Shown: positions 1-64,000 of the stretch, in pieces
How the letters are laid out: every line of letters begins with the position of its first letter
How positions within the stretch are numbered: the stretch's first letter is position 1
DNA from: Endomicrobiia bacterium
Lineage (GTDB): Bacteria; Elusimicrobiota; Endomicrobiia; DTEH01
Direction: 5' to 3'
NCBI GenBank assembly: GCA_039630545.1
Contig: JBCNUU010000003.1
Location: forward strand, 34,582 to 98,581
Length of the DNA: 64,000 nucleotides
The notes under the pieces: model-generated
Database searches by the model: none
What the model saw: only the letters and a program-made list of their open reading frames with translations
What the model was told of the DNA's origin: nothing
Translations under genes and position numbers: made by a program

Positions 1-1
1 C

Positions 2-529
2 AGATAAAACTCCCGTGGGAGAATTCTCAACTGCAACGCTTTTTTCTATTTCTGCTTTTAATAACTCAATTGCTTTAAGATATGGCTCAGGGTGAGGTTT
101 TCTTTTTTTTATTTTGTCTGCTGTGATTATGACATCAAAATTTACTTTTATATCTTCTGGTAAGTCTTTTTCTATTATCTCCTTATCTGAACTTGTAACT
201 AAAGCTAACTTCTTGTTTGATTTTTTTAAATCTTTTATTAACTGCGGTACTTCCTTAAAAGGTTTTATAAATTTTATATATTTTTTTAAAAAGATATTTT
301 TTTGATCTGAAAGAATTTTTTTAAATGTTTCTTCATCAATGGATAAGTTTTTGTTTTCAAATAATTTCTTTATTACTTCAAACTCTATAGAACCTTCATT
401 TAGATAAACTTCTTCTTTTGTAAAATAAACATTATATAAAGAAAATGCTTCAATCCATGCTTGAGCATGATATGGCATACTGTCAAGTATAACTCCATCT
501 AAATCAAAAAATATGTACCTGTAGCACAT
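2..529 (-). CDS. HAD-family phosphatase (beta-PGM-like), runs off window start
   Basis: Hand translation of minus strand from ATG 529: MCYRYIFFDLDGVILDSMPYHAQAW (HAD motif I DxDGV); later KPHPEPY motif. Not in the ORF track because the stop is outside the window. Confidence 0.85.
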   Translation of the reverse strand, partial: MCYRYIFFDLDGVILDSMPYHAQAWIEAFSLYNVYFTKEEVYLNEGSIEFEVIKKLFENKNLSIDEETFKKILSDQKNIFLKKYIKFIKPFKEVPQLIKDLKKSNKKLALVTSSDKEIIEKDLPEDIKVNFDVIITADKIKKRKPHPEPYLKAIELLKAEIEKSVAVENSPTGVLS

Positions 530-577
530 AAGAACAGGCGGTTTTAAAAATTACCTTTTGGATGAGAATTTTATGCT

Positions 578-1999
578 TTAAAATCTATAAACTAAGCTTA
601 ACGAAGAGTTTAGGGTTTCAGGAACTCCGCTTATTAAATATGTCCCTGTAAATAAAACCTCCTGCCTAACAAAAGCATCAAGAGATAATGAATTTGTGAT
701 GTTTAACCCCAAACCTAATGAAACATCTACAACATCCTCTGCTGAAGAAACAGTAACATTGCTTTTTGTTTCTCTTGCAGGATTTCCAGCTGTGAAGTCA
801 TCTGGATCTTTTATTTCATAAGAATCTATTGATATGATATTATATCTTACTCCCAATCTTCCAGTTAAAACTTTTAAAAAATTACTTTCAAAAGCTACAT
901 TGACCGGAATATAAATAAACTGCCTTGAAACTTCATATTCTTCTTCTTTCCGATTAGCAGAAAACTGACTAGCTTTAGCGTATGTGTTTATGTTAAAAAC
1001 ACTTAATGCTAGAATCATTTTTGTTTTTTGGTTAAGGTCAGTATTAAGGGCTGCTGTAAATAAGATGTTGCTGTATTTTTCGTCTCTTTCTTGTTTTAAA
1101 GTTTCGGCTAGATCATAGGTTCCATTTCTGTTTGAATCAACTTTTGAGACAAAACTATTAGGTAAACTTGAAAGATAATAGGTTAGAAAAAGAAGCATTT
1201 TAGATGAACCAGAAACTTTATATATTCCCCTTAAATTCATATCTAAGTTAAAACCAGTATTTGTCTTTAAAGAATGTTCTTCATTTTCAATGGTAGGAGA
1301 AATAGTTTCTACTTCTTCTATTATGGAATTTCCTACATAAGGAAAACCAACTCCTACTGAAGCATCAATTTCGGAAAAAGGTCCTACATTTTCAAAAACT
1401 TTACCAGCATATATATTAAACTCTACAGAAGCTCTTGTAGTTTTTACTGTTCCACTGGTAGCTTGTCCTTCGTATTTATGAATTCTTTCTTCAATGTTAT
1501 TTGCATAGTTAAACCATAAAGTAACCGCTGGCATATGATAAATCAAATCAAACTTTTTTTGTGGCTCTAAAACACCAACTGAAACAGTTCCAGTAGCTGT
1601 TACATCTATACTTGTTCTTCCCAGATCCGAAGGAAAATGTACATCTCCAATTACACCACCTATTTGAGAAATAAAACTAAACTGAGGTCTTCCTATAAAA
1701 ACACCTAAAACCGAATTTTTAGATATTAAGTCTAAAGGATAAACTAAACCACCCCAGCTGTCAGAAATACTGAGGTTTTTATTCAGCACAGGTTGAGCTG
1801 CAACACTTTCAACCTCTCCAAGTTCACAAATAAAACTTCTCTTATAATCAACTATCCTTGCAGGATTTACCCAGATAAATGTATCATCTTTCTCTATCAT
1901 CCAGCTGTCAATGTTTAAACTTTGAATTCTTGAGTTAGTGGCAAAACCTAAACAGATAAAAGCATTTACACACAATAACACTGTCAAAAATTTTTTCAT
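578..1999 (-). CDS. Secreted hypothetical protein, probable outer-membrane beta-barrel
   Basis: Signal peptide, amphipathic beta-strand pattern, C-terminal aromatic (VYRF); GGAGG RBS. Confidence 0.55.
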   Translation of the reverse strand: MKKFLTVLLCVNAFICLGFATNSRIQSLNIDSWMIEKDDTFIWVNPARIVDYKRSFICELGEVESVAAQPVLNKNLSISDSWGGLVYPLDLISKNSVLGVFIGRPQFSFISQIGGVIGDVHFPSDLGRTSIDVTATGTVSVGVLEPQKKFDLIYHMPAVTLWFNYANNIEERIHKYEGQATSGTVKTTRASVEFNIYAGKVFENVGPFSEIDASVGVGFPYVGNSIIEEVETISPTIENEEHSLKTNTGFNLDMNLRGIYKVSGSSKMLLFLTYYLSSLPNSFVSKVDSNRNGTYDLAETLKQERDEKYSNILFTAALNTDLNQKTKMILALSVFNINTYAKASQFSANRKEEEYEVSRQFIYIPVNVAFESNFLKVLTGRLGVRYNIISIDSYEIKDPDDFTAGNPARETKSNVTVSSAEDVVDVSLGLGLNITNSLSLDAFVRQEVLFTGTYLISGVPETLNSSLSLVYRF

Positions 2000-2091
2000 G
2001 ATTTTTACCTCCTTGAATTAGAGTTATAAAAGAGTTTAGGATAAGATTTTATTATAATTTTTTACTATTTATTTCTTTCTTTTTCAATATC

Positions 2092-3387
2092 TCAAATCAA
2101 TTTTCCATATACATCATAAATGTCTGCTTTTTCTATTTTTATATTCTCTACAAGATCATCTGATTTGCCCGAAAAGTAAACTCTACCATCTATCTCCGGA
2201 CATTGGAACTCTGTATGACCGAAAGTATCACTGTCGCATAAAACTTTATATATTTTGTTTACCCTTGATAAATTTTTTTTATAAGTAATCTTTTGCTGGG
2301 TTGACATAATTGTTGTGTATCTTTCTTTTTTTATTCTGTAGGGAATTTTAGGATATAAATCCTGAGCTTTTGTATTTTTTTGTAAAGAAAACATGAATGT
2401 TCCCAACCAGTCAAACTCAAGCTGTTTTATATCCTCAAGCAAAACTTCAAAGTCTCTGTCTGTTTCCTGTGGAAAACCAACTATCACTGTTGTTCTTAAC
2501 GCAATATTTTTTACTTTCTTTTTTAATCTCTCTACAAGTTTTAAAATATCTGCTCTTGTTGTGTTTCTTCCCATGAGAGACAAAATTTTATCTGATGTAT
2601 GTTGTATCGGCATATCAATGTATTTACAAACTTTTTCATTGTTTGCAATTTCATAAATTAACTCATCATAAAAATGTCCAGGATGAGTGTAAAGAATTCT
2701 TATCCATAAAAGCTCTTTTATTTTAGACAACTTAGAAACAAGAACATGAAGCATTTTTTTCTTATAAATTTTAGTTCCATACCTTGTTGTATCATTAGAC
2801 ACAAGAATTATTTCTTTTGTTCCTCCTGAAACTAACTTTTGAGCTTCTTTAACCACATCTTCAACTTCTCTTTCCCTGTAGGGACCTCTAATTGCAGGAA
2901 TTAAACAATAAGAACATCTGTTGTCACAGCCGTCTGCTATTTTTATGTAGGCATAACTTTTAGGCGTAGTTACAATTCTAGGCATTGAAGATTTATACAT
3001 AAAAACTGGTAAACTTGAAACGCTTATTATTTTTTTAGATGGATTTTCTATAAACTCAGAAATTTTACATATATCGGAAACTCCAAAAATTCCGTCTATC
3101 TCAGGATATTTTTTCAATAAGTTTTCTTTTTCAACCTGAGGAAGACATCCTATTATCAACAACTTAAAAGCTTTTATTTTTTTGTATTTTATAAGATTGT
3201 TTATATAGTGTTTTGCTTCCTTTCTTGCTTCTCCTATAAAACTACATGTATTGAGTATAACTATATCAGCAAAAATAGGCTTTTCTACAAATTCACAATT
3301 TTTTTCTTTAAGCAACCCTGATAAAACTTCGCTATCAACTAAATTTTTTGCACAGCCTAAAGAAATAATATGAACTTTTTTAGGCAT
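2092..3387 (-). CDS. rimO: Ribosomal protein S12 methylthiotransferase RimO
   Basis: SLGCAKNLVDSE, NTCSFI, radical SAM CDNRCSYC, C-terminal PEIDG. Confidence 0.92.
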   Translation of the reverse strand: MPKKVHIISLGCAKNLVDSEVLSGLLKEKNCEFVEKPIFADIVILNTCSFIGEARKEAKHYINNLIKYKKIKAFKLLIIGCLPQVEKENLLKKYPEIDGIFGVSDICKISEFIENPSKKIISVSSLPVFMYKSSMPRIVTTPKSYAYIKIADGCDNRCSYCLIPAIRGPYREREVEDVVKEAQKLVSGGTKEIILVSNDTTRYGTKIYKKKMLHVLVSKLSKIKELLWIRILYTHPGHFYDELIYEIANNEKVCKYIDMPIQHTSDKILSLMGRNTTRADILKLVERLKKKVKNIALRTTVIVGFPQETDRDFEVLLEDIKQLEFDWLGTFMFSLQKNTKAQDLYPKIPYRIKKERYTTIMSTQQKITYKKNLSRVNKIYKVLCDSDTFGHTEFQCPEIDGRVYFSGKSDDLVENIKIEKADIYDVYGKLI

Positions 3388-3462
3388 GGGATTAATTTAT
3401 AATAAATAACTTCGGATTAAAAATCAACAAAAGGCTTTCTTTTTAAAATGAAAAAAACAATT

Positions 3463-5058
3463 TTACCAAGGAATTCCACTTGGTGGGATAGTCTGCCAGA
3501 GTTTTCTAACTAACACTATATTTAAACTTGGCAGATTTAAATTTTCATCAAAAAAAACTATTGAGTACTCAGAAACTCCTGTTCCGCGCTGAACATTACC
3601 TACAACCCAGACAGCACCATATATATCCATTGGTCCTTCCATATTGTAGTTTCCTCCTACATAAAGAAACCCGGCTAAACCAACATCTGTATTTTTAGCC
3701 ACAGGCCCACCAGACCAGGTTTCTAACCCAAATCTAAAAACATTTCTTACCTGTTTTAAACCATTATCAGCAGGATATTGATTAAGAGAAGCAGTGTCTA
3801 TTTTCTGGTATTCCATATAAGCTTCGGGTGGTACTTTACATTCAGCATCAGTTAATCCTGTATTAGGATTTCCTGTCCACTTTAAGTTATCTCCTGTATA
3901 ATTTGTAAAATTACCACGAATAATAAGCTGTCCTTTAATTCCACACCCATTTTCTGCTGTACCTCCTGTCATTATCAAATCCCCATCATAATACCAAACA
4001 CGCCCGGCTAACTTAGCTGGGTGTCTCCATGGATTCTGCAGATGCGGCCTGCCATCATGGTTTTGTCCTGGATTTAAATTACAGGAAGATAAATTCTCAT
4101 ATGAAACTTGATTGTTGTCTGTCCTGACTGAAACTCTTTGCCAGTATTTAGGACCCCTGTAACTATTCATAGAAGAACACGCATAAAAATTTAGAGTATT
4201 TATTGTAGCTGAACTCATCACATTAAGAGTTGGATAATAATTTTTAAACCAACCAGCAGGAGGAGGAGCATTTGTGTTGTAAACTTTAAGCCACATAAAC
4301 CGTCTATAAGTTCTGCCGCCTGAAGTTATTGTATCAACATATTCCAGATAAGTGGCAACATTTACAGCAGCAGAAGAACTCAAAGCAGCAAAGTCTAAAA
4401 TTGGCAAATCAGGCACAGGATAGTCAGACCACCACTCAACATTATCTGTGTTAGGAGAATCAAGACCGTTGGTATCTCTTGGATAAGAAGGAACAGAAGA
4501 AACCACTCCCCTTGCAAATTTTCTTGGGTAGTATTTTCTTGCAATGTTAGCGTCTGTAATTTCTATGTTGCCGTGTGCCATTACAGGTCCCCAGTGACAT
4601 TCAAAAGCATTACCAAGATAAACATGTCCTCTTGAAATTATTGAGCCTGGAATTGTTAAATTTTTAAAAATTGCTTTTATAGCACGAACTTCAGAGGTAG
4701 TATTGTCCTTCCCTTCCGCAATAATCACAACGGATTTAGGCTCAGGACCACTTGAAAATTTTATTCTATACACACCTCCGGGAATATCATCGTACAATAC
4801 ATCAAAGTTATATCCTTCAACAGGAACGCCCGAAGCTATTCTGTTCCATGTATCTGTTGAACTTTTTATCTTCCATAAACCACGGTTTATACCTGCTTCA
4901 GCTAAGTTTGTGGCAAGACTTCTTCCTTCTTGTTTTTTTGCCATTTTTGTTTGATGTCTAACCCAATCTACTATCGTAGGAATAGCAATAACTAAAAACA
5001 AAGCTATTGCTATTACCATGGGTAAGACCTGTCCTTTTTTCATCCTTATTACCTCCAC
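3463..5058 (-). CDS. PilX-like minor pilin with large C-terminal domain
   Basis: KKGQVLPMVIAIALFL hydrophobic N-terminus and LAEAGINRG PilX-type motif; true start may be MKKGQ at 5043. Confidence 0.65.
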   Translation of the reverse strand: MEVIRMKKGQVLPMVIAIALFLVIAIPTIVDWVRHQTKMAKKQEGRSLATNLAEAGINRGLWKIKSSTDTWNRIASGVPVEGYNFDVLYDDIPGGVYRIKFSSGPEPKSVVIIAEGKDNTTSEVRAIKAIFKNLTIPGSIISRGHVYLGNAFECHWGPVMAHGNIEITDANIARKYYPRKFARGVVSSVPSYPRDTNGLDSPNTDNVEWWSDYPVPDLPILDFAALSSSAAVNVATYLEYVDTITSGGRTYRRFMWLKVYNTNAPPPAGWFKNYYPTLNVMSSATINTLNFYACSSMNSYRGPKYWQRVSVRTDNNQVSYENLSSCNLNPGQNHDGRPHLQNPWRHPAKLAGRVWYYDGDLIMTGGTAENGCGIKGQLIIRGNFTNYTGDNLKWTGNPNTGLTDAECKVPPEAYMEYQKIDTASLNQYPADNGLKQVRNVFRFGLETWSGGPVAKNTDVGLAGFLYVGGNYNMEGPMDIYGAVWVVGNVQRGTGVSEYSIVFFDENLNLPSLNIVLVRKLWQTIPPSGIPW

Positions 5059-5083
5059 AATCTACCTTCTACTTAAACTGCAG

Positions 5084-5578
5084 CTAATTCATAACCATTA
5101 CCTTTTCTGAAGCCATATGTAGAGCTTTTTTTCTTATTTCATAAAGATCTTTTTCAAGAGTAAGTGCTATAGAAACTATATTCATTTCATAAGATCGGGG
5201 AAAAGTTACAGCAAAGTAAGTTATACTCTTAGAAAGCATCTTTGGCTGCATATTACCAATTTTTTCATAAAGTGTTCTTCCAACTTGATAGTAGGAAACA
5301 AAGAGACCGTCAACCGTGTAGAAGTCAATTTTTGAATAAGGAGGCTGTTGAGAGTTATACCTACTTATAACAATTGTGTTACTTCTACCATTTCTTAGGT
5401 TTCTCATTATAAGTTCAAGAATTGTTCTTGCTTCTTCTTGAAGTTCTTTCTGAACTAGAGTAATTCTATAAAAACGCCATATTTGTAAAAACAAAGAAGA
5501 CACACTCAAAGACAAAATTCCAAACATTGTCACTATTATCATTAACTCAACAAGGGTCCAACCTTTTTTATTATTCAT
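5084..5578 (-). CDS. Prepilin-type N-terminal cleavage/methylation protein (PilW/GspJ-like)
   Basis: KKGWTLVELM class III signal peptide. Confidence 0.85.
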   Translation of the reverse strand: MNNKKGWTLVELMIIVTMFGILSLSVSSLFLQIWRFYRITLVQKELQEEARTILELIMRNLRNGRSNTIVISRYNSQQPPYSKIDFYTVDGLFVSYYQVGRTLYEKIGNMQPKMLSKSITYFAVTFPRSYEMNIVSIALTLEKDLYEIRKKALHMASEKVMVMN

Positions 5579-5587
5579 AAACTTTAA

Positions 5588-8116
5588 TTACCAGCTAAAA
5601 TTTCTATTTGTTACCTCGCTTCCTGGAGGTACAAGTATATTTAGTATTTCTCTCCTTGAAACATTAGGATTTCCGTTAGCATCATAGGTTGTGTAATAAC
5701 CATAAAGGTTATACCTTGTCACAGTAGAACCTATAACTTCTAATACATAAGTTCCGTCTTCGTAGCTGCTTGTTAAAAAATATGCTGCTGAAGTCAAAGT
5801 AGCAGTTGACAAAACAGGTGGTGTTATAATTGTAGCTGTAGAAGCAATTATTAGCACTCCTGTTGAGATTGGTTTTCCAGAAGCTGTAACTTTACCAGAG
5901 ATTTTTCCCATAGTACCTGTGATAGTAAAAGTTCCTGCAAAGACATTAACTCCTGCTGTAACAGTAACTGTGGAAACTGCTGGGATTGAGGTTTCTTTGG
6001 CACTAAGAATTGGTTTTATATAATATGTTCCTGAAGAAAGATTTGAGATGTAAAATCTTCCGTTGTTGTCTGAGACATCTTCACCAACTACAAATCCTTC
6101 TATGGTAGTTGCAACTATTGGAATTCCTTCCAGAGGATTAATTCTATCTATAGTAACAAACCCTGTGACTTTACCACCCTGAGACAAAATAAAATTCACA
6201 CCTGAGGTAATTTGAGCTCTTTTTACCTCAACATTTTCTCTTCTTAAAGAAACATAAAGTGGGTTAAGATTGTGGGGATTACAGGTTACAGTATAAATTC
6301 CAGTTGAAGAGGCTAAAAAATAAAATCCTAAAGAGTTCGTATAAGTAAAACCTCCTGGAGTTTCAACTTTTATACCACCTAATGGTTGGCCTAATAAATT
6401 AAGGACTCTTCCGGAAATAAATCCAAGCTCTGTAGAAGAAGAAAGTTGAGTATAAAAATAAGGTGCATACCAAGCTGGCGAAGTAAAAGCGTTTGGTATG
6501 CCCAAAGCCGTAGTACCACCTACATTTACATTGTTTATTTCTGTATGCCGTTCATTACTTGAAATCATTACACTCCAGCTACCTGTAGCAACATTTAAGA
6601 GAAAAAACAAAGCAACCGGTGGATCTCCGTAAGGCACTGCAGAAGTAACCTCAGAAACTCCATCATTACAAGAAATAATACTTCCAAAACCTGGACGTCC
6701 TGTTAGTGGAGGAAAACTATCCTGAGAATTTTTTGGAGCAATTTGAATAGGACGCTGAGCACCTGCAAAATCTTTGTTGTTGTTATCTGAATCATAACAG
6801 TTTCCCCAGCCAGAAATAAAAACATTAAATGTGGAAACTTTTCTTATATATTGCTCGTCTTCTTCAAGACCAAAATTTTGATCTATACCGTCTGTTTCAT
6901 ATAGAGGTGCTGTTCTTTTTGCATTTATGTTATCATTCAACAAAGCATCCCATCCTACTATATCTATAGGAGTATCTGAAGGTATATGGTATAACACTAT
7001 ACTTCCTCCGGCGTAACGAATGTTGTTTTCATCATAAGTTTTTATTATGTTCGGATACTCTGGATCTGTATTAGAGAAAACAGCATCTGCTGTTTTTGTT
7101 ACTCCTGCAACTCTAACAGTAGTTGTGTTTGCTATAAGATAGTAACTAAAGGGAGGTAGTATTAATGTATTATAAACAAGCGGAATTTTTCGTAAAGTAT
7201 CTCCTACAAATGTGGACTGATATTTTATACCTATGATACCAGAAGACACAGAAACAGCCATCTGCCAGTAAAAAGTAGTTGGATTATAAAGCTCTATATA
7301 TTCCTGAACAAACCCATTAGGCGCTCTTGTAGAACCCACAATTTGGGAAATTACGATTCTATCGTTAATCCATACATATCCATACACGGTACCTGTAGAT
7401 ATAGGCTGTAAATCAAAGTTTAATGTTTGAGGATTTGCTCCTACTGTAATCTGTTTTATTGAAGGATAAAATCCTCTAAGAGTGGCCATAACATTATATG
7501 TTCCAAAAGGTACTCTTATACTATAATCTCCTGCAGCGTTAGTATAGTCCCTGCATCCAATATTCTCTGCTACAACAACTAAAGCATCTTTTAGGCCTTG
7601 CAAATTAGCTGCATTTCTTACTTTCCCCATTATCTGACCTCTAAAAGCCTCCATAGATGGGTTTGCTTCTATACTCTTAAGTGTAACATACTTCTTTCCA
7701 AAAGGAGAATCATACACAACTGATACCTGAATAGACTTCATTCCTTGATCAGGAGATCCTGGAGGAAGGGGATGAATTTTTCCGTCAATCTCCTGAACAG
7801 AACAGACATAAGTAAATCTTTTAAAATTGATTCCTCCTTCAAGAATATTTTCTGGTGGAAAATACTCTGTATCATATGGGATAGGCGGAGTTACTTCTGT
7901 ATAATAAGAAGGAGCTGGAGTTACTAATATTCTATGATAAGGTTTTTGACGCAAAATTTGAATTTTTTCTTGAGCAAGATTTGTTGCTAAAGTTTTAGCT
8001 TTTGAAGATATTATACTTTTTGAAATATTTGTAAAACTTCCAACAAATACTAAAACTGTGACACTCAATATAACTAATGCAGCAACAAGCTCTACTAAAG
8101 TTACACCTTTTTTCAT
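5588..8116 (-). CDS. Large prepilin-type protein (PilV-like N-terminus) with carboxypeptidase-regulatory-like repeats and a lamin-tail-like domain
   Basis: KKGVTLVELV; repeated G.I.G.V...T...G.Y modules; EYIELYNPT lamin-tail motif. Confidence 0.75.
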   Translation of the reverse strand: MKKGVTLVELVAALVILSVTVLVFVGSFTNISKSIISSKAKTLATNLAQEKIQILRQKPYHRILVTPAPSYYTEVTPPIPYDTEYFPPENILEGGINFKRFTYVCSVQEIDGKIHPLPPGSPDQGMKSIQVSVVYDSPFGKKYVTLKSIEANPSMEAFRGQIMGKVRNAANLQGLKDALVVVAENIGCRDYTNAAGDYSIRVPFGTYNVMATLRGFYPSIKQITVGANPQTLNFDLQPISTGTVYGYVWINDRIVISQIVGSTRAPNGFVQEYIELYNPTTFYWQMAVSVSSGIIGIKYQSTFVGDTLRKIPLVYNTLILPPFSYYLIANTTTVRVAGVTKTADAVFSNTDPEYPNIIKTYDENNIRYAGGSIVLYHIPSDTPIDIVGWDALLNDNINAKRTAPLYETDGIDQNFGLEEDEQYIRKVSTFNVFISGWGNCYDSDNNNKDFAGAQRPIQIAPKNSQDSFPPLTGRPGFGSIISCNDGVSEVTSAVPYGDPPVALFFLLNVATGSWSVMISSNERHTEINNVNVGGTTALGIPNAFTSPAWYAPYFYTQLSSSTELGFISGRVLNLLGQPLGGIKVETPGGFTYTNSLGFYFLASSTGIYTVTCNPHNLNPLYVSLRRENVEVKRAQITSGVNFILSQGGKVTGFVTIDRINPLEGIPIVATTIEGFVVGEDVSDNNGRFYISNLSSGTYYIKPILSAKETSIPAVSTVTVTAGVNVFAGTFTITGTMGKISGKVTASGKPISTGVLIIASTATIITPPVLSTATLTSAAYFLTSSYEDGTYVLEVIGSTVTRYNLYGYYTTYDANGNPNVSRREILNILVPPGSEVTNRNFSW

Positions 8117-8301
8117 TTCCTATATATATTTATATACACAAAAATAAAAAAAGACAACTTTTATTTCAAAATTTTTTATTAAATTTTAAAATGTCTTTAC
8201 ATATCTTAAAATTTTTTAAAAAATAGGTTTAAATTACACTTACATAATTTTTACAAAGAACAAATAGACGAAAACATTTACTTCCTGAAAGCATAAAATT
8301 T

Positions 8302-8556
8302 CTATATAAAAAACTTTTTCTCGGAAAATTTACTAATCATTAAGGTTTGAATTTTCTTTAATCCATCATTTAAAAGATCTTTAAGAATTTTCTGAAGTTT
8401 TGCTATATCTAAACCTGGATTTAGCACTATCTCTTCAACTTCCATCTTACCGTTTATCTTAACCTTCACTCCTTCTTTCTCAACCACTATACTTTCTTTA
8501 GATAAAGTTTCATTTAACTCTTTAAGCATCTTTATATTTTTAAAAAATTCAAACAT
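8302..8556 (-). CDS. YbaB/EbfC family nucleoid-associated protein
   Basis: GVKVKINGKMEVEEIVLNP pattern; AAGGAG upstream of ATG 8556. Confidence 0.75.
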   Translation of the reverse strand: MFEFFKNIKMLKELNETLSKESIVVEKEGVKVKINGKMEVEEIVLNPGLDIAKLQKILKDLLNDGLKKIQTLMISKFSEKKFFI

Positions 8557-8590
8557 ACATCTCACTCCTTTCTGATAGATAAAACAATTT

Positions 8591-9298
8591 TTAATTTTTT
8601 GCTTTAATTTTCAATCCAATCCCTTCAGCATATACTATGTTCTTGTTATCATCCAGATAAACAAAAAATGTCACCAAATATGGTAAAACCAATTTTATCT
8701 TATGAAGGTGGTTGCTTTTTTCTCTTCCCAGGTAATATAATTTTATTTTTTCTATTTTCATCTTTTCTTTATCTATAAAATTGAATTCGCATTCATTTAT
8801 TTTTTCAAAATCCCAGAGAGTAGATACTAATGGAATAGCATTTCCTGCGGTCAAAATTGGGTATTTAAATTCAAATTTTTTTTCTTTTGTTTTTTTCTCT
8901 TTTTTAGTAATTTTACATTCATATACATCATTTTTTATAAGTTTATTTTCCATCACAGTAATGATTTCTTTTTTTCCTTCTATTATTGTAAGCATCATAG
9001 AATTCAATGGAGTTAAATCATTAAAGTTATATTCTTCAATCTCATAATTTTTGGTTTTCCCCATGAAAAACAGAATTGGTATGTCAGCATAGCTATCTAT
9101 CTCACTATATATCTTCACATTTTCAGAACTTACAAAGGATGAAATAGAAACATTTATAAATCCAACTTCTTTTTCTCCACTAAAAATCACAAAACTATAA
9201 GTCTTAAAAAACTTTTCAAAATTTTCCCCATATATAAAATAAAAAAACATCTGAAAAATAAATAACTTTATAGTTTGTTTCACATGAAACATTTTCAT
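8591..9298 (-). CDS. Hypothetical exported protein
   Basis: 235-aa ORF with hydrophobic N-terminus; no family recognised. Confidence 0.5.
   Translation of the reverse strand: MKMFHVKQTIKLFIFQMFFYFIYGENFEKFFKTYSFVIFSGEKEVGFINVSISSFVSSENVKIYSEIDSYADIPILFFMGKTKNYEIEEYNFNDLTPLNSMMLTIIEGKKEIITVMENKLIKNDVYECKITKKEKKTKEKKFEFKYPILTAGNAIPLVSTLWDFEKINECEFNFIDKEKMKIEKIKLYYLGREKSNHLHKIKLVLPYLVTFFVYLDDNKNIVYAEGIGLKIKAKN
9276..9291. promoter_or_regulatory. parS centromere-like site
   Basis: TGTTTCACATGAAACA, 15/16 match to consensus TGTTTCACGTGAAACA. Confidence 0.8.
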
Positions 9299-9330
9299 AT
9301 TAATTCAACCTCTACAAGCATAATTTCAAA

Positions 9331-9747
9331 TTATTCTCCAATAATTTTAACGAGTACTTTTTTTGGCCTTTGGCCATCAAATTCTCCATAAAAAATCTGT
9401 TCCCATGGACCCAAGTCAAGCTTTCCATTTGTAACTGCAATAACTACTTCTCTTCCCATAATTGTTCTTTTCAAGTGGGCGTGTCCATTGTCTTCTCCAG
9501 TAAGGTTATGTCTATATAGACTTTCATCAGATGGAGCCAACTTCTCAAGCCAATTTTTAAAATCCCATTTTAAACCTTCTTCTTCATCATTTATAAACAC
9601 AGATGCTGTAATATGCATAGCATTTACAAGACATAAGCCTTCTTTTATTCCACTTTTTTTGACAATTTCTTCTACTTTTTTAGTGATGTTTATAAACTCA
9701 ATTTTATTTTTTGTGTTAAATAACAAGTATTCTGTAAAAAATTTCAT
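9331..9747 (-). CDS. yjbQ: YjbQ/UPF0047 family protein (secondary thiamine-phosphate synthase)
   Basis: [17 protein letters not shown] and [14 protein letters not shown] motifs. Confidence 0.9.
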
Positions 9748-9759
9748 ATTTTATGTCCT

Positions 9760-10320
9760 CTTTCTATTTTGGAAATCTCATCACTTCTACTATAAAGCTT
9801 TCTTAAGATTAAAGTAAATTGTTAAATTTTTCTATAAGCTGTCTTTTTGGATTTTTTTTTGAATGTTTCAAATTCGAGAAATATTAATTTTCTAATTTTT
9901 TAAGCACATTAATATCGTTTCTTCATTTTTTCTCATACATTTCTTTAGACTTTCTATAAGATTGTAAAATCTGATGTTCTTTATTTAGATCTTTATATTC
10001 AATTTCTTTTTAAGCAAGCTTTCTATGTTTCTCAGGTTATTTACTTTTATTTATCTGGTTTTTAAGTGTTTAAGTTGTAGATGTAATTCTATCAATTATT
10101 TTGATTTTTTGTTTATAAATTAAAATTATCATTGTCTTTTAATCTGTGGAAAATGTGGATAAAAATTTTTTTTGTAAAAAACTTCTCGTAAATTCGTAAA
10201 AAATAAAAATTTTCAAAAGTAAAACTTAAAGTGGAAAAATAATAACATATAACACAAAAACTTTTTCTTTTAAAGAATTTATAAGTTTTATCCACAGCTT
10301 TCAAAAATTATTCACAAGTT
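9760..10320. other. Putative chromosomal replication origin (oriC)
   Basis: AT-rich non-coding gap; DnaA boxes TGTGGAAAA 10145-10153, TGTGGATAA 10154-10162, TTATCCACA 10288-10296, TTATTCACA 10308-10316; gene-orientation switch; parS nearby. Confidence 0.7.
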
Positions 10321-10752
10321 CTAAATATCAAATATCACATCTACAGAATATCCATTTTTGTTTTTTTTAATTTTTAAATTATGAAAAGTTGCTGATTTTA
10401 ATTCAAACAAAGCACCGTGTTTTTGTTTGTCATATTTTTCACCAAAACATGTGTATGAAATTTTCCAACTTTTATCTTCGTTAGTAATTTTTTCTACTTT
10501 AAATTTACAAAAAAGAATTTTATTTACAGATGTTTGATACAAAAGATCATTAAGAAAACTGATAAGTAAACCTTCAACATCTTGATCTTCAGTAGAAGAG
10601 GAATATTTTTCTTTTTCTTCTATATTGTGAAAATTTTCACAAATTATATTATACATTCCATAAGCACAGTTACAGAAAAGTTCTTCTAATGAAGTAGCAG
10701 AGGTTCTTATGCCAATGTCTGCTGTATGGTCAATTAATTTAAACTTATACAT
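10321..10752 (-). CDS. Archease
   Basis: DHTADIG, ELKSATFH and C-terminal VIFDI motifs. Confidence 0.9.
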   Translation of the reverse strand: MYKFKLIDHTADIGIRTSATSLEELFCNCAYGMYNIICENFHNIEEKEKYSSSTEDQDVEGLLISFLNDLLYQTSVNKILFCKFKVEKITNEDKSWKISYTCFGEKYDKQKHGALFELKSATFHNLKIKKNKNGYSVDVIFDI

Positions 10753-10841
10753 AATTTTTATTATACAAAATTTTAAGATTGAAATAAATAGAAGTTGTAT
10801 GTTGAAAAATACAGCAACATTTTAGTATAAAAATCAAAAGT

Positions 10842-11525
10842 ATGGAAAAAAAAATAGTAGCAGTTGTTGATGATGAAGAGGATATCCTGGAGTTAATTAA
10901 GGTTAATCTAACAAAGGAAGGGTTTGAAGTTCATTGTTTTGATACTCCAAAAAAATTTTTTAACTTCATACAGCAAAGAATACCTGATTTAGTAATATTA
11001 GATATAATGCTTCCAGGTATAGATGGTTTTGAAATTTGTAAAAAAATAAAATCCGACGCAAAACTAAACAATGTTCCTGTAATATTTCTTTCAGCAAAAT
11101 CAGATGAAGTAGATAAAGTTGTGGGTTTAGAGTTAGGTGCAGACGATTATATCACAAAGCCGTTTTCTGTAAGGGAGCTAATTGCTCGTGTAAAAACAGT
11201 TTTAAGAAGACAGCAGACAAAACAAAAAGAGAAGTTGATAAAAATTGGCAATATTTTAGTTATTAATCCAGATACATACGAAGTCTTTGTTGAAGGAGAA
11301 AAAGTTGAACTTACCACAACAGAATTTAAGTTACTCCTAGTTCTTGCAGAAAATAAAAATAAAGTTTTCACAAGGGACCAACTTCTTGATTACCTCTGGG
11401 GCACTCAAAAAGCAGTTTTGGACAGAACAATAGATGTACATATCACACACCTACGAGAAAAACTTAAAAAAGCAGCCAGTTTTATAAAAAATGTTCGTGG
11501 AGTTGGATACAAAATTTCAGAATAG
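10842..11525 (+). CDS. phoB: OmpR/PhoB-family response regulator (PhoB/PhoP)
   Basis: Receiver VDD..LDIMLP..KPF plus winged helix (RTIDVHI..RGVGY); near pst operon. Confidence 0.85.
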   Translation: MEKKIVAVVDDEEDILELIKVNLTKEGFEVHCFDTPKKFFNFIQQRIPDLVILDIMLPGIDGFEICKKIKSDAKLNNVPVIFLSAKSDEVDKVVGLELGADDYITKPFSVRELIARVKTVLRRQQTKQKEKLIKIGNILVINPDTYEVFVEGEKVELTTTEFKLLLVLAENKNKVFTRDQLLDYLWGTQKAVLDRTIDVHITHLREKLKKAASFIKNVRGVGYKISE

Positions 11526-11543
11526 AACTTTTATTTTTAATCA

Positions 11544-12791
11544 ATGAATTTTGTTGAGGATACTTTAAAGTTGTTAATTTTTGGAATTTTAGCGATTGGT
11601 TTAGTTGTGGTTTTTTTGATTTTTAAACTTTACTCTATAAAAAAATTTCTAAAAAAGCTTATCTTAGCAATCCAAAAAGTAGCAAAAAAAAATTTTGATA
11701 TAAACTTGCCTTCTCAAGGTGACTCAGAAATAAAAAGTTTGATTGAAAATTTTAATTTTATGGTTTCTGAAATAAAAAATGCAATGGAGGAAATTTCTTA
11801 TGAAAAAGATCGACTTAAAAAAATATTTTCTTCAATACAAGAAGCAGTAGTTTTACTTGATACTGAAGGACGTATTCTATTATACAACGATAAGTTCAAG
11901 AAGCTCTGTAAAGTTTCTCCTGAGAATAGACACTATTTAGAGGTTTTGATTTCTTCTGAGTTTAATGAGTTAATTAAAAAAGTTCTTACCACACAAAAAA
12001 ATATAATTCAAGAAATAGAAATTTCTTTTGATACTTATCTTTGTAGTGTTAGTTTCGTTTCAGAAAAAGAGTTAGTGGTTTTATTTTATAATATCACACA
12101 GCACAAAGCCCTTCAGAGTATAAAAAAAGAGTTAGTTTTAAACATAATTCACGAACTAAAAACGCCACTAACAAGCATTAAAGGATTTTCAGAAACCCTA
12201 TATGAGGAGATAAAAGATAAAACTTATAGAAATTACTTAGAGATTATACTTTCTAACACAGACAGATTAATTCGTATAATAAACGAGCTTACTTTACTTT
12301 CTCAAATAGAGCACAAAGAAGTAAATCTTGAACTTGAAGATGTAAATCTTCCAGAAGTTTTAAATACAATAAAAAATCTTTTTGAACACAAAATAAAACA
12401 AAAAAATTTAAACTTTTATTTAGAAATAAAAAAAGATATGAAACCAATCAAAGCCGATAAATTTTTACTTGAGCAGGTTTTAATAAACCTTATAGATAAC
12501 TCTATAAGATATACAGAAAAAGGATACATAAAAGTGTCTGTAACACAAGATCACTCAAATACATTCATACAAGTAGAAGATACAGGAATAGGAATACCTA
12601 AAGAGTATCACCAGAGAGTTTTTGAGAGGTTTTTCGTAGTAGACAAAGCCCGTTCAAGACAGACAGGTGGAACTGGTCTGGGACTTTCTATAGTAAAACA
12701 CATAGTAGAGATTCACAAAGGAGAAATTTTTTTGGAAAGCCAGGTAGGTGTAGGTACAAAGTTTACGGTGGTACTGAATAATAAAATATAA
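11544..12791 (+). CDS. phoR: PhoR-like sensor histidine kinase (TM-HAMP-PAS-HisKA-HATPase)
   Basis: HELKTPLT H-box; FERFFVVDKARSR..GGTGLGLSIVKH. Confidence 0.85.
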   Translation: MNFVEDTLKLLIFGILAIGLVVVFLIFKLYSIKKFLKKLILAIQKVAKKNFDINLPSQGDSEIKSLIENFNFMVSEIKNAMEEISYEKDRLKKIFSSIQEAVVLLDTEGRILLYNDKFKKLCKVSPENRHYLEVLISSEFNELIKKVLTTQKNIIQEIEISFDTYLCSVSFVSEKELVVLFYNITQHKALQSIKKELVLNIIHELKTPLTSIKGFSETLYEEIKDKTYRNYLEIILSNTDRLIRIINELTLLSQIEHKEVNLELEDVNLPEVLNTIKNLFEHKIKQKNLNFYLEIKKDMKPIKADKFLLEQVLINLIDNSIRYTEKGYIKVSVTQDHSNTFIQVEDTGIGIPKEYHQRVFERFFVVDKARSRQTGGTGLGLSIVKHIVEIHKGEIFLESQVGVGTKFTVVLNNKI

Positions 12792-12817
12792 ATAATATAA
12801 ATTTAAAGTTTATTTTT

Positions 12818-13312
12818 ATGCCTTGTTTTATCCTTGATGGTTATAATATAATAAAAGGTTCAGAAAAATTTTATGCGAAAGACATTTCTTTGCGTATAGA
12901 AAAACTTATAAGATTTTTAATTGAGCAGAAACCTCAGGGTTCCTATAAAAATAAAGTTGTAGTTGTTTTTGATGGTTCGCCACAGATTTCATATTCAAAC
13001 TACATAAATCTTAAAAGTTACAATATACAAATAATTTTTTCTTACTCTCAAACAGCTGATGAAAAGATAAAGAAAATTGCAGAAACTACAAAAAATCCAA
13101 AAGATTTCATTGTAGTTTCAGATGATAAAGAGATTGTATATTATGTTAAATATTGTGGTTTAAGAGTATTATCTGTAAAGGAATTTATAAAAGAACACAA
13201 ACAGTCAAAAAAATTCTCATATAGAAAGCTTAAAGGTGAAGATAAATTTAACTGTCCTGTTGAAGAACTTAATGATATAACAAAGGAACTCAAAGAAAAG
13301 TTTAAAATTTAG
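12818..13312 (+). CDS. NYN/YacP-like PIN-domain ribonuclease
   Basis: LDGYN, VVFDG, TADEKI and VVSDD motifs. Confidence 0.8.
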   Translation: MPCFILDGYNIIKGSEKFYAKDISLRIEKLIRFLIEQKPQGSYKNKVVVVFDGSPQISYSNYINLKSYNIQIIFSYSQTADEKIKKIAETTKNPKDFIVVSDDKEIVYYVKYCGLRVLSVKEFIKEHKQSKKFSYRKLKGEDKFNCPVEELNDITKELKEKFKI

Positions 13313-13362
13313 TTATTCTGTTAATTTATCAATATCAAGAAAGATATTTTAGGAGGACGAAA

Positions 13363-13944
13363 ATGATAAAAAAAATAATTTTAATAGTATTGTGTTTTGC
13401 TATCGTTTTTAAAAGTTTTCGTTTAGATCTTTATGCTTCGGATATAAAAAATAAGGCAACAATTGATGCTATAAGAGATGCGGAGTCAGATGTTAAAAAA
13501 CCTTTGTGGTTGCTAGTAGGAGCTATCGGAGGACCTGTGGGTGTGGCTTTTTCTTATTTTCACAAAGATTATCCTTCAGCAACTAGACTTATAGGTAAAC
13601 CACCAGAGTATGTTTTAACTTATCTTGAAGTCTATAGGAAAACTACAAAAAAATTAAAGCTAAAAGCAGCTGTGGCAGGAAGTATTATTGCTTTGATAAC
13701 TTATTTTTATTTGAATAATATCAGTGCCTTAAACACTGGTTGTTTTAATACTTCTCCAGAATGTTCATCTACATGTGCAGGATGTTCTTCTTCATCTATA
13801 GATACTGGATGCAGTTCAGTTGAAGGATGGTCTAATACAGGATGTTCTTCAGGTAGTAGTGGGTGTTCTTCTGGGACCTCGGGAGGTTCAGGAGGTTGTG
13901 CAAGTAGCGGTGGCAGTAGTGGATGTGCTTACATTGGATTTTAA
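13363..13944 (+). CDS. Exported membrane protein with Cys/Ser/Gly-rich C-terminal tail
   Basis: Signal peptide, two hydrophobic segments, tail with 9 Cys in GC(S/A)S-like repeats; AGGAGG RBS. Confidence 0.7.
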   Translation: MIKKIILIVLCFAIVFKSFRLDLYASDIKNKATIDAIRDAESDVKKPLWLLVGAIGGPVGVAFSYFHKDYPSATRLIGKPPEYVLTYLEVYRKTTKKLKLKAAVAGSIIALITYFYLNNISALNTGCFNTSPECSSTCAGCSSSSIDTGCSSVEGWSNTGCSSGSSGCSSGTSGGSGGCASSGGSSGCAYIGF

Positions 13945-13957
13945 GTTTTTGTAAATT

Positions 13958-14644
13958 ATGAAAGTTGTCTTTATTAATTTTTTTCTACTTTTTTTGATAA
14001 GTTCTTTATATTCTGAAAAATTTAGTATTTTTGCCAACTTTGAAAGAGTTGTGGTGAGAGCTAATAATAAAGAGAGTATTTTAGGTAGTTTATGGTATTG
14101 GGGTTCTGATGAGTATTTTGTGGATATTTTTTTTCCGTTGAAACAAAAAATTAAATATAACAGCAAGAATTTTTACTTGTACTATCCAGATAACAACATA
14201 GCCTTTAAATTTTCTTTAAACTCAATAAAAGATTTAATTTATTTTAATCCATTTTCTGCGCAGGAGATTGAAAAACTAGTAGAAAAATTAGGTTATAAGA
14301 AAAATGAAAAAAAATCTCAAAATAATTACTCTGAATATAAGAAAAAAAGTAGTTCATATATATTAGTAATTTTAAAAGATGAAAAAGGAAGAATAACTTC
14401 TCTAAAAATTAAAGACAAAAAAAATTTTGTTTTTGCACATGTGGTTTATGAGGAATATTATGAAGTAGATAATAGAAGCTTTCCTACAAGGCTGTCAGGA
14501 GTATTCTATGACGATATAAGAAAAGACTACTATTCAGAAAAAATAGAATACAAAGATATAAAAATAAATGAAAAAGTTCCAGATGAAATTGCAAATTTTT
14601 CTTTACCTCAGAATGTTTTAATAAAAGAGTTTGATTTTAAATAG
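13958..14644 (+). CDS. Exported protein, LolA/lipoprotein-sorting-like fold (tentative)
   Basis: Signal peptide; FYLYYPDNN and C-terminal KDIKINEKVPDEIANFSLP resemble the LolA family. Confidence 0.5.
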   Translation: MKVVFINFFLLFLISSLYSEKFSIFANFERVVVRANNKESILGSLWYWGSDEYFVDIFFPLKQKIKYNSKNFYLYYPDNNIAFKFSLNSIKDLIYFNPFSAQEIEKLVEKLGYKKNEKKSQNNYSEYKKKSSSYILVILKDEKGRITSLKIKDKKNFVFAHVVYEEYYEVDNRSFPTRLSGVFYDDIRKDYYSEKIEYKDIKINEKVPDEIANFSLPQNVLIKEFDFK

Positions 14645-14645
14645 A

Positions 14646-15824
14646 ATGAAAATAATAACTTTTTTATTTTTAGTATCTTTAGCTATTGCAGAAGAAGACT
14701 TTTTAAGTAAAGATATTTTTCAAAGTTTTACAATTACTGCAATAAAGTTTTATCAAAAAAATATCTCGCCTCTTAAAGTTTCTAGTTGTAGATATACTCC
14801 GAGTTGTTCTAATTATTCACTACAAGCTATAAGAAACTATGGGACAACTATTGGGATATTGATGACAGCAGATAGGCTTCTTAGGTGCAATAGATGGGGT
14901 GAGTGGGGCTATGATCCTCCACAGAAACATTATATATTTGCATCATACAGAGAGGACAAAATATATGAGGGGCTGTTTTATGAAGATGTAAAAAGTGAAT
15001 CTAGTGTTTTTTCTTTCGCAGATAAACTTTTTGAAGAAAAACTTTATGAGGAAGCATTAATTGAATATAAAAGAGTTCTTTTTGAAAATAAAAACTTATC
15101 TTATGATGAGAAATTATTTGGTGAATGGATGGTTGCAATTTGTTACTATAAACTTAAAAAGTATCAAAAAGCTTTAGATATATTTGAAAGTTTATATTCT
15201 AAAATAGAAAATGGACACAACTTAAAACCTAAACTTCTTTTTATTAGAGCTAAAATCTACTATCAACTAAATTCTTTTAGCTTAGCCAGAGAATCATTAG
15301 ATGAAATAGTTAAAATTAGTAAAGACAAAATGGGTGTAATAAAAGCATATATTTTGATAGCTATCTGTTGGCTTGAAGAAGAAAATTTTATTAAAGCTTT
15401 TGAAGTGTTTTCAAATATAGTGGATAAATTCCCAGATATAAAAGAAATACAAAAAATAAGACTTATCAAAGAAGAAATTGCAGAGTTTGAGAAAAAATTT
15501 AATAAGAAATCTAAAGTAGCTGCTGGTATTTTGTCGATTATACCTGGTTTAGGCAAGATTTATGCTGGAAAACCTAAAGACGGTATTTTTACTTTTGGTT
15601 TTATTTCAGCTCTTGGATATCTTTCTTATGAAGGTATAAAAAATGAATTTTATCTTTTTGGTGGGCTTCTTAGTATTTTGACTTTTAATTTTTATTTAGG
15701 TAATATATACGGCGGGATAGATGCTGCTGTTGATTATAATAGAAAAAATGTTTTAGCGTTTAAAGAATATATAAAAAACGAGTTAAAAATTTTTTTTGAA
15801 GATATCTTTTTAGAAAAATTATGA
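14646..15824 (+). CDS. YidD-like domain fused to TPR repeats and a C-terminal TM2-like membrane domain
   Basis: FYQKNISP..CRYTPSCSNY..RLLRC..GYDP (YidD); TPR helices; KSKVAAGILSIIPGLGKIYAG. Confidence 0.75.
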   Translation: MKIITFLFLVSLAIAEEDFLSKDIFQSFTITAIKFYQKNISPLKVSSCRYTPSCSNYSLQAIRNYGTTIGILMTADRLLRCNRWGEWGYDPPQKHYIFASYREDKIYEGLFYEDVKSESSVFSFADKLFEEKLYEEALIEYKRVLFENKNLSYDEKLFGEWMVAICYYKLKKYQKALDIFESLYSKIENGHNLKPKLLFIRAKIYYQLNSFSLARESLDEIVKISKDKMGVIKAYILIAICWLEEENFIKAFEVFSNIVDKFPDIKEIQKIRLIKEEIAEFEKKFNKKSKVAAGILSIIPGLGKIYAGKPKDGIFTFGFISALGYLSYEGIKNEFYLFGGLLSILTFNFYLGNIYGGIDAAVDYNRKNVLAFKEYIKNELKIFFEDIFLEKL

Positions 15825-16831
15825 CAAAAATAATCTGTACGATAGGACCAGCTTCTGAAGACAAAAAAGTTTTGAAAGAAATGATAAAAGCAGGAATGAG
15901 TATGGCAAGAATTAACTTTTCTCACGGGAGTTATGAAGAAATTAAAAGAAGAGTCAACAACATCAAAAAAGTTTCAAAAGTTCTAAAAAAGAAAATCCCT
16001 ATTTTTGCTGACTTACAAGGTCCTAAAATTAGAATTGGTAAAATAAAAAATGATAAGTTATTATTAAATATTGGAGATGAGTTTGTTATTACTACAAAAG
16101 AAATCCAAAAAGATTATAAAGTTAGTGTTGATTACAAGCTGTTGCCAAAATTTGTTAAACCCAAAGATAAAATTTTTATTGATGATGGAAAAATAGAATT
16201 AGAAGTTATTAGAGTAAAAAATGAGGAGATAATATGCAAAGTTGTTGTTGGTGGTGTTGTTTCTTCAAGAAAAGGAATAACTGTGAGGAATAAATTTTTA
16301 CCATTAGATGCAGTTACACAAGAAGATAAAAAAGATATAGAATTTGCTTTGTCTTTAGGTATAACATGGTTTGCTCAGTCGTTTGTAAGAGAAGCTAAAA
16401 ATGTTGAAGAGTTAAAAGAGTATCTTAAAAGCTTAGATAAAACAAAAAAGTTTTTTATCATAGCAAAAATTGAAGATATGTATGGTTACAAAAACATAGA
16501 TGAAATAATAAAAGTTGCTGATGGTGTGATGGTTGCAAGAGGAGATTTGGGTGTGTCTGTTGAACGTGCATTGGTCCCTATACTGCAGAAAGAAATTATA
16601 GAAAAAACCAACAAAGCAAAAAAGTTAGATATAGTTGCTACTCAGATGTTAGAAACAATGGTTGAAAATCCCTATCCTACAAGAGCAGAAGTAAACGATG
16701 TTGCAGTTGCTGTTATGCAGAAAGCTGACTATGTGATGCTTTCAGCAGAAACAGCCGTTGGTAGGTATCCTGTTTTAGCTGTTAAAGAAATGAAAAGAAT
16801 AATAGATGTTGTTGAAAATTATAAAAAATAA
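15821..16831 (+). CDS. pyk: Pyruvate kinase lacking the C-terminal regulatory domain
   Basis: TKIICTIGPAS, NFSHG, IIAKIE, MVARGDLG, PTRAEVND, MLSAETA; ends at 336 aa. Confidence 0.9.
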   Translation: MTKIICTIGPASEDKKVLKEMIKAGMSMARINFSHGSYEEIKRRVNNIKKVSKVLKKKIPIFADLQGPKIRIGKIKNDKLLLNIGDEFVITTKEIQKDYKVSVDYKLLPKFVKPKDKIFIDDGKIELEVIRVKNEEIICKVVVGGVVSSRKGITVRNKFLPLDAVTQEDKKDIEFALSLGITWFAQSFVREAKNVEELKEYLKSLDKTKKFFIIAKIEDMYGYKNIDEIIKVADGVMVARGDLGVSVERALVPILQKEIIEKTNKAKKLDIVATQMLETMVENPYPTRAEVNDVAVAVMQKADYVMLSAETAVGRYPVLAVKEMKRIIDVVENYKK

Positions 16832-16874
16832 AACTCCTTCTAAGTTCCTTGTCTAAACTTAAACTTTCCTTTTC

Positions 16875-16924
16875 TTAACAGAAAATTAATTTTTCGTTTA
16901 TATTTAATTAATACTCCTATTGTA
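16875..16924 (+). promoter_or_regulatory. Pho-box-like array 1 (4 x 11-bp direct repeats) upstream of the sigma factor
   Basis: TTAACAGAAAA/TTAATTTTTCG/TTTATATTTAA/TTAATACTCCT followed by ATTGTA. Confidence 0.7.
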
Positions 16925-16937
16925 TATTTTTTAAAAT

Positions 16938-17459
16938 ATGAAAAATGATCTAAAAAATAACAAATTCGATAAAAAATTTTTTGGTTTAGTTTATGCTATT
17001 GCGTCTAAATATAAAAACAATTTCATAGATTTCGATGATATTCTTCAAGAAGGTTTTTTGGGTCTTTACAAAGCTTGGAAGAAATTTGATAGCTCAAAAG
17101 GAATTCTTTTTTCTACCTATGCTGCTTATTGGATAAAAAAACAAATACTACAATATATAAATATGAATAAAAAACAAAATTTAATTTGTTTTGATGAAGT
17201 TGAACCTCATAAACTATCATATCAAGAAAGTTATTTTATAGAAAATGAAGATAGTACTGTTAATTTTGAGCAAGAGGATTTTTCTGACTTAGAGAAAAAA
17301 ATATTAGATTTAACTTTTAATAAGAAAATAACATTAAAGTTGATTGCTGAAAAAACTAATTTAACAACAGAAAGAGTAAGACAGATTCTCTCCAGAGCAT
17401 TAAGGAAAATAAAAATTAACAAAAAATTAACAGAAAATTTATTAAAAGTTAATCTTTAA
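16938..17459 (+). CDS. Small sigma-70 family factor (regions 2 and 4 only)
   Basis: DDILQEGFLGLYKAWKKFD..FSTYAAYWIK (region 2); TLKLIA..TERVRQILSRALRKI (region 4). Confidence 0.85.
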   Translation: MKNDLKNNKFDKKFFGLVYAIASKYKNNFIDFDDILQEGFLGLYKAWKKFDSSKGILFSTYAAYWIKKQILQYINMNKKQNLICFDEVEPHKLSYQESYFIENEDSTVNFEQEDFSDLEKKILDLTFNKKITLKLIAEKTNLTTERVRQILSRALRKIKINKKLTENLLKVNL

Positions 17460-17465
17460 ATTGTA
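17416..17465 (+). promoter_or_regulatory. Pho-box-like array 2 (4 x 11-bp direct repeats) upstream of porin-pst operon
   Basis: TTAACAAAAAA/TTAACAGAAAA/TTTATTAAAAG/TTAATCTTTAA followed by ATTGTA; same architecture as array 1. Confidence 0.75.
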
Positions 17466-17561
17466 AAAATCAAAAATGCGGGTGAGCAAAGACATACTTG
17501 GTTTTTTTTGATAATTTTTTTATTGCGAAAACTTCAAAAATTTTTAAAAAGGAGGTACAAA

Positions 17562-18827
17562 ATGAAAAAAAATATCAAAAAAATCCTAATTCTCATATTT
17601 TTGTATCTATTTAGTCTGTTTAATAATATAGTTGCACAGAACATTGCAGATCCACTTATAAATAAACTTATAGAAAAAGGAGTAATAGAATCATATGAAG
17701 CCCAGGAGGTAAGAAATGAGATAAGTAAAGTAGAGAAAAAAAAGATTGATGAAGAAAAAGCAAAAGAAGAGGAGCAGAAAAAACAAGATAAGTATAAACT
17801 TAAAACAAGTGGTTATTTACAGTTAGTTTATACTTTAGATGAGTCAACTTCAGCTACAGCACATCCTGGTAAATACAGAGATCCACTCTATATAAGAAGA
17901 GCAAGAATTTCATTTAGACAGCAGATTAATGACTGGGTTGGTTTTAATATAACACCTGAATTTGCAAGAAGTGGAGATCCTTTAGAGACAGAAGACATCT
18001 CAGTTGTTAGAACAACTTCTCCTCATACAACGGCCACTGTAACAAGGGTAAGGAGGGTTCCTGTTATAGAGTTTAAAGGAGCTTATGTGGATTTGACCTT
18101 TAATGATTTTTTGAATTTTAGAATAGGCCAGTTTAATCAGCCTTTTGGTTTTGAAAATGTGTTTTCCTCTAGCAAGAAAATATTTCCAATAGATACTTTA
18201 CAGTTTATGAGAAATGTATTGCCTTCTGATTATGATTTTGGTATACAATACTCTTTAAATTATAAAAAAATGCTTTCTTTGCAAGTAGCAGCCTTGAATG
18301 GAACTACCCATCAGAGAGAGACAAATAACAGAAAAGATATTTCTACCAAAATATCATTTGAACCAAGAATGTTTTTTGAATTCTTAAAAGGTTTTGAGTT
18401 ATCCTTTTCATATTATGATAGATATTATGGAGAGATTGTTACTACTACTGTAACTCCTAAAAATGGTCAACATTACAATGTTTATCTGAAACTTGAAAGA
18501 GAAGTTCTTTTTCCAGTATTTTTAACTGCTGAGTATGTCTGGGGGAAGAATTACACTCTTACTAATGATGTAAAAAGTTTAATTTGTACATTGGAAATAA
18601 AACCCTTAGAAAAAACCTTTCTTAAAGGATTAGCTCCAGCTTTTAGATATGAAAGTTGGGATCCTAACATCAACAAATCAGATGATGAGGTTGAAATATA
18701 TACAGCTGGTATAAATTACTATCCTAATAAGAATGTTAGATTTCTTGTAGACTACAGAATTTCTAATGAAAAACCAAAAGACTTAACAAACAACAAATTA
18801 AACATAATGGCTCAAGTTTCTTTTTGA
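17562..18827 (+). CDS. Phosphate-selective porin (OprO/OprP-like)
   Basis: IRRARI, RIGQFNQPFGFEN, C-terminal QVSF; AGGAGG before ATG 17562; precedes pstS. Confidence 0.75.
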   Translation: MKKNIKKILILIFLYLFSLFNNIVAQNIADPLINKLIEKGVIESYEAQEVRNEISKVEKKKIDEEKAKEEEQKKQDKYKLKTSGYLQLVYTLDESTSATAHPGKYRDPLYIRRARISFRQQINDWVGFNITPEFARSGDPLETEDISVVRTTSPHTTATVTRVRRVPVIEFKGAYVDLTFNDFLNFRIGQFNQPFGFENVFSSSKKIFPIDTLQFMRNVLPSDYDFGIQYSLNYKKMLSLQVAALNGTTHQRETNNRKDISTKISFEPRMFFEFLKGFELSFSYYDRYYGEIVTTTVTPKNGQHYNVYLKLEREVLFPVFLTAEYVWGKNYTLTNDVKSLICTLEIKPLEKTFLKGLAPAFRYESWDPNINKSDDEVEIYTAGINYYPNKNVRFLVDYRISNEKPKDLTNNKLNIMAQVSF

Positions 18828-18852
18828 AACTTAATAAAAGGAGGTATTAACT

Positions 18853-19881
18853 ATGAAAAAATTATTAACAAAATTTCTTGTATCTATATTATCTCTTAAT
18901 CTCTCACTACCTGCTTTTTCACAAAAAATAATTTTAATAAATGGCGCTGGTGCAACTTTCCCATATCCACTTTACTCAAAATGGTTTTATGAATATGCAA
19001 AGATAGATAAAACAGTAAACTTTAATTATCAATCAATAGGTTCAGGTGGTGGTATAAGACAGATTATAGCAAAAACAGTTGATTTTGGTGCTACAGATGC
19101 TGTAATGACAAAAGAACAAGAAAAACAGGCAGGAGAGGAAATACTTCATATACCTATGACTGCAGGAGCTGTTGTTTTAATATATAATGTACCAGAACTA
19201 AAACAGCAGCTAAATCTTTCTGCTGAACTTATATCAGGAATTTTTCTTGGCAAAATCACAAGATGGAATGACAAAAAAATACAGCAAGAAAACCCAGGAG
19301 TAAACTTACCAAATAAAAAAATTATAGTAGCAAGAAGGTCAGATGGTTCAGGAACCACTTTTATATTTACAGATTATCTTTGTGAAGTTTCAAACGAGTG
19401 GAAGTCAAAAGTCGGCAAAGGAACTTCTGTGAACTGGCCTGTTGGTCTTGGTGGTAAGGGTAACGAGGGTGTTGCGGGTATAGTTAAAAACACACCTTAT
19501 TCAATTGGATATGTAGAGATATCTTATGCAATCCAGAATAACTTAAGCTATGCAAAAGTAAAAAATAAAGCAGGCAAATATATAAGTCCATCTGTTGAAG
19601 CAATAACAGCTGCTATAGAAGAGAAGGCAAAAAATATGCCTGCTGACTATAAAGTTTCAATAGTAAATCCAGATGGAGAAAAGGCATATCCTATATGTGG
19701 TTTTACCTGGTTATTAGTATATAAGAAACAACAAGACAAACAAAAAGGAGAAAAATTAGTAAACTTCTTAAAATGGGCTGTCACCGATGGTCAAAAATAC
19801 TGTGCAGATTTAATATATGCTCCACTTCCTGATAATCTTGTAAAAATGGTGCTTGAAACTATAAAAAAAATAGAGTATTAA
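18853..19881 (+). CDS. pstS: Phosphate ABC transporter substrate-binding protein
   Basis: GAGATFPYPLY, GSGGG, RSDGSGTT. Confidence 0.96.
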   Translation: MKKLLTKFLVSILSLNLSLPAFSQKIILINGAGATFPYPLYSKWFYEYAKIDKTVNFNYQSIGSGGGIRQIIAKTVDFGATDAVMTKEQEKQAGEEILHIPMTAGAVVLIYNVPELKQQLNLSAELISGIFLGKITRWNDKKIQQENPGVNLPNKKIIVARRSDGSGTTFIFTDYLCEVSNEWKSKVGKGTSVNWPVGLGGKGNEGVAGIVKNTPYSIGYVEISYAIQNNLSYAKVKNKAGKYISPSVEAITAAIEEKAKNMPADYKVSIVNPDGEKAYPICGFTWLLVYKKQQDKQKGEKLVNFLKWAVTDGQKYCADLIYAPLPDNLVKMVLETIKKIEY

Positions 19882-19918
19882 TAAAGTACTAAAATTTTTA
19901 CTTGTTCTTTTTATTTGG

Positions 19919-19956
19919 GGGTAGCCAGTAAAAGATTGCTGGCTACCCAATTTTTT
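19919..19956 (+). terminator. Stem-loop between pstS and pstC (partial terminator or mRNA stabiliser)
   Basis: GGGTAGCCAGTAA-AAGA-TTGCTGGCTACCC followed by AATTTTTT. Confidence 0.75.
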
Positions 19957-19959
19957 AAT

Positions 19960-20883
19960 ATGAAAAATAAGAATTTTGCAGATAAAACTTTTTTTAGCAT
20001 TACAAGAATAGCATCTATTTTTTGTTTAGTTTTGATAATTCTTTTATTTTTGATGTTAATAAAAGAGTCATTGTTGGCTTTTAATAAATTTGGTTTTAAG
20101 TTTTTTATCAGTAAAGTTTGGGATCCAGTCTTTGAAGAATATGGAGCCTTGCCTTTTATTTATGGCACTGTAGTATCATCTATTTTAGCTATAATTATTT
20201 CTTTCCCATTGTCTTTAGGTATAGCTTTATTTCTTTCAGAATTTGCTGGAAGTAAACTAAAAGAATTTTTAAGCGTTATAATTTCGTTGTTAGCAGGGAT
20301 CCCAAGTGTTATTTATGGATTATGGGGCATATTTGTTTTAGCACCAATTTTAAGAGGTTATGTAGAACCATTTTTACAAAAAATTTTTGGATTTTTACCG
20401 ATTTTTTCAGGTGAACCGTACGGTCTTGATATGTTAGCAGCAGGGATAATTTTAAGTATAATGATAACACCAACAATTTCTTCTATTTCTAAAGATGTTT
20501 TTGAAGCAGTCCCAAGAAGTCTAAGAGAAGCAGCATTAAGTCTAGGCGCTACAAAGTGGGAAATGATAAAAATTTCGGTTTTAAAACCAGCTAAACAGGG
20601 CATAATTGGTGCTGTGATTTTAGGTTTAGGTAGAGCCGTCGGCGAGACTATGGCTGTAACAATGGTGATAGGAAATGTTCATGAGATATCTTTATCTCTT
20701 TTTCATCCTTCAGCAACTTTAGCATCTGTTATAGCAAATGAGTTTGCTGAAGCGACGACTGACTTATATATGTCAAGTTTGTTCACAATAGGTTTAACTT
20801 TGTTTGTTGTTACTATAATGCTAAATATAATAGCAAAGTTTTTAGTGTATTCAACCACTAGAAAATATAAAAAATTGTTATGA
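19960..20883 (+). CDS. pstC: Phosphate ABC transporter permease PstC
   Basis: IPSVIYGLWG, GRAVGETMAV; start moved to ATG after the hairpin. Confidence 0.95.
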   Translation: MKNKNFADKTFFSITRIASIFCLVLIILLFLMLIKESLLAFNKFGFKFFISKVWDPVFEEYGALPFIYGTVVSSILAIIISFPLSLGIALFLSEFAGSKLKEFLSVIISLLAGIPSVIYGLWGIFVLAPILRGYVEPFLQKIFGFLPIFSGEPYGLDMLAAGIILSIMITPTISSISKDVFEAVPRSLREAALSLGATKWEMIKISVLKPAKQGIIGAVILGLGRAVGETMAVTMVIGNVHEISLSLFHPSATLASVIANEFAEATTDLYMSSLFTIGLTLFVVTIMLNIIAKFLVYSTTRKYKKLL

Positions 20884-21713
20884 AGAGAAAAATAGTAGAT
20901 AAATTTATGCAATTTCTTATATATTCTTCTGGTGTAATAATTTGTGGAATTTTACTTTTTATTTTTAGTTATATAGTGATTAAAGGTATAGCTTCTTTGA
21001 ATATAGATTTTTTTATTAGGTTACCAAAACCTGTTGGGGAAAAGGGCGGAGGTATGGTAAATGCTATTGTAGGTAGTTTTATTCTTGTTGGTTTAGCAAG
21101 TTTATGGGCTGTTCCAATAAGTGTGCTTACAGGAATATATCTTGCTGAATTTTCTGATAATAAGAAAGAATCAAAATTTATTTATGTTTTAAGGTTTCTT
21201 TTAGATGTGCTTTCAGGCGTTCCTTCAATAGTTATCGGTATATTTGCTTATAGTTTAATAGTAGTTCCTATGAAGAAGTTTTCTGCTATAGCTGGTGCAT
21301 TTTCGTTAGGTATTATTATGTTACCAGTTATCACAAGGACTACTGAAGAAATGATGAAAATGGTTCCCAGAACCATAAGGGAGGCATCTTTAGGCTTAGG
21401 AATTAGTAATTGGAAAACAGTAGTTTTTGTTATACTAGCCACAGCAAAACCTGGAATAATTACAGGTATACTTTTAGCAGTGGCAAGGATTTTTGGTGAG
21501 ACAGCACCTCTTCTTTTTACCGCTTTTGGTAACAGGTTCTGGCACAGAAGCTTGACGGACCCAATTGCTTCTTTGCCACTTCAGATTTTTGCTTATGCAA
21601 TTTCACCTTATGAAGACTGGCATAGACAGGCATGGGCTGGTGCTTTGGTTTTAATTTTAATAGTTTATTTTATAATTTTAATCAGTAGAAAAATTCTACT
21701 TAAATATAAATAG
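20880..21713 (+). CDS. pstA: Phosphate ABC transporter permease PstA
   Basis: [19 protein letters not shown]. Confidence 0.95.
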
Positions 21714-21739
21714 CTCTTTTGTCTTATCATGGAGGATAT

Positions 21740-22501
21740 ATGGAAGAAGTTAAAGTTGAAATTAAAAACTTGTATGCTTGGTATGGACCACAGGAAGTGT
21801 TAAAAAATATTTCTTTATCAATATACAAAAACAAAGTTACTGCAATTATAGGGCCATCTGGTTGTGGTAAATCGACATTGATAAGGTGTATAAATCGTCT
21901 TCATGAGGTAGTTCCGAATGCAAAGGTTAAAGGAGAGATAATTTTAGATGGCAAAAACATATATGATGCAGATGTCGATCCGATGGATGTAAGGAGAAAA
22001 GTTGGTATGGTTTTTCAACAGCCAAATCCTTTCCCAACGATGACAATTTTTGACAATGTTGCAATAGGACTTAAGTTAAATGGTATAAGAAATAAATCTG
22101 TTATTGCAGAAACAGTAAAAACTGCTTTAGAAGAAGCTGGTCTTTATGCCGAGGTTGCACATAAGCTTTATAGCTATGGCACACATCTTTCTGGTGGGCA
22201 GCAGCAAAGGCTGTGCATTGCAAGAACACTGGCTTTGAAACCAGAGGTGATTTTGTTTGATGAACCATGTTCTGCGTTAGATCCTATATCTACAGCAAAA
22301 ATAGAAGAACTAATAGTAGAGCTTAAAAAAAATCATACAATAATAATAGTAACTCATAATCTTCAACAAGCAGCAAGAGTTTCTGACTATACAGCATTTC
22401 TTTACTTAGGAGAACTTATAGAATATGGACCTACTCATTCAATTTTTACTGCACCAAAAATGAAGAAAACAGAAGAGTATATAATGGGAAGATTTGGATA
22501 A
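21740..22501 (+). CDS. pstB: Phosphate ABC transporter ATP-binding protein
   Basis: [38 protein letters not shown] before ATG 21740. Confidence 0.96.
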
Positions 22502-22506
22502 TTATT

Positions 22507-22920
22507 ATGAGAAAAAAAGTTTTATTTATATGTACACATAATTCTAACAGATCTCAGATTGCAGAAGCATTGCTTAATCATTTATATCCAGAAAAATACG
22601 AGGCATATAGTGCTGGAACCCAACCATCAAAAGTAAATGAATACGCAGTAACGGTCTTGAAAGAAATAGGTATTGATATAAGCAAAAGTAGATCAAAACA
22701 TATAGACGAATTTAAAAATGAAGTTTTTGATTATGTAGTAACAGTTTGTGATTCAGCAAAAGAAACCTGTCCTTTTTTTCCAAATGCAAAGGAGTTCATA
22801 CATAAAAGTTTTTGCGATCCGACAGAATATGTTGGTCCAAACGATGAAAAGTTAGAAAAATTTAGAACCTTAAGGGAAGAAATTAAAAAATTTATAATTG
22901 AAAAATTTGGGAGGGAATAA
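22507..22920 (+). CDS. arsC: Arsenate reductase (LMW-PTP/thioredoxin-coupled type)
   Basis: CTHNSNRSQ P-loop plus TVCD..ETCP redox cysteines. Confidence 0.85.
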   Translation: MRKKVLFICTHNSNRSQIAEALLNHLYPEKYEAYSAGTQPSKVNEYAVTVLKEIGIDISKSRSKHIDEFKNEVFDYVVTVCDSAKETCPFFPNAKEFIHKSFCDPTEYVGPNDEKLEKFRTLREEIKKFIIEKFGRE

Positions 22921-23589
22921 ATGCTTGAAGAAAAAATTTCAAAATTAAAAAATCAAATTATTGAATACTCAAATCTAATAATTGATATGTTTAGTGATTC
23001 TTTGAGATCTATTTTTTCTACCAATAAAGAAAATCTACAAGAGATAATAAAGGAAAAAGAAGTTAAAGCAAATGAATACGAGATTGAGTTAGAGGAGAAG
23101 TGTATATATGTAATTGCTCAATATGAGCCAAAAGCTTTTGATTTAAGATTTATTCTTTCAGTTTTGAAAATGACAAATGATTTAGAAAGGATGGGAGATC
23201 ATATTGTGAATATTTCACAGAGTGGTGTTTTTCTTATGGAACATAACAAAGCTTTAATTTCAGAATATAAAATAGATATTGAGAAAATTTTTAATTTGAC
23301 TCATAATATGTTTACAGAAAGTATAACTTCGTTTATAGAAGAAAATCCTATAGCAGCAAAAAAACTCTGCGAGTTAGATCAACAAGTAGATGATCTAAAA
23401 AAACAAATTTATAGAAAGATAATAGAAGACATCAAAACAAATCCTAAAGATATTGAAGATTATATTCATCTTGAGCGCATAATAAATAATATAGAACGCA
23501 TAGCAGACCTTACTACGAATATCTGTGAAGATATTATTTTTCTTTACGAGGCAAGAATTATTAAACACCACAGAGATGAAAAACTTTAA
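22921..23589 (+). CDS. phoU: Phosphate signalling protein PhoU
   Basis: Duplicated ER(M/I)xD motifs (DLERMGDH, IERIADL). Confidence 0.93.
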   Translation: MLEEKISKLKNQIIEYSNLIIDMFSDSLRSIFSTNKENLQEIIKEKEVKANEYEIELEEKCIYVIAQYEPKAFDLRFILSVLKMTNDLERMGDHIVNISQSGVFLMEHNKALISEYKIDIEKIFNLTHNMFTESITSFIEENPIAAKKLCELDQQVDDLKKQIYRKIIEDIKTNPKDIEDYIHLERIINNIERIADLTTNICEDIIFLYEARIIKHHRDEKL

Positions 23590-23592
23590 CAT

Positions 23593-23826
23593 TTAAGCAT
23601 TTCTATTGTTTTTTTTCTTCTTTGAACTATATGTGATAAGTAAACCTACAAGGACTAAAAAAACAGAAATTATCAATGGTATAGGCAAAGCTAGACCTTT
23701 TATGATATAGCTTAAATCTAAATAAACTACAGCATTATAGCCAAAATTTATTATATCCAGTGTGGTTTTTATAGCATATAAAACACCAGAAAGAAAAATA
23801 ATAATACCTATTATATTTCGCAGCAT
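23593..23826 (-). CDS. Small two-TM hypothetical protein
   Basis: Two hydrophobic segments; in series with the neighbouring minus-strand genes. Confidence 0.55.
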   Translation of the reverse strand: MLRNIIGIIIFLSGVLYAIKTTLDIINFGYNAVVYLDLSYIIKGLALPIPLIISVFLVLVGLLITYSSKKKKNNRNA

Positions 23827-23830
23827 TTAT

Positions 23831-24436
23831 TTAAATCTTTAAGGCAATAAAAATTCCTACACCTATAGGAATAAAGAAACTTTTAAATAACCTGCTCCAT
23901 ATAGGGTAGTTAAAATCATAAATTTTCAAGTTTATACTTGTAATTAAAATAAACCCGGCAGGTATAAAAAACAGAAAACTACCAACATCTCGCCATAGAT
24001 TTTGTTTTAAAAACAACCAGCTACCAAGTGATAAAAACGACACTATAACAATAAAAGTTTCACCGGCTGAAAATCCAAATAAATTGATTATTTTCACAAT
24101 AAAAGAAATTTTGCTTTTATATAAAAAAACAGTAGAAATTACTGATATAGCCACAAACACACAGGATACTATGAAAAAAAATTTTTTATATTTTAAAAGT
24201 TGTTCTATAAAAATTTCATATATCTGGATGAAGTTGTATCTAATAGATTCTTTAATGTCATGTAATGTATACATTTTGATATAGTCTTGTTTGTTTTTAT
24301 CTACACCAAGAAAAGATTTTATCTTTGTATTTTTACCTAACCTATATTTTTTATATACAATTTCTTTTTGTGAAGAGGTGAGATAAAGCAAAGAATAAGT
24401 TAAAAAAAGCAATAGAATAATGATTGCTGTTCTCAT
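23831..24436 (-). CDS. Hypothetical multi-pass membrane protein
   Basis: Several hydrophobic segments; overlaps the P-II stop (ATGA). Confidence 0.6.
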   Translation of the reverse strand: MRTAIIILLLFLTYSLLYLTSSQKEIVYKKYRLGKNTKIKSFLGVDKNKQDYIKMYTLHDIKESIRYNFIQIYEIFIEQLLKYKKFFFIVSCVFVAISVISTVFLYKSKISFIVKIINLFGFSAGETFIVIVSFLSLGSWLFLKQNLWRDVGSFLFFIPAGFILITSINLKIYDFNYPIWSRLFKSFFIPIGVGIFIALKI

Positions 24437-24759
24437 TGTTTATTTCTGTTTACTTCTACATATCCAACTACCTTGCTTACAGGCTGTACAAAAGCAATGC
24501 CCTGGCCTGGTTTATCAAGATTAGCTGCTTTTACAATAACATCTAAAATTTTTTGTGTTTCTTCTTTTTTTGTTATAATAAAAGCTACTTCTTTTTCTGG
24601 TTGAATTATAGTCCCTAAAAGTTTTAGACGTTCTCTTACACCAGTTCCTCTTGCAAAAAACATTGTGGCACCTGCTGCACCTGCATTTAGTACTTCTTTT
24701 ATTACTTTATCCATTTTACCTCGTTGAACCACGAAAGTTATTATTTCAAATTCATTCAT
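24433..24759 (-). CDS. P-II family signal transduction protein
   Basis: GATMFFARGTG, PEKE, PGQGIAFVQPV. Confidence 0.85.
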   Translation of the reverse strand: MNEFEIITFVVQRGKMDKVIKEVLNAGAAGATMFFARGTGVRERLKLLGTIIQPEKEVAFIITKKEETQKILDVIVKAANLDKPGQGIAFVQPVSKVVGYVEVNRNKQ

Positions 24760-24864
24760 ATTGCCCTCCCTAGGTCTAAACTAAAAATCCGTTTAACTTT
24801 CTTTTTATTAAAATATAAAAATATAAGCTATTTTACAATAACTTAATTTTTGGATTGTAACCTC

Positions 24865-24893
24865 TTGACATACTAAATGGAGTTTTATAAAAT
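24865..24893 (+). promoter_or_regulatory. Sigma-70 promoter for the riboswitch-thyX operon
   Basis: TTGACA-17 bp-TAAAAT. Confidence 0.75.
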
Positions 24894-24902
24894 TTTTAAT
24901 AC

Positions 24903-25001
24903 CACACTGGTGGGGGAAGTGAAGGTGAGATTCCTTCCACTGCCCACGCAACGGTAATCTCTGTTGTAAAAAACAGAGGAGTCCGGTCTATCACCAGTGG
25001 T
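24903..25001 (+). ncRNA. Cobalamin riboswitch (compact form)
   Basis: GGGAA..GGTGAGATTCC..ACTGCCCACGCAACGGTAA..GAGTCCG core; closing stem CACTGGTG 24905-24912 / CACCAGTG 24992-24999; nrdD and metE downstream. Confidence 0.85.
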
Positions 25002-25088
25002 AGGAAGTACCTACGTTGGGTGGGGAAAAATAATGAAAAAGATAACCCTATCTGTTCACTCATCGTATGTACTTCCTTTGATTTTTTT
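25002..25088 (+). terminator. Riboswitch expression-platform hairpin / attenuator
   Basis: AGGAAGTACCTACGTTGGGTG pairs imperfectly with CACTCATCGTATGTACTTCCT, followed by TTGATTTTTT. Confidence 0.65.
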
Positions 25089-25106
25089 ATCTCTTTCAAA
25101 GTATTT

Positions 25107-25826
25107 ATGGTTAATAAACTAGAAGTAAAACTTTTAAGTTTTACTAAAAATGCTTTATATGTGATTTATTCTTCATTTAGACAGTGCTATTCTGCCCTTA
25201 CTGCAGAAGAGATTTTTAAGAAGTGTTTAAAAGAAAAAGAAGACAAAAAGTACGAAGATTTTATTAGAAAACTTATAGATTCTGGTCATGAAAGTCCTCT
25301 TGAACATGTAAGTTTTACTTTTTCAATAAGTGGAGTATCAAGAGCCCTTACTCATCAGTTAGTAAGACACAGAATTGCTTCATATTCCCAGCAGAGTCAA
25401 AGATATGTTAAAATGGAAAATTTTGAATACATTGTTCCCCCATTAATAAGTTCTAATGAAAATCTTAAAAAGGAATTTGATAATTTTATGAAAGAGGTTC
25501 AAAAAAAATATGATTTTTTTGTTAGGGAGTTAGAGAAATTAGGTAAAAAAGGAGAGGAAGTTTACCAGGATGCTAGATATATTTTGCCACAAGCTACAGA
25601 AACAAAGATAGTAGTAACTATGAATTGTAGGGAACTTTTACATTTTTTTAGAGAAAGATGTTGTAGTCGTGCTCAATGGGAAATAAGAGAGCTTGCAAAC
25701 AAGATGTTAGAAATTTGTAGGAAAAAACTTAGAGTCGTTTTTGAAAAAGCAGGAGCAAAATGTGTCAGTCTTGGTTATTGTCCAGAAAACGAAAAATTTA
25801 GTTGCGGCAGATATAAATTAAAATAA
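25107..25826 (+). CDS. thyX: FAD-dependent thymidylate synthase
   Basis: GHESPLEH, RHRIASYSQQSQRY, AQWEIR; ATG 25107 preferred over GTG 25020, which lies inside the leader. Confidence 0.95.
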   Translation: MVNKLEVKLLSFTKNALYVIYSSFRQCYSALTAEEIFKKCLKEKEDKKYEDFIRKLIDSGHESPLEHVSFTFSISGVSRALTHQLVRHRIASYSQQSQRYVKMENFEYIVPPLISSNENLKKEFDNFMKEVQKKYDFFVRELEKLGKKGEEVYQDARYILPQATETKIVVTMNCRELLHFFRERCCSRAQWEIRELANKMLEICRKKLRVVFEKAGAKCVSLGYCPENEKFSCGRYKLK

Positions 25827-25855
25827 AAAAAATTTTATCAATGGAGGTTAAGTAT

Positions 25856-26215
25856 ATGGTTAAATTTGTTTTGTATCTTTTAAGATGGCAGTTGAGTACA
25901 CCTATTTTGTGGCTTGTAGTGAAAAATTTAGGTACAGGTATTGGCGCTACAATTCTTGCTAATTTGATTGGTGGTAGTATATTTTTCTGGGTTGATAAGT
26001 TTATATTTACATCAAAAGCAGTTGAAATGTGGCACTTTAAGGAAAAAGGTATTTGTGACAATTGTGGTAAAGAAACTTCATTATGGAGATTGGTTTTAGC
26101 ACCAGGTTATGATAGAAGAAATGCAGAGCCAAAATATTTCTGTTTGGAATGTTCAAAGAAAAAAACAGATGAGTTGAGGAAAAGAGGCATACCTATAAGA
26201 GGAAGAAGTTATTGA
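25856..26215 (+). CDS. Hypothetical protein: N-terminal membrane segments plus C-terminal Zn-ribbon
   Basis: Hydrophobic N-terminal half; CDNC...CLEC; GGAGG before ATG 25856. Confidence 0.7.
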   Translation: MVKFVLYLLRWQLSTPILWLVVKNLGTGIGATILANLIGGSIFFWVDKFIFTSKAVEMWHFKEKGICDNCGKETSLWRLVLAPGYDRRNAEPKYFCLECSKKKTDELRKRGIPIRGRSY

Positions 26216-26246
26216 GTTTTTATATAAAAGGGAGGAAAAGTAAAAT

Positions 26247-28382
26247 ATGGAAAAAACAATTTTTGAAGAAACAATACTGTTACAGCCCAGGTTTAGGCAT
26301 ATAATAAAAAGAGATGGCAGAGTTGTAAAATTTGATTCATCTAAAATCACAAATGCCATATATAAAGCTGGAAAAGCGACAGGAGAGTTTGGTGAAGAAA
26401 TTGCTAGAAATTTAACCATTAAGGTTTTAAATTTAGCAGATTTGTCTGGACTACCGGACACACCAACAGTAGAACAAATTCAAGACATAGTTGAAGAAGT
26501 TTTGTTGTCTTCTCCTTTTAAGAAAACAGCTAAAGCTTATATTCTTTATAGACAGCAACATAAAGAAATAAGAGAAATTTCTTCTAAATTTAGTGTAGAA
26601 CTTATAGAAAAGTATTTAACTAAAAAAGACTGGCAAGTAAAAGAAAACAGCAACATGAGTTTTTCTCTACAGGGTCTTAATAACTATATTTCTCAGGAAC
26701 TAACAAAAATTTATTGGTTGAATAAAATCTATACTGAAGATATTAAGTTTGCTCATTTAGAGGGAGATTTTCATATTCATGATTTAGGTGTATTAAGTGT
26801 TTATTGTGTTGGGTGGGATTTACAGGACTTATTAACTGTTGGGTTTAAAGGAGCAAAAGATAAAGTTGAATCAAAACCACCAAAGCATTTTCGTTCAGCA
26901 TTAGGACAAATCGTTAACTTTTTTTATACTTTACAAGGAGAAGCTGCAGGAGCTCAAGCATTTTCTAACTTTGATACACTACTTGCTCCCTTCATAAGAT
27001 ATGATGGGTTATCATACAAGGCAGTAAAACAATCAATTCAAGAATTTGTTTTTAACCTGAATGTACCTACCAGAGTTGGTTTCCAGACACCTTTTACAAA
27101 CTTAACATTTGATATCGTTGCTCCTGAACATCTTAGATATCAAAATGTAATAGTAGCTGGAGAATTAAAAGAAGAAAAATATGGAGATTTTCAGGATGAA
27201 ATGAATATGATAAACAAAGCATTTTTAGAAGTGATGTTCGAGGGTGATGCGAAAGGGAGAGTTTTTACATTTCCTATTCCTACCTACAACATAACTAAAA
27301 ATTTCGACTATGAAAATGAAAGTCTGGATTTGCTTTGGAAAATTACAGGTAAATATGGAGTGCCATATTTTGCTAATTTTGTAAATTCTGATATGAAACC
27401 AGAAGATACAAGAAGTATGTGTTGTAGACTAAGGCTAGATAACAGAGAATTAAACAAAAGGTTAGGAGGAATTTTTAGTTCTTCTCCTTTGACTGGTTCT
27501 ATTGGCGTTGTAACGATAAACATGCCAAGGATAGGTTATCTTTCTAAAACAGAAAAAGAATTCTTTGATAGGTTGGCCTCTGTTATGGATTTAGCAAAAA
27601 ATAGTCTAGAAACTAAAAGAAAAGTTTTAGAAAAACTAACCGAAAATGATCTTTATCCTTATTCTAAATTTTATTTAAGAGAAATTAAAAAACGTTTTGG
27701 AGAGTACTGGAAAAATCATTTTTCTACAATAGGATTAGTTGGTATGAATGAGGCCTTAATTAACTTTCTTGGAGTTGATATTGGACATCCAGACGGTATA
27801 GAGTTTACTAAGAAGGTGTTAGACTTTATGTTGCTAAAATTAAGAGAATATCAGCAAGAAACAACAAACCTATACAATCTTGAAGCAACTCCAGCAGAAA
27901 GCACTTCCTACAGGTTAGCTTTGCTTGATAAAAAGAAATATCCAGACCTTTTGATAACCCATAACAGAAAAATAAGTGATGTAGATTATCCCATTTATAC
28001 AAACTCAACGCAGCTTCCAGTAAATTACACAGATGATATTTTTGAGGTATTAGAACTTCAAAATGATATTCAAAAAAAATATACAGGAGGAACAGTTGTC
28101 CACATATTTGTAGGAGAAGAAATAGAAGATATTCAATCAATTAAGAAATTAGTAAAAAAAATTACTCAAAATTTTGAGATTCCATATTTTACAATAACCC
28201 CAACATTTAGCGTATGTCCTAACTGTGGGTATATAAGAGGAGAAAAACAAATATGTTCTAAATGTGGTGAATTATGTGAAATTTATTCAAGGGTTGTTGG
28301 ATACTTAAGGCCTGTAAGTAGATGGAATGAAGGTAAACAATCAGAGTTTAAACAGAGGATGACCTTTAATTTAAATATATGA
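26247..28382 (+). CDS. nrdD: Anaerobic (class III) ribonucleoside-triphosphate reductase
   Basis: ATP cone (IKRDGR), SMCCRL, glycyl-radical motif YSRVVGYLRP, Zn cysteines. Confidence 0.95.
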   Translation: MEKTIFEETILLQPRFRHIIKRDGRVVKFDSSKITNAIYKAGKATGEFGEEIARNLTIKVLNLADLSGLPDTPTVEQIQDIVEEVLLSSPFKKTAKAYILYRQQHKEIREISSKFSVELIEKYLTKKDWQVKENSNMSFSLQGLNNYISQELTKIYWLNKIYTEDIKFAHLEGDFHIHDLGVLSVYCVGWDLQDLLTVGFKGAKDKVESKPPKHFRSALGQIVNFFYTLQGEAAGAQAFSNFDTLLAPFIRYDGLSYKAVKQSIQEFVFNLNVPTRVGFQTPFTNLTFDIVAPEHLRYQNVIVAGELKEEKYGDFQDEMNMINKAFLEVMFEGDAKGRVFTFPIPTYNITKNFDYENESLDLLWKITGKYGVPYFANFVNSDMKPEDTRSMCCRLRLDNRELNKRLGGIFSSSPLTGSIGVVTINMPRIGYLSKTEKEFFDRLASVMDLAKNSLETKRKVLEKLTENDLYPYSKFYLREIKKRFGEYWKNHFSTIGLVGMNEALINFLGVDIGHPDGIEFTKKVLDFMLLKLREYQQETTNLYNLEATPAESTSYRLALLDKKKYPDLLITHNRKISDVDYPIYTNSTQLPVNYTDDIFEVLELQNDIQKKYTGGTVVHIFVGEEIEDIQSIKKLVKKITQNFEIPYFTITPTFSVCPNCGYIRGEKQICSKCGELCEIYSRVVGYLRPVSRWNEGKQSEFKQRMTFNLNI

Positions 28383-28990
28383 GAATAGGTGGTTTTCAAA
28401 AAATTTCTTTTATAGATTATCCCGGGCATATAAGTTGTGTGGTTTTTACTCAAGGATGCAACTTCAGGTGTTATTATTGTCACAATCCACAGTTAGTTTA
28501 TCCAGAGTTGTTTCGGGAACCTATAGACGAAGAAATTGTTTTCAACTATATAACTAAAAGAAAAAATTATTTAGATGCTGTTGTAATCTGTGGAGGAGAG
28601 CCAACAATTCAAGAAGGTATAGTTGAATTTGTTAAACATATAAAGAGGTTAGGACTGAAAGTAAAATTAGATACTAATGGTTCAAAACCGGAAATTCTAA
28701 ATGAAATTATAGGATATATAGATTTTATATCAATGGATATAAAATCAAAAATTGAAAAATCCAAATACTCAAAAGTATGTAGAGTAGATGTCGATATTGA
28801 TAAAATAAAAGATTCTATTAGAATAATTCTTAACTCTTCAGTTGAACATGAATTTAGGACTACAATAGATAATAATATTGTTGATGCTGAGGATATAAAG
28901 GAGATAAATAATTTTTTTTCTAATTTTTCTTATGTTGTAAAACATAAAATTCAGCATCTAAATAGATGGTTTTCTCCAAATTTTGTATAA
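28379..28990 (+). CDS. nrdG: Anaerobic RNR activating radical SAM enzyme
   Basis: GCNFRCYYCHN, GGEPT, DTNGS; coupled to nrdD. Confidence 0.92.
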   Translation: MRIGGFQKISFIDYPGHISCVVFTQGCNFRCYYCHNPQLVYPELFREPIDEEIVFNYITKRKNYLDAVVICGGEPTIQEGIVEFVKHIKRLGLKVKLDTNGSKPEILNEIIGYIDFISMDIKSKIEKSKYSKVCRVDVDIDKIKDSIRIILNSSVEHEFRTTIDNNIVDAEDIKEINNFFSNFSYVVKHKIQHLNRWFSPNFV

Positions 28991-29020
28991 GAAGGTATTT
29001 GTATAAGGGGGTAACATTTA

Positions 29021-31198
29021 ATGATAACATATGTATATGGATACCCAAGATTAGGAGAGAATAGAGAATACAAATTTTCAATAGAAAAATTTTGGAAAAA
29101 TAACTTATCTCAAAAAGAACTAATAGATGAAATTTCTTCTTTAGAACAAAAGAATAGAAATGAGTGTCTTCAATTTATAGATAAAGTTGTAGAAGGCGAG
29201 ATGACTTTTTACAATGAAATTTTAGATACAGCAATTTTATTCGGTATATTAAACCCTAAAAATTTAAATGAATACTACGAGTTTTGTAGAGGAAAAAATG
29301 CTTTAGAGATGAAAAAGTGGTTTAATACAAACTATCATTATTTAGTTGTTGACTTTAGTAAGTTAGATAAGTTTGAGCTAAAAAATAACTTAGATAATAT
29401 TGCTTTGATTTTTAAAAATAAAGCAAAATTTCCTTCATTTATAGGCCCATATACTTTTCTTAAGTTATCAAAAGGGCTTGATATAAATGGCTTTAAGAAA
29501 TATTTTTTTGATATGATTGAAATTTTAAACGACATTATTTCAAAATACGATGAAGTACATATAGAAGAACCTGCTTTTGTTTTTGAAGTTAATCAAGATG
29601 AAGTTAAGTTAATTAAAGAAGCCTACAGCAAACTTGACAAAAGTAAAAAGGTCTATTTGGTTACTTATTACGAATCAGTAGATTTTATTGATGTGTTGTA
29701 TAGTTTACCTTTCTACGGTTTGGGATTTGATTTTATAAGAGGACAGGAAAACTTAGAATTTATCTTAAAAAACAAATTTCCAAAGGATAAAGTTTTAATA
29801 GCAGGAGTTGTAGATGGTAGAAATATTTGGAAAACAAATGTGAAAAAAGTATCAGAAATATTAAAAGAATTAAAGAGTATTACTGAAAATATTTTTATAT
29901 CAAACGCAGCCCCCCTATACCATCTACCTATAAGTGTTTCTTATGAAGAAAGCATTCCTCAGGATATTAAAAAATGTATATGTTTTGCAAAAGAACGTTT
30001 AGAAGAACTTAAAAAGATTAAAAAACTAATCCTAAAAGAAGAAATTTATAATGATTATTGCGATTTAGAAAAAGTTATAAGTAAGTATGAAGATGAAGAA
30101 ATAAAAAAAAGAGTAAAAAACTTATCACGAGATGACTTTATAAAGAAAGTTCCCTATATAGATAGAAGAGAAATACAAAAAGATATTTTAAATTTACCTC
30201 TATTTCCTACAACTACAATAGGAAGTTTTCCTCAAAGTGAAGAAGTTAGAAATAAAAGGAATGAGTATATCAATGGTAAAATTTCTTACGATGAATATGA
30301 AAAGTTCATATTTAATCAAATAGATAAACTTATTGAATATCAAGAAAACTTAGGGTTAGATGTATTAGTACATGGAGAGTTCGAACGTACAGATATGGTT
30401 GAGTTTTTTGCATTTAAGATGAAAGGATTTTTGACTACAAAAAATGGATGGGTTTTATCTTATGGTACAAGAGTCTACAGACCGCCTATAATATATTCGG
30501 ATGTTTCACGAAAAGAACCTATGACTATAAAAGAAATAACTTATGCACAATCTAAAACTAAAAAACCAGTAAAAGGAATGCTGACAGGTCCTGTTACTAT
30601 GCTGGCATGGAGTTTCCATAGAGAAGATATTCCTATTCATGAAGTTGCATATCAAATAGCGTTAGCATTGAAAGAAGAGATAGAAGATTATGAGAAAAAT
30701 GGAATAAAAATAGTTCAAGTAGATGAGCCTGCTTTTAGAGAAAAAGCACCTATAAAAAAAAGAAAATGGAATGAATATTTCGAATGGGCAGTAAAAGCAT
30801 TTAACCTTGCTACAAATACAAAACCTGAAACACAGATTCATACTCATATGTGTTACTCTGAATTTTCTGAAATTATAAAATATATAAACTTATTAGATTT
30901 TGATGTAATAACAATAGAAAGTTCAAGAAGTAAAGCAGAAATAATAGATGCCTTTAAAGATATTAACTTCGAAAGGCAAATAGGGATTGGTGTTTGGGAT
31001 ATACATTCACCATCTAATTTAGATAAAAAAGAAGTTTTTCAAATAGTAAATAGAGTTCTGAGTGTTATACCATACAAAAATGTATGGTTAAATCCAGATT
31101 GTGGTCTAAAAACTCGTCGTTGGGAGGAAATAGATCAACCTTTGCAAGTAATAATAGAGGTGGCTAATATTTTAAGAAAAGAGTTTAAAGATACTTAG
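29021..31198 (+). CDS. metE: Cobalamin-independent methionine synthase
   Basis: KWFNTNYHY, TTIGSFPQ, HGEFER, HMCYSE, NPDCGL. Confidence 0.95.
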   Translation: MITYVYGYPRLGENREYKFSIEKFWKNNLSQKELIDEISSLEQKNRNECLQFIDKVVEGEMTFYNEILDTAILFGILNPKNLNEYYEFCRGKNALEMKKWFNTNYHYLVVDFSKLDKFELKNNLDNIALIFKNKAKFPSFIGPYTFLKLSKGLDINGFKKYFFDMIEILNDIISKYDEVHIEEPAFVFEVNQDEVKLIKEAYSKLDKSKKVYLVTYYESVDFIDVLYSLPFYGLGFDFIRGQENLEFILKNKFPKDKVLIAGVVDGRNIWKTNVKKVSEILKELKSITENIFISNAAPLYHLPISVSYEESIPQDIKKCICFAKERLEELKKIKKLILKEEIYNDYCDLEKVISKYEDEEIKKRVKNLSRDDFIKKVPYIDRREIQKDILNLPLFPTTTIGSFPQSEEVRNKRNEYINGKISYDEYEKFIFNQIDKLIEYQENLGLDVLVHGEFERTDMVEFFAFKMKGFLTTKNGWVLSYGTRVYRPPIIYSDVSRKEPMTIKEITYAQSKTKKPVKGMLTGPVTMLAWSFHREDIPIHEVAYQIALALKEEIEDYEKNGIKIVQVDEPAFREKAPIKKRKWNEYFEWAVKAFNLATNTKPETQIHTHMCYSEFSEIIKYINLLDFDVITIESSRSKAEIIDAFKDINFERQIGIGVWDIHSPSNLDKKEVFQIVNRVLSVIPYKNVWLNPDCGLKTRRWEEIDQPLQVIIEVANILRKEFKDT

Positions 31199-31201
31199 TG
31201 G

Positions 31202-33667
31202 TTATTCATCTTGAGGAACTATATTAGCCAAAGCAGCAACTTTGTCACCTTCATCTAACTTTACTAAACGAACACCTTGTGTGTTGCGAGATAAAATAGA
31301 GATCTCATCGACTTTTAGTCTTAAGCTCATTCCTTTTTCAGTCATTATCATAATTTCATAGCCAGGATTTGCAACTTTTACTCCTACAACTTTGCCATTT
31401 CTTTGTGTAGTTTTTATGTTTATTACACCTTTACCACCGCGACTTTGTAATCTGTAGTCGTCAACTTTTGTCCTTTTACCATAACCATTTTCACAAACTG
31501 TAAGAAGGATATCTTCTTTTTTTACTACTTCCATACCTACAACTTCGTCATCTTTTGACTTAAATCTTATTCCTACAACACCTTTGCCTGTTCGTCCAAT
31601 AGGACGAACTTTGTCTTCTTTGAATCTTATTGCAAAACCATTCTTTGTTGCGATAAAAATGTCTGATTTACCATCGGTATGTTTTACATCTATTAAGGAG
31701 TCATCTTTGTCAAGATTTATTGCTATGATTCCTGTTTTCCTTGGATTTGAATACTCAGAAAGATTTGTCTTTTTGATGATTCCTTTTTTAGTGCACATCA
31801 AAAGATAAGAGTTGTTATCAAATTTGTCAACTGCAACACAAGCAGTAATTTTTTCATCCATACTTGAAAGTTGTATTAAGTTTACGGCAGCTTTTCCCTT
31901 TGATATTCTTGAACCTTCTGGAACTTCAAAAACTCTTGACCAGTAGACTCTTCCTTTATTTGTGAACCACAGAAGATAAGAATGTGTGTTTGTTATTATT
32001 AGTTGTTCAACAAAATCTTCATCTTTAACAGTTGTACCTGTTATTCCTTTACCACCACGGTGTTGAGATTTATATGTTGAAAGCGGCATACGTTTTACAT
32101 AACCTTGATGAGAAATGCATACTACTACATCTTCTTCTTTTATTAAATCTTCAATTGTTAATTCTTCAGCACGAGCTACAATTTTTGTCCTTCTTTCATC
32201 GCCATATTGTTCTTTAATTTTTTTAATTTCTTCTTTTATTATATTATCAATTTTTTTAGGATCTCTTAAAATTGATCTTAAAAGTTCTATTGTTTTAATA
32301 AGTTCAAGATACTCTTGTTCTAATTTTGTACGCTCTAAAGATGTAAGTTGTTGTAGCCGCATATCAAGGATAGCTCGTGCTTGTATTTTTGTAAACTTAA
32401 ACTCATCCATTAAATTTTTCTCAGCAGTATCAACATCTTTTGATTCGCGGATGATTTTTATTACTTTGTTTAGATGTTCAATAGCAATTCTTAACCCTTC
32501 AACTATGTGTGCTCTATGTTCTGCCTTGCGCAGGTCAAAAGATGTACGTTTGTATACAATATCTCTTCTGTGGTCAATATAGCACTGTATCATTTCACGC
32601 ATATTTAGCACCTGAGGTTTTCCGTTTACTAAAACTAACATTATAACACCAAAAGATACTTCTAATTGTGTATGTTTAAAAAGTTGATTAAGAACAATAT
32701 TTGGATTACCATCCCGTTTTATTTCAATTACAATTCTTATGCCATCTCTGTCTGATTCATCTCTTAGATCAGCGATATCTTGAATTTTTTTCTCATTTGC
32801 CAGGCGTGCTATTGTTTCGAGAAGTTCTGATTTGTTTACTTGGTACGGGATTTCTTTTATTATAATGGCGTGTCTTCCACCTTTTAGTTCCTCAATTTCT
32901 GCTTTTGCACGAACCTTTATAGAACCTCTGCCAGTTGTAAAATACTCTTTAATTCCTTCTTTTCCCTGTATGATTCCTCCTGTAGGGAAGTCAGGTCCTT
33001 TTATATATTGCATAAGATCTTCTGAATTAATTTCAGGATTTTCAAGAACAGCTATTATAGCATCGCATACTTCTGAAAGGTTATGTGTAGGTATGTTTGT
33101 TGCCATACCTACAGCAATTCCACTTGAACCATTGACTAGAAGATTTGGAAACTTTGCAGGTAAAACCGATGGTTCTTCCAAGGAACCATCGTAGTTAGGT
33201 CTAAAGCTAACAGTTTCTTTGTCAATATCTTCCAACATTTCTTCGGCAATTTTGTTGAGTCGTGCTTCTGTATAACGCATCGCAGCTGGAGGATCTCCAT
33301 CTATTGAGCCGAAGTTTCCTTGCCCGTCGATAAGTGGATATCTTAAAGAAAAATCTTGTCCCATTCTTACAAGTGCTTCATATACAGCTGTATCTCCATG
33401 TGGGTGATATTTCCCTAAAACATCTCCAACAACACGTGCAGATTTTTTGTAGGGTTGATTGTGTTTAAGTCCCATTTCTTTCATTGTATAAAGGATTCTT
33501 CTGTGGACAGGTTTAAGTCCATCTCGCACATCAGGTAAAGCACGACCAACTATAACACTCATTGCATAGTCGGTGTAAGATGTTTTCATCTCTTCGCCGA
33601 TATCTCTGGGAATTATATTTTGCTCTTCAAAGTTTAATTGTGGTTGGTTGTCTTTTTTATTTGGCAT
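31202..33667 (-). CDS. gyrA: DNA gyrase subunit A
   Basis: [17 protein letters not shown], GyrA-box QHRGGKG, C-terminal pinwheel repeats. Confidence 0.97.
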
Positions 33668-33801
33668 ATATCATCTCCTTTTTCACTTTTTTAACAAGAA
33701 TTTATTCAATCTGTTTTATATAAAAAATTTTATGTAAAAAAACAAGTTTTTATTGTTTTAATATATTAAATTTTATATAAGATTAATGATTTAATGAAAA
33801 A

Positions 33802-34860
33802 ATGAAAAAGTTAGTGGGGAAAATAATATCTTTTTTATTTTTTAGTGTTCTATTTGCTAATTCCATTAACAAAAAGGAAATCAAAGTTAACAACAAAAAA
33901 TTTTCTACTATTAAAAATGATACTAATAAATTTATGCCTGCATATTTTTATCTTCACAAATCAGGGGAACTTAAAAAACGAGCTAATGAACTTTGGCAGA
34001 TGATGCAGAAATGTGAATTGTGTCCAAGAATGTGTAAAGTTAATAGGTTAAAAGGGCAAAAAGGTTTTTGTGGTGTAGAGGGGACAAAATTGGTAGTTTC
34101 TTCGTATCATCCACATTTTGGAGAAGAAAGACCTCTTGTTGGAAGGGGTGGTTCTGGCACTATATTTTTTACATACTGCAACCTGAAATGTGTGTTTTGT
34201 CAAAACTGGGAGATAAGTCATCTTGGTCAGGGAGAAGAAGTAAAAATTGAAGATTTAGCAAATATGATGCTTGAACTGCAGCAAATTGGTTGTCATAATA
34301 TAAATGTGGTAACGCCAACTCATTATTCAGCACACATTCTTAAAGCTTTAGACATAGCTGCTTCCAAAGGATTAAAACTTCCTCTTGTATGGAATACTTC
34401 TGGATGGGAAAGAGTGGAGATTCTTAAATTTTTAGATGGCGTTGTAGATATTTATCTTCCAGATTTCAAATACTGGGACAAAGAAATGTCAAAAAAGTAC
34501 TCTCCAGGTGCTGAAAGTTATCCTGAGGTTACAAAGCAAGCAATCCTTGAGATGCAAAGACAAGTAGGTGTAGCAAAGCCAGCAGAGGATGGAATTATAT
34601 ATAGAGGACTAATGATAAGGATACTTGTGATGCCTTCTAATGTAAGTGGTTCAGAACAGGTAATAGAATGGATTGCTAAAAACCTTCCTAAAGATACTTA
34701 TATAAATATTATGGCGCAGTATACTCCAAGGTATAAAGCTTATGACTACCCGGAAATTTCAAGGCGTATTACAAAAGAGGAATATAAGAGAGTAGTAAAC
34801 AAAGCAAAACAACTCGGCCTTACAAATCTGGATATTCAGGGTTGGTTCTGGTTTGAATAA
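33802..34860 (+). CDS. PflX-like radical SAM protein with N-terminal hydrophobic leader
   Basis: CELCPRMC, HFGEE, GSGTIFF, CNLKCVFCQN, IYLPDFKY. Confidence 0.8.
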   Translation: MKKLVGKIISFLFFSVLFANSINKKEIKVNNKKFSTIKNDTNKFMPAYFYLHKSGELKKRANELWQMMQKCELCPRMCKVNRLKGQKGFCGVEGTKLVVSSYHPHFGEERPLVGRGGSGTIFFTYCNLKCVFCQNWEISHLGQGEEVKIEDLANMMLELQQIGCHNINVVTPTHYSAHILKALDIAASKGLKLPLVWNTSGWERVEILKFLDGVVDIYLPDFKYWDKEMSKKYSPGAESYPEVTKQAILEMQRQVGVAKPAEDGIIYRGLMIRILVMPSNVSGSEQVIEWIAKNLPKDTYINIMAQYTPRYKAYDYPEISRRITKEEYKRVVNKAKQLGLTNLDIQGWFWFE

Positions 34861-37115
34861 TGGAGAATTTTTTAAAACTCATCTTTATATTAATTGGATT
34901 TAGCGGACATACAGCGCAGATTTTATTGTTAAGAGAATTACTTATAGTTTTTTCAGGAAATGAGTTTTCAATAGGTATTATACTTTCCAGTTGGCTTTTA
35001 ATTGAAGCAATTGGTTCTTACTTATCTGGTAAATTAATACAGAAGGATAAAAATATAATAAGAAGCTTTATTCTTCTTGGTTCTTTATTTTTTTTGTTTT
35101 TTCCTCTGTCTATATTTCTTATTAGAATCATAAAAATAATTCTCGGTATTTCAATAGGAGAAGGTTTAGGTTTTATAGAAATGGTATATAGCAGTTTTAT
35201 TTTACTTTTCCCTGCAAGTTTTATTCACGGTGCACAGTTTCCATATAGCTGTAAAGTTTATTATCAGTTTACAAATAAAGATGTTACTTGCATAAATAAT
35301 GCATATGTATTTATAACTTTTGGAGTAGTTTTGAGTGGATTTTTTTTGACTTATTTTATGATTCCTTATTTTAATTCATTTAAAATAGTTTCTATAATTG
35401 GCTTAATTGCTATATTTACCCTTATTATTTTTTTGTTTAACCAAAAAGTATCCTCAGCAGGCTCCTTGAGTATTTTTTTGTTTTTCTTGATTTTGTTTTA
35501 TTTATATCTCTTTTTAAACGGAGCAGAGGTATTGCAGTGGCTTTCAATAAGAAAACAATGGAAAAATCAAAAAATTTTAGAATACAAAAATTCTATATAT
35601 AGTAACATATGTGTGGTGAAATATGAGAATCAATATACTTTCTTTGTTGACGGAATGCCTAAAATAATCACGCCAATTCCTGACATTATGTTTGTGGAAG
35701 AGTTTGTTCATATACCACTTCTTCTTCACCCTAGTCCTAAAAAAATTCTTACAATAAGTGGTGCTGTCGGTGGAATAATAAATGAAGTATTGAAACATCC
35801 TACCGTAGAAGAAGTATCCTATGTAGAGCAAGATCCTACATTGCTTGAGTTAATCCAGAAGTATCCTACAGAATTGACAGAAAAAGAGCTCAAAAATGAA
35901 AAAGTAAAAATTCACTATTTAGATGGCAGATTTTTTATAAGACAAACAAAAGAAAAATATGATATAATATTATCAGGAATATCAAACCCGTCGGATTTAC
36001 AAAGCAATAGATTTTTTACAGAAGAGTTTTTTAAACTAATAAAAGAAAAATTAACTGAGAAAGGCATCTTTGTTTTAACATTACCTGGTTCTTTGACATA
36101 TTTAAGTGAGGAACTTAAAAAATTAAATAAAGTTATCTATGACACATTAAAAGAAGTTTTTAAAGAAGTGGTTGTTTTACCAGGAGATGGAGTAAATATT
36201 TTTTTAGTTTCAGATACTCCTGATATTTTAGTTTTGTCTAAAGAAATTTTAGTAAGTAAGGTAAAACAACGTAAGATAAAAGCAGCTACACTTCTTCCCA
36301 GACATATAGAATACAAAACAAATCCATATTTTCGTAAATGGTATTTAACAATGATAAGTGAAATTCCTTTTAAGAAAAATACTGATTTTAAACCCACTGC
36401 TTTATTTTTTAGTTTATCGCACTGGAATTCTTTATTTTCTCCCTATCTTAGAAAATTTTTTGATTTTTTTGAAACTTTAAATTTTTTAAAATTGTTTAGT
36501 GTGATAGCGGCAATCTTTATAGTTTTTATTTTATTTTTTCATAAAAAACTTTCATTTTTTAGTATTCCTTTCAGTATTACTACTTCGGGTTTTGTAGGTA
36601 TGGTGTTTGATGTTTCTATGATATTAGCTTTTCAGTCAATTTATGGATATATTTATTTGTGGATAGGATTGCTTGTAAGCTTTTATATGTTAGGATCTGC
36701 TTGTGGCGCTTATATAAGCTCGCAGAAGTTTAGTAAAAGAAAAGATTTTGTGCTTCTGGAACTTTTTATTTTGTTTTTTTGTATTTTTCTAATACTGATA
36801 GTTGGATTAATTAACTACTGTTTAGAAAAAGATATCAACTTTGAAATATTCAAATGGATTTTTTTGTTTATTAATTTTACGGGAGGATTTTTAGTAGGTG
36901 CCGAGTTTCCTCTAGGAGCCAGAATATATTTAAATACAATAAATTCCTTTAGTAAAACAGCAGGTTTGATAAATGCTTGCGATCTCTTTGGAGGTTTTGT
37001 TGGAGGTTTAATAGCAAGCATAATATTTTTTCCGATTTTTGGAATTTTTAATACATTAATTTTTTTAGTTATTGTTAAAATTTTTTCAGCTTTCCTTGTA
37101 ATTCTTACAAAATAA
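34860..37115 (+). CDS. Membrane-embedded spermidine-synthase-like protein (TM bundle / SAM-binding core / TM bundle)
   Basis: QILLLRE..GNE, EEFVH, VEQDP, DGRFFI, FFTEEFF. Confidence 0.75.
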   Translation: MENFLKLIFILIGFSGHTAQILLLRELLIVFSGNEFSIGIILSSWLLIEAIGSYLSGKLIQKDKNIIRSFILLGSLFFLFFPLSIFLIRIIKIILGISIGEGLGFIEMVYSSFILLFPASFIHGAQFPYSCKVYYQFTNKDVTCINNAYVFITFGVVLSGFFLTYFMIPYFNSFKIVSIIGLIAIFTLIIFLFNQKVSSAGSLSIFLFFLILFYLYLFLNGAEVLQWLSIRKQWKNQKILEYKNSIYSNICVVKYENQYTFFVDGMPKIITPIPDIMFVEEFVHIPLLLHPSPKKILTISGAVGGIINEVLKHPTVEEVSYVEQDPTLLELIQKYPTELTEKELKNEKVKIHYLDGRFFIRQTKEKYDIILSGISNPSDLQSNRFFTEEFFKLIKEKLTEKGIFVLTLPGSLTYLSEELKKLNKVIYDTLKEVFKEVVVLPGDGVNIFLVSDTPDILVLSKEILVSKVKQRKIKAATLLPRHIEYKTNPYFRKWYLTMISEIPFKKNTDFKPTALFFSLSHWNSLFSPYLRKFFDFFETLNFLKLFSVIAAIFIVFILFFHKKLSFFSIPFSITTSGFVGMVFDVSMILAFQSIYGYIYLWIGLLVSFYMLGSACGAYISSQKFSKRKDFVLLELFILFFCIFLILIVGLINYCLEKDINFEIFKWIFLFINFTGGFLVGAEFPLGARIYLNTINSFSKTAGLINACDLFGGFVGGLIASIIFFPIFGIFNTLIFLVIVKIFSAFLVILTK

Positions 37116-37197
37116 AATATTTGTAAGAAGTTGAAATTTAAGAGTAAATAAGTTATAACCTATAAAAACTTATATATAGATATAGGCTAAAAACTCT

Positions 37198-37410
37198 ATG
37201 CCAATATATGAGTATAAATGCAATAGTTGTAACGCAGAGTTTGAACTTTTAATATATACAGGAGAAGAGCCAGTCTGTCCTAAATGTTTATCTAAAAATT
37301 TAACAAAAAAAATTTCTAAAGTGAGTTTTAAATCTTCCTTGTCTGATAGTTCATCTTCAGGTTCTTCTTGTTCTAGCTGTTCTTCTGGAAGTTGTTCTAG
37401 TTGCAGATAG
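37198..37410 (+). CDS. FmdB family zinc-ribbon protein
   Basis: MPIYEYKCNSC..FE..CPKC; Ser/Cys tail. Confidence 0.9.
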   Translation: MPIYEYKCNSCNAEFELLIYTGEEPVCPKCLSKNLTKKISKVSFKSSLSDSSSSGSSCSSCSSGSCSSCR

Positions 37411-37522
37411 AAACTTTTAAAACAATTTTGTACCTTAATAGTCGCTTTTCAATTTAACTCATACTTTCAATTTAAAAGTAACTTCTGGATTTATCTTTTA
37501 AGTAGTTTTTATTTTCCTAAAG

Positions 37523-38770
37523 ATGGTATCAATAGTTATTCTGGCAATAGTATTTATTTTAATTGCAACAAGAAGAATAGGTAGTATAAAACTACAAGTT
37601 TGGCAGATAATGTTTTTTGGTGCTTTGACGGTATTACTTACTAGGCAAATTTCCATTAAGGAAGCTTTTATGGCTATTAGTTGGGAGGTAATGTTGTTTT
37701 TGTTTAGTATGTTTATTATAGGAGAAGCGGTTGAAAAAAGTGGCTATTTAGCACATATAACATATAAAATTTTTAAAAAAGCAAAATCTCTAAATTGGCT
37801 TTTAATTTATATCTTGTTTGTGATGGGGTTTGCTTCATCTATTCTTATGAATGATACTGTTGCAATAGTTGGTACACCTGTTGTTTTGCTACTTGCAAGA
37901 AAACATAATATAGAACCAAAAATTTTACTTTTAACATTAGCTTTTGCTATAACAATAGGAAGCGTAATGAGTCCGTTAGGAAATCCTCAAAATTTTCTTA
38001 TTGCAACACAATCAAACATTAAAAATCCATTCTTTATGTTTGCAAAATACCTTTTTTTACCAACAGTAATAAACTTATATTTAACATTTTTAGTATTAAA
38101 GATAGTTTTCAAAAAACATTTTAATAATATATCTCTTGTTTACTCTCAAGAACCTATAAAAGATCGTCATCTTTCTATATTATCAAAAGTTTCATTAATA
38201 CTGCTTCTTGTTCTTATAGTTATGAAAATACTAACTACAATTTTTTTCCCACATATTAATATAAAGTTAGTTTATATAACCGCAATCTCTTCTTTACCGA
38301 TAGTTATTTTTAGTAGAAAAAGATTGCAAATTATAAAAAAAGTTGACTGGCAAACACTTGTGTTTTTTGCTTCCATGTTTATTTTAATGCAGTCAGTATG
38401 GGATACACGAATTTTCCAAAAAATTATAGAAAATACAAAAATTAATATTACCTCACTAACATCTATAATGTTGATTAGTACAATTTTAAGTCAACTGATT
38501 TCAAATGTTCCCCTTGTGAATTTGTATTTGCAGATAATAGAGAGTTGTTCTTATGGTATAAAAGAACTTATGGCATTAGCTTCAGCAAGTACAGTTGCTG
38601 GTAATTTTACAATTTTAGCGGCAGCAAGTAACATAATAATAATTCATACAGCAGAAAAAAAGTTAAACCAACACAATATTATTAGTTTTTTTGAATTTTT
38701 CAAAATAGGTAGTGTTATTACTTTGATTAATATTTCAGTATATCTGCTTTTCTTAAAGATGTTACCTTAA
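37523..38770 (+). CDS. ArsB/NhaD/CitM-superfamily anion transporter
   Basis: MNDT, SPLGNPQN, SNVP, AGNFTILAAASN. Confidence 0.85.
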   Translation: MVSIVILAIVFILIATRRIGSIKLQVWQIMFFGALTVLLTRQISIKEAFMAISWEVMLFLFSMFIIGEAVEKSGYLAHITYKIFKKAKSLNWLLIYILFVMGFASSILMNDTVAIVGTPVVLLLARKHNIEPKILLLTLAFAITIGSVMSPLGNPQNFLIATQSNIKNPFFMFAKYLFLPTVINLYLTFLVLKIVFKKHFNNISLVYSQEPIKDRHLSILSKVSLILLLVLIVMKILTTIFFPHINIKLVYITAISSLPIVIFSRKRLQIIKKVDWQTLVFFASMFILMQSVWDTRIFQKIIENTKINITSLTSIMLISTILSQLISNVPLVNLYLQIIESCSYGIKELMALASASTVAGNFTILAAASNIIIIHTAEKKLNQHNIISFFEFFKIGSVITLINISVYLLFLKMLP

Positions 38771-39672
38771 ATTTCAGGAAATGGTTCAAAAAAATTTTGC
38801 ATAAGCAGATAATTATCATTAAACCTTAAAACATAAATTTTTAGCATTTCAGTTGCTACAGAAATATCCAGATTATTGTTTTTATATTTATCAACAATCT
38901 TTAAAAAATTTTCTTTTTCTTTTCTTGATAGATTTTTAGAGATGTGTCCGAAAATATGAATCAGAGCATTAGCTAGATTTTTTCTTTTAAAATTTAAACT
39001 TAGCATTTCTTTAAATGTTATTTCATAATTTCTAAAAATTTCTTCAGAACTGATTTTTTTATAACTAGCTAAAATCCGTCCTAAAATTCTTAGATGTTTT
39101 TGCGATAAGCCCATAAGTATGTATTTGTTTTTAGTATGAAATTCTAAAAAACTATTTATGTCCTTGTTTAGACTTTTAAATCTAAAAAGTAAAAAAGTCT
39201 TTGTCAAAAACTCCCACTTCAACTCTACATTCCTTAAACGCCCTTCGTCAGTTAAAGGAAGGTAAGGTAGCTCTTCTTTTATTATCCGTGCAAAAACTCC
39301 ATAAGTTTTTCCATATATTTTGTTGTTTATATAGTATTTGCAGTTACCAACTCCACAACTTGGAGATCTTGCTTTTAGAATAGCAGCGCAGATTTTGTCT
39401 TTATATGTATTTACTGTTTCATAAGAAAACTTTTTTAATTTTTCTGTTAAGTCAAGACCTGTTTCTTCTTGAATTACCTTAAACTCGTTATTTAACTTGT
39501 TTAGCCTTATAGGTTTTCTTGGTATTCCTAAACCTACTGACACTTCTGGACAAACATCCGTTAACTCAAACAAATTTTTAATCTTATTAACGATTTCATC
39601 GTTAGCATTGGTTCCGTTGTATCTTACTTGTTTATTATTAAGACACGCACTGATGATTATAGTTGGTTTCAT
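38767..39672 (-). CDS. DUF523 (2-thiouracil desulfurase-like) + DUF1722 protein, YbgA-like
   Basis: ISACL..VRYNG, CPEV..GLGIPR, KARSPSCG, FHTKNKY, HIFGH. Confidence 0.85.
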   Translation of the reverse strand: MKPTIIISACLNNKQVRYNGTNANDEIVNKIKNLFELTDVCPEVSVGLGIPRKPIRLNKLNNEFKVIQEETGLDLTEKLKKFSYETVNTYKDKICAAILKARSPSCGVGNCKYYINNKIYGKTYGVFARIIKEELPYLPLTDEGRLRNVELKWEFLTKTFLLFRFKSLNKDINSFLEFHTKNKYILMGLSQKHLRILGRILASYKKISSEEIFRNYEITFKEMLSLNFKRKNLANALIHIFGHISKNLSRKEKENFLKIVDKYKNNNLDISVATEMLKIYVLRFNDNYLLMQNFFEPFPEI

Positions 39673-39739
39673 CGTAAATAAATATTATAGAGGCAAATAG
39701 TGAAAATTTTAAATATTTTATATATTATAATATTTGGCT

Positions 39740-40948
39740 ATGACAAAACAAGATTCTTTATATAAACTTTCAATTCTTTCAACTGCAGCAAGATATGATA
39801 ACTCTTGTAGTAGCTCAGGGGCTAAAAGAGAAAGTCATCCATTTGGTATAGGTAATACTCATCTTTCTGGAATATGTCACAGCTGGACTGCAGATGGGAG
39901 ATGTGTATCGTTGTTGAAAGTTCTTTTAACTAATATGTGTGAAAATGACTGTAAATATTGCGTATGTAGAATAAAAAATAACTTACCACGAGCTATGTTT
40001 ACTCCAAGAGAAATTGCTGATTTGACTATAGAATTTTACAAGAGAAATTTTATTGAAGGTTTATTTTTAAGTTCAGCTGTTTATAAGAGTCCTGACTACA
40101 CTATGGAGTTAATGATAAAAGCCGCTGAAATATTGAGAAAAGAATATCACTTTAATGGTTATATACATCTTAAAATTCTTCCTGGGACTTCAAAGGAACT
40201 GATAGAGAAATCTTTTGAATTAGCAGACAGAGTAAGTTCTAATTTAGAATTTCCTACTAAAGAAGGATTTAGCTTACTTGCCCCTCAAAAAGACTTTGAA
40301 GAACTTCTTAAGCCTCTTGTTCATGTAAGAAACATATACTTGGAAAAAAATAAAAAATCTCCAGCTTCAACTCAACTCATAGTAGGTGCTACGAATGACA
40401 AAGATATAAAATTTGTTACTCTAGCGAATTATCTGTATGAAAAGAAATTAGTAAGAAGAGTTTATTATTCTGCTTATATACCGGTGAACAACGACAAATA
40501 TCTTCCACACGTAAAATCTCCTCAATTCTTAAGAGAGCATAGATTATATCAAGCAGACTGGCTTATTAGATTTTATAAGTTTAAACCAGAAGAAATCTTA
40601 GGCAACGAAGAAAATCTGCGTTTAGATTTAGACCCAAAAATGTCCTGGGCTTTAAGGAACATAGATAAGTTTCCTATAGAAATAACAACAGCTGATTACT
40701 ATGAACTGATAAGGATACCAGGTATAGGCCCTAAAGGAGCAATGAAGATAATTCATGCAAGAAAATACTCACATATTGCAGAAAAAGATTTAAAAAGAAT
40801 AGGTATATCACTAAAAAGAGCAAAATTTTTTATCACGATTCACGGTAAAAGAATTTCAGGAACCACAGATAAAGATATTAAAAAGTTAGAAAAAGAAACC
40901 CATCTGTTTGATAATTTATATAAGTATGAGGAAAATACTATGCTATGA
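39740..40948 (+). CDS. Putative DNA modification/repair radical SAM protein with HhH (TIGR03916-like)
   Basis: GICHSWTADGRCVSLLK, CENDCKYC, REHRLYQADWL, RIPGIG. Confidence 0.9.
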   Translation: MTKQDSLYKLSILSTAARYDNSCSSSGAKRESHPFGIGNTHLSGICHSWTADGRCVSLLKVLLTNMCENDCKYCVCRIKNNLPRAMFTPREIADLTIEFYKRNFIEGLFLSSAVYKSPDYTMELMIKAAEILRKEYHFNGYIHLKILPGTSKELIEKSFELADRVSSNLEFPTKEGFSLLAPQKDFEELLKPLVHVRNIYLEKNKKSPASTQLIVGATNDKDIKFVTLANYLYEKKLVRRVYYSAYIPVNNDKYLPHVKSPQFLREHRLYQADWLIRFYKFKPEEILGNEENLRLDLDPKMSWALRNIDKFPIEITTADYYELIRIPGIGPKGAMKIIHARKYSHIAEKDLKRIGISLKRAKFFITIHGKRISGTTDKDIKKLEKETHLFDNLYKYEENTML

Positions 40949-41675
40949 TGGTTCATACGAAGGATTTATTTGCTTGATAGATGTTTTGATTTCAAATTAT
41001 AAAAACACTTTAGATGCGGTAGAAATAATAAATCTTTTGATAGAAAAGGAACAAAACTATATCTTTTATGATAAAATAGAAACTTCAAAAGTTAAATCTG
41101 AAGTATTTATATCTAAGCTAAAAAATTTACTTCCCGGAAAGTTCGTTAATGATTTATATTTATATCATCTATGTGATACTTTAAAATTAGAAAAAATTGT
41201 GGCAAGCGTAATAATAAAATACCCATTAAATAAAAATATTCTTAATCAAATTACTAACAAAGAAGTTTGTGTTTTGTGGAAAGCAAAAAGATCTCTATTT
41301 AGAGAAATTCATAGGTACAAGGGAATTTTAAGGTTTTCTAAATTAGATGAAATATACTATGCACAATTTAAACCCAAATTTAATGTATTACCAATTCTTT
41401 CCAAGCATTTCTTTAGTAGATATAATAACATGAACTTTATAATTTATGATCTGCTAAGAGGGATTGCTTTTTTCAATATTAATAATAAAGGAAAATTTTT
41501 ATACTTAGATAGAAACCTAGATTTAAAAATAAAAAGTGATTTTATAGATAAATTGTGGAAAATCTACTTTGAAAAATCTGCTGTAGATGAAAGAATCAGT
41601 ATGGAAAGACAAAAAATTAAATTGCCATTATATGTTAGAGAGTTTTTGACTGAATTTAAGGATTGTAATGATTGA
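40926..41675 (+). CDS. TIGR03915/DUF4130-like DNA metabolism protein
   Basis: YDGSYEGF, REIHRYKGILRF, HF..RY..F.IYD, LWKIYF; usual partner of the upstream radical SAM gene. Confidence 0.8.
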   Translation: MRKILCYDGSYEGFICLIDVLISNYKNTLDAVEIINLLIEKEQNYIFYDKIETSKVKSEVFISKLKNLLPGKFVNDLYLYHLCDTLKLEKIVASVIIKYPLNKNILNQITNKEVCVLWKAKRSLFREIHRYKGILRFSKLDEIYYAQFKPKFNVLPILSKHFFSRYNNMNFIIYDLLRGIAFFNINNKGKFLYLDRNLDLKIKSDFIDKLWKIYFEKSAVDERISMERQKIKLPLYVREFLTEFKDCND

Positions 41676-41685
41676 GTTGGTTTAA

Positions 41686-43065
41686 TTAAATTTTTTTGTA
41701 CAATTTTTGTTTAAATTCTAATATAGTTTTTTTAAAATCTACTATTGGCTTGGGATAATTTTTAAATGAATGATTCTTTAAAATCCTCTCATTATGCAGT
41801 ATTTCATTATCTATGTTTTTTAATTCTTGAACATACTTCTTTATATAAATAGTATCACTGTCGAATTTTCTAGATTGAATAAATGGGTTAAAAAATCTAA
41901 ACTTGGTGTCTACTCCAGTAGAGGCATTCCATTGCCAGTTTCCTATATTAGATGGTATATCATAGTCAATAAGTTCTAAGGAAAAATATCTTTCACCCAA
42001 ACGCCAATCTATGTGTAAGTTTTTAGTAAGAAAATTTGCGACAATCATTCTTACTCTGTTATGTATATAACCTTCTTCTTTTAGCTGACGCATACCAGCA
42101 TCTACTATTGGATAACCGGTTAGTCCATCTTGCCATTTTTTGAAAAGATTTTCATTATTTTCCCAATGGATTTTTATGTTTTTTTTAAAATTTTCAAATT
42201 CACTTTCTGGATAGTGGTATAGTAGATAGTTAAAAAATTCTCTCCAAATAAGTTCATCTAAAAATTTATTATGGTTCCCTTTTTTGTTTAAAATCCAACG
42301 AAAGAGACTCCTAATAGAAATAGTACCATATCTTAAGTGAGGACTCAGAAGAGAAGTTGAGTTTAAGTGAGGAAAGTCTCTACTAATAGCATAGTTGTCA
42401 ATTAAACTTTCAAATCTTTTAAGTAACTCATAGGGATCCTTTTTTGCTCCTTCAAACTTTAAGCTTTGCGTTTCAAAGTTGATACTACCTAAATCAATAG
42501 GAAGTTTTGTGACAGTATTAGAAACTGATATTATATGTGAAAAATCTGTATTTACTAACTTAATTTTGCTTTTAATTCTGTATTCTTCTGATATAAGAAT
42601 ATTTAAGTTTTCCTTAATAGCAGACATGAAACTGCTAAAAACTTGATAAGGTTGCCCTTTTGAATTAAAAAATTTTTCTACTGGCGTTATGAAATTTTCA
42701 TTGAGTAGTTTTAATTTATACTTCTTTGATATTTTTTTAAAAATGTTTTTTGAGTAATTATCAAATTCGTTAGAAGCTATGATGTTGTTTATTTCAAAAT
42801 TATGGGCAAGGAAATCAAAAATATCTAAAGGAGAACCATAAAATATAGCTATATCTAACTTATTTTTCCTTAGTAAACTTTTAAATTTGATCAACTGTTG
42901 AAATAAAAAACTTATTCTTTTGTTATTTTTGTTTAGATTGTATAACTTGTCTTTATCGAAGATAAAAATTGGTAATACATCTAAACTATCTGTACAAGAT
43001 AAAAGTTTGTTGTCAACAACTCTAAGTTCTCTTTTGATCCAAATTATGTCTATTTTTTGTTTCAT
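41686..43065 (-). CDS. phrB: Deoxyribodipyrimidine photolyase
   Basis: TSLLSPHLRYG, ELIWREF, GLTGYPIVDAGMRQL, HNRVRM, GNWQW. Confidence 0.92.
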   Translation of the reverse strand: MKQKIDIIWIKRELRVVDNKLLSCTDSLDVLPIFIFDKDKLYNLNKNNKRISFLFQQLIKFKSLLRKNKLDIAIFYGSPLDIFDFLAHNFEINNIIASNEFDNYSKNIFKKISKKYKLKLLNENFITPVEKFFNSKGQPYQVFSSFMSAIKENLNILISEEYRIKSKIKLVNTDFSHIISVSNTVTKLPIDLGSINFETQSLKFEGAKKDPYELLKRFESLIDNYAISRDFPHLNSTSLLSPHLRYGTISIRSLFRWILNKKGNHNKFLDELIWREFFNYLLYHYPESEFENFKKNIKIHWENNENLFKKWQDGLTGYPIVDAGMRQLKEEGYIHNRVRMIVANFLTKNLHIDWRLGERYFSLELIDYDIPSNIGNWQWNASTGVDTKFRFFNPFIQSRKFDSDTIYIKKYVQELKNIDNEILHNERILKNHSFKNYPKPIVDFKKTILEFKQKLYKKI

Positions 43066-43930
43066 CTAGATTTTTGATTTCTTTTATTAATTTTAAGACA
43101 GCCTTTTCTTTATTTTTTGCCTCAACGATAATATCTATTCTTCTTGTAGTTTGAAAATTTTTGTAAAGTTCTATAAAATCATCTAACTTTACATAATTTG
43201 CATGTTCATTTGAATTTTCATGGGATGATGAAATATGAAACTCGGGGATCCTATCACCCCAGGTTTTTAGAACATCTTGAGAGCTAAATATAGAAGAATT
43301 TAGCTTATTATGATGATGGTCGTATACTAAAGGAAGACCTAACTCTTTAAGCTTAAGAAGGTCTTCTACTGTGAAACTTTTGTCATCGTTTTCCACAGCC
43401 AATCTTTTGGTTAACCACTTATTTTTTGCTAATGTATTCGCAAATCTTTCTAAACTTTTTTCCTTGTTCCCATATATTCCACCTAAGTGAACGACTACTA
43501 TACAATTTTTATCTAAGTTTAGGCAATCCAGAACCCAAAAGTGATACTCTAGTTCTCTTAAAGATTTCTCTACTATTTCTGGTTGAGGCGAGTTTAACAC
43601 AACAAACTGTCCTGGATGCATTGTTATTCTTATATTGTAATTTTTTATTTTATAGGAAAAATATATAAGCTCCTTTTCAATTATCTTTAACCAGCTTTTG
43701 CTAAAAGTTTCATGAGAGGCAAAAGGTATAAAGTTAGAACCTAACCTGAATATTGTGAAGTTATTTTTTTTAGAAATTTCTAAAAGTTTTTCAAAGTCAT
43801 TCAAATTTTTAAAAAAGACTTTAAGCAAATTATCTTTGTTTAAATTTTTCAATTTTAGTTTTCTGTTAGTTGTAATCTTACCATCTGCCGTTGAACAAAA
43901 AAAACCAAATCCAAAATTTTTAAAATACAT
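43022..43930 (-). CDS. uvsE: UV DNA damage endonuclease
   Basis: FRLGS..PFASH, MHPGQF, HLGG, VENDD, DHHH, EAKNKE; ATG 43930 just after the lemA stop. Confidence 0.88.
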   Translation of the reverse strand: MYFKNFGFGFFCSTADGKITTNRKLKLKNLNKDNLLKVFFKNLNDFEKLLEISKKNNFTIFRLGSNFIPFASHETFSKSWLKIIEKELIYFSYKIKNYNIRITMHPGQFVVLNSPQPEIVEKSLRELEYHFWVLDCLNLDKNCIVVVHLGGIYGNKEKSLERFANTLAKNKWLTKRLAVENDDKSFTVEDLLKLKELGLPLVYDHHHNKLNSSIFSSQDVLKTWGDRIPEFHISSSHENSNEHANYVKLDDFIELYKNFQTTRRIDIIVEAKNKEKAVLKLIKEIKNLDETKNRHNLDQKRT

Positions 43931-43934
43931 ATTT

Positions 43935-44507
43935 TTAATCTTCAAAATCAATTTTTATATTTTCTTTAGCTTCTTGTTTTATTTCAAAGTATATATTTTT
44001 CTCCCTAAAACCAGATAATTTAGCCACAATGTTACTCGGAAAACTTTTTACAAGAATGTTATAATTCTTAACTATTTCATTATATCTTCTTCTTTCATTA
44101 GCAATTCTATTTTCTGTTCCTGCAAGTTCATCTTGAAGCCGAATAAAATTTTCGTTTGCTTTAAGTTGGGGATAGTTTTCTGCTATAGCTAAAAGTCGTG
44201 CTAATGCTGATTCTATCTCCTTTGAAGCAGTAATTTTTTCCTGGATAGTTTTTGCTCCTAAGAGTTTTGCTCTTGCATCGGCTACATAAGTGAAGATTTC
44301 TTTTTCGTGCTTTGCATAACCTTTTACTGTATTTATTAAATTTGGGATTAAATCGTATTTTCTTTGCAGCTGGTTTTCAATCTGTGCCCAAGATGCAGTT
44401 ATATTTTCATCCAGTGTTACAAAGCGATTATATATAGAAATGTATGTTGAGCCTATTATAAATATAGTAGCTAATATTACTCCTAAAATAATCCATATTT
44501 TTCTCAT
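43935..44507 (-). CDS. lemA: LemA family protein
   Basis: QRKYDLIPNL, ENYPQLKAN, GTENRI. Confidence 0.93.
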   Translation of the reverse strand: MRKIWIILGVILATIFIIGSTYISIYNRFVTLDENITASWAQIENQLQRKYDLIPNLINTVKGYAKHEKEIFTYVADARAKLLGAKTIQEKITASKEIESALARLLAIAENYPQLKANENFIRLQDELAGTENRIANERRRYNEIVKNYNILVKSFPSNIVAKLSGFREKNIYFEIKQEAKENIKIDFED

Positions 44508-44539
44508 ATTCTTATATCCTCCTTTTTATCTTCTAAAAA

Positions 44540-45244
44540 TTAGAGATTATTTACAAAGTCAATAACTTTTTCAATTTCTTTTGTATATTGTTCAAAAAGT
44601 TCTTGAAGATTGTACTCTTTAGTCTCTTTTTTGTCTTGTTTTAAATTTAAAATTTTTTCAAAAGGTTGTATATTAATTCCAAGTATTTCATTTTTTATAA
44701 CTTCTAAAACTTCGGTCTTTTTAGCAGGGACTTGTTTTTGTAGAAGTTGTATTACACTTTTGAACAACACTAAAAATGTAGAGATACTCTCAATTAGTAG
44801 TTTTTTTAATTTTTGTTTTTTGCCTCCTGTTAATATGTATAATTGTTTAAGTTTTAGTAATTTACTTTTTAATTCAAACTCACACTCGTGGCGTAAATTT
44901 TTAAAGTTTATTTCAATTTTTTCAACTATGTTTTCTCCATATAGAATTTTATGATTCTGTTTTATGTCTAAAAACTCTATTGGAAAAACATCAACAGAAC
45001 TTAAAAAAGTTTTCGTGTCAAATATTAAAGGAGGGGGATTTCCATGTTTTACCCATTTTTTTACAGGTTTGGTTAAGTTATTCAAATCAGTGATCTTTAG
45101 ATCATCTGCTATAATAAGTATATTGTAGTCAGAGTATTTTGTATCTTCTTGGGACGCTTTTGAACCATAAAGTGTTATTGATTTTAGTTTTTTACCTAAA
45201 GAATTTTTTATTTCTTGTATAAAGTTTTCAAGAATTTTTTGCAT
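44540..45244 (-). CDS. Nucleotidyltransferase-fold protein
   Basis: LYGS...SDYNILI, DVFPIEFLDI. Confidence 0.8.
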   Translation of the reverse strand: MQKILENFIQEIKNSLGKKLKSITLYGSKASQEDTKYSDYNILIIADDLKITDLNNLTKPVKKWVKHGNPPPLIFDTKTFLSSVDVFPIEFLDIKQNHKILYGENIVEKIEINFKNLRHECEFELKSKLLKLKQLYILTGGKKQKLKKLLIESISTFLVLFKSVIQLLQKQVPAKKTEVLEVIKNEILGINIQPFEKILNLKQDKKETKEYNLQELFEQYTKEIEKVIDFVNNL

Positions 45245-45332
45245 AATTTTTGCTCCTAACTATATATTAGTTATCTTGCACAATTTCTGCTAATATAAAT
45301 TCTAAACTTTAAGTAAACTTTAAGTAGCAAAA

Positions 45333-46064
45333 TTACCATCCTCTCGATGCTCCTCCTCCACCACTTATTCCGCCACCAAACCCACCAAAACTACCTCCAA
45401 ATCCACCTCTGTTGAAGCTTCCGCGAAAACTACCCATTTGACTTAGTATCCAGAAACTTAAAAATGGATATCTAAATGTTAAAAGGAAAAAAATTACAAA
45501 AAATAAAATTGCTAATTTTTCAAAAAAAGAAGGTTCTTTTTCTAATTTTATATCTTTGTAGATTTCACCTGTAAGTTCTACACCAACATCTTTAGCTATG
45601 ATGTTAGCAATTGCTGCTGTTCCATAAAGTAAACCTTTTGAGTAGTTGTGTTCTTTAAAGTGTGGTATTACATATTTGTCTAAAATTTCGCCACAAAGCC
45701 CATCAGGTAAAATTTCTTCTAGTCCATATCCTACTTCAATTCTTACCTTTTTATCTTCTATAGCCACAACAAACATAACACCGTTATCTTTTTTTCTTTT
45801 TCCGACACCCCATTTTTCAAACAATCTTGCTGCAAACTCTTCAATTGTATAACTTTCAAGAGAGTTTAATGTTACAATAGCTACCTCAGCAGAAGTTTTT
45901 CGTTCTAATTCTACAATAATACTTTCAATTTGTTTTTTTGTTGTTTCGTCTAATATGTTTGCAAAGTCAGAGATCCATCCCTGGGGTGATAAAGATTCTA
46001 TTATATCAGATTTGCATAAGTAAGTTAAGAAAAAAAATAATATCAAAACTAAAACTTTTTTCAT
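45333..46064 (-). CDS. TPM-domain (YgcG-like) membrane protein
   Basis: WGVG..DNG, RIEVGYGLE, Gly-rich tail ending GGGASRGW. Confidence 0.9.
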   Translation of the reverse strand: MKKVLVLILFFFLTYLCKSDIIESLSPQGWISDFANILDETTKKQIESIIVELERKTSAEVAIVTLNSLESYTIEEFAARLFEKWGVGKRKKDNGVMFVVAIEDKKVRIEVGYGLEEILPDGLCGEILDKYVIPHFKEHNYSKGLLYGTAAIANIIAKDVGVELTGEIYKDIKLEKEPSFFEKLAILFFVIFFLLTFRYPFLSFWILSQMGSFRGSFNRGGFGGSFGGFGGGISGGGGASRGW

Positions 46065-46155
46065 TTTTATTTTATATAAATTAATAATTGTTTTATCAAT
46101 TGAAGAATAATGAAACTTTATTTTGAAGTTTGTTTTTAATAGATAAAGTCAAAGT

Positions 46156-46770
46156 ATGACTATAAAAGCAGTAATTTTTGATTGGGGCGGAGTTATTATT
46201 AAAGATCCAGCTTATAAAATGTTAAAGTTTTGTGCTGATTTTTTAAGAGTTGATAAACACAGGTTAGAAATCGTTTATTCAAAATATAAAGAAAAATTTC
46301 AAAAAGGAAAAATAACAGAAAATCAACTTTTTGATAAAATGATTTCAGAGTTGAATTTAAAAGTAAAAATTAAACCAAAATTTTCTTTATGGAAAAAAGC
46401 AGTTAGAAAAATTTTTAAGGTAAACAAAAGAATTATTTATTTAATAAAAAAACTCAAAAAACAAAACTACAAAATAGCAATTTTGTCAAATACAGAGGTT
46501 CCAGCAGTTGAATATTTTTATGAGAAAGGATTTAATAAATATTTTGATGTTAAAGTTTTTTCCTGTGAAGTTGGTTTTGTAAAACCGCAAAAAGAAATAT
46601 ATAAAATAGCACTTAAAAGACTAAAATCTAAACCACAAGAAGTAATTTTTATAGACGACAACGAAGAATATGTTAACTCAGCAAAGAAGATTAAAATAAA
46701 TGCAGTTTTATTTAAAAACTTTAAAAAACTAATTTATGATTTAAAATTTTATTTGCCTAATTTCAATTAG
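46156..46770 (+). CDS. HAD-family phosphatase
   Basis: FDWGGV, LSNT, KP, FIDD. Confidence 0.85.
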   Translation: MTIKAVIFDWGGVIIKDPAYKMLKFCADFLRVDKHRLEIVYSKYKEKFQKGKITENQLFDKMISELNLKVKIKPKFSLWKKAVRKIFKVNKRIIYLIKKLKKQNYKIAILSNTEVPAVEYFYEKGFNKYFDVKVFSCEVGFVKPQKEIYKIALKRLKSKPQEVIFIDDNEEYVNSAKKIKINAVLFKNFKKLIYDLKFYLPNFN

Positions 46771-47657
46771 ATTTCTTTCCCTGTTAACATATAATAAATC
46801 TCACGATATTTTTTAGATGTTGTTTCTATAACTTCTTTTGGTAAATTAGGTCCTGGATAGGTTTTATTCCAGCCTGTTGATTCTGTATAGTCGCGCACAT
46901 ATTGTTTGTCAAGCGATGGTTGTGTTTGTCCTTCTTTGTATGTAGCTTTAGGCCAGAATCTGGATGAATCAGGTGTTAAAATTTCATCAATTAAGATGAT
47001 TTTCCCTGTTTTTTCTTCTACTCCGAACTCAAATTTTGTATCTGCTATTATTATTCCCCGGGTTTCTGCGTACTCAGCTGCCTTTTTGTATAATTCAATT
47101 GATTTTTGTTTTATGAACTCAGCTTTATCTTTTCCAATAATTTCAGCTGCTTTCTCAAAGGTTATGTTTTCATCATGACCTACTTCAGCTTTTGTTGAAG
47201 GTGTAAAGATAGGTTGTGGAAGTTTTGAAGATTCAGTAAGTCCCTCAGGAAGTTTTATCCCACAAACAGTGCCAGATTTTTTGTATTCTTTAAGTCCACT
47301 GCCGGTTAAATACCCTCGGACGATGCATTCTACCGGAAGCACTTTTGCCTTTTTTACTACCATTGTGCGAAGCTCTAATATGTCTTTGTGTTTTTTAAAC
47401 TCCTCAGGAAGCCCATCTACACCGAAATTTATTATGTGGTTTTCTATTATATCTTTTAGGTATTCACACCAGAATTTAGTAAGCTGAGTAAGTACTGCTC
47501 CTTTATATGGTATAGGATCCGGTAAAACAACATCAAACACAGAAATCCTATCAGTAGCAATAATTACTAATTTGTCACCTAAATCAAATATGTCTCTTAC
47601 TTTTCCCTGCTTTTTAGGAGTAAGACCTAACTCTTTTGTTGATGTTAAAGTTTGCAT
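46767..47657 (-). CDS. purC: SAICAR synthetase
   Basis: GKVRDIF, ECIVRGYLTGS, ADTKFEFG, DEILTPDSSRFW. Confidence 0.96.
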   Translation of the reverse strand: MQTLTSTKELGLTPKKQGKVRDIFDLGDKLVIIATDRISVFDVVLPDPIPYKGAVLTQLTKFWCEYLKDIIENHIINFGVDGLPEEFKKHKDILELRTMVVKKAKVLPVECIVRGYLTGSGLKEYKKSGTVCGIKLPEGLTESSKLPQPIFTPSTKAEVGHDENITFEKAAEIIGKDKAEFIKQKSIELYKKAAEYAETRGIIIADTKFEFGVEEKTGKIILIDEILTPDSSRFWPKATYKEGQTQPSLDKQYVRDYTESTGWNKTYPGPNLPKEVIETTSKKYREIYYMLTGKEI

Positions 47658-47681
47658 AGTTTTACCTCCATATATAAAAAT

Positions 47682-48473
47682 TTATATTCTCTTTCCAGAA
47701 GGGATATAGCCTTCTATGTCGATGCATATATACTTATATCCAATTTTTTTAAGTTTTTTTACTATAGATGGTAAATTTTTGTTTATAATAAAATTTTTAA
47801 TTTTGTCTTTTTCTACTTCAATCCTGGCGAGCTCTTCATGATCTCTTACTCTAAACACATACTTAATATAATTTTTAATAATTTTTTCTGCTTTTTCAAC
47901 CTTTCTTAATTTTTCCTTTGTTATTTTTTCTCCAGATGGTATTCGTGAAGCCAAACATGAGAAAGAAAATTTCCTCCAGATTGGAATTTTAAATTTTTCT
48001 GAAAGTTTTCTTATTTCTTTTTTTGTAAATTTTGCTTCGACTAAAGGACACACAACTTTTAGCTTCCTTATAGCAAGAAAACCAGGTCTTATGTCGTTTT
48101 TTATATCATCATAATTTGTGCCGTCAAAAATTACATCATATTTTAATTTCTTCTTTAGTTTTTGTATTTTTCTGTATATTTCATATTTACAATGAAAACA
48201 TCTATTAAATAGATTTTTTGTAAATTTTTTGTTTGCCAGTTGTTTTGTTTTTATTATTATGTGGGGGATTTTAAGTTTTTTAGTAAATTTTTCAGCAATT
48301 TCTACTTCGCTAGTTGGAAAGATTTCTGAAGATGCTGTGACTGCTAAAATTTTTTTGTTAAGTTTTTTACAGATATATAAAAGAAAAGAACTATCAACTC
48401 CGCCGGAGTAAGCAATGACTATTGAGTTAAACTTATTTATTATCTTGTAAAGTTTTTGAAGTTTTTTGTTCAT
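47682..48473 (-). CDS. larE: LarE-like ATP-dependent sulfur transferase
   Basis: AYSGGVDS, RCFHCK, DGTN, RPG, CLASRIP. Confidence 0.85.
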   Translation of the reverse strand: MNKKLQKLYKIINKFNSIVIAYSGGVDSSFLLYICKKLNKKILAVTASSEIFPTSEVEIAEKFTKKLKIPHIIIKTKQLANKKFTKNLFNRCFHCKYEIYRKIQKLKKKLKYDVIFDGTNYDDIKNDIRPGFLAIRKLKVVCPLVEAKFTKKEIRKLSEKFKIPIWRKFSFSCLASRIPSGEKITKEKLRKVEKAEKIIKNYIKYVFRVRDHEELARIEVEKDKIKNFIINKNLPSIVKKLKKIGYKYICIDIEGYIPSGKRI

Positions 48474-48567
48474 TGATTTGACCTAATATAAATTTTATAT
48501 AATTAATTCAACAAGTGGAAAAGTTGAAAATACTTCAATAAAGATGTAATTACTAACAAAAAACTTT

Positions 48568-49995
48568 ATGAAAATAAAAGAAGAAAAAACTCAAATAGTT
48601 TCGTATCTAGAAGATGCTTCAAACTTTACTTCAGGTAGAGCAGACAAAATATACATCCCTGAAGATGAAAAAGAAGTCATAGATATAATAAGAACCTGCG
48701 CTAAGGAAAAAACCCCGCTGACGATTTCTGCAGCAGGTACGGGAACTGTTGCAGGAAGGATTCCTCTTGAAGGAGTTGTGCTTTCAACAGAAAAATTAGA
48801 TAAAATAATAAAAATTGACACAAAAAACAAAACAGCAACACTACAGGCAGGTGTTGTGGTGGATAATTTTTTAAAGGAAATAGAAAAATTAAATCTTTTT
48901 TATCCACCGTTTCCCACAGAAAGAACAGCTTTTATTGGAGGCAATGTTGCTACAAATGCTTCTGGTGAATATAGTTTTAGGTTTGGATCTACAAGAGAAT
49001 ATGTTAAAAGAATAAGAATGGTTTTATCCACAGGAGATGTTTTAGATATTTCACGTAAGGAATTTTTTGAAAAAAATGGTTTTATTGATTACAAATTTTT
49101 TAAAATAAAGCTACCTTCCTACCGAACTCCAAATGTAAAGTGTTCTGCAGGCTACTATATAAAAGACAACATGGACGCCATTGATTTACTTATAGGTTCG
49201 GAGGGGACTTTAGGAGTTATTACAGAAGTTGAAGTTTATTTAATTGATAAACTTCCAGAGAGGTTTATAGTTATATTATTTTTTAAAAAAGATACAAATA
49301 TTCCCGTTATTGTAAAGAAAATAAAAAGTAAAAAAGAAGAACTTGGGATATATAGTTTAGAGTTTTTTGATGAAAATTCATTGAATTTCTTAAAAGATGA
49401 ATATGATTTTGTTGTGGAAAATTCCTGTGCTTTATATATAGAAGCTGAAAAAGAAAACCTGGAAAAGCTTGTTGATATTATTGAGGAATTTAAAGTTATC
49501 TCCAGTGCCGTTGCAGAAAGTTTATCTGACTACAAAAAACTTGTAGAGTTTAGACATAAGCTACCAGAGAAGATAAACTCATACTTCAAAAAAATAGGTT
49601 GTTCAAAAATTGCAGTGGATGCTGCTGTCCCAGATATAAAATTTGAGGAATTTTTTTGGTATTATAAGAAATTAATTTCAGAAAAAACTACTTTTAAAAC
49701 TGTGCTTTTTGGTCATATCGGAGAAAGTCATCTTCATTTTAATATGTTTCCTGAAACCACTCAACAGAAAGAACTTGCACAGGAAATTTATGTTGAGGTA
49801 ATAAAAAAAGCAGTTTCTTTGGGTGGTACTGGTTTTGCAGAGCATGGCATTGGTAAACTAAAAAATAAATATCTAAAATATATGTACACACAAGATCAGA
49901 TATTAGAGATGGCAAAGATAAAAAAAACTTTTGATCCTTACTGGATACTTTCTTTAGATAATATATTTCCTAAAAACATTATTGAACATTTATGA
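48568..49995 (+). CDS. FAD-binding oxidoreductase (GlcD/D-lactate dehydrogenase family)
   Basis: GGNVATNASG, GSEGTLG, GHIG..HLH, AEHGIG. Confidence 0.85.
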   Translation: MKIKEEKTQIVSYLEDASNFTSGRADKIYIPEDEKEVIDIIRTCAKEKTPLTISAAGTGTVAGRIPLEGVVLSTEKLDKIIKIDTKNKTATLQAGVVVDNFLKEIEKLNLFYPPFPTERTAFIGGNVATNASGEYSFRFGSTREYVKRIRMVLSTGDVLDISRKEFFEKNGFIDYKFFKIKLPSYRTPNVKCSAGYYIKDNMDAIDLLIGSEGTLGVITEVEVYLIDKLPERFIVILFFKKDTNIPVIVKKIKSKKEELGIYSLEFFDENSLNFLKDEYDFVVENSCALYIEAEKENLEKLVDIIEEFKVISSAVAESLSDYKKLVEFRHKLPEKINSYFKKIGCSKIAVDAAVPDIKFEEFFWYYKKLISEKTTFKTVLFGHIGESHLHFNMFPETTQQKELAQEIYVEVIKKAVSLGGTGFAEHGIGKLKNKYLKYMYTQDQILEMAKIKKTFDPYWILSLDNIFPKNIIEHL

Positions 49996-51407
49996 CAAAA
50001 ATAGAAAAGATTTATAGCTCAAAATTTTTAAAACTAAGTTTTATTATTCTGGTGTCTTTGATTACTATTTTTCACAGATTAGATGAATCTCCATTAGGTT
50101 TTGACGATGCACATTATGCTCAAAGAGCAAAAGAGCTTCTTAAAAACAGAGATTTTTTTTATATTAACCCGACATTTGGTGATGAGATTTTACTTGATAA
50201 TAAGCCACCAGTAGTATACTGGTTTTTAGCTTTATCTGGCTGGATTTTTGGTTTTAAAAACTGGAGTATGAGGTTGTCTTCAGGAATATTTGGATTTTTG
50301 AGTTTGATAATGATGTTTTTTGTAGTCTATTATTTTACTAAAAATCTTGAATATAGTTTTTGGTCTACTTTCATATTAAATTTTACACAACAGTTTATCT
50401 ATTATTCAAGATCAGCTACTCCGGAAACAATTTTTAATTTTTTCTTCTGGAGCTCCTTATTTTGTTTCTACACAGCAATAGAGAAAAACAAACCTCTTTT
50501 TATTTATCTATTTGGAATTCTTTTAGGTTTAGCTATTATGACAAGGCAAGTGTTTGGTTTGATGATTTTAATTATTATACCTGTATATCTGATGGTTATT
50601 AAAAGGATAAATTACTTGTTAAACATAAACTTTATTTGTGCTTTAGTTGTTTCTATGATAATATCTATACCATGGCATTCAGTTATGGTGGTTAAATATG
50701 GAAATAGTTTTGTAAATAATTATTTTGGAGTAATTATAAACTATTCTATTTCAAGAGAAGCTCATTGGTATGAATATATTAAAAAAATCATAGAATCATA
50801 CTGGCCATGGTTGCCATTTTTGATTTTTGGATTTTTAAACTTCAAAAATATAAACAAAGAAATTAAAAATTTTGCTATTTTGATTTTTGTATCAGTTTTT
50901 ATATATTTGTTTATATTACACATTCCAAAATTTAAAGCACCTCAGTATCTGGTTGTGATGTATTTGCCTTTCAGTTTTATTTCTTGTTATGGATTAATAA
51001 AGCTTGATAGAAATTTTATATTAAGAAAAATTTTTATAATTCTAGGTATTTTGTTGCCAGCATTGTGGTTGTTTTTCCCAATAATTCCGGATACATTGGA
51101 TAGTAACGAATATAAAAAATTAAGCGAAAGTTTTAATGAAATTAAAAGTATTGGCAAAGAAATTTTTACTTTGTTGAACCAGGAATATTGGCATTTCAAA
51201 AATGGGCTTTTGTTCTATTTAGACAAAAATGTGGTTGGCTTAAAAGAAGCTGATTTTATAGATTCGATTGTTAATACATCTTCAAATTTTTACATATTAA
51301 AGTGGAAAGATTTTAAGGATTTGTCAGAAAAATACGATTTTGAGAAAAAGATTGTAATATTTTCTTCACAAACAGAATCAGTAGTTTTCATGTCTAAAAG
51401 TTATTAG
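49992..51407 (+). CDS. GT-C glycosyltransferase (ArnT/PMT, GT39/GT83-like)
   Basis: DDAHY, NKPP..YW, multiple TM segments. Confidence 0.8.
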   Translation: MTKIEKIYSSKFLKLSFIILVSLITIFHRLDESPLGFDDAHYAQRAKELLKNRDFFYINPTFGDEILLDNKPPVVYWFLALSGWIFGFKNWSMRLSSGIFGFLSLIMMFFVVYYFTKNLEYSFWSTFILNFTQQFIYYSRSATPETIFNFFFWSSLFCFYTAIEKNKPLFIYLFGILLGLAIMTRQVFGLMILIIIPVYLMVIKRINYLLNINFICALVVSMIISIPWHSVMVVKYGNSFVNNYFGVIINYSISREAHWYEYIKKIIESYWPWLPFLIFGFLNFKNINKEIKNFAILIFVSVFIYLFILHIPKFKAPQYLVVMYLPFSFISCYGLIKLDRNFILRKIFIILGILLPALWLFFPIIPDTLDSNEYKKLSESFNEIKSIGKEIFTLLNQEYWHFKNGLLFYLDKNVVGLKEADFIDSIVNTSSNFYILKWKDFKDLSEKYDFEKKIVIFSSQTESVVFMSKSY

Positions 51408-51414
51408 TTTAAAT

Positions 51415-52050
51415 ATGAGTTTTACTTTATTTTTATTTTCTGTGGTAGGAATTTCTTTTTCAGGAGTTGCTTCTCCTGGACCTTTAACATTTTTAACTAT
51501 CTCCTCTTCTTATAAGAATAAAAATGCAGGAATTTTAGTTTCTTTAGGACACGGAATTGTTGAGGGCTTTTTGATTTTTTTAATTAGTATAGGAATAGTT
51601 AACTTTTTAAAATCTGAAGTGTTTAAAATAATAACTGCATTTTTAGGAGGATTGTTTTTTATATTTTTAGGTTTAAAGTACTTGATAAAAAAAAGTATAA
51701 AAATAAAACCAGAAACTACTCATAAAAATTTTGATGTATCTTTAGTAATAGCTGGATCTTTAGCAACTGTTTCTAATCCTTATTTTTTTATCTGGTGGTT
51801 TACAGTAGGCAGTTATCTTATTATAAGAGCAGCTTATTTTGGTAGTTTTGGAATCTTTATTTTTGGAGTAATCCACTGGCTATGTGATTTTTTATGGTAT
51901 TATTTTCTTTCTAAAGTTATTTCTAAATCAAAAAAGATAATTTCTGAAAAAATCTTTGATATAATTTTAAAAATATGCGGAGTTATTCTTTTGATTTTTA
52001 GTGTTGAATTTATAAGATATAGTGCAAAATTACTTTTAAAACTAATTTAA
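51415..52050 (+). CDS. LysE family translocator
   Basis: SPGP, GHGIVE, SNPYFFIWW. Confidence 0.85.
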   Translation: MSFTLFLFSVVGISFSGVASPGPLTFLTISSSYKNKNAGILVSLGHGIVEGFLIFLISIGIVNFLKSEVFKIITAFLGGLFFIFLGLKYLIKKSIKIKPETTHKNFDVSLVIAGSLATVSNPYFFIWWFTVGSYLIIRAAYFGSFGIFIFGVIHWLCDFLWYYFLSKVISKSKKIISEKIFDIILKICGVILLIFSVEFIRYSAKLLLKLI

Positions 52051-52065
52051 CTGGAGTAAATCTTT

Positions 52066-52484
52066 ATGCCAAATTTTACTCCAAGGGAGTTTTAACTGCA
52101 GAAGAAACAAAAATTTCCTTTTGTCTACTTTTAAGAAAAGTTAATTTTTTGTCTTTTGTTTCTATGGATACTATTGATAATTATAAAGAAAAGAAATAAA
52201 CAAAGAAAAAAGCGTTATTGTGTAATAAAGAAAAACCAAGGTTTGGTTTATAAAAAGGTGAGTTGTTTTTTTACTAAAAAATTTTAGGGCTAAAAGATGG
52301 TGTTTTTGGCGAGATGTCTTTAGTTTTTGATGAAAAAACATCTGTTAATGTAGAAACTAAACAAGATACAAAACTTTTTGTATTATTAAAAAATGCTTTT
52401 ATGCAAATTATAAATGAAAATCTTGAGTTAAAAAAACAATTGAATTTATTGATGAAAAACAGAGATTTAAAAGCAAAAAAGTAA
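52066..52484 (+). pseudogene. Degraded cyclic-nucleotide-binding domain gene
   Basis: GGAG + ATG 52066 then early stop; downstream frame reads DGVFGEMSLVFDEKTSVNVETKQDTKLFVLLKNAFMQIINEN to TAA 52484. Confidence 0.65.
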
Positions 52485-52497
52485 AGGTTTTTACACA

Positions 52498-53070
52498 TTA
52501 GGAAGAAAGAAATTTTTGTCTTACTTTTGTGAAAAAATCAATAGCTTCAGAGGTTTTATAATCAGGATAGGTCCAATCTAAAACCTGGAATTGTTTTTGT
52601 TTGTAAATTAAAGTTACTTCAGCAAAAATACCTCCTTCAAGATATATCCTGTGTGAATAGTTTTTTGTTGAGAAAAGAACAAGCTTAGAGGCTTCAATAA
52701 ATCCCGGGTCCAGATTTACTTTTCTATTTTTAAGATTATCGCTAAAGTACTTTACTTCTAATTCATTTGTAAAAATTTTTATTCCATATAAATTTCTTGC
52801 TATAATATTTGGTGAAAAACTTAGCCAGTATCTTAGTAGGTTTTTGCCCATTTCTTCAGAGTAGTAATCTGAGAAGTTGAACTCAATTATACTGCTTATT
52901 AAATCAATTTTATCCAATCCAAAATTTTTCAATTCTTTTTCTAAAATAAAATTTATTTGATTAATGACCTCATTAAGATTTTTGATTTTAAAATTTTCCA
53001 TACACCATTCCGGGTTAAACAGAACTCCACAGATGAGCTTAATTTTGTAATTTTGAGATATTTCACCCAT
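52498..53070 (-). CDS. DUF4416 family protein
   Basis: YY..EMG, RKVNLDPG, STKNYSHRIYL, WTYPDY. Confidence 0.85.
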   Translation of the reverse strand: MGEISQNYKIKLICGVLFNPEWCMENFKIKNLNEVINQINFILEKELKNFGLDKIDLISSIIEFNFSDYYSEEMGKNLLRYWLSFSPNIIARNLYGIKIFTNELEVKYFSDNLKNRKVNLDPGFIEASKLVLFSTKNYSHRIYLEGGIFAEVTLIYKQKQFQVLDWTYPDYKTSEAIDFFTKVRQKFLSS

Positions 53071-53146
53071 ATTTAAAATCTATTATATAATAATTTTTAT
53101 TTCAACTATTGATAATAGGCTTAAATTTTTCTTTAAAGTATATATT

Positions 53147-53785
53147 ATGAGTTTAAAATTTGCTAGCAAAAATTTAGATGAAAATACTTTAGTAGAGTTA
53201 GCTAGAAACGGAGATACAGCGGCTTTTGAGAAATTGATTAAACTTTATGAAGAAAAAATTTATTCCCTGGCATACAGAGTTCTTCAGGATAAGGAAGAAG
53301 CTTTTGATGTTTTGCAAGATACGGCTATAAGTGCTTTCAAGAATCTAAAAAATTTTAAAAGTAAATCTTCATTTTCTACTTGGCTGTATAAAATTGCTTT
53401 AAATTTTGCTTTGATGCGTAAAAGAAAACAAAAGTCCCAGCTTAAAAAAGCTCAGATAGTTAATCCTGAGGATTCTGATAAACTTCCTCAATTTACAGAA
53501 ATTTCTGAACAAAATCTTGTAGGCAATTATGTAAACTGGATGGATAATCCTATGTTGAATATGGAAAATGAAGAACTAAAGGATATTTTAATGAAGTCGT
53601 TAAACAAGCTTCCAGAAAAGTATAGAAATGTCATTATTCTAAAAGAAATGGAAGGGAAACCTGTAGAGGAAGTTTCAAAAATTTTAGGTATAAGCATTCC
53701 TGCTGTTAAAACACGTCTTCATAGAGGAAGATTGTACTTAAAATGGTTTTTAGAAAAATATATGACACGAGGACAACCAATTTAA
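53147..53785 (+). CDS. ECF sigma factor
   Basis: GDTAAFEKL, SSFSTWLYKIA, VKTRLHRGR. Confidence 0.92.
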   Translation: MSLKFASKNLDENTLVELARNGDTAAFEKLIKLYEEKIYSLAYRVLQDKEEAFDVLQDTAISAFKNLKNFKSKSSFSTWLYKIALNFALMRKRKQKSQLKKAQIVNPEDSDKLPQFTEISEQNLVGNYVNWMDNPMLNMENEELKDILMKSLNKLPEKYRNVIILKEMEGKPVEEVSKILGISIPAVKTRLHRGRLYLKWFLEKYMTRGQPI

Positions 53786-53789
53786 AATT

Positions 53790-54053
53790 ATGAAGATAAT
53801 GAGATGTAAAGACATCTTAAATTTATTATCTGAATTTTATGATCACGAACTTGAAAGCGAGATAGAAGCACTTTTTAAGGAGCATTTAGAAGAGTGTGAG
53901 AGATGTTTGTCGTTGTTGCATAATTTTGAAAAAATGCTTGAACTTTATCATTCTTTCGAGCCTGTTAGGTTGGAACCACATAAAAAAAGACAGTTCCACA
54001 GATGGCTACATATAGAGATCAAAAAAATAACAATTAGAAAATCCAAACGCTAA
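53790..54053 (+). CDS. Zinc-binding anti-sigma factor (zf-HC2), soluble
   Basis: HLEECERC (HxxxCxxC); no TM segment. Confidence 0.85.
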   Translation: MKIMRCKDILNLLSEFYDHELESEIEALFKEHLEECERCLSLLHNFEKMLELYHSFEPVRLEPHKKRQFHRWLHIEIKKITIRKSKR

Positions 54054-54065
54054 ACAGGTAAGCCT

Positions 54066-54389
54066 ATGCAGACAGATCAGTTGATTTCAAAAATTTCTGA
54101 GTTTGAACAAAAAAAAGACCAAGAGGTAGAAAATTTTATAAAAAAACAAAACGAACTAATTTCTAAATTTGAAGAAGAACTTAAAAAAAAATTATCAGAA
54201 AATTTGAATGAATTTAGAAGTAAAATCACACAAAAAACTCAAGAAGAATTAATAAAATACAAAAAACAAATAGAAGAGGAGTTTTCTTATAAAATAAGTA
54301 ATGTTGAAAAGCAAATACAGGAAATTAAGAATAAATTAGAAAAAGTTTATATAGAAGTTAAAGAGATAATATTAAAACTATGGGAATAA
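54066..54389 (+). CDS. V/A-type ATPase peripheral-stalk subunit G/H (probable)
   Basis: Charged coiled coil directly before subunit I. Confidence 0.55.
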   Translation: MQTDQLISKISEFEQKKDQEVENFIKKQNELISKFEEELKKKLSENLNEFRSKITQKTQEELIKYKKQIEEEFSYKISNVEKQIQEIKNKLEKVYIEVKEIILKLWE

Positions 54390-56320
54390 GTAATGTTAAA
54401 AAAGTAGTATTCTACGTGCCGAATTACATATATGAGAGTTTTATTTTGGAGCTTAAACAAAGCGCTTTTGTTGAGGTGATCCCTGATAGTTCAAATGTAG
54501 AATCTATTAAAGAAAATTTTTTGGGTTTTGACTACTCTGTTATAAAAGATGTTAAAGCCAAGTTAGAGGGAGTTTTTAATATATTTTTAAAGTTAGACTT
54601 AAAACTTGCTGGTATAAAAAGTGACTTAACTTTTGATGAAAATTTTAAAAAAGAGATTGGAAATTTGAAAAATATATGTGATGAAGTTGAGAAACTAGAT
54701 TTAGAAATAAAAAATCTTCAGATTGAAAATCAAACTCTGGAAAATAAAAAAAACCTTCTTTTGCCTTTTATAGATGTGGAGATAAATTTCAAAAATCTTG
54801 TTGAACTTAAATATGTGAAGCACTTTTTTTTAAAAGTTGATAAAAAGAAATATAAATATTTTATCTATGATTTCAACAAGTTAAATTTGACTAGCATTCT
54901 ATGGAAAAAAGAGACCAAACAGGAGGTTTTTTTATTCTTTATATACCACAGCAGTAAAGAGAAAGAAATATTGGATTTTATAAAAAAATATGAATGTCAG
55001 ATATACGATATGAGCTCTTTAATTGAAAGTTCTTTTAAAAATGAAATCTACAGGTTAGACCAAAAGATAAACGAAAATAATCAAAAAATCTTTCAATTAA
55101 AAAATAAAATTAAAGAAATTTACAAAAAAAACTTTGAACTCCTTTTATCCTCTTATATAAAATGCTTAGAAATAGAAGAATTCATAAATGTACAACGGCG
55201 TCTGATGTCTACTAAATACTTTAAAATTGTTTCTTGCTGGGTACCTCAGAAATTTATGAAAAAATTAAAAAGCTTTACAGAAAAATTTTCAAAGGATGTG
55301 TCTTTTCTGCTTTTAGATCCCAGACCTGATGAAGACATACCTGTGGTATTTGATAATAAAAGAGTTTTTGAGCCATATGAGTTTGTTACTAAGCTTTATG
55401 GATATCCTAAGTTTGGCACAATTGATCCAACAAGTTATCTTGCACCGTTTTTTACGATATTTTTTGCACTTTGTTTAAGTGATATATTTTATGGAGTTTT
55501 GCTTACATTTTTGTGGTTTTTAGTTCGCAAAAAAATCTCTAAAGATTCTGAATACTATGGATTTGTTGTTTTACTTAAATATCTTGGAATTGTTTCAGTA
55601 ATAATAGGTTTTACTATGGATAGCTTTTTAGGATTTAGTATATTCAAAAACTACAGTTTCCCGATAAATCCCGCATTGTTTGATCCATTAAACAGGCCTA
55701 TAGATATGCTGAAGTTTACATTCTTGTTAGGATATATTCAGGTTATTTTTGGTTTGTTTTTAGCTACATATAAAGGAATAAAAGATAAAGATTTTTTGTC
55801 CGCTGTGGATAATTTTAGTTGGATTATTTTTATTACAAGTTTTGCTCCTGTTGTTTATCAATTGTTTTTTCCTAAAGATGTTAATCCATCTTTAGTTAAA
55901 ATTTTTAGCAAAATAAGTTTATTTGTGTTTTTGTTTATAGTTTTTTTTCAATCCCGAGACATAAAGCCGTTTTTATTAAAACCGGTTAATCTATTTGTTA
56001 AAGCATATAACACTATAGGGTTTTATGCTGATATGCTTTCTTATTCTAGGATTTTGGCTTTAGCTTTAGCTTCATCTGCTATTGCTCAAACAGTAAATAT
56101 GCTTGTAGCAAAGTTATTAAAAGCAGAACTTTTAGGTATAAGATTTTTAGAACAAGCAGTAGCACCAATACTTTTTTTAGGTGGTCATCTGTTTAATTTT
56201 GCAATGGGAGTGTTGGGGGGCCTTGTTCATTCTGCAAGGTTGCAATACTTAGAGTTTTTTTCAAAATTTTTTGTTGCTGGTGGAAGACCGATAAAATTAT
56301 TTGCACCTAAAAAAGTATAA
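54380..56320 (+). CDS. ntpI: V/A-type ATPase subunit I (a)
   Basis: YGYP..IDPT, SYSRILALAL, HSARLQYLEFFSKF. Confidence 0.92.
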   Translation: MGISNVKKVVFYVPNYIYESFILELKQSAFVEVIPDSSNVESIKENFLGFDYSVIKDVKAKLEGVFNIFLKLDLKLAGIKSDLTFDENFKKEIGNLKNICDEVEKLDLEIKNLQIENQTLENKKNLLLPFIDVEINFKNLVELKYVKHFFLKVDKKKYKYFIYDFNKLNLTSILWKKETKQEVFLFFIYHSSKEKEILDFIKKYECQIYDMSSLIESSFKNEIYRLDQKINENNQKIFQLKNKIKEIYKKNFELLLSSYIKCLEIEEFINVQRRLMSTKYFKIVSCWVPQKFMKKLKSFTEKFSKDVSFLLLDPRPDEDIPVVFDNKRVFEPYEFVTKLYGYPKFGTIDPTSYLAPFFTIFFALCLSDIFYGVLLTFLWFLVRKKISKDSEYYGFVVLLKYLGIVSVIIGFTMDSFLGFSIFKNYSFPINPALFDPLNRPIDMLKFTFLLGYIQVIFGLFLATYKGIKDKDFLSAVDNFSWIIFITSFAPVVYQLFFPKDVNPSLVKIFSKISLFVFLFIVFFQSRDIKPFLLKPVNLFVKAYNTIGFYADMLSYSRILALALASSAIAQTVNMLVAKLLKAELLGIRFLEQAVAPILFLGGHLFNFAMGVLGGLVHSARLQYLEFFSKFFVAGGRPIKLFAPKKV

Positions 56321-56335
56321 AAAGTAAAAATAAAT

Positions 56336-57133
56336 ATGAAGGAGAAAGAAATAAAATTTAAAGATCCTTATAAAAATTTTGAACTAAAATTTGCAATTTT
56401 AGATGTAGAAAAAATTTCAATACCGACTATTGAAAGATCTATTTCTGAAACTCATGTAAAACGATTAATGGAATCAATACAAAAAGTAGGTTTTATAGAA
56501 CCAATAACAGTAATTTCATCTTCTGATGATAAATATGAAGTTATAAACGGACAACATAGATTAATGGCAGCAAAAAATTTAGGGATAAAAAATATTCCTT
56601 CTATTATTTTGCCTGCTTCAATGAAAGATTATATAATTTCTTTAAACATAGAAAAAGTTCCAACTTTAAGAGATAAAGCACATCAAGCATATGAAATATT
56701 TAACACTTATCTTAAAACGAATCCTGATATGAAAGAAACGGAACTAAAAGATATGTTAGAACAAGGATATTATGTTACTATTGGCATAATTATTGAAAAA
56801 CTTAAAGATGAAAAATTTCCAGCATATGCTTTTGAAAAAGTTTTGAAGAAAGTAGATCTTTTCATAGAAGACAGTTTAAAAAATGTTAAAAAGGAAAGAG
56901 AAAAGAGAGCAAAAATTTTGTTAGATGCAAAAACTGTTTTGAATAATAGATATGAAGAATTAGGATTTAAGAATCCTCTATATAAAGAAGCAATTGTATC
57001 TAAAGCATTTCAACAAATTTATGGTAAACACAAAAGGATAATATCTGATGCTTTTTATCAAACATTTGAAAAACTTATAAGTACAATTCCTACTGTTCAA
57101 GTTACAGATGCAGACCTTGAAGAGATGCAATAA
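56336..57133 (+). CDS. ParB/Srx N-terminal domain protein
   Basis: SIQKVGFIEPI..YEVINGQHRLMA; N.EK..LRDKA. Confidence 0.75.
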   Translation: MKEKEIKFKDPYKNFELKFAILDVEKISIPTIERSISETHVKRLMESIQKVGFIEPITVISSSDDKYEVINGQHRLMAAKNLGIKNIPSIILPASMKDYIISLNIEKVPTLRDKAHQAYEIFNTYLKTNPDMKETELKDMLEQGYYVTIGIIIEKLKDEKFPAYAFEKVLKKVDLFIEDSLKNVKKEREKRAKILLDAKTVLNNRYEELGFKNPLYKEAIVSKAFQQIYGKHKRIISDAFYQTFEKLISTIPTVQVTDADLEEMQ

Positions 57134-57195
57134 ATGTTGTAAAAAGACAACAAATTCTACACTTTAATTAAATAAAAGAAGGAGGTATATTATAT

Positions 57196-57672
57196 ATGGA
57201 ACAGTACATTGGGTTTATGTTGGTAATCTTAGGTGGTGCTTTAGCAGCAGGACTTGCAGGATGTGGATCAGCTATAGGTTGTGGAATAGTAGGACAGTCA
57301 GCTTCAGGTGTTACAGCTGAGGATCCTAATAAATTTGGATTATTGTTAGTTCTTCAGGCTTTACCAGGTACACAAGGTTTTTACGGATTTGTTGGTATGT
57401 TTTTAATTTTAGGTAAACTTGGTGGAGTTGAAATAACTTCCATTACTCCCTCACAGGGTTTAGCAGTAGCATTAGCAGCATTACCTGTAGGACTTGTAGG
57501 GTTAATTTCTGCTATTTTTCAAGGAAAAGTTTGTGCTGCAGGTGTAAATCTTGTTGCAAGAAGACCACAGGAAGTTGCTAAAGCTATGGTATATGGTGCT
57601 GTGGTAGAAACATATGCAATTTTAGGTTTAATATCAACAATTTTATTATTACAAAATGTAAAGTTAGGATAA
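57196..57672 (+). CDS. ntpK: V/A-type ATPase subunit K (c), 4-TM, Na+-type
   Basis: LPGTQGFYG, FQGKV, VETYA, as in Enterococcus NtpK. Confidence 0.92.
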   Translation: MEQYIGFMLVILGGALAAGLAGCGSAIGCGIVGQSASGVTAEDPNKFGLLLVLQALPGTQGFYGFVGMFLILGKLGGVEITSITPSQGLAVALAALPVGLVGLISAIFQGKVCAAGVNLVARRPQEVAKAMVYGAVVETYAILGLISTILLLQNVKLG

Positions 57673-57677
57673 ACTTT

Positions 57678-58298
57678 ATGCAAAATTTAGAACAAATCTT
57701 TAAAAAAATAGAAGAGGAAACCTCAAAGAAAATTCTTGAGATAGAACAACAAACAAAACAAAAAATGCTTGAGTTAGAAAAAAACTACTCTTTGCTTGAA
57801 GAACAAAGAAAAAAAGAAATAGAAGAAGAACTCAACCAATCATTTGAGCTTAATAAAAAAAGAATTTTTACAGAAAATGTCATAGCATATCACAGAAAAA
57901 TAGAAGAGATAAAAAATAAAATTTTTTTAGATTTGATTGATAAAATAAAAAATGTTATACTTCATTTAGATAAACAAGACTACTATAATTTGATAAAAAA
58001 TATTATAGTAAAAAATGCTTTTCCTGGAGAAAAAAATTATATAGTAGTTGACGACACAAATAAACTCAAAAAAGAAGAAATCCAAAAGCTTTTGTCTGAA
58101 GCAAAAAATGCTCTTAAAAAAATTAATCCAGAAACAGATCTGGAGCTTAAGGAAGACAAAAATATTAAATTTGAATTTGGAGTATACATATTAGCTGATA
58201 AAAAAAGCAAAAAATTTAATTTAGACACGATAATGGAGACTCTCAAACCATATCTTGAGCAAAAATTAAATGAAGTTTTTAAAGAAACAATAAAATGA
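57678..58298 (+). CDS. V/A-type ATPase subunit E
   Basis: Coiled-coil N-terminus plus alpha/beta C-terminus; position after K. Confidence 0.7.
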   Translation: MQNLEQIFKKIEEETSKKILEIEQQTKQKMLELEKNYSLLEEQRKKEIEEELNQSFELNKKRIFTENVIAYHRKIEEIKNKIFLDLIDKIKNVILHLDKQDYYNLIKNIIVKNAFPGEKNYIVVDDTNKLKKEEIQKLLSEAKNALKKINPETDLELKEDKNIKFEFGVYILADKKSKKFNLDTIMETLKPYLEQKLNEVFKETIK

Positions 58299-59077
58299 AC
58301 TATTCTTTTCAAGTTGCCTACATTAACACATTAAGGCAAAAAAAGATTATTCCTGAAGGGCTTCTTATAGATTTAGCTTCAAACAAAAATTTTTCTTCAT
58401 TTGTGGCTTTATTAAAAGAGTATGGTTATCTTTTAAATTTAGATCTTTCATCTGAAAAACTACTTGACGGATATAATTTTGAATCAGTAATAAAAAAACA
58501 CCTGGATGAAACCTTATACTTTATAGATTCTTTATTTTATCCAGATCACAGATGGATTACTGATTGCTTAAAAAATTACTTCCTTGAAAATAAATTTAAC
58601 TCGCAGGAAGATCTAAATAGTTTTTTTAAAAGTATCTACTTTAGTTTTAAAAAATTAAACTCAAACCTTTTAAACAACCTTGTGAATCTTATTGTAGAGT
58701 TTGAAAACATTAAACTTTTTATGTCTTACACCCTTGTTGAAAACATTTCAAGCAAAGAGCTTAGATTTATAAATTTGGGAAGAATAAGTGAGATTTTGTT
58801 AAAAGAGCTTTTTCCGTCTATAGAAGCACTAAATATTTACCTTTCTAATACTTATTATCCTTATATAAAACTTACAACTCAACCAGCAACTGAAAATTTC
58901 AACTATTACTTTATTTATTACCTTAAAGAACTTATCTGGCAAAGTAGGTTTTATTATTTTACAATAGAACCTTTAGTTTTTTACTTTTTAGAAAAATTTG
59001 TTGAAACACAGAAGCTAAAAGAAATTTATTACGATATAAAACTTAACATAAGATTAAATGAAAATAAATCTATCTAA
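58295..59077 (+). CDS. Divergent V/A-type ATPase subunit C (d)
   Basis: Operon position; C-terminal FTIEPLVFY..E...LK pattern. Confidence 0.55.
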   Translation: MNYSFQVAYINTLRQKKIIPEGLLIDLASNKNFSSFVALLKEYGYLLNLDLSSEKLLDGYNFESVIKKHLDETLYFIDSLFYPDHRWITDCLKNYFLENKFNSQEDLNSFFKSIYFSFKKLNSNLLNNLVNLIVEFENIKLFMSYTLVENISSKELRFINLGRISEILLKELFPSIEALNIYLSNTYYPYIKLTTQPATENFNYYFIYYLKELIWQSRFYYFTIEPLVFYFLEKFVETQKLKEIYYDIKLNIRLNENKSI

Positions 59078-60848
59078 ATTTGGACTCATCTTTTTTTTTA
59101 TTTTATCTTTCTTGTTTTTTTTATGTTATGCAGAGTTTAATTTTGGTGTAATTCAAGCAATAAAAAATACAGCTAAAAAATTTAAAAAGCAAGAGATATC
59201 CGTCCCAAAAGAAAATCATCCCCCAGTGATATCAGGGCTAAGTTCAAACCCTTCTTATGTATTTATAGACAAAATAGCAGTAGTTATCTGTTTTGCATAT
59301 GATGAAGACAACGATCCTCTAAGTTACAGCTGGTCATCTGATGCAGGAAGTATTTCTGTTGCTTCTACTGAAGGACATATTATACACTGGAATGCTCCAT
59401 TAAGTTCTGGAACATACAACATAAGTTGTGTTGTAAAAGACCCTCAAGGGCTTTCTGCTTTAAGTAGTTTAGCTATTTTGGTAAAATACAACTACGCACC
59501 AAAACTTGTTTGGACAGAAGAACCCGGTTATGAAAACGATGCCGTTGAACCGGATACAGCACCAATAACTGCTACATTTGAATTTCGTATTAAATATATT
59601 GACAAAGATGGTGACCCACCAATGTCAGGTTATCCTTATTTGCATATTGAAAAATCCGGTCAAAAAATTTATGGAAGTCCTTTTGCGATGAACTATGTGT
59701 CTGGAGAGCCATTAGATGGTGCTATATTTTCTCGAAGTTTTTCTTTTTATGAAAGATTGCTTCCACAAGCAACAGATTACAAATACTATTTTGAAGCTCG
59801 CGATCAACACGGGAATTATACTTTTACAGCTAAATTACCTTGTCCTTATATTTCGTCATTCTGGGAAATCCAGGAGGTTGATATATCCACAGATATAGCA
59901 GGAAACACATCAATAGTGCTTGATAGTTTTTCAAATCCACATATTTGTTATTTTGATTATGAAGAATTAATTCTTAAATATGCGAGCTTTAAAGATACCT
60001 GGTCTATTTCTATAGTTGACTCTGGTTCTATCTTTTGCAGCATGTGTTGTGATTCTTCTGATGTAATACATATCGCTTATTATTCCAACGGAAAGCTAAA
60101 ATACGCTAAAAAACTTAACAACTTTTGGCATATAGAAACAGTAGATACAGGAAGTGTAGGTCAGTACAACTCTATAGCAGTTGACTCTTTTGGGAATGTG
60201 CATATTTCCTACTATGATTTAGGAAATCAAGACCTGAAATATGCAAAGCATAATGGCGTTTCCTGGTCTACATATACCGTTGATTCTTCAGGTAATGTGG
60301 GGACATACTCTTCTTTAGTAGTTGACTCATCAGGGAATGTTCATATTTCTTATTGTGATCTAAATTATCTTTTACAAACTTATTTGTTAAAATATGCAAA
60401 ATACGATGGAATTTCCTGGACAACATCTACTTTGACAACTCAGGAAGAAGCAGTTGCCGGCTATAGTCCTATAGCAGTTGACTCATTAAATAGACCATGG
60501 ATTGCATACTTTGATGATAAAAGTCACAGGTTAAATTGTATAAACTGGATTGAAGTTGGAAGCTTTAAAGGATGGAGAAGAGAAACAATTGAAAGGGATA
60601 TAGTTAGTTGTGGTGATATTTCTATTAAACTGGATTCTGATGGTTGGCCCTGTGTTTCATATTTTACACAGGATGGTTTAAAACACGCAAAAAAAATCTC
60701 TGGTGGTTGGTTTATACAATTTGTAGAGCAGTCCAGTAATTTAGTTCTTGGAGACAACTCGTTAGTAATTGACAAGTCCAATATTCCTCATATTTCATAT
60801 TTTGACCCGCAAAGAAACTGTCTTAAATATGCTAAATGGAGGCCATAG
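59058..60848 (+). CDS. Secreted protein with Ig/PKD-like domains and beta-propeller-like repeats
   Basis: Signal peptide; DEDNDPLSYSW; repeated LKYA...W...VDS.G.VG.Y.S..VDS.GN.HISY. Confidence 0.7.
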   Translation: MKINLSKFGLIFFFILSFLFFLCYAEFNFGVIQAIKNTAKKFKKQEISVPKENHPPVISGLSSNPSYVFIDKIAVVICFAYDEDNDPLSYSWSSDAGSISVASTEGHIIHWNAPLSSGTYNISCVVKDPQGLSALSSLAILVKYNYAPKLVWTEEPGYENDAVEPDTAPITATFEFRIKYIDKDGDPPMSGYPYLHIEKSGQKIYGSPFAMNYVSGEPLDGAIFSRSFSFYERLLPQATDYKYYFEARDQHGNYTFTAKLPCPYISSFWEIQEVDISTDIAGNTSIVLDSFSNPHICYFDYEELILKYASFKDTWSISIVDSGSIFCSMCCDSSDVIHIAYYSNGKLKYAKKLNNFWHIETVDTGSVGQYNSIAVDSFGNVHISYYDLGNQDLKYAKHNGVSWSTYTVDSSGNVGTYSSLVVDSSGNVHISYCDLNYLLQTYLLKYAKYDGISWTTSTLTTQEEAVAGYSPIAVDSLNRPWIAYFDDKSHRLNCINWIEVGSFKGWRRETIERDIVSCGDISIKLDSDGWPCVSYFTQDGLKHAKKISGGWFIQFVEQSSNLVLGDNSLVIDKSNIPHISYFDPQRNCLKYAKWRP

Positions 60849-60856
60849 TTTAATTT

Positions 60857-61306
60857 ATGAAAAAAACTTTTTGTGTTTTATCTTTAGTGTTTCTTTTGAC
60901 ACATTTAATCTTTCCAAAAGAAGTAGCAGTTGGTATTGGTTGGCCTTATATAGCAGCAAAATATAATTTTTCTAAAAAGTTTTCTACTGAGATAAAATTT
61001 GCTTCTTTAGAGAACATAAATGTATATGCTTTAAGAGGTTATTTTAATTTTTATACTTACAAAAATTTAAGAAGTTTTTCAGGCATAGACACGGGCTACA
61101 CAACATTTGATACATCAGGATTTAAAGGTAGTGGTTTTATAGGAGGAATATTTGTAGGTGGAGAGTATTTTATAACAAAAAGGTTATCTTTTTGTTGTGA
61201 TATAGCTTCTACATTTATTAACTTAAAATCAGACAATTTAAAAGCAAGCGGTATTGAATTTATAGCAAATTTTGCAATTTATTGGTGGTTTCTAGTTAAC
61301 AAATGA
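60857..61306 (+). CDS. Small outer-membrane beta-barrel-like protein
   Basis: Signal peptide; GIFVGGEYF strand pattern. Confidence 0.5.
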   Translation: MKKTFCVLSLVFLLTHLIFPKEVAVGIGWPYIAAKYNFSKKFSTEIKFASLENINVYALRGYFNFYTYKNLRSFSGIDTGYTTFDTSGFKGSGFIGGIFVGGEYFITKRLSFCCDIASTFINLKSDNLKASGIEFIANFAIYWWFLVNK

Positions 61307-62217
61307 TAAACAAAATTTTTTCCTTTATTACAAAAAATCTTGTTATCTGGGTAATTTTATGCGTAGTTTTAGGATATACACACCCATCTTTTCTAGTTAA
61401 ACTTAAACCTTACAACGATTGGTTTTTTACCTTGACGATGTTTGGAATTGGTTTTGTTCTTAATTTTGAAGATTTTATTTATGTATTTAGAAAGTTTTAT
61501 ATTGTTTTGTTAGGGACTGCTGCTCAATTTTTAATAATGCCATTTGGTGGATGGTTAGCTGGAAAGATTTTTAGTTTTAATGATAACATAAAACTTGGCT
61601 TTATCATAACAGGAGCAGTTCCTGGTGCTATGGCTTCAAATATAATTTCATACCTTGCAAAAGCAGATGTTGCATATTCAATCTCGCTTACAACAACTTC
61701 TACATTTTTGGCACCTTTTTTGACTCCACTTTTTACTTACATATATGCATCAAGTTTTATAAGAATTGAATTTTGGAAGATGTTTTTTAGTATATTAAAA
61801 ATGGTGGTGATACCTGTTATTTTGGGACTCATAATAAAAAATAAACTTAAAGGAAAAATTGAAAGTTTTGTAAACATATTTCCTGCGTTATCCACAACAT
61901 TTATAGCATTTATATGCGGTCTTGTAGTTGCATTGAATAGAGATTCTATATCAAAATCAAGTTTGTTTATTGTTGTAGCAGTTATGTTTTTAAACTTCTG
62001 GGGATTAATTTTAGGGTATCTTGCAGGAATAATATATAAACTACCACAAAACCAGAGACGAACTCTGTCAATAGAAGTTGGGATGCAAAATGCGGGGCTT
62101 GGCGCTGTTTTGTCTTTGAAACATTTTACAAACGAAGTTGCACTACCATCAGCACTTTTTGCAACTTTCTGTGTAATCACAGCATCAGTTTTAGCAAAAA
62201 TATGGAGCAAAAAATGA
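61303..62217 (+). CDS. Bile acid:sodium symporter family transporter
   Basis: MFGIG, PGAMASN, SIEVGMQNAGL. Confidence 0.9.
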   Translation: MINKIFSFITKNLVIWVILCVVLGYTHPSFLVKLKPYNDWFFTLTMFGIGFVLNFEDFIYVFRKFYIVLLGTAAQFLIMPFGGWLAGKIFSFNDNIKLGFIITGAVPGAMASNIISYLAKADVAYSISLTTTSTFLAPFLTPLFTYIYASSFIRIEFWKMFFSILKMVVIPVILGLIIKNKLKGKIESFVNIFPALSTTFIAFICGLVVALNRDSISKSSLFIVVAVMFLNFWGLILGYLAGIIYKLPQNQRRTLSIEVGMQNAGLGAVLSLKHFTNEVALPSALFATFCVITASVLAKIWSKK

Positions 62218-62606
62218 AAAAATTAGAAATAAAATGGCAAAGGTTGGTCTATAAAGGAAAAACCTGTCCCAGGTGCTCTCATACAGAAAAAGAAATTAAG
62301 AAAGCAGTTTCTATGCTTAAAAGAATTTGTAAAAACTACGGAATAAACCTTGTATTTAAGAAAGAAAAAATTTCTAAACAAGAATTTGAGAAAAATCCGT
62401 TAAACTCAAACAAAATATTAATAAATAACAAACCTATTGAAAAATATCTAAACGCAAAAACATCAAAAAGTAAATGCTGTGATGTTTGTGGTCCTGTTGA
62501 ATGCAGAACTTTAGTTGTCAATAAAAATCAATATGAAACAATACCTGCAAACTTAATCATCCAGGCAGGATTAGATGCTATGTTAAAAATTTTATCAAAA
62601 GGATAA
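62214..62606 (+). CDS. DUF2703-like Cys-rich protein
   Basis: WQRLV..TCPRC, SN.I.IN, CCDVCG..ECRT, YETIP. Confidence 0.75.
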   Translation: MKKLEIKWQRLVYKGKTCPRCSHTEKEIKKAVSMLKRICKNYGINLVFKKEKISKQEFEKNPLNSNKILINNKPIEKYLNAKTSKSKCCDVCGPVECRTLVVNKNQYETIPANLIIQAGLDAMLKILSKG

Positions 62607-62611
62607 ATTAA

Positions 62612-63247
62612 ATGAAAAATTCAAACATTAAAAAAATCATTGAAATTTTACAAAAAGAATATCCTGATGCAAAAACTGCGCTTAAATTTTCAAACCCTTT
62701 AGAGATACTTGTTGCAACAATACTTTCAGCACAATGCACTGACGAAAGAGTAAACAAAGTTACAGCAGAACTTTTTAAGAAATACAAAACAGTAGACGAC
62801 TACGCGAACGCAAACATAAAAAAATTTGAACAGGAAATAAAATCAACTGGTTTTTATAAAATGAAAGCAAAAAACATAATAAACGCAGCAAAGATGATCA
62901 AAGAAAAATTTAACGGCAAAGTCCCTGACAATATGGAGGACTTACTTAAACTGCCAGGTGTAGCAAGAAAAACAGCAAATGTTGTCTTAGGCAACGCCTA
63001 CGGCAAAGTTGAAGGCATTGTAGTTGACACCCATGTGAGACGTCTTTCATACAGAATCGGTCTAACTAAAAACACAGACCCTAACAAGATTGAACAGGAT
63101 TTAATGAAAATTGTTCCCAAAGATAAATGGTTTATATTCTCATATTTACTAATAGATCATGGCCGCAAAATCTGTACTGCAAGAAAACCGTTGTGTGATA
63201 AATGTGTGATTGAAAAGTTGTGTGAGAAAAATTTTACCAGTAGTTAA
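62612..63247 (+). CDS. nth: Endonuclease III
   Basis: LSAQCTD, LPGVARKTAN, VDTHV, C-terminal 4Fe-4S cysteines. Confidence 0.96.
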   Translation: MKNSNIKKIIEILQKEYPDAKTALKFSNPLEILVATILSAQCTDERVNKVTAELFKKYKTVDDYANANIKKFEQEIKSTGFYKMKAKNIINAAKMIKEKFNGKVPDNMEDLLKLPGVARKTANVVLGNAYGKVEGIVVDTHVRRLSYRIGLTKNTDPNKIEQDLMKIVPKDKWFIFSYLLIDHGRKICTARKPLCDKCVIEKLCEKNFTSS

Positions 63248-63360
63248 AAATTATGGAAAATATACATAAATATCAAAATATTGTTGACGATGTAGTATAC
63301 ACAAAATTTAGCTAGTCTGTATCATGATATTTTATCTAATTCCAAAAAGCTTTAAAAGTA

Positions 63361-63918
63361 ATGAAGCACAAAAAAGAAGAGCGGTTTAGGAAAAAATTAA
63401 AGTATACACTTAAAAATATGTTTAAGACTGACACAAATATAGAAATTTCTGATAAAAGATCTTTATTATATAAAGTCTTTGTTGACCAAGAGCTAAATTA
63501 CACTCCATCTACACCAAAAAATCCAAAAAGAGGAGACTTTGCTTTTGAAACAGATATCCTGATATCAAAAAAGTTAAAGAGTGATACCTTTATTCCATTA
63601 ATTGTTTTAGAAGTCAAGCATGGAGGCTTTTCTACACATGATGTACTCACATATTCTTCAAAAGCAATTAAACATAAAGAAATTTATCCATATTTAAGGT
63701 ATGGCTTAATTGTTAGTAAAAAGAAAAATATCGATACTAAATTTTTTATACACAATGTTGGTTTTGATTTTGCTATTTCGTTTGAAAAACTGGATAAAAA
63801 TGCACTGAGAGATATTAAAAATATGATAAAGAATCAAATAGAAATTGCAGAGAATATCTTGAGTATATTTTCTGGCAAAAAAGTAAAATATTATAATACT
63901 CAAGTTACAATAAAGTAG
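63361..63918 (+). CDS. PD-(D/E)XK nuclease-like hypothetical protein
   Basis: FETDILI...IVLEVK motif. Confidence 0.55.
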   Translation: MKHKKEERFRKKLKYTLKNMFKTDTNIEISDKRSLLYKVFVDQELNYTPSTPKNPKRGDFAFETDILISKKLKSDTFIPLIVLEVKHGGFSTHDVLTYSSKAIKHKEIYPYLRYGLIVSKKKNIDTKFFIHNVGFDFAISFEKLDKNALRDIKNMIKNQIEIAENILSIFSGKKVKYYNTQVTIK

Positions 63919-63920
63919 CA

Positions 63921-64000
63921 ATGACTATGACACTCAAAATAGCACTTATAACTCCGGGTGGAGATGCGCCCGGGATGAATGCGGCAATAAGAGCAGTAGT
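63921..64000 (+). CDS. pfkA: 6-phosphofructokinase, N-terminus (runs off window end)
   Basis: Hand translation: MTMTLKIALITPGGDAPGMNAAIRAV. Confidence 0.85.
   Translation, partial: MTMTLKIALITPGGDAPGMNAAIRAV

Follow-up and report, generated by a model that had tools for sequence, protein, structure and literature searches.

A small RpoD-like sigma factor of phoBR/pst loci, a candidate partner of PhoB at Pho-box promoters

Introduction

The pst operon is the standard case of PhoB activation using the housekeeping sigma factor, and four binding units at about -60 to -22 make up the Bacillus subtilis PhoP layout. In Pseudomonas aeruginosa, the gene for the small two-domain sigma factor VreI (PUMA3, vreAIR) lies under a pho box that sits upstream of a -35 element, and PhoB is needed both for production of the sigma and for its binding to target promoters (PMC4971064). 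VreI is an ECF factor with an anti-sigma and a receptor; it controls virulence genes and does not bind its own promoter (PMC4971064). In Synechococcus WH8102, the second regulator below or beside PhoB is PtrA, a CRP-family factor (PMC4415409). A sequence-only reading of the DNA described here had proposed a PhoB-to-sigma cascade, and had known of no second regulatory tier for Pho regulons; the VreI and PtrA systems are such tiers. Our literature searches found no PhoB-sigma link for the sigma family described below or for the pst operon.

We have analysed a sigma factor gene in a 64,000-nucleotide stretch of DNA from an Endomicrobiia bacterium (the window). Like vreI, it encodes a small two-domain sigma and lies, as judged from sequence alone, under a Pho box. 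Unlike VreI, the encoded protein is closest to RpoD/SigA, has no adjacent anti-sigma, and belongs to the core phoBR-pst cluster, where its Pho box covers the -35 zone; the PUMA3 arrangement of an ECF sigma with receptor and anti-sigma is absent. The likeness to Synechococcus WH8102 is that, in the phosphate response, PhoB has a further regulator under it or next to it; PtrA is not a sigma factor.

Results and discussion

All window features described here are on the forward strand. As the sequence-only reading had it, domain matches identified an OmpR-family regulator and kinase pair: a predicted PhoB-like response regulator (10842-11525; Pfam Response_reg and Trans_reg_C) and a PhoR-like sensor kinase (11544-12791; HAMP-PAS-HisKA-HATPase). 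The top NCBIfam model for the regulator is PhoB TIGR02154, at 249 bits against a cut-off of 296, and its orthologs, 79-81% identical, adjoin pst genes at loci L027 and L029. Homologs of the kinase lie directly 5' of the sigma gene at L029, L031, L039, L041 and most Cloacimonadota loci. Domain matches and gene order likewise bore out the cluster that follows the sigma gene: a phosphate-selective porin O/P family gene (17562-18827; PF07396), with AGGAGG preceding its ATG; pstS (18853-19881; PBP_like_2 and gene order); pstC (19915-20883; BPD_transp_1), whose true start codon may be internal; pstA (20880-21713; BPD_transp_1); pstB (21719-22501; ABC_tran); an arsC-like arsenate reductase or LMW phosphatase gene (22507-22920; PF01451, with TIGR02691 below cut-off); and phoU (22921-23589; TIGR02135 above cut-off). 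A match at position 17559 is a 26-bp repeat of sequence elsewhere on the same contig. No RNA run carrying the locus was among those listed, and the 3 DNA runs all stem from a single study, which means that they do not count as independent support.

Two arrays of four units at an 11-bp period flank or overlap the sigma gene. The units of array 1 (16875-16912; predicted to span -60 to -23) begin TTAAC/TTAAT/TTTAT/TTAAT at 16875, 16886, 16897 and 16908, and those of array 2 (17416-17453), which lies within the terminal codons of the sigma gene, begin TTAAC/TTAAC/TTTAT/TTAAT at 17416, 17427, 17438 and 17449; the two share identical bases at 32 of 50 positions. The hexamer ATTGTA does follow each array 44 bp past unit 1, as had been claimed, but as a whole it is not conserved: only its GTA is, at 30 of 30 sites of other genomes, always spaced 47 bp from unit 1. 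This GTA corresponds to -13/-12/-11, the opening bases of the -10 box, and these columns were not used in selecting the sites. We scored the source genome (1.6 Mb) with a weight matrix trained on the 30 sites from other genomes, at a threshold of 14 bits, and observed exactly 2 sites above it, the two arrays (46.1 and 40.4 bits). When the genome was shuffled locally, ten such versions passed this threshold at an average of 0.3 sites each, with a top score of 23. A third, weaker Pho-box site is located just beyond the window edge (G000:C23:100181).

Both arrays are real, and are ordinary PhoB-type boxes, to which PhoB binding is predicted. Their four units, predicted to lie at about -60 to -22, agree with the layout known for Bacillus subtilis PhoP. 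As in boxes for PhoB, PhoP and SphR (PMC4415409, PMC1906773), 11-bp direct repeats keep a constant spacing to a -10 box and stand ahead of porin-pstSCAB-phoU, that is, of pst and phosphate-scavenging genes, and the unit TTAAC resembles the cyanobacterial CTTAACCT (PMC4415409, PMC1906773). They differ from Pho boxes read with the housekeeping sigma in that the cluster contains an extra sigma gene and the -10 shifts, where that gene is present, to G-TA(T)A, with T-7 optional. Genomes with the sigma are not alone in having the array: we found 58 array sites in 40 related genomes in which the sigma was not found, including sites ahead of porin or pstS. Since these 40 relatives run the same boxes, the sigma is dispensable.

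The predicted sigma promoter consists of G(-13) and the -10 box TATATT (16922-16928), with a predicted start at 16935, 3 nt ahead of the ATG; no Shine-Dalgarno motif precedes the gene. The sigma ATG stands 58-66 nt past unit 1 at 14 of 18 loci, with an SD-like word before it at 0 of 18, and an array lies 5' of the sigma gene in 15 of the 49 homolog genes examined. The predicted porin-pst promoter has G(-13) and the -10 box TAAAAA (17463-17469; non-T at -7), with a predicted start at 17476. Array 2 overprints the final ~14 codons of the sigma gene, and the proposal that this end of the gene also serves as promoter for pst is supported, the tail being promoter sequence read through as codons. 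Among downstream arrays, 12 of 21 share a 46-nt offset from the ERVRQ codon. The conserved tail INxxLTxxLxxxN was considered as a protein feature and rejected, in favour of an overprinted promoter.

The sigma gene (16938-17459) encodes 173 aa with matches to PF04542 (Sigma70_r2; 63 bits) and PF04545 (Sigma70_r4; 43.5 bits) and to TIGR02937 above its cut-off, and with region 3 absent, as read from the sequence before. It thus has the sigma-70 family's regions 2 and 4, and sigma activity is predicted. Neither region 1.2 nor region 3 gave a domain match, which places the protein outside group 1 (RpoD); a separate RpoD of 574 aa is encoded in the same genome. The structure model consists of two helical domains joined by a disordered linker, and fold searching returned generic sigma matches only (TM about 0.34).

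The family to which it belongs has a median length of 170 aa, and in size and region makeup (regions 2 and 4 only, about 170-200 aa) its members fit the ECF pattern. The window sigma is nevertheless not ECF-like, in agreement with the sequence-only reading: it scored 12.9 bits for r4_2, below cut-off, and the 60 best solved-structure matches are group 1-3 sigmas, RpoD/SigA of group 1 being best (E 5e-35). Some relatives of the window sigma do score for r4_2. No co-encoded anti-sigma was seen among the annotated neighbours, which are pyruvate kinase and porin in the window and phoR and porin/pst at other loci. The family resembles RpoD/SigA in its structure matches and in keeping the core region 2 (motifs 2.1-2.3) and the 4.2 helix; it differs in having no regions 1.1, 1.2 or 3, in its length, and in replacement of W433, Q437 and R441. 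Primary sigmas do not vary at W433/W434, Q437 and R441, and -12 recognition is affected by Q437 (PMC4593229). In the family alignment (n=144), Q437 is replaced by K in 133 sequences and W433 by Y or F in 135, W is present at W434 in 131, and R441 is lost. No root for the family emerged from trees of regions 2+4: one lost most outgroups, and a second placed the group 1/2 sigmas behind one edge (0.90), with the longer 'family' matches P0123 and P0165 among them. As these trees are unrooted, and the ECFs of the source genome lie on a very long branch, monophyly of the family and its direction of descent are left without tree support.

Members of this family of RpoD-like region 2+4 sigmas are linked to phoBR/pst in uncultured bacteria of several phyla. 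We examined homologs and their neighbourhoods. Among the 21 best genome loci, we observed phoB, phoR, pst or porin genes at 18 and a Pho-box array at the remaining 3; at non-family loci, pstS, pstC, pstA, phoU or porin occurred in 0 of 58. In metagenomes, 22 of 26 family loci were phoBR/pst-linked, as against 1 of 54 other loci, that one being a fragment beside phoBR. Among 151 Cloacimonadota genomes, 110 have the sigma, 109 phoB, 106 both and 38 neither, and 95 sigma genes share a strand with phoB and lie 3' of it, at most 5 kb away. The sigma is patchy in Elusimicrobiota (10 of 122 genomes) and was found in 1 of 201 genomes of the phylum of G455. In viral contigs there was 1 close match of 80, adjoining a phoB piece, so that no phage family was seen.

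The patchiness in Elusimicrobiota, together with an internally deleted copy in G019 and a broken copy at L069, might suggest a neutral passenger, a sigma in decay that is merely carried along by the pho cluster. We regard this as extremely improbable, as 110 of the 151 Cloacimonadota have the gene intact, as 38 of the 42 that lack a phoB match also lack the gene, and as residues are strongly conserved in a family of 30-55% overall identity; conservation largely refutes it.

The -10 boxes of the arrays differ according to whether the genome has the sigma. With it (22 sites), G-13 occurs at 20, T-7 at 17 and A-9 at 21; where it was not found (58 sites), the counts are 32, 55 and 23. Because the sites and the genomes fall into phylogenetic clusters, Fisher p-values for this comparison, and for the Cloacimonadota co-occurrence, overstate significance. 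G-13 is thus also common at sites without the sigma. In other phyla with the sigma, G-13 occurs at 18 of 18 sites and T-7 at 5 of 18; metagenome sites with the sigma gave 23 and 8 of 24, and Cloacimonadota boxes, counted by eye, 61 and 37 of 70. In sigma-bearing genomes T-7 is retained at roughly half of the sites, and RpoD could read those. In G123 and G170 the upstream boxes have RpoD-type -10s (C TATGCT and A TATCAT), and the downstream boxes have G-13.

Outside the window's family, TTGACA-17-TA promoters were enriched for T-7 at least 2-fold in 5 of 8 sigma-bearing genomes; G402 and G328 showed the enrichment weakly, and in G332 it was not seen. RpoD region 2 was canonical in all 7 that were read among these 8 genomes. 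Genomes of the window's own family have a divergent RpoD, with S or G at the R385 position; housekeeping T-7 is at background level, and TTGACA promoters with GTA and non-T-7 number 5-7 per genome in 5 of 5 genomes, sigma present or absent. Because this RpoD tolerates non-T-7 boxes, the -10 signature is not diagnostic in the window's genome. A k-mer search for the housekeeping promoter there gave too noisy a signal.

These data bear on whether the boxes are shared between RpoD and the small sigma, the latter as a booster when RpoD holoenzyme is scarce and the -10 differences being partly lineage drift. Such shared use would accord with T-7 at 12 of 21 downstream boxes, with the tolerance of non-T by the window-family RpoD, and with repeated loss of the sigma, as in G019, which retains both boxes; we consider it very unlikely, in that both boxes lack T-7 in G302 and G456, where housekeeping promoters favour T-7. 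The protein could instead bind core polymerase or PhoB and damp the Pho response, with RpoD reading all boxes. Without regions 1.2 and 3 and the W-dyad it may weaken promoter melting (PMC4593229), and sigma-less relatives keep an intact Pho system. A decoy, however, leaves unexplained both the relaxation of T-7 at box promoters where the sigma occurs alongside a canonical RpoD and the near-invariant K at the Q437 position, and we judge negative regulation quite unlikely.

The earlier proposal of a cascade stands in part: the Pho-like boxes, the phoBR/pst linkage and a predicted promoter in the sigma 3' end agree with it, and its separate downstream regulon does not, the evidence pointing to the Pho-box promoters themselves. 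In a classical second tier, PhoB and RpoD would induce the sigma, which would transcribe separate genes lacking Pho boxes. The sigma gene lies under a Pho box or ends the phoBR operon almost everywhere, region 4.2 retains an RpoD-like R-E-R-x-R-Q that could read a TTGACA-like -35, and comparable tiers are known (PtrA; PMC4415409). Yet the altered -10 signature is found at Pho-box promoters, and TTGACA promoters with GTA and non-T-7 number 0 in G304, 0 in G302 and 3 in G123, in a count that a regulon using another -35 would escape. Since neither G304 nor G302 has any, and the window's genome has no more than 3 boxes, there is no sign of a separate regulon, and such a tier seems unlikely.

We favour, as the probable reading of these sequences, that the small sigma, which is inherited along with phoBR, partners PhoB and acts at the Pho-box promoters themselves. 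PhoB, once phosphorylated, would occupy the four-unit boxes and bring RNA polymerase with the small sigma to G-TA(T)A -10 boxes, at the promoter of the sigma gene itself and at that of the porin-pst-phoU operon. The first sigma would be made via housekeeping RpoD or by read-through, after which the sigma would boost its own gene and pst in a positive loop. The array promoters have no TTGACA, and since the Pho box spans the -35 zone, the sigma would depend on PhoB, as VreI does. A complex prediction for the PhoB effector domain and sigma region 4 (score very low, mark low) speaks neither for nor against this.

The broader proposal, on which we are evenly divided, is of a separate sigma-70 class that would serve as dedicated PhoB partner for the core Pho regulon in Cloacimonadota and scattered phyla, with a co-evolved -10 (G-13, T-12, A-11, T-7 unneeded), a positive loop on itself and Pst, and, in some lineages, the next promoter carried in its last codons. 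A phylum-wide, phoB-linked private sigma would, if true, show that, beyond the ECF scheme, an activator of a core nutrient regulon can have a sigma to itself. As regards -10 recognition, the family is a natural experiment, in which near-fixed Q437K and a remodelled region 2.1 accompany G-13 and relaxed T-7, and it suggests a function for some 90 protein clusters that lack annotation and come from hot springs, digesters and sediments.

The odd third unit of the arrays, YTTAT, was considered as a -35 for the small sigma and rejected, as it occurs in sigma-less genomes too, where the search pattern used had required it. The base that follows YTTAT is A in 17 of 22 sites with the sigma and in 14 of 58 without.

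Repeat arrays in the window's genome

The two arrays of four 11-bp units (16875..16912, upstream of the small sigma gene at 16938-17459 on the + strand, and 17416..17453, inside its last codons), the ATTGTA at +44 from the start of unit 1, and the gene order were all found, by sequence and domain annotation, as the sequence-only reading had described them. A weight matrix trained on 30 unique sites from other genomes scored just 2 sites of the window's 1.6-Mb genome (G000) above 14 bits, and these were exactly the 2 arrays (46.1 and 40.4 bits). Nor was the motif as common in shuffled DNA, which yielded 0.3 sites above 14 bits per shuffled genome and a maximum of 23 bits. Since the training sites were chosen by the four units alone, conservation of the units is by construction; the columns GTA at +47 to +49 played no part in the choice and were conserved in 30/30 sites. 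The observation of twin arrays and a sigma gene is real. The closest homologs carry Elusimicrobiota/Endomicrobia labels, and the sequencing runs containing the locus are hot-spring metagenomes from a single study.

A units-only matrix detected one additional site in this genome (G000:C23:100181, 20.8 bits; the null gave 0 sites above 18). This third Pho box (L174:2182) lies just outside the window, has GTATAAA 1 bp nearer to the units, and precedes a gene for a 779-aa PHP and glycosyltransferase-4 fusion, whose start is preceded by a box in genomes G006 and G182 as well. Possibly, the fusion protein acts in lipid remodelling during phosphate starvation.

Pho-box identity of the arrays

Pho boxes are defined by 11-bp direct repeats (PMC4415409), and the cyanobacterial unit is described as CTTAACCT (PMC1906773). 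Among 122 genomes of the window's class, the array pattern gave 82 matches in 51 genomes, as compared with 3 for the reversed control, and 58 of the 82 fell in 40 genomes without a detected sigma, some of which are incomplete assemblies in which "not found" does not mean "absent"; 2 genomes, G006 and G007, possess phoB. Many of the boxes inspected in these 40 genomes were located 3' of phoR and 5' of porin/pstS. Judged from their sequences, the arrays are ordinary Pho boxes.

If T(-12) is placed at +48, the units cover about -60 to -23, which is the layout used by B. subtilis PhoP. The predicted start at +60 then lies within 0–6 nt of the start codon of the sigma gene at most loci (14/18 have the ATG at +58 to +66), and this near coincidence supports the -10 assignment. 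No Shine-Dalgarno word precedes the sigma ATG in any of the 18 loci, which, together with the predicted start, suggests that the sigma message is leaderless.

Three other observations concern boxes elsewhere. In genomes of family f4 in which the sigma was not found, pstS and pstC are separated by a second box (L151:3427, L152:3320, L149:3101), and in L151 and L152 the pstC ATG coincides with the predicted start. In G042, one genome of the phylum, a loose four-unit pattern gave 33 matches versus 0 for the control, reflecting either a large regulon or a repeat. Another 11-bp tandem, with a TTAATCAAG-like unit, was caught by the array pattern in three Cloacimonadota (G367:C16:27646, G314:C18:20301, G423:C4:31674), yet lacks the GTA box.

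The 3' end of the sigma gene

The proposal that the sigma 3' end doubles as the pst promoter was upheld by the presence of a downstream array in 21 of 49 genes, 15 of these arrays overlapping the ORF. Twelve arrays begin exactly 46 nt past the ERVRQ codon. In the 11 of those genes that were compared, the tail Asn was AAC (11/11) and both Leu were TTA (11/11), as compared with 87/288 and 204/703, respectively, in the gene bodies. The array is retained in L039, which is frame-shifted, and in L027, which has a stop codon inside the array, and lies entirely 3' of the sigma stop in L042, L043, L220, L228 and L231. Where it is absent (L037, L041 and most Cloacimonadota) the tail is unconstrained, and a structure model had low confidence over the last 20 residues. 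By these criteria, the conserved tail is a feature of the DNA and not of the protein.

Linkage and distribution of the sigma family

A homolog and neighbourhood search showed that the sigma is repeatedly linked to phoBR and pst genes. We ranked 80 genome loci and treated the best 21 as the family (six loci repeat those of an earlier set); 18 of the 21 have pho, pst or porin genes and the other 3 an array. They encode short proteins from Elusimicrobia/Endomicrobia, Omnitrophota, Desulfobacteraceae, Acidobacteria, Cloacimonadota, WOR-3 and others. The other 59 loci include L069, a broken sigma copy with phoBR and arrays; pstS, pstC, pstA, phoU and porin had no match at the remaining 58. In metagenomes, 22/26 family loci were linked, 16 with arrays, versus 1/54 non-family loci.

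Of the 151 genomes in the G304 phylum (Cloacimonadales), 110 encode a full sigma, 109 have a phoB match, 106 have both and 38 neither. Sigma-phoB pairs within 5 kb numbered 98, with sigma downstream on the same strand in 95; 28 of the best 30 loci have phoR or other pho genes as neighbours, and 52 of the 54 genomes with array matches are sigma-bearing. Outside this phylum the family is patchy (10/122 in the window's class, 0/89 in f4, 1/201 in the phylum of G455). Short representatives scoring at least 117 bits numbered 89 at 50% clustering, two of which group with longer sigmas in the tree, and a search of the Atlas gave three clusters with generic names, in which Cloacimonadota and Omnitrophota come first.

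In G019, the start of region 2 is fused directly to region 4 sequence (L154:2728-3030) and the upstream box is kept; by its sequence, this copy is an internally deleted pseudogene. An IMG/VR contig classed as viral (L312), which is probably host DNA, carries a family member immediately 3' of a phoB C-terminal piece.

The -10 box with and without the sigma

In the window's class, sites from sigma-bearing genomes had G(-13) in 20/22, A(-9) in 21/22 and T(-7) in 17/22, as compared with 32/58, 23/58 and 55/58 in genomes without a detected sigma, where the perfect pattern matches had T(-7) in 39/39; GTATA occurred in 16/22 versus 2/58 (two sites of G019, with its deleted sigma copy, are omitted). 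Outside the window's family, G(-13) and T(-7) were present in 9/11 and 8/11 sites with the sigma versus 31/57 and 54/57 without. The corresponding counts were 18/18 and 5/18 in other phyla, 23/24 and 8/24 in metagenomes, and, counted by eye, 61/70 and 37/70 in Cloacimonadota, with all 70 rows kept, about six of which resemble unrelated repeats.

N383 and R385 line the T(-7) pocket. Of 27 RpoD sequences compared, 24 have N(L/F/V)RLV and WWIRQ in region 2. In the 144-sequence family alignment, which includes duplicates, the N383 position is mostly Y (91) and R385 mostly P (75), E591 is K/R (134), W433 is Y/F (135), Q437 is K (133) and R441 is variable; region 2.2 is conserved, as is the 4.2 helix. 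W433/W434, Q437 and R441 are reported as invariant across 1002 primary sigmas, Q437 changes alter recognition of -12, and alternative sigmas typically lack the W-dyad (PMC4593229).

As a control, we compared TTGAC(A/T)-17-TA-nnn-T with its non-T form, each against reversed patterns. T/non-T counts were 242/162 (reversed, 93/202) in G123, 144/164 (115/288) in G304, 80/65 (38/74) in G302, 144/77 (72/138) in G030, which has no sigma, and 77/117 (60/119) in G000. A stricter pattern gave 27/24 (18/38) in G349, 37/33 (13/34) in G456, 20/28 (15/31) in G402, 3/7 (4/12) in G328 and 3/14 (0/8) in G332. Thus, among 8 sigma-bearing genomes outside the window's family, the T(-7) preference of housekeeping promoters was clear in 5, weak in 2 and absent in 1.

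The main result against the small sigma comes from the window's own family, in its divergent RpoD and its tolerance of non-T at -7. In RpoD there, the R385 position is occupied by S or G (G000, G001, G005) and the motif reads HWWIRQ; that of G000 (G000:C23:173792-175513) is divergent, as in L301 and L025. In the family's TTGACA-17 promoters, G(-13) is frequent and non-T at -7 is tolerated, whether or not the small sigma is present. Those with GTA and non-T(-7) numbered 5–7 per genome in five genomes of the family, sigma or not (controls 0–6), and 0–3 in five other genomes. In parallel with the small sigma, loss of R385, here in RpoD, again accompanies relaxed T(-7). The G000 RpoD could read both arrays, and support for the small sigma must come from the other lineages.

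Proposed mechanism and known systems

Most likely, phosphate starvation would lead PhoR to phosphorylate PhoB and, with two PhoB dimers on each four-unit box, polymerase carrying the small sigma would open the GTA box. The first sigma copies would come from RpoD or from read-through. Read-through is favored by the location of the gene directly 3' of phoR in most lineages and, in the window, after pyk with no terminator found between; supply by RpoD is favored by the RpoD-type -10 of the sigma gene in G123 and G170.

The sequence-only reading knew of no second tier below PhoB, a view not supported by the literature, in which the general scheme is already described. The ECF sigma VreI of P. aeruginosa is induced by PhoB and also requires PhoB to bind its targets; VreI shows no binding to its own promoter (PMC4971064); in Synechococcus, PtrA forms a second phosphate tier (PMC4415409). 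We found no paper on the small-sigma family among articles linking sigma factors to phosphate-regulation genes in Cloacimonadota, Elusimicrobiota or the ECF groups, in a search of main texts that covered few subscription journals; ECF or sigma classification supplements could list it.

Near the locus, the pyruvate kinase ORF (15821-16831, 336 aa) matches the Pfam barrel domain alone, with no match for the C-terminal alpha/beta domain. The 193-aa ORF at 13363-13944, with no Pfam match, has a Cys/Ser/Gly-rich C-terminal tail. At 16833, just past the pyruvate kinase stop, contigs of three runs branch (minor branch depth 4–15 versus 22–135); the minor branch runs into other sequence, and some strains may therefore lack the sigma after pyk.
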